The notes beneath the pieces are model-generated. The model was given only the letters and a program-made list of their open reading frames with translations, was not told the origin of the DNA and ran no database searches. From Escherichia coli O157:H7 (GTDB lineage: Bacteria; Pseudomonadota; Gammaproteobacteria; Enterobacterales; Enterobacteriaceae), in NCBI RefSeq assembly GCF_013167455.1, contig NZ_CP038328.1: 64,000 bases of DNA. The stretch is one strand, 5' to 3'. A program made the position numbers and the translations under genes. Below are positions 1 to 64,000 of this stretch, piece after piece (position 1 is the stretch's first letter; every line of letters begins with the position of its first letter).

Positions 1-537
<537 letters not shown>

Positions 538-547
538 GGAGGCCCGC

Positions 548-1198
548 GTGCGGTGCAAAGGTTTTCTGTTTGATCTTGATGGAACGCTGGTGGATTCCCT
601 GCCTGCGGTAGAACGGGCGTGGAGCAACTGGGCCAGACGTCATGGGTTAGCGCCGGAAGAGGTGCTGGCTTTCATTCACGGTAAACAGGCGATCACCTCT
701 CTGCGCCATTTTATGGCGGGCAAATCCGAGGCTGATATTGCCGCCGAGTTTACGCGTTTGGAGCAAATCGAGGCCACGGAAACCGAAGGTATTACCGCGC
801 TTCCGGGGGCAATCGCCTTACTCAATCATTTGAATAAAGCAGGTATTCCGTGGGCCATTGTGACTTCTGGCTCCATGCCGGTAGCGCGAGCGCGCCATAA
901 AATAGCGGGGCTTCCCGCACCAGAGGTGTTTGTAACCGCTGAGCGAGTGAAGCGCGGAAAACCAGAACCTGATGCGTATCTGTTAGGCGCGCAGCTGCTG
1001 GGGCTTGCGCCGCAGGAGTGTGTGGTGGTGGAAGATGCTCCCGCTGGCGTGCTTTCTGGCCTGGCGGCGGGTTGCCATGTCATTGCGGTTAACGCTCCGG
1101 CAGATACCCCGCGCCTGAATGAGGTCGATTTGGTCCTCCACAGTCTGGAGCAAATTACTGTGACCAAACAGCCAAATGGCGATGTTATTATTCAGTGA
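548..1198 (+). CDS. yfbT: HAD-family sugar phosphatase YfbT (HxpA)
   Basis: 216-aa ORF with GTG start and gagga RBS; HAD motif FDLDGTLVDS at N-terminus. Confidence 0.9.
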   Translation: MRCKGFLFDLDGTLVDSLPAVERAWSNWARRHGLAPEEVLAFIHGKQAITSLRHFMAGKSEADIAAEFTRLEQIEATETEGITALPGAIALLNHLNKAGIPWAIVTSGSMPVARARHKIAGLPAPEVFVTAERVKRGKPEPDAYLLGAQLLGLAPQECVVVEDAPAGVLSGLAAGCHVIAVNAPADTPRLNEVDLVLHSLEQITVTKQPNGDVIIQ

Positions 1199-1216
1199 AA
1201 CACCTGATCATGATTT

Positions 1217-1241
1217 AGCCCCGTCTCGTCGGGGCTTTTTT
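1217..1241 (+). terminator. rho-independent terminator after yfbT
   Basis: GC stem agcccc/ggggct followed by T-run immediately downstream of yfbT stop. Confidence 0.7.
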
Positions 1242-1284
1242 ATGGCAGAATCAAGTCATCCCCCTCAATTAACAAGGATAAGTT

Positions 1285-3117
1285 GTGAACGGTGAATTGA
1301 TTTGGGTTCTTTCATTACTGGCCGTTGCCATCGTCTTGTTTGCGACGGGCAGAGTGCGTATGGATGCGGTCGCTTTGTTTGTTATTGTCGCGTTTGCATT
1401 AAGCGGAACGCTGACAGTCCCAGAAGTATTTTCTGGCTTTTCTGATCCTAACGTTGTCCTGATTGCCGCCTTGTTTATTATTGGCGATGGTTTGGTCCGT
1501 ACCGGTGTTGCCACCGTAATGGGAACATGGCTGGTCAAAGTTGCGGGCAACAGTGAAATCAAAATGTTGGTTTTGTTGATGCTGACCGTCGCGGGGCTTG
1601 GCGCGTTTATGAGTTCAACCGGCGTTGTCGCTATCTTTATTCCCGTGGTGTTAAGCGTTGCCATGCGTATGCAAACTTCGCCGTCACGTCTGATGATGCC
1701 GTTAAGTTTTGCCGGGCTGATTAGCGGCATGATGACGCTGGTGGCGACGCCGCCGAACCTGGTAGTCAACAGTGAATTGCTGCGTGAAGGCTATCACGGC
1801 TTCAGTTTCTTTAGCGTAACACCTATTGGCCTGGTCGTGCTGGTGCTGGGTATTTTGTATATGTTAGTGATGCGTTTCATGCTGAAAGGGGATACCCAGA
1901 CCCCGCAGCGCGAAGGCTGGACGCGTCGAACCTTTCGCGATCTTATCCGTGAATATCGACTGACCGGGCGTGCGCGACGTCTGGCTATTCGCCCCGGATC
2001 GCCAATGATTGGTCAACGGCTGGATGATCTCAAATTACGTGAGCGTTATGGCGCTAACGTCATCGGTGTTGAACGCTGGCGGCGTTTTCGTCGCGTTATC
2101 GTGAACGTTAATGGGGTTTCTGAATTTCGCGCGCGTGACGTTTTGCTTATTGATATGTCTGCGGCTGATGTCGATCTCCGGCAATTTTGTAGTGAGCAAT
2201 TGCTGGAGCCGATGGTACTGCGCGGCGAGTATTTTTCTGACCAGGCCCTTGATGTGGGCATGGCAGAGATTTCATTAATTCCTGAGTCAGAACTGATTGG
2301 TAAATCGGTGCGCGAAATTGGTTTTCGTACCCGCTACGGACTGAATGTGGTGGGGCTAAAGCGCAATGGCGTGGCGCTGGAAGGTTCGCTGGCGGATGAG
2401 CCTCTGCTGCTGGGCGATATCATCCTGGTTGTGGGTAACTGGAAACTGATCGGTATGCTGGCCAAACAGGGCCGCGACTTCGTAGCGCTGAACTTACCGG
2501 AAGAGGTGAGTGAAGCATCGCCCGCGCACAGCCAGGCACCCCATGCCATTTTCTGTCTGGTGCTAATGGTGGCGTTAATGCTGACAGATGAAATTCCTAA
2601 TCCTGTTGCCGCTATCATCGCCTGCCTGCTGATGGGGAAATTCCGCTGTATAGATGCTGAAAGCGCCTATAAATCCATTCACTGGCCGAGCATTATTTTG
2701 ATCGTTGGGATGATGCCGTTTGCTGTGGCATTACAGAAAACGGGAGGTGTCGCGCTGGCGGTGAAAGGGCTGATGGACATTGGCGGTGGTTACGGGCCAC
2801 ATATGATGCTGGGTTGTTTGTTTGTCTTGTCGGCGGTTATTGGGCTATTTATCTCTAATACCGCGACGGCGGTGTTGATGGCTCCGATTGCGCTGGCTGC
2901 TGCCAAAACGATGGGGGTGTCGCCTTATCCATTCGCGATGGTCGTGGCGATGGCAGCATCCGCCGCCTTTATGACACCGGTTTCTTCACCTGTTAACACA
3001 TTGGTTTTAGGTCCGGGAAATTACAGCTTCAGTGACTTTGTGAAGCTGGGGGTACCGTTCACCATTATCGTGATGGCGGTTTGTGTGGTGATGATCCCGA
3101 TGCTGTTTCCGTTTTGA
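1285..3117 (+). CDS. yfbS: putative anion transporter YfbS (DASS/SLC13-like with TrkA-C domains)
   Basis: 610-aa ORF, multi-pass hydrophobic N- and C-terminal halves with central soluble region; matches YfbS. Confidence 0.9.
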
Positions 3118-3122
3118 CAAGA

Positions 3123-3162
3123 GCCTGATGTCGCATCCGGCGCTTATTGCCTGATGCGACGC
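3123..3162. repeat. REP (repetitive extragenic palindromic) element
   Basis: gcctgatg...gcatccggcg...gcctgatgcgacgc between convergent yfbS and yfbR; matches REP core. Confidence 0.7.
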
Positions 3163-3175
3163 AGACTCCAGCTGC

Positions 3176-3775
3176 TTACAGCGGTGAATCCTGGCTAATC
3201 TCATCGAGCGAAAGATGGAAGCTGGGAACAAATACTTCCATGAAGTAGTCCATCTCCTGGCTGCGGCGCGCTTCAAGCGTCGCTTCCAGTCGCGTTTTTG
3301 CCAGCAAGAATTCATTATTTCCCGCCGCGAGTTCTTCCAGACATTTCAGATATGCACACAGTGCATCTGCCTGTTTCACCAGCGATTTTTCTTCATCGCT
3401 ATATGCATGCTCGTCAATTAACGGCGCAAAGATATCCCGCAGCTCTTCCGGAACCATATCGACCAGTTTTTGCTGAGCGATTTTTTCAATAGCCTTGTAC
3501 TCCTGAGCGATTTGCGAATTGAAGTATTTCACCGGAGTAGGGAGATCGCCGGTGAGCACTTCTGAGGCATCGTGGTACATCGCCAGTAAAGCGATACGTT
3601 CGGCGTTGACATTACCGCCAAATTTCCGATTTTTGATAGCTGCCAGCGCATGGGCGACCATCGCTACCTGCAAACTGTGTTCGGACACATTTTCCGTCCG
3701 CACGTTGCGCATGAGCGGCCAGCGGTTAATGAGTTTCAGGCGGGAGAGATGGGCAAAAAAATGGCTCTGTTTCAT
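3176..3775 (-). CDS. yfbR: 5'-deoxynucleotidase YfbR (HD-domain)
   Basis: 199-aa ORF; HD motif ([16 protein letters not shown] ... YHDASE) recognised. Confidence 0.9.
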
Positions 3776-3858
3776 AGTGACCTTACGTATGATGACATCA
3801 TCAGGTCATTGTGGCGGGATAACACTGCCGGATGCAATCTCCGGCAGTGAAATTAAGA

Positions 3859-5076
3859 TTACAGCTGATGATAACCAGAAAGGAAACGCGCGAACTTGCT
3901 CAACGACAGCTCGATATCATCGACACGCGGTAGCGTGACAATGCGGAAGTGATCCGGCCACGGCCAGTTGAATGCCGTCCCTTGCACCAACAGAACTTTT
4001 TCCTGCAACAGGAAATCCAGCACCATTTTCTGATCGTCGTGAATGTTAAAGCGTTTGGCGTCGATTTTCGGGAACATGTACAGCGCACCACAAGGTTTCA
4101 CGCAGGAAACGCCCGGAATATCGTTGATCAATTCCCACGCGCGGTTACGCTGCTCATAAAGACGACCGCCAGGGGTAATAAATTCACTGATGCTCTGATA
4201 ACCACCCAGCGCGGTCTGAATGGCGTGTTGCGCAGGAACGTTAGCACACAGGCGCATTGAAGCCAGCATTTCCAGACCTTCGATGTAGCCTTTGGCGTGT
4301 TTTTTCGGCCCGTTCAACACCATCCACCCCTGACGGAAGCCTGCAACGCGGTACGTTTTCGACAGTCCATTAAAGGTAATGGTCAGCAGGTCAGGTGCCA
4401 GCGGCGCAATTGAGTGATGCTCAGCGTCGTCGTAGAGAATTTTGTCATAAATTTCATCGGCGAAGATAATGAGATTATGCTGACGTGCAATCTCCACAAT
4501 CTCCATTAAAAGCTCTTTGGAATATACCGCGCCGGTTGGGTTATTTGGGTTGATAATAACGATCCCACGCGTACGAGGCGTAATTTTAGCGCGAATATCA
4601 TCGAGGTCCGGGAACCAGTCAGAGGATTCATCGCAAAGATAATGCACCGCTTTACCGCTGGAAAGCGAAACCGCCGCGGTCCATAGTGGGTAATCTGGTG
4701 CAGGAACCAACATTTCGTCCCCGCTGTTCAGCAATGCCTGCATTGCCTGAACGATAAGCTCCGATACACCATTGCCGATGTAAATATCTTCCACGGTAAC
4801 ATCACGCATGCCACGAGCCTGATAGTGCTGCATGATGGCTTTACGCGCGGAGTAAAGACCTTTGGAATCGCAATACCCTTGAGCGGTAGGCAGGTTGCGT
4901 ATCACGTCAACGAGGATTTCATCTGGCGCGTCAAAACCGAACGGGGCTGGGTTGCCGATGTTCAGTTTCAGTACCTTGTTACCTTCTTCTTCCAGGCGTT
5001 TTGCTTCTTTCAGCACCGGACCACGGATGTCATAACAGACATTCTCTAATTTGCTGGATTTTTCAATGGGGGACAT
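3859..5076 (-). CDS. alaA: glutamate-pyruvate aminotransferase AlaA
   Basis: 405-aa ORF; PLP aminotransferase class I motifs (NPNNPTG, SKTYRVAGFRQGW). Confidence 0.9.
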   Translation of the reverse strand: MSPIEKSSKLENVCYDIRGPVLKEAKRLEEEGNKVLKLNIGNPAPFGFDAPDEILVDVIRNLPTAQGYCDSKGLYSARKAIMQHYQARGMRDVTVEDIYIGNGVSELIVQAMQALLNSGDEMLVPAPDYPLWTAAVSLSSGKAVHYLCDESSDWFPDLDDIRAKITPRTRGIVIINPNNPTGAVYSKELLMEIVEIARQHNLIIFADEIYDKILYDDAEHHSIAPLAPDLLTITFNGLSKTYRVAGFRQGWMVLNGPKKHAKGYIEGLEMLASMRLCANVPAQHAIQTALGGYQSISEFITPGGRLYEQRNRAWELINDIPGVSCVKPCGALYMFPKIDAKRFNIHDDQKMVLDFLLQEKVLLVQGTAFNWPWPDHFRIVTLPRVDDIELSLSKFARFLSGYHQL

Positions 5077-6934
<1,858 letters not shown>

Positions 6935-6979
6935 TCGACGGACGATAGATAATTCCTGAGACAATAGTGTAAAAAACGA

Positions 6980-7017
6980 GCCGCTGGGGGTGTTTTAAAC
7001 CCCAGCGGCTTTTTTTT
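6980..7017 (+). terminator. rho-independent terminator after lrhA
   Basis: 10-bp GC stem gccgctgggg/ccccagcggc followed by 8 T. Confidence 0.8.
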
Positions 7018-7019
7018 AG

Positions 7020-7564
7020 TAAAGAACCTTCTTCACATCGTGCAGAACGTACAAAACTGTTCATTTTTCAATCACCAGAGATTCACGCCCCGTACGCACA
7101 AATAATCGCCTGAAAAAAATCACCTGCTACAATGATGTTAAAAAATACGTAAATTTGTTGCTGCGTTTTTGTTATGGAATGACAAAAGCGTGTCACAGAT
7201 CAAGAAAATACTCTCTTTTGGGGGGAGGAATCGACACAAATTCCTGTCAAAATAGACCCGTATTTTTTCCATTGCTTCACAACGGACACGATTCAACAAC
7301 ATCTAATTATCCTGGAGTCGTCAAGGATCTGGGGTGAAAGGGCATTAAATGCTAATGGTGTTGATATTATGTAAACTAATGTGAAGAAACTTTTGTTAAA
7401 GTTGACAAAAGGTTATAGAAAGGAGTAAAAGACCACATCAATTAGCTGTATAAAAGAATTTCTACAGTGATTGTAAGGTTTTTTTTATTCCTCCCCATGA
7501 ATCGATGTGGCGTCCATCTGCCGTGAAGAGCAGTGAATCTGGCGCTACTTTTGATGAGTAAGCA
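7020..7564 (+). promoter_or_regulatory. nuo operon promoter/leader region
   Basis: ~550 bp non-coding AT-rich region directly upstream of nuoA; individual sites not resolved by eye. Confidence 0.5.
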
Positions 7565-8008
7565 ATGAGTATGTCAACATCCACTGAAGTCATCGCTCAT
7601 CACTGGGCATTCGCTATCTTTCTTATCGTTGCCATTGGCCTATGTTGCCTGATGCTGGTAGGCGGTTGGTTTTTAGGCGGTCGCGCACGCGCGAGGTCGA
7701 AAAACGTGCCGTTTGAATCCGGTATCGACTCGGTCGGCTCCGCCCGCTTACGCCTGTCCGCCAAGTTTTATCTGGTGGCCATGTTCTTCGTTATCTTCGA
7801 CGTTGAAGCGCTGTATCTGTTCGCATGGTCAACCTCTATCCGCGAAAGCGGCTGGGTAGGCTTTGTGGAAGCTGCAATTTTTATTTTTGTGTTACTGGCA
7901 GGTCTGGTTTATCTGGTGCGTATTGGCGCGCTGGACTGGACGCCCGCGCGTTCACGCCGCGAGCGTATGAACCCGGAAACGAACAGTATCGCTAATCGTC
8001 AACGCTAA
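7565..8008 (+). CDS. nuoA: NADH:quinone oxidoreductase subunit A
   Basis: 147-aa membrane protein, first gene of 13-gene complex I cluster. Confidence 0.9.
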
Positions 8009-8023
8009 CCGCGAGGCATTAAG

Positions 8024-8686
8024 ATGGATTATACGCTCACCCGCATAGATCCCAACGGTGAGAACGACCGTTACCCCCTGCAAAAGCAGGAGATCGTAAC
8101 CGACCCTCTGGAGCAAGAAGTTAACAAAAACGTGTTTATGGGCAAGCTCAATGACATGGTTAACTGGGGTCGTAAAAACTCAATTTGGCCGTATAACTTC
8201 GGTCTTTCCTGCTGTTACGTTGAGATGGTGACTTCGTTTACCGCGGTGCATGACGTGGCGCGTTTTGGCGCAGAAGTATTGCGTGCTTCGCCGCGTCAGG
8301 CTGACCTGATGGTGGTTGCAGGAACCTGCTTTACCAAAATGGCACCGGTTATTCAGCGTCTGTATGACCAGATGCTGGAACCAAAATGGGTTATCTCAAT
8401 GGGTGCCTGTGCCAACTCTGGTGGTATGTACGATATTTATTCCGTTGTGCAGGGCGTCGATAAATTCATCCCGGTTGATGTGTATATCCCGGGCTGCCCG
8501 CCGCGTCCTGAAGCGTACATGCAGGCACTGATGCTGTTGCAGGAATCTATCGGCAAAGAACGTCGTCCGCTCTCCTGGGTGGTTGGCGATCAGGGCGTTT
8601 ATCGCGCCAATATGCAATCAGAGCGCGAACGCAAGCGCGGTGAACGCATTGCCGTAACCAACCTGCGTACACCTGACGAGATTTAA
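8024..8686 (+). CDS. nuoB: NADH:quinone oxidoreductase subunit B
   Basis: 220-aa; Fe-S (N2) cysteine motifs CCYVEM, GCPP. Confidence 0.9.
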
Positions 8687-8779
8687 TTTGCGCCTGTCGG
8701 CAAAGGGATTTTTCTTCGCTTATTCCTAAATCTATTTCGCGAAGCTTGCTGCGCCGACAGTCACCACGGACCATTTGCA

Positions 8780-10582
8780 ATGGTGAACAATATGACCGAC
8801 TTAACCGCGCAAGAACCCGCCTGGCAGACCCGCGATCATCTTGATGATCCGGTAATTGGCGAACTGCGCAACCGTTTTGGGCCGGATGCCTTTACTGTTC
8901 AGGCGACTCGCACCGGGGTTCCCGTTGTGTGGATCAAGCGTGAACAATTACTGGAAGTTGGCGATTTCTTAAAGAAACTGCCGAAACCTTACGTCATGCT
9001 GTTTGACTTACACGGCATGGACGAACGTCTGCGCACGCACCGCGAAGGGTTACCTGCCGCGGATTTTTCCGTTTTCTACCATCTGATTTCTATCGATCGT
9101 AACCGCGACATCATGCTGAAGGTGGCGCTGGCAGAAAACGACCTGCACGTACCGACCTTCACCAAACTGTTCCCGAACGCTAACTGGTATGAGCGTGAAA
9201 CCTGGGATCTGTTTGGCATTACATTCGACGGTCACCCGAACCTGCGCCGCATCATGATGCCGCAAACCTGGAAAGGTCACCCGCTGCGTAAAGATTACCC
9301 GGCGCGCGCTACCGAATTCTCGCCGTTTGAGCTGACCAAAGCCAAACAGGATCTGGAGATGGAAGCCCTGACCTTCAAACCGGAAGAGTGGGGGATGAAG
9401 CGCGGCACCGAAAACGAGGACTTCATGTTCCTCAACCTCGGTCCGAACCACCCGTCGGCGCACGGTGCTTTCCGTATCGTTTTGCAGCTCGACGGCGAAG
9501 AGATTGTCGACTGCGTACCAGACATCGGCTACCACCACCGTGGTGCGGAGAAAATGGGCGAACGCCAGTCCTGGCACAGCTACATTCCGTATACCGACCG
9601 TATCGAATACCTCGGCGGCTGCGTTAACGAAATGCCTTACGTGCTGGCGGTAGAGAAACTGGCCGGGATCACCGTGCCGGCTCGCGTTAACGTCATTCGC
9701 GTAATGCTCTCCGAACTGTTCCGCATCAACAGCCACCTGCTGTATATCTCGACCTTTATTCAGGACGTCGGCGCAATGACGCCCGTGTTCTTCGCCTTTA
9801 CCGATCGTCAGAAAATTTACGATCTGGTGGAAGCGATCACGGGTTTCCGTATGCACCCGGCGTGGTTCCGTATTGGCGGCGTAGCGCACGACCTGCCGCG
9901 CGGCTGGGATCGCCTGCTGCGTGAGTTCCTCGACTGGATGCCGAAACGTCTGGCGTCTTACGAGAAAGCGGCGCTGCAAAATACCATTCTGAAAGGTCGT
10001 TCCCAGGGCGTTGCCGCCTATGGCGCGAAAGAGGCGCTGGAGTGGGGCACCACTGGCGCGGGCCTGCGTGCTACCGGGATCGACTTCGACGTGCGTAAGG
10101 CGCGTCCTTATTCTGGCTATGAAAACTTCGACTTTGAAATCCCGGTTGGTGGTGGTGTTTCTGACTGCTACACCCGCGTAATGCTTAAAGTGGAAGAGCT
10201 GCGCCAGAGTCTGCGCATTCTTGAGCAGTGCCTCAACAACATGCCGGAAGGCCCGTTCAAAGCGGATCACCCGCTGACCACGCCGCCGCCGAAAGAGCGC
10301 ACGCTGCAACATATCGAAACCCTGATCACCCACTTCCTGCAAGTGTCGTGGGGGCCGGTGATGCCTGCCAATGAATCCTTCCAGATGATTGAGGCGACCA
10401 AAGGGATCAACAGTTACTACCTGACCAGCGACGGTAGCACCATGAGTTATCGCACTCGTATCCGCACGCCGAGTTATGCGCATTTGCAGCAAATTCCGGC
10501 GGCGATCCGCGGCAGCCTGGTGTCTGACCTGATTGTTTATCTGGGCAGTATCGATTTTGTTATGTCAGATGTGGACCGCTAA
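8780..10582 (+). CDS. nuoC: NADH:quinone oxidoreductase fused subunit C/D
   Basis: 600-aa ORF (annotated start may be the ATG at 8792); fused 30-kDa/49-kDa subunit. Confidence 0.9.
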
Positions 10583-10584
10583 TT

Positions 10585-11085
10585 ATGCACGAGAATCAAC
10601 AACCACAAACCGAGGCTTTTGAGCTGAGTGCGGCAGAGCGTGAAGCGATCGAGCACGAGATGCACCACTACGAAGACCCGCGTGCGGCGTCCATTGAAGC
10701 GCTGAAAATCGTTCAGAAGCAGCGTGGCTGGGTGCCGGATGGTGCGATCCACGCGATCGCCGATGTGCTGGGTATTCCGGCAAGCGACGTCGAAGGCGTG
10801 GCAACGTTCTACAGCCAGATCTTCCGCCAGCCGGTTGGCCGCCATGTGATCCGTTATTGCGACAGCGTGGTCTGTCATATCAATGGGTATCAGGGTATTC
10901 AGGCGGCGCTCGAGAAAAAGCTGAACATCAAACCAGGGCAAACGACATTTGATGGCCGCTTTACGCTGCTGCCAACTTGCTGCCTGGGGAACTGTGATAA
11001 AGGGCCAAACATGATGATCGATGAGGACACTCACGCGAATCTGACCCCGGAAGCGATCCCTGAACTGCTGGAGCGGTATAAATGA
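10585..11085 (+). CDS. nuoE: NADH:quinone oxidoreductase subunit E
   Basis: 166-aa; 2Fe-2S cysteines (CDSVVC ... [10 protein letters not shown]). Confidence 0.9.
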
Positions 11086-12419
11086 AAAACATTATCCGTA
11101 CTCCCGAAACGCATCCGCTGACCTGGCGTCTGCGCGATGACAAACAGCCAGTGTGGCTGGACGAATACCGCAGCAAAAACGGTTACGAAGGGGCGCGTAA
11201 GGCGCTGACCGGGCTGTCTCCGGACGAAATCGTTAATCAGGTAAAAGACGCTGGTCTGAAAGGGCGCGGCGGCGCGGGCTTTTCGACTGGCTTGAAGTGG
11301 AGCCTGATGCCGAAAGACGAATCCATGAACATCCGTTACCTGCTGTGTAACGCCGATGAAATGGAGCCGGGCACCTATAAAGACCGCCTGTTGATGGAGC
11401 AACTGCCGCACCTGCTGGTGGAAGGTATGCTCATCTCCGCGTTTGCGCTGAAAGCTTACCGTGGCTACATCTTCCTGCGTGGCGAATATATTGAAGCGGC
11501 AGTAAATCTGCGCCGCGCCATTGCCGAAGCGACTGAAGCGGGATTGCTTGGCAAAAACATTATGGGAACAGGTTTCGACTTCGAACTGTTCGTCCATACC
11601 GGGGCAGGGCGCTACATCTGCGGGGAAGAAACAGCGTTAATCAACTCCCTGGAAGGGCGTCGTGCTAACCCACGCTCGAAACCCCCCTTCCCGGCAACCT
11701 CCGGCGTATGGGGCAAACCGACCTGTGTCAACAACGTCGAAACCCTGTGTAACGTTCCGGCGATCCTCGCTAACGGCGTGGAGTGGTATCAGAACATCTC
11801 GAAAAGTAAAGATGCTGGCACCAAGCTGATGGGCTTCTCCGGTCGGGTGAAAAATCCGGGACTGTGGGAACTGCCGTTCGGCACCACCGCACGCGAGATC
11901 CTCGAAGATTACGCCGGTGGTATGCGTGACGGTCTGAAATTCAAAGCCTGGCAGCCAGGCGGCGCGGGCACCGACTTCCTGACCGAAGCGCACCTTGACC
12001 TGCCGATGGAATTCGAAAGTATCGGTAAAGCGGGCAGCCGTCTGGGTACGGCGCTGGCGATGGCGGTTGACCATGAAATCAACATGGTGTCGCTGGTGCG
12101 TAACCTGGAAGAGTTTTTCGCCCGTGAGTCCTGCGGCTGGTGTACGCCGTGCCGCGACGGTCTGCCGTGGAGCGTGAAAATTCTGCGTGCGCTGGAGCGT
12201 GGCGAAGGTCAGCCGGGCGATATCGAAACACTTGAGCAACTGTGTCGATTCTTAGGCCCGGGTAAAACTTTCTGTGCCCACGCACCTGGTGCTGTGGAGC
12301 CGTTACAGAGCGCCATCAAATATTTCCGCGAAGAATTTGAGGCGGGGATCAAACAGCCGTTCAGCAATACCCATTTGATTAATGGGATTCAGCCGAACCT
12401 GCTGAAAGAGCGCTGGTAA
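11082..12419 (+). CDS. nuoF: NADH:quinone oxidoreductase subunit F
   Basis: 445-aa; NADH/FMN-binding GxGGAGF motif and 4Fe-4S cysteines; overlaps nuoE stop. Confidence 0.9.
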
Positions 12420-12465
12420 CCGAATTTCGATTAACGCTCAGTCTCTGACTGAGAAAACTGGAAGC

Positions 12466-15198
12466 ATGCTAATGGCTACAATTCATGTAGACGGCAAAGA
12501 ATACGAGGTCAACGGAGCGGACAACCTGCTGGAAGCTTGTCTGTCTCTGGGCCTTGATATTCCTTACTTTTGCTGGCATCCGGCGCTGGGAAGCGTCGGT
12601 GCTTGCCGCCAGTGTGCGGTGAAGCAATACCAAAACGCGGAAGACACGCGTGGTCGCCTGGTGATGTCCTGTATGACACCGGCTTCCGATGGCACCTTTA
12701 TTTCCATTGACGACGAAGAAGCGAAACAGTTCCGTGAAAGTGTGGTCGAGTGGTTAATGACCAACCACCCGCACGACTGTCCGGTATGTGAAGAAGGCGG
12801 TAACTGCCATCTTCAGGATATGACCGTGATGACCGGACACAGCTTCCGTCGCTACCGTTTCACCAAACGTACCCACCGTAATCAGGATTTGGGGCCGTTC
12901 ATCTCTCACGAAATGAACCGCTGCATCGCCTGCTACCGCTGCGTGCGTTACTACAAAGATTACGCTGACGGTACAGATCTGGGCGTTTATGGCGCGCATG
13001 ACAACGTCTACTTCGGTCGCCCGGAAGACGGCACGCTGGAAAGCGAATTTTCCGGTAACCTGGTCGAAATTTGCCCGACCGGCGTATTTACCGACAAAAC
13101 GCACTCCGAGCGTTACAACCGTAAATGGGATATGCAGTTTGCGCCGAGCATCTGCCAGCAATGTTCCATCGGCTGTAACATCAGCCCCGGCGAGCGTTAT
13201 GGCGAACTGCGTCGTATCGAAAACCGTTACAACGGTACGGTAAACCACTACTTCCTCTGCGACCGTGGTCGTTTCGGTTACGGTTACGTCAACCTGAAAG
13301 ATCGTCCGCGTCAGCCAGTACAGCGTCGTGGCGATGATTTCATTACCCTCAACGCCGAACAGGCAATGCAGGGCGCGGCAGATATTCTGCGTCAGTCGAA
13401 GAAAGTGATCGGTATTGGTTCTCCGCGTGCCAGCGTGGAAAGCAACTTTGCGCTGCGTGAACTGGTGGGCGAAGAAAACTTCTACACCGGTATCGCTCAC
13501 GGTGAGCAGGAACGTCTGCAACTGGCGCTGAAAGTGCTGCGTGAAGGCGGCATTTATACTCCGGCTCTGCGCGAAATCGAATCTTACGATGCGGTACTGG
13601 TGCTGGGCGAAGACGTTACCCAGACCGGCGCGCGCGTCGCGCTGGCAGTGCGCCAGGCGGTGAAAGGTAAAGCGCGCGAAATGGCGGCAGCACAGAAAGT
13701 GGCTGACTGGCAGATTGCGGCAATCCTCAATATCGGTCAACGTGCTAAGCATCCGCTGTTTGTTACCAACGTTGATGACACCCGTCTGGATGATATCGCG
13801 GCGTGGACTTACCGCGCACCGGTTGAAGATCAGGCGCGTTTAGGTTTTGCCATCGCCCATGCGCTGGATAACTCTGCGCCAGCGGTTGACGGTATTGAAC
13901 CTGAGCTGCAAAGCAAAATCGACGTCATCGTGCAGGCACTGGCGGGTGCGAAGAAACCGTTGATTATCTCCGGGACGAACGCCGGTAGCTTAGAGGTGAT
14001 TCAGGCTGCGGCTAACGTCGCGAAAGCCCTGAAAGGTCGCGGCGCTGACGTCGGTATCACCATGATTGCCCGTTCCGTCAACAGCATGGGGTTGGGCATT
14101 ATGGGCGGTGGATCGCTTGAAGAAGCGTTAACCGAACTGGAAACCGGACGCGCCGACGCGGTGGTGGTGCTGGAAAACGATCTGCATCGTCACGCTTCTG
14201 CTACCCGCGTGAATGCTGCGCTGGCTAAAGCGCCGCTGGTGATGGTGGTTGACCATCAACGCACAGCGATCATGGAAAACGCCCATCTGGTGCTTTCCGC
14301 TGCCAGCTTTGCTGAAAGCGACGGTACGGTAATTAATAATGAAGGTCGCGCCCAACGTTTCTTCCAGGTTTACGATCCGGCTTATTACGACAGCAAAACT
14401 GTCATGCTGGAAAGTTGGCGCTGGCTGCACTCGCTGCACAGCACCTTGCTGAGCCGTGAAGTGGACTGGACGCAGCTCGACCATGTAATTGACGCTGTTG
14501 TGGCGAAAATCCCGGAACTGGCGGGTATCAAAGATGCTGCGCCAGATGCGACATTCCGTATTCGTGGGCAGAAACTGGCCCGTGAACCGCACCGTTACAG
14601 CGGTCGTACCGCCATGCGCGCCAATATCAGCGTTCATGAGCCGCGTCAGCCGCAGGATATTGACACCATGTTCACCTTCTCGATGGAAGGTAACAACCAG
14701 CCGACCGCGCACCGTTCGCAAGTGCCGTTTGCCTGGGCTCCGGGCTGGAACTCCCCGCAGGCGTGGAACAAATTCCAGGACGAAGTGGGCGGCAAACTGC
14801 GCTTTGGCGATCCGGGTGTGCGTCTGTTTGAAACCAGCGAAAATGGTCTGGATTACTTCACCAGCGTACCGGCACGCTTCCAGCCGCAGGACGGGAAATG
14901 GCGTATCGCGCCGTACTACCACCTGTTTGGCAGCGATGAATTGTCACAGCGTGCTCCGGTCTTCCAGTGTCGTATGCCGCAGCCGTACATCAAACTCAAC
15001 CCAGCGGATGCCGCGAAGTTGGGTGTAAACGCAGGTACACGCGTCTCCTTTAGTTACGATGGCAACACGGTCACTCTGCCGGTTGAAATCGCTGAAGGGC
15101 TGACGGCAGGGCAGGTGGGCTTGCCGATGGGTATGTCCGGCATTGCTCCGGTGCTGGCTGGCGCGCATCTTGAGGATCTCAAGGAGGCACAACAATGA
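12466..15198 (+). CDS. nuoG: NADH:quinone oxidoreductase subunit G
   Basis: 910-aa ORF (start may be 12472); N-terminal Fe-S cysteine clusters. Confidence 0.9.
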
Positions 15199-25768: not shown

Positions 25769-26704
25769 TTAAACGTTAAACACGGTGAAATCATTCGCTA
25801 GTTCAGTCGCCGGGAAAATTGACCTGCATTCACGTAACAGGTGCTGACAACCTTTGTCATCATAGCGCGAGCTGACGTGGGTAATGATTAGCTTACCGAC
25901 TCCAGCCTCACGGGCCAGTGTCGCAGCCTGGCGTGTAGAGCTATGACCGCGACTATTGGCTTTGGCTTCCATGGTTATATCCAGCGTCGCTTCGTGCACC
26001 ATGACATCGACACCTTTAGCCAGGTCAAGTGCGGCATCGCAGGGGCCGGTATCGCCGAAAATAGCGAGCGCTTTACCTGGCACTGGAGCAGCTAAGTAAT
26101 CTGCGCCGTTAATCTGCCTTCCATCTTCCAGCATGATTGTTTTGCCCGCTTTTAATTCCTGAAACAGTGGGCTAGGCGGTACGCCAGCAGCTTTTAATGC
26201 CTGGGCATTTAATGCACCCGGTTTATCATGTTCTTCAATACGATAGCCATAGCATTCCAGTGGGTGTTCCATTGGATAAGCGGTCACTTTGCGCAGGCCA
26301 TCATCGAGAATTTCGCCAGCGCCAATTTCGACAATTTCCAGCGGATAATCGGTCCATGAGCCGCTAATCCGCAGCGCGGTCTCCACAAATTCACGGATAC
26401 CTTGCGGACCATAAATCGTTAAGGGTTGGATAATGCCTGACATAGAACGACTGCACAGCAAGCCGGGTAAACCAAAAAGATGATCGCCATGAAGGTGACT
26501 GATAAAAATCTTGTCCAGTTTTCCAGGGTTAAAGGCGGTATGCAGTAGCTGATGCTGGGTGCCTTCACCGCAGTCAAACAACCAAAGTCCGCTCTGGGTC
26601 GGATGTTGCAGGTTTAGCAATATTGCCGTGACATTGCGCGTGCGGGTTGGCACACCGGCCGAAGTACCTAAAAAAATTAATTCCATGAGTTCATCACGTT
26701 TCAA
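25769..26704 (-). CDS. rbn: ribonuclease BN / RNase Z
   Basis: 311-aa ORF (annotated start probably the ATG at 26686, 305 aa); metallo-beta-lactamase motif HLHGDH. Confidence 0.9.
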
Positions 26705-26750
26705 AAAATATTCCGGCTAGTATAAGGCATACATCTAAAAGGAGAGCATT

Positions 26751-27212
26751 ATGATTGAATGGCAAGATCTGCATCACTCTGAATTATCGGTTTCCCAGCT
26801 TTATGCCTTATTACAACTGCGTTGCGCGGTGTTTGTTGTCGAGCAAAATTGCCCTTATCAGGATATCGATGGTGATGATTTGACGGGGGATAATCGCCAT
26901 ATTCTCGGTTGGAAAAATGATGAACTGGTGGCATATGCGAGGATTCTGAAAAGTGATGATGATCTTGAGCCGGTCGTTATTGGTCGGGTGATTGTCAGTG
27001 AAGCGTTGCGTGGCGAAAAAGTGGGGCAGCAACTGATGAGTAAAACCCTCGACACTTGCACGCATCACTGGCCTGATAAGCCTGTCTACCTCGGGGCGCA
27101 GGCGCATCTGCAAAACTTCTACCAGAGTTTCGGTTTTATCCCTGTGACGGAGATCTATGAAGAAGATGGTATCCCACACATTGGGATGGCACGCGAGGTA
27201 ATTCAGGCGTAA
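26751..27212 (+). CDS. elaA: GNAT-family N-acetyltransferase ElaA
   Basis: 153-aa ORF, acetyltransferase fold motifs (RGEKVGQQLM). Confidence 0.9.
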   Translation: MIEWQDLHHSELSVSQLYALLQLRCAVFVVEQNCPYQDIDGDDLTGDNRHILGWKNDELVAYARILKSDDDLEPVVIGRVIVSEALRGEKVGQQLMSKTLDTCTHHWPDKPVYLGAQAHLQNFYQSFGFIPVTEIYEEDGIPHIGMAREVIQA

Positions 27213-27266
27213 TCAATAACCCTTGTCTATAGTTAGTGACAGGTTTTACGCAAATGGAGAACGAGA

Positions 27267-27572
27267 ATGTCTAATCAGTTTGGTGATACACGTATCGATG
27301 ACGACCTGACGCTGCTTAGTGAAACACTGGAAGAGGTGCTCCGCTCCTCTGGCGATCCCGCCGATCAGAAATATGTTGAGCTGAAAGCGCGTGCAGAAAA
27401 AGCGCTGGATGATGTGAAAAAACGGGTTAGCCAGGCTTCAGACAGTTATTACTATCGGGCGAAGCAGGCTGTTTATCGTGCTGATGACTACGTCCACGAA
27501 AAACCCTGGCAGGGAATTGGTGTGGGTGCGGCCGTTGGGCTGGTACTAGGACTGTTGCTGGCACGCCGTTAA
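27267..27572 (+). CDS. elaB: ribosome-associated tail-anchored membrane protein ElaB
   Basis: 101-aa ORF with C-terminal hydrophobic anchor (GVGAAVGLVLGLLLARR). Confidence 0.9.
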   Translation: MSNQFGDTRIDDDLTLLSETLEEVLRSSGDPADQKYVELKARAEKALDDVKKRVSQASDSYYYRAKQAVYRADDYVHEKPWQGIGVGAAVGLVLGLLLARR

Positions 27573-27585
27573 AACCTCCCTACAC

Positions 27586-27616
27586 CGGGGTACTGCATTT
27601 TTTTTGTAGTACCCCG
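27586..27616 (+). terminator. stem-loop after elaB (9-bp stem, T-rich loop)
   Basis: cggggtact/agtaccccg stem with T-run inside the loop; followed at 27617-27622 by tataat upstream of menF. Confidence 0.4.
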
Positions 27617-27650
27617 TATAATGTGAGGCTTTTAACAGGGAGAGGTCCGC

Positions 27651-28946
27651 GTGCAATCACTTACTACGGCGCTGGAAAATCTACTGCGCCATTTGTCGCA
27701 AGAGATTCCGGCGACACCCGGCATTCGGGTTATCGATATTCCTTTCCCTCTCAAAGACGCTTTTGATGCCTTGAGCTGGCTGGCCAGTCAGCAAACGTAC
27801 CCGCAATTCTACTGGCAACAACGTAATGGTGATGAAGAAGCTGCCGTCCTGGGCGCGATTACCCGTTTTACGTCGTTGGACCAGGCACAACGTTTTCTTC
27901 GCCAGCACCCGGAACACGCCGACTTACGCATTTGGGGGCTGAATGCGTTTGACCCGTCGCAGGGCAATTTACTTTTACCACGCCTGGAATGGCGACGCTG
28001 TGGCGGTAAAGCCACGCTGCGGCTGACGCTATTCAGCGAAAGCTCCCTTCAGCACGATGCGATTAAGGCAAGAGAATTTATCGCCACACTGGTGAGTATC
28101 AAGCCCTTGCCTGGGTTACATTTAACCACTACGCGAGAACAACACTGGCCGGACAAAACGGGCTGGACGCAATTAATCGAACTGGCAACGAAAACCATCG
28201 CCGAAGGTGAGCTCGACAAAGTGGTGCTTGCTCGGGCAACTGACCTGCATTTCGCAAGTCCGGTCAATGCGGCGGCGATGATGGCTGCCAGTCGTCGACT
28301 GAATCTCAATTGCTACCATTTTTACATGGCCTTTGATGGCGAAAATGCTTTTCTTGGCTCTTCACCGGAACGGTTATGGCGGCGGCGTGACAAAGCGCTG
28401 CGTACTGAAGCGCTGGCGGGAACAGTAGCAAATCATCCTGATGATAAGCAGGCGCAGCAGTTAGGAGAGTGGCTGATGGCGGATGATAAAAACCAGCGCG
28501 AGAACATGCTGGTGGTGGAAGATATCTGCCAACGATTACAGGCCGATACCCAGACGCTGGATGTTTTACCGCCGCAGGTACTGCGTCTGCGTAAAGTGCA
28601 GCATCTTCGCCGCTGTATCTGGACTTCACTCAACAAAGCGGATGATGTGATCTGTTTACATCAGTTGCAGCCAACGGCAGCAGTTGCTGGCTTACCGCGC
28701 GATCTGGCGCGACAGTTTATCGCCCATCACGAACCGTTCACCCGAGAATGGTACGCCGGTTCTGCGGGCTATCTCTCATTACAACAAAGCGAATTCTGCG
28801 TTTCCCTGCGCTCAGCAAAAATCAGCGGCAATGTCGTGCGGCTATATGCTGGCGCGGGCATTGTCCGTGGTTCCGACCCCGAGCAAGAGTGGCAGGAAAT
28901 CGACAACAAAGCGGCAGGGCTGCGTACTTTATTACAAATGGAATAG
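27651..28946 (+). CDS. menF: isochorismate synthase MenF
   Basis: 431-aa ORF, GTG start; chorismate-binding family. Confidence 0.9.
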
Positions 28947-29034
28947 TAATGAGTCGCATCATTACCGATTCATATCAATAATCTATTTTTGTAGCTCCTT
29001 ATACTTAGCCGCAATATTGATACCGGACAAACTC

Positions 29035-30705
29035 ATGTCAGTAAGCGCATTTAACCGACGCTGGGCGGCGGTCATTCTGGAAGCATTAACGCGTCACGGC
29101 GTAAGACACATCTGCATCGCCCCTGGCTCGCGTTCTACACCGTTAACGTTAGCGGCGGCGGAGAATTCCGCATTCATTCACCACACCCATTTCGATGAGC
29201 GTGGACTGGGGCATCTGGCGCTGGGGCTGGCGAAAGTCAGCAAGCAGCCGGTGGCGGTGATTGTGACCTCCGGCACGGCGGTAGCAAATCTCTATCCGGC
29301 ACTGATTGAAGCTGGGTTAACCGGAGAAAAACTGATCCTGTTAACCGCCGATCGCCCGCCGGAGCTAATTGACTGCGGCGCGAATCAGGCGATTCGTCAG
29401 CCGGGAATGTTCGCCTCTCACCCCACGCACAGTATTTCACTGCCGCGCCCGACCCAGGATATCCCCGCACGTTGGCTGGTTTCTACCATCGACCATGCTC
29501 TCGGTACGCTTCATGCTGGTGGGGTCCATATCAACTGCCCGTTTGCTGAACCGCTGTATGGCGAGATGGACGACACTGGGCTTAGCTGGCAACAGCGTCT
29601 GGGTGACTGGTGGCAGGATGATAAGCCGTGGCTGCGTGAAGCGCCTCGTCTTGAGAGCGAAAAACAGCGCGACTGGTTCTTCTGGCGGCAAAAGCGCGGC
29701 GTGGTGGTTGCCGGGCGCATGAGTGCGGAAGAGGGCAAAAAAGTTGCCCTGTGGGCGCAAACTCTTGGCTGGCCGCTGATTGGCGACGTGCTGTCGCAAA
29801 CCGGACAGCCGCTGCCGTGTGCCGATCTCTGGTTAGGCAATGCCAAAGCGACCAGCGAACTGCAACAGGCGCAAATTGTGGTGCAACTGGGAAGCAGCCT
29901 GACGGGCAAACGGCTCCTGCAATGGCAGGCAAGCTGTGAACCCGAAGAGTACTGGATTGTGGATGACATCGAAGGGCGGCTTGATCCGGCACACCATCGT
30001 GGACGCCGCTTAATTGCCAATATTGCCGACTGGCTGGAACTGCATCCGGCAGAAAAACGCCAGCCCTGGTGCGTTGAAATCCCGCGCCTGGCGGAACAGG
30101 CAATGCAGGCGGTTATTGCCTGTCGCGATGCGTTTGGCGAAGCGCAACTGGCGCATCGCATCAGCGACTATCTGCCTGAACAGGGGCAATTGTTTGTCGG
30201 TAACAGCCTGGTGGTACGTCTGATTGATGCGCTTTCGCAACTTCCGGCAGGTTACCCGGTGTACAGCAACCGTGGGGCCAGCGGTATCGACGGGCTGCTC
30301 TCGACTGCCGCCGGCGTTCAGCGGGCAAGCGGCAAACCGACGCTGGCGATTGTGGGCGATCTCTCCGCACTTTACGACCTGAATGCGCTGGCGTTATTGC
30401 GCCAGGTTTCCGCGCCGCTGGTATTAATTGTGGTGAACAACAACGGCGGGCAAATTTTCTCGCTGCTGCCAACGCCGAAAAGCGAGCGCGAGCGTTTCTA
30501 TCTGATGCCGCAAAACGTCCATTTTGAGCACGCTGCCGCGATGTTTGAGCTGAAATATCATCGTCCGCAAAACTGGCAGGAACTTGAAACGGTACTTGCC
30601 GACGCCTGGCGTACTCCGACCACCACGGTAATTGAAATGGTGGTTAACGACACCGACGGCGCGCAAACGCTCCAGCAGCTGCTGGCGCAGGTAAGCCATT
30701 TATGA
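29035..30705 (+). CDS. menD: SEPHCHC synthase MenD (ThDP-dependent)
   Basis: ATG at 29035 within longer ORF 28684..30705; [16 protein letters not shown]... 556 aa. Confidence 0.9.
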
Positions 30706-31460
30706 TCCTGCACGCGCAGGCAAAACACGGCAAACCAGGTTTACCCTGGCTGGTGTTTTTGCACGGTTTTTCCGGCGATTGCCTCGAATGGCAGGAAGTC
30801 GGCGAGGCGTTTGCCGACTACTCACGGTTGTATGTTGATCTCCCAGGTCACGGTGGTTCGGCGGCGATTAGCGTCGATGGATTTGATGATGTCACCGACT
30901 TACTGCGTAAAACCCTGGTTAGTTACAACATCCTTAGCTTCTGGCTGGTGGGGTACTCGCTTGGCGGACGGGTGGCGATGATGGCCGCTTGCCAGGGGCT
31001 GGCGGGGCTTTGTGGGGTTGTTGTCGAAGGCGGTCATCCGGGGCTGCAAAATGCTGAACAACGCGCGGAACGTCAGCGTTCCGATCGCCAATGGGCGCAG
31101 CGTTTTCGTTCCGAACCATTAACCGCGGTATTTGCCGACTGGTATCAACAGCCTGTTTTTGCCTCGCTCAATGACGATCAACGCCGGGAGCTGGTGGTGC
31201 TGCGCAGCAACAATAATGGCGCAACCCTTGCCGCCATGCTGGAGGCGACTTCTCTCGCCGTCCAGCCTGATTTACGTGCTAACCTTAGCGCCCGCACATT
31301 TGCGTTTTATTATTTATGTGGTGAACGTGACAGCAAATTCCGCGCCCTGGCGGCGGAACTGGCTGCCGACTGCCATGTCATTCCTCGCGCCGGACATAAC
31401 GCGCATCGGGAAAATCCCGCTGGCGTAATCGCAAGTCTGGCGCAGATCTTGCGTTTCTGA
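30702..31460 (+). CDS. menH: SHCHC synthase MenH (alpha/beta hydrolase)
   Basis: 252-aa ORF; GYSLGGR nucleophile elbow; overlaps menD stop. Confidence 0.9.
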
Positions 31461-31474
31461 CTAAAGGACACAAT

Positions 31475-32332
31475 ATGATTTATCCTGATGAAGCAATGCT
31501 TTACGCACCGGTTGAATGGCACGACTGCTCCGAAGGCTTTGAGGACATTCGTTATGAAAAATCCACCGACGGTATCGCAAAAATCACCATTAATCGTCCG
31601 CAGGTGCGCAATGCCTTCCGTCCTCTGACGGTAAAAGAGATGATCCAGGCACTGGCAGATGCGCGTTATGACGATAACGTCGGCGTGATCATTCTGACTG
31701 GCGCAGGCGATAAAGCGTTCTGCTCCGGTGGTGACCAGAAAGTGCGTGGTGATTACGGCGGCTATAAAGATGATTCCGGCGTACATCACCTGAACGTGCT
31801 GGACTTCCAGCGTCAGATCCGTACCTGTCCGAAACCGGTTGTCGCGATGGTGGCTGGCTATTCCATCGGCGGTGGTCACGTTCTGCACATGATGTGCGAC
31901 CTGACTATCGCGGCAGATAATGCCATCTTCGGTCAGACTGGCCCGAAAGTCGGTTCCTTCGACGGCGGCTGGGGCGCTTCCTACATGGCTCGTATCGTCG
32001 GGCAGAAAAAAGCGCGTGAAATCTGGTTCCTGTGCCGTCAGTACGACGCAAAACAGGCGCTGGATATGGGCCTTGTCAACACCGTGGTACCGCTGGCGGA
32101 TCTGGAAAAAGAAACCGTTCGCTGGTGCCGTGAAATGCTGCAAAACAGTCCGATGGCGCTGCGCTGCCTGAAAGCTGCACTGAACGCCGACTGTGACGGT
32201 CAGGCAGGTCTGCAGGAGCTGGCGGGCAACGCCACCATGCTGTTCTACATGACGGAAGAAGGTCAGGAAGGTCGCAACGCCTTCAACCAGAAACGTCAGC
32301 CTGACTTCAGCAAATTCAAACGGAATCCGTAA
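31475..32332 (+). CDS. menB: 1,4-dihydroxy-2-naphthoyl-CoA synthase MenB
   Basis: 285-aa crotonase-fold ORF. Confidence 0.9.
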
Positions 32333-33294
32333 TGCGTAGCGCGCAGGTATACCGCTGGCAGATCCCCATGGACGCGGGGGTGGTTCTGCGCGACAGGCGG
32401 TTAAAAACCCGCGACGGGCTGTACGTTTGCCTGCGTGAGGGCGAGCGCGAAGGGTGGGGGGAGATCTCCCCACTGCCGGGCTTCAGTCAGGAAACCTGGG
32501 AAGAGGCGCAAAGTGTGCTGCTTGCCTGGGTAAATAACTGGCTGGCAGGCGATTGCGAATTACCGCAGATGCCTTCCGTTGCCTTTGGCGTAAGTTGTGC
32601 ATTGGCGGAGCTGGCAGATACGCTCCCGCAGGCGGCCAATTACCGTACGGCACCACTGTGTAATGGCGATCCGGACGATCTGATCCTCAAACTTGCAGAT
32701 ATGCCAGGCGAGAAAGTGGCGAAGGTCAAAGTGGGATTGTACGAAGCGGTGCGCGACGGCATGGTGGTGAATCTGTTGCTGGAGGCAATTCCGGATCTGC
32801 ATTTGCGTCTTGACGCAAATCGCGCCTGGACACCGCTGAAAGGTCAGCAGTTTGCCAAATACGTTAACCCGGATTATCGCCACCGCATCGCGTTTCTCGA
32901 AGAGCCGTGCAAAACCCGCGATGATTCGCGAGCGTTTGCCCGTGAAACCGGCATTGCCATTGCCTGGGATGAAAGCTTGCGCGAGCCGGATTTTGCCTTT
33001 GTGGCTGAAGAGGGCGTGCGCGCGGTAGTTATCAAACCCACGCTCACGGGCAGTCTGGAGAAAGTTCGCGAGCAGGTACAGGCGGCGCACGCGCTGGGGC
33101 TGACGGCAGTGATCAGTTCTTCCATTGAATCGAGCTTAGGCTTAACGCAACTGGCGCGGATTGCTGCCTGGTTAACGCCGGACACCATTCCAGGGCTGGA
33201 CACGCTGGATCTAATGCAGGCGCAGCAGGTACGTCGCTGGCCGGGTAGCACGCTGCCTGTCGTGGAAGTTGATGCACTGGAGCGGTTGTTATGA
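32332..33294 (+). CDS. menC: o-succinylbenzoate synthase MenC
   Basis: 320-aa enolase-superfamily ORF. Confidence 0.9.
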
Positions 33295-34646
33295 TCTTCT
33301 CTGACTGGCCGTGGCGTCACTGGCGGCAAGTGCGGGGAGAAGCCATCGCCTTACGTCTTAATGACGAGCAACTCAACTGGCGCGAGCTTTGTGCTCGCGT
33401 CGATGAATTAGCCTCCGGATTTGCGGTGCAGGGTGTGGTTGAGGACAGCGGCGTGATGTTGCGGGCGTGGAATACGCCGCAAACGCTGCTCGCTTGGCTG
33501 GCGTTACTGCAATGCGGGGCGCGGGTGTTGCCCGTGAACCCTCAGCTGCCGCAACCGTTGCTTGAAGAATTGCTGCCCAATCTGACGCTGCAATTTGCGC
33601 TGGTGCCGGATGGGGAAAACACGTTTCCGGCATTAACGTCGCTGCACATTCAGCGGGTTGAAGGCGCACATGTCGCTACGTGGCAGCCGACGCGTCTGTG
33701 CTCAATGACGTTGACCTCGGGTTCTACCGGGTTGCCGAAAGCCGCTGTCCATACTTATCAGGCCCATCTTGCCAGTGCCGAAGGGGTGTTATCGCTGATT
33801 CCGTTTGGCGATCACGATGACTGGTTGCTCTCTTTACCGCTGTTTCACGTCTCCGGTCAGGGAATTATGTGGCGCTGGTTATACGCTGGTGCGCGGATGA
33901 CGGTGCGTGATAAACAGCCATTGGAGCAAATGCTGGCAGGCTGTACTCACGCTTCACTGGTGCCAACACAACTCTGGCGTTTGCTGGTTAACCGCAGTTC
34001 CGTTTCCCTGAAAGCGGTGTTACTTGGCGGCGCGGCTATCCCGGTCGAGTTGACGGAACAGGCGCGCGAGCAGGGGATTCGTTGCTTTTGCGGCTATGGT
34101 CTGACCGAGTTTGCCTCCACGGTGTGTGCGAAAGAAGCCGACGGCCTGGCAGACGTTGGTTCGCCGCTGCCGGGTCGGGAAGTGAAAATCGTTAATAATG
34201 AAGTGTGGCTGCGGGCTGCCAGTATGGCAGAAGGTTACTGGCGTAACGGGCAACTGGTTTCACTGGTTAATGACGAAGGCTGGTACGCTACGCGCGATCG
34301 CGGTGAGATGCATAATGGCAAGCTGACCATTGTCGGACGTTTAGACAATCTATTCTTCAGTGGCGGAGAGGGTATTCAGACGGAAGAAGTCGAGCGCGTA
34401 ATTGCTGCACATCCTGCGGTTTTGCAGGTGTTTATCGTCCCCGTTGCCGACAAGGAGTTTGGTCATCGACCGGTGGCGGTGATGGAGTATGACCACGAGA
34501 GCGTTGATCTTAGTGAATGGGTGAAAGATAAGCTGGCCCGTTTTCAGCAACCGGTACGTTGGCTGACTTTGCCGCCGGAGCTGAAAAACGGCGGTATTAA
34601 AATTTCACGTCAGGCGCTAAAAGAGTGGGTGCAACGTCAGCAATAA
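33291..34646 (+). CDS. menE: o-succinylbenzoate-CoA ligase MenE
   Basis: 451-aa adenylate-forming enzyme ([10 protein letters not shown] motif). Confidence 0.9.
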
Positions 34647-34755
34647 TTAACCCTCCGTTTCACTTCTCAGTTCTGCCATTCCATTGCCGTTGATAAAGAG
34701 TTTATCTGTTAATCTGTAAATTGATATGAAAACTCTTAGCAAACAGGATAATACA

Positions 34756-35022
34756 ATGGAATGGCTGGTCAAAAAATCGTGCTGCAATAAACAAGATAAC
34801 AGACATGTACTTATGCTCTGCGATGCTGGCGGCGCGATAAAAATGATCGCCGAAGTGAAGAGTGACTTCGCCGTGAAAGTGGGGGATTTACTCTCGCCTT
34901 TGCAGAATGCGCTTTATTGTATTAATCGTGAAAAGCTGCATACGGTGAAAGTCCTCTCTGCAAGCTGTTATAGCCCCGATGAGTGGGAACGGCAGTGTAA
35001 AGTGGCAGGGAAAACTCAGTAA
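34756..35022 (+). CDS. pmrD: signal transduction connector protein PmrD
   Basis: ATG at 34756 in ORF 34726..35022; [19 protein letters not shown]... 88 aa; 3' end overlaps convergent arnF. Confidence 0.85.
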
Positions 35023-35402
35023 CGTTGTTTTGTCGTGGGCAGGAAAATCAGCATCAACCCGCTCATAATACAGGCTACTCCCAGTAGTGCTTTCAGCGAA
35101 AAAGTCCCTTCCCAGCCGGGAAGTACCATTGAAGCAATCCATACCAGCACATAACTCATACTGAGCAAGGCATAGGCTTTGCTTAGCGCAAGTTTATGTA
35201 GTGTTTTATACCAACAAAAAACGGAAAGCAGATAACCCAGCAGCCCGAGTAACAGTATCCGGGCATCCAGCCCAAAAGCTAACAGCGCCGCGATAAAATC
35301 CCATAAGTGCGTCATCGGCGGCAGATGACTCGCCGCAAAACCCAGGCTTAATTGCGCAACTGAGGCAATAATGACGCTGAATAATCCCCATATCAGGCCC
35401 AT
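35016..35402 (-). CDS. arnF: undecaprenyl-phosphate-L-Ara4N flippase subunit ArnF
   Basis: 128-aa membrane protein from internal Met of ORF 35016..35684. Confidence 0.85.
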
Positions 35403-35737
35403 TACACCGTACTCCCGAGGATCACAATGCCACCAATAATGAACGCCACCCCACACCAGTGACGCGGCGATACCGGTTCGTGCCACAGTTTTACTGCAGC
35501 CAGCGTCACCCAGACAAAATTCAGACTTAACATCGGGTAGGCAATACCTACCGGTACGTTCTGCAAGACCAGCAGCCAGAGCACCATGGCAAGACCAAGA
35601 CAAGCCAGCGCCAGTCCCAGCCACAGCACGATATGTTTGCGCCGTTTGCTTATCGCCACAAAGCAGGTTGCCTGTTTCTGACACAACTGCCCGGCAACGC
35701 TAAGCAAGCTGGCAAAGACTAATGTTAGCCAGATCAT
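35402..35737 (-). CDS. arnE: undecaprenyl-phosphate-L-Ara4N flippase subunit ArnE
   Basis: 111-aa membrane ORF. Confidence 0.85.
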
Positions 35738-37386
35738 TTGGGACGATACTGAATCAGCACCAGACGCTCCTGACGATCGATGGCATCTGCGGGCGGAATG
35801 GCGAGACTGTTGATATCTTCATCGCGGTCAACCGAAAGCACGAGTGTAATAATCCCCTCCTGACGATGTTGATTAAGCCAGTTTGCGAACTCATCACCGC
35901 TGACAAATCTCCCTTTCGCATCCGGATAATTAAGGCCGTATTTCAACTCACCTGTCTGGCGATACATGATGATGTCATCGCGTTGCAGACTCCATGCCAG
36001 ACCTGCGGCAACACCGACGCTATCAGTAAGAATATAGCGGCTTGGCTGAAGTGATTCTTGTGTCATCTCGACAAAAAATTGCGGATGTTTTCCTTCCATG
36101 ACTCTGTCAGGAATTGAAAATCCTACCAGCAACGCCAGCCCCAGCGGGCAAAGCGCGGCAAAAGACCAGGTCTTTTCGACGTTTGTTAAGGTGTACCAGC
36201 CGAAAAATGCCCATAGCGAAAAAATCGACCAGGCACAAAAGACTTTATAGCTCTCGAAGGTTTGCCACACCGGCGTGTTCATTGGTCCCCAGGGGGAGAC
36301 CACAAATGTGGCAATAATGCCAGTGACGCCAAAAGCGATGTTAATCCAGCCATTAATCCGCAGCGCCAGAGGATTATTTTTTGCTGCCAGCAAAGCGTAA
36401 TGCGCCATCAGCATTGCCAAAGGTGCAAAGCAGGAAAGAATATAGGTGGGCAATTTACCCTTAGCAACGGAGAAAAACAGCAGCGGCATTATCGTCCAGC
36501 TCAACAAATAGACGGTTGCGGAATGCTTGCGGTTTTTCCAGCCTGTGTATAGTGCACCGGGGAGTAATCCCAGCCACGGCAGACTACCGGCAATGATGAC
36601 CGGCACGTAGTACCAGAACGGAGCTCTATGTTGGGCATCATCCAGTGCAAAGCGTTGAATATGCTCAACCCAGAAAAAATAGTGCCAGAAGTCAGGCTCC
36701 CGCTGCGCTATCGTCAGTCCCCAGGGGAGAACCGTCAGTACGCAACTGATGACCGCCAGCCAGCCGTAAATAAAGAGATCTTTCCAGCGTTTTTGCGTCG
36801 CTACCCATGGCAGCACGCTTAATACCGGCACGGCAAGGGCGAGAAAACCTTTGGTCATCACCCCCATGCCGCAGGTGATTCCCAGCAGTAAAAATCCTGC
36901 GCTTTTGCCTTTCCACGTCTGTGCCTGCATTGCCAGCCAGAAGCTGCACATTCCCGCCACCAGCCAGAAGGCAATAAACGGATCGAGCACGGCATAAGTG
37001 CCGATGGCATAGACAATAAACAATGAGAGATAAATTACTGTGGCGAGTAGAGCCAGACGTTTATCGCGCCATAAGCGCAGAGTAAACCAGGTCACCAGCG
37101 CGGCAGTTAACAGGGTCGCAAAGATAACGCCTGCCCGCACACCAAAGTTATTCGCGCCAAATAGCCATTGCCCAATGCTGTTAATCCAGTATCCGGCAAT
37201 GGGTTTTTCAAAATAACGTAGCCCTAACAGATGGGGCACAATCCAGTCGCCGGATGCCAGCATTTCTCGACTGATTTCCGCATAACGCGTTTCATCGGGT
37301 TGCCATAGCAGACGCGTGCTGATCGGTAACAGGTAATAGCAGGCAATAAACGCGAAGAGGCCGATAAGGTAACGTACCGATTTCAT
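35734..37386 (-). CDS. arnT: lipid A L-Ara4N transferase ArnT
   Basis: 550-aa polytopic membrane glycosyltransferase. Confidence 0.9.
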
Positions 37387-38276
37387 CAGCGACTACCCGC
37401 AATTTGTTGGCAACCCAGCCAGCCTTCACGTCCGGCAATATTTCCGCGAACAACTTGTCCGAGCGGCAACGTCTCTGATAACAGTTCGCTTAAAGGGCAA
37501 AATGTCACGCCTTCCTGAGCTGCGCGTTTGAGGAGATCCACAAAATTATGCTGATAAGCGCAGCCTTCAACTTCTGCATGAATGGTATAAACCGGCGTGC
37601 CTTTATCTCGCAGGATGCGGTTGAGTAACCAACCGTTAAAATCTTCTGCTTTCACATCCCGACCAATCACTTCATCCCAGGTGGGTAAGGTCACCGGAAT
37701 TTGCGCAGTGCCAGGGTTTCCTGATTCGAGCAGTGGACGGAACGGCATGGCCCCACGACAATCGCTGTTGTAGCGCAAATGGAACGCTTCTTTTGCTTCG
37801 ATCACCTGCTGGTCGGCACGCCAGCCCGCAGCGGCAGAACAGGTTACCGGTTGACCGATAATCTCTTCCAGAGTGCGAAGGCCGCGTGCAATATCGTCGA
37901 TCATTGTTTGCCGATCCCAGTTACCGCTACGGGCTTGCCAGGCATGGTGATCCCAGGCGTGCAGGCCGACTTCGTGATATTTAGCCGCTTCACGAATGAT
38001 ATCGGCATTGGCATGACCAATCTCTTTACCTGGCCAGGCCGTACCTGCCAGTAAAATATCCCAGCCATAAAGCGATGCCGCGTTTGAGCGCAGCATCTTC
38101 CACAAAAACTGTGGCTTCACCAGTCGCCAGAGATGGCGGCCCATATTGTCCGGGCCGACGCTGAAAAAAATGCTGGCCTGAATATTATGCTTACTCAAGA
38201 TTTCCAGCAGACGCGGCACGCCTTCACGGGTGCCACGAAAGGTATCGACATCAATGCGTAAGCCTACTTTGGTCAT
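37386..38276 (-). CDS. arnD: 4-deoxy-4-formamido-L-arabinose-phosphoundecaprenol deformylase ArnD
   Basis: 296-aa polysaccharide deacetylase-like ORF. Confidence 0.9.

Positions 38277-64000: not shown

Follow-up and report, generated by a model that had tools for sequence, protein, structure and literature searches.

Overlap of an elaB mRNA 3′-end hairpin with the menF promoter core at the elaB–menF junction of Escherichia coli

The window analysed here is a 64-kb stretch of E. coli DNA, the + strand of which corresponds to the minus strand of K-12; positions are converted as K-12 = 2408294 − window position, a relation that was verified on an identical 131-nt alignment. The genes elaA, elaB, menF and menD follow one another in this order on the + strand. 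The coding sequence of elaB (101 aa) spans positions 27267–27572, with the stop codon at 27570–27572, and that of menF (431 aa), which begins with GTG, spans 27651–28946; both are given by the open reading frames and by the RefSeq annotation. The names elaB and menF, proposed in a first-pass annotation of the sequence, are right, since RefSeq gives both to the matching stretch in 5421 of the 5426 complete E. coli genomes, in which the elaB/menF junction is found once per genome. A dispersed repeat of the REP/BIME, ERIC or MITE kind was ruled out, since the element is single-copy (across 5421 genomes, the median is a single place). The Rfam 15 covariance models, run against positions 27100–27800, gave no match up to E = 10.

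A hairpin begins 14 nt past the elaB stop codon. Its stem is formed by 12 pairs, one of them G·U, between the 5′ arm CGGGGTACTGCA (27586–27597) and the 3′ arm TGTAGTACCCCG (27605–27616), the latter being also part of the menF promoter spacer (see below), and its loop is formed by seven U residues (27598–27604). The structure had been noticed before as a 9-bp stem (27586–27594 with 27608–27616) with a 13-nt loop containing T8. The nine pairs are present as described, but the stem extends by G·T, C-G and A-T to 12; likewise, the T8 run is there (27598–27605), but seven T form the loop and the eighth is paired. Folded as RNA of the + strand, the region reaches −20.9 kcal/mol (z = −7.3; none of 200 shuffles was as stable), and as RNA of the − strand −15.3 kcal/mol. 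The hairpin varies naturally within the species: in EC958 and two further sampled strains A27608C breaks one stem pair (−16.6 kcal/mol), and strain PE144 has a T7 instead of the T8 run. Three distinct hairpins with at least 12 pairs, at most one G·T and a loop of 3–10 are present in the 64 kb, compared with 0.17 in a Markov shuffle, and the combination of the hairpin with a TATAAT hexamer (see below) is not due to chance. TATAAT is itself under-represented in the window, with eight copies on both strands against 23.2 ± 5.5 expected. A perfect 16-bp hairpin is found at 24307–24342, 16 nt past the stop of elaD, a gene on the − strand, with a T-run on neither strand; it is another putative 3′ stem-loop lacking a U-tract. 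In addition, a textbook terminator (A6, a 12-bp GC-rich stem and T8; 6972–7019, canonical at 6978–7019), seemingly bidirectional, follows an ORF that ends at 6934 and makes a useful contrast to the elaB hairpin within the window. Orthologous junctions in Buttiauxella, Cedecea and the C. freundii complex also carry a textbook terminator (see below).

An elaB RNA end near the hairpin had been proposed, and two independent published data sets map one on the + strand at position 27620, directly past the stem. By Term-seq, K-12 position 2380674(−), which is window position 27620, is the dominant ‘primary’ 3′ end of elaB, so that the 3′ UTR up to the mapped end spans 27573–27620 (Adams et al., 2021; PMC7815308). 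This end has three entries, one per growth-condition tab, and is thus probably listed for all three conditions; the two read counts seen for it are 54,112 and 221,851 (PMC7815308). In SMRT-Cappable-seq of full-length primary transcripts the same position, 2380674, was reported as a ‘novel TTS’ (Yan et al., 2018; PMC6131387), and it is the 3′ end of both elaB and elaA-elaB transcripts. The elaB transcript terminates in ...GUACCCCG-UAUA, 4 nt beyond the stem. Among 30 reads from the elaA-elaB start site at 2381565, 10 stop at 2380674 and 16 pass it by at least 50 bp; the passing reads extend by a median of 199 bp, with no ends within the next 50 bp, and a read-through elaA-elaB-menF operon is also listed (PMC6131387). 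The read-through of about 60% is a figure for the 26 informative reads from this one upstream start site. The Cappable-seq 2016 and TERMITe supplements gave no match. The hairpin defines the 3′ end of the elaB mRNA.

The hexamer TATAAT (27617–27622) abuts the stem on its 3′ side and lies 28 nt before the menF GTG at 27651, close to the 29 nt first estimated. It is the −10 element of a real menF promoter, as indicated by its sequence, its conservation (see below) and a start site 8 nt downstream: the menF-menD and menF-menD-menH operons start at 2380664(−), which is window position 27630 (Yan et al., 2018; PMC6131387), 21 nt ahead of the GTG and 10 nt from the elaB RNA end. The menF Shine–Dalgarno (SD) region, AGGGAGAGG, follows at 27637–27645. 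Had RNA ends been missing near 27.6 kb and menF been transcribed only from an upstream promoter, the first-pass annotation would have been contradicted; the mapped end at 27620 and start at 27630 favour it instead. A −10 hexamer close to TATAAT with a start site 5–9 nt downstream is what a σ70 promoter has; here the hexamer is perfect, the −10 is conserved across the family and an up-mutation creates TTG at the right spacing (see below). The menF promoter is unlike a typical one in that it has no extended −10 TG, that its −35 region and spacer are self-complementary and that a −35 hexamer near TTGACA at a distance of 16–18 bp is missing. The best candidate, read from the sequence and with the evolved up-mutations inside it, is CTGCAT (27593–27598), which matches at two of six positions and stands 18 bp from TATAAT; we assign it as the −35 element by inference. 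With this assignment, the −35 hexamer would be part of the hairpin's 5′ arm, the spacer would consist of the loop and the 3′ arm, and the −10 would abut the stem. A promoter consensus scan did not call the menF promoter because the −35 is too poor, and with a perfect −10 but a poor −35 the promoter is weak. The menF start site is the first T of a TTTT run (27630–27633) that is conserved in most genera, and reiterative transcription is conceivable there, as pure speculation.

Mutations at the hairpin arose in an experimental-evolution study of an entC deletion mutant. The three fast-growing lines, obtained independently, were all mutated upstream of menF, by G>A at BW25113 position 2,374,180 (menF −58, twice) or 2,374,177 (menF −55); the site was named the menF promoter, its expression was said to be ‘de-repressed’, and RegulonDB was cited for a ‘predicted translation attenuation site’ (PMC5892946). 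Mapped on the BW25113 record, menF(−58) and menF(−55) are C27593T and C27596T on the sense strand. Both change the 5′ arm of the stem, C27593 being paired with G27609 and C27596 with G27606, and both fall within one half of the palindrome in the DNA. The log2 change of menF, by RNA-seq, was +2.69 and +2.15 in the C27593T lines and +1.81 in the C27596T line, menD, menH, menB and menE rose by +1.7 to +2.5 in the first line, and the men operon mRNA was up 3.5 to 6.5-fold across the lines; elaB is not among the entries in the part of the RNA-seq table covered here (PMC5892946). The mutation that arose twice, C27593T, changes CTGCAT to TTGCAT at 18 bp from TATAAT and raises menF 4.4 to 6.5-fold, as an up-mutation of a σ70 promoter does. 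C27596T gives rise to a TAnnnT hexamer (TATTTT) but leaves the −35 unimproved, so that a promoter-up reading accounts for C27593T only. The mutant hairpins fold with −18.6 kcal/mol (C27593T) and −16.0 kcal/mol (C27596T).

For a comparison across the Enterobacteriaceae, 80 menF loci were fetched, one genome per species; elaB lies directly upstream in 72, which together with the window makes 73 elaB-menF junctions. GTATA(A/C/G)T, a downstream GGTTTT and the SD are kept in 72 of these, the remaining one having ATATAAT. The junctions are of two types. In 50, from Escherichia, Citrobacter, Salmonella, Enterobacter, Lelliottia, Kosakonia, Trabulsiella and relatives, GGGTACTG is followed by a T-rich loop and then by CAGTACCCC, joined to the −10 (GGGTAC...GTACCCC). 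The other 23, from Buttiauxella, Cedecea, Atlantibacter, Shimwellia, Franconibacter and relatives, have a canonical terminator, AATCTTACCC-ATT-GGGTGGGA and then T9, whose T-run ends 14–15 nt ahead of TATAAT, over the −35 region. Within the hairpin type, 44 sequences that represent seven genus-level groups all share an unchanged core, GGGTACT / AGTACCC, and wobble intermediates do not occur in it. In the hairpin alignment 79.7% of the cells are paired and double changes occur at two pairs only, both in the upper stem; since the core never varies, covariation is uninformative here and lends an RNA structure hardly any support of its own.

The two types may be related by descent. In E. coli, a vestigial stem-loop with 5 bp, ACCTC / GGGGT (27574–27591; −4.9 kcal/mol), found by folding and by comparison of genera, occupies the place that the canonical terminator stem has in the other genera. 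From the alignment of the junctions, in which the T9 of the canonical terminators covers the same positions upstream of the promoter, the T-run of the loop appears to derive from the U-tract of a canonical elaB terminator in an ancestor, rather than being a working part of the hairpin, and in the lineage with the hairpin the promoter spacer would have become complementary to the 3′ arm of the ancestral terminator. The small upstream hairpin with T8 was rejected as an E. coli terminator: it is no better than shuffles at −4.9 kcal/mol, it stands 6 nt from the T-run, and Term-seq lists no dominant 3′ end there. Junctions of the C. freundii complex have a second copy of GTAC upstream, with which the hairpin's 5′ arm can form a 10-bp stem followed by CTTTTTCT; this upstream stem is called as a terminator by the scan and folds with −16.6 kcal/mol, against −16.9 kcal/mol for the downstream hairpin. 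Two hairpins that share an arm give an attenuator-like layout with three arms (L014, L015, L017–L020, L022 and L034; about 1421–1455 in L014); a sensing element, as expected of a transcription attenuator, was not found. The junction has also received insertions. One of about 125 nt in Enterobacter genomosp. O (L058, about 1310–1440) separates the anti-SD motif (see below) from the hairpin and resembles an ERIC/IRU element in its consensus; others are found at the same junction, just after elaB, in two Buttiauxella loci (L059 and L061). A contig labelled Parasutterella muris (Burkholderiales; L027) has a menF gene whose product shares 69% identity with E. coli MenF, with no elaB upstream, which may reflect contamination or gene transfer.

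Upstream of the hairpin, CCTCCCT (27575–27581) resembles the anti-SD sequence of the 16S rRNA. It can pair with the SD of menF; in Escherichia, an alternative partner is GAGG (27625–27628). The predicted helix with the SD has 10–15 bp and −17 to −27 kcal/mol in Enterobacter, Lelliottia, Kosakonia, Salmonella and Trabulsiella, and sometimes reaches the start codon; co-varying loci include L023, L028–L030, L032, L036–L038, L045, L049, L056 and others, the SD side being 27637–27645. As the start site is inside the helix, read-through RNA could hide the menF ribosome-binding site (RBS), and promoter-started RNA cannot. The co-variation suggests that read-through RNA may be translationally silenced. 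Translation of the IS10/Tn10 transposase is reportedly inhibited by a similar fold-back, as described by Davis, Simons and Kleckner in 1985. The menF case would share with it a promoter enclosed by the strands of a long-range helix, so that RNA from outside can sequester the RBS, and is unlike it in that the helix is only predicted and belongs to a chromosomal biosynthetic operon rather than to a transposon. The predicted fold-back is strong in Enterobacter, Kosakonia, Salmonella and Trabulsiella, and weak in E. coli; for the window, its effect is probably small.

How the elaB 3′ end is formed was considered from the structure and from the mapped ends. The tail after the stem, TATAATGT, has T at four of its eight bases, none consecutive, and thus no U-rich tract of 7–8 nt, and the terminator scan made no call on the 12-bp hairpin. 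With the T-run inside the loop and the U-tract missing after the stem, the hairpin is not a canonical terminator, as had been recognised at first sight. It resembles one in its GC-rich 12-bp stem, its short loop and its position 14 nt after the stop codon, and differs from one in the T-run of the loop, in its tail UAUAAUGU and in that about 60% of the informative reads pass. The release of RNA at intrinsic terminators requires proximal U residues. Stable stem-loops without a U-tract, found at steady-state 3′ ends and made by trimming, are a known class (Dar and Sorek, 2018; PMC6061677), to which the elaB hairpin corresponds in its stability, the absence of a uridine tract and a precise 3′ end immediately (4 nt) downstream, and from which it differs in that its DNA also holds the promoter of the next gene. 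Because there is no U-tract, the end is 4 nt from the stem and about 60% of the reads pass, running a median of 199 nt further, we favour this class. The hairpin would then be the 3′-terminal stem-loop of the elaB and elaA-elaB mRNA, fixing a precise and stable end mainly by blocking the 3′→5′ exonucleases that trim RNA ended diffusely downstream; the A/U-rich tail would at most add weak, leaky intrinsic termination, and a large share of the polymerases would continue into menF. Between exonuclease barrier and intrinsic release, we put the split at roughly 60:40. Somewhat unlikely, in our view, is the stronger proposal of genuine, though non-canonical, intrinsic termination, in which the stem and the A/U-rich TATAAT tail (UAUAAUGU) release a sizeable fraction of the polymerases without Rho, the released RNA is then trimmed slightly to the mapped end, and the evolved mutations, by weakening the stem, let elaB transcription into menF. 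The tail is A or U at seven of its eight positions, no SMRT-Cappable-seq read ends in the 50 bp past the site, and a canonical terminator is kept at the same spot in relatives, so that termination would seem to be under selection there. Moreover, both evolved mutations cut the stability of the stem (from −20.9 to −18.6 and −16.0 kcal/mol), and with an elaB 3′ end as abundant as the two read counts given above imply, small shifts in read-through could swamp a weak menF promoter. That Rho would be dispensable agrees with the Rho-termination table of Adams et al., which is of limited sensitivity and has no entry for elaB or menF, and which does not favour Rho (PMC7815308); a scan of early menF for a rut-like region found no strong C-over-G stretch. 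However, besides the scattered U residues of the tail and the passage of most informative reads, the end lies 4 nt past the stem instead of the usual 7–9, B2-type E. coli carry a natural mismatch in the stem (−16.6 kcal/mol), and C27596T destabilises the stem more yet raises the menF mRNA less than C27593T, although the strain backgrounds differ.

Two further readings would give the hairpin, or the DNA that encodes it, a regulatory role. That it serves as a helix within a translational attenuator or insulator, with CCUCCCU freed to pair with the menF SD in read-through RNA and only RNA begun at the internal promoter being translated, we hold to be a genuine though lesser possibility. Pairing of each species' own upstream segment with its own SD has a mean of −16.9 kcal/mol, against −15.55 ± 0.21 kcal/mol across species, with none of 5000 permutations as low, but the test ignores phylogeny, and results of this kind are inflated by relatedness. 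In five of seven genus-level groups the SD finds its best partner in the group's own upstream segment, flanking changes are compensatory (AACC/GGTT vs GACC/GGTC), and one-strand deletions are matched on the other strand. In all of the 15 species tested, the predicted unpaired fraction of the RBS is lower in read-through than in promoter-started RNA, yet in E. coli the shift is small (0.34 vs 0.48), the Escherichia helix has only about 6–8 bp (−11.5 kcal/mol), and the fold of lowest energy contains another outer helix (27570–27579 with 27623–34) that leaves the SD free. The attenuation site predicted in RegulonDB and cited in the PLoS Genetics paper (PMC5892946) is in line with this reading, but the evolved mutations are outside the anti-SD and change mRNA levels operon-wide. 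The other reading starts from the same ‘de-repressed’ mutations: the inverted repeat would also be a DNA operator, on which a dimeric repressor bound to GGGTACTGC...GCAGTACCC, across the −35 and the spacer, holds menF down, the evolved C→T changes being operator-constitutive mutations and SdiA the sole named candidate. We consider such an operator improbable, and still a little more doubtful the specific proposal that the palindrome GGGTACTG-N9–11-CAGTACCC over the −35 and the spacer is a repressor operator with SdiA as the candidate. The palindrome sits over these elements as the only obvious symmetric element of the intergenic region, its core is invariant on both arms in the 44 sequences from seven genus-level groups, and both evolved mutations, for which the authors speak of ‘de-repressed’ expression, fall in the same half-site. 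However, the canonical terminator stem of the other genera is also well conserved, with few variants, so that invariance alone proves little; genera with this terminator lack the palindrome yet keep the promoter, and C27593T is more simply explained by the TTG it creates. Lux-type boxes are CTG-N10-CAG palindromes some 20 bp long. The spacing here is N11, not N10: E. coli has CTG-N11-TAG, and other genera CTG-N11-CAG or N9–N10 variants. In favour of SdiA, there is no agreed SdiA box (PMC12086679), the right half is TAG or TCG in E. coli, where the other genera have CAG, and no SdiA effect is seen in E. coli: in assays of PmenFDHBCE fusions, sdiA lowered expression 105-fold in E. cloacae and raised it about 2-fold in Salmonella, E. 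coli being unaffected (PMC11619404). Against it, the effects are of opposite sign in two genera that share the palindrome, and may be indirect (PMC12086679). A comparable palindrome is absent upstream of E. coli fepE, which is SdiA-regulated, and of pSLT pefI, where a single GTACTG hexamer is within chance, and the published AAAAG-N8-GAAAA box was not found, by eye, in the elaB-menF intergenic region. If true, this reading would explain why PmenFDHBCE is repressed 105-fold by sdiA in Enterobacter cloacae, why it is not regulated in E. coli, whose right half-site would have decayed from CAG to TAG/TCG, and why two ‘de-repressing’ mutations fall in one half-site, and the palindrome would be the first conserved chromosomal SdiA site common to several genera.

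Returning to the hairpin as the 3′-terminal stem-loop of the elaB mRNA, the same 45 bases of E. coli DNA carry the elaB RNA end signal and the menF promoter, and we think it quite probable that the junction is dual-coded, as an elaB 3′-end hairpin at the RNA level and as the core of the menF promoter at the DNA level. A coupling of elaB termination to menF promoter activity, as suggested by the first-pass annotation, holds in so far as the signals physically overlap, but only in the sense of shared bases and an evolutionary trade-off. Each part is of a known kind and already appears in public data, the RNA end as ‘primary 3′ end’ and ‘novel TTS’, the promoter by its start site, and the attenuator as ‘predicted attenuation site’; the complete overlap, the origin of the T-run and the co-varying anti-SD helix are, to our knowledge, undescribed. 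The ‘predicted translational attenuation site’ of RegulonDB and the ‘novel TTS’ of the long reads are thereby the same object as the promoter core.

The arrangement bears on how two unlike neighbours share a junction. The RpoS-controlled and highly expressed stress gene elaB can sit 78 bp from the low-level menaquinone operon because the hairpin gives the elaB mRNA a defined and stable end and leaves a weak internal promoter to menF. The sharing of bases entails a trade-off, in that C27593T, which improves the −35, costs the stem a C-G pair, a step that laboratory evolution took when more isochorismate synthase was needed. Across the family, the anti-SD helix and the link to SdiA offer hypotheses for how menaquinone synthesis might be insulated from, or tied to, neighbouring or quorum-sensing signals.
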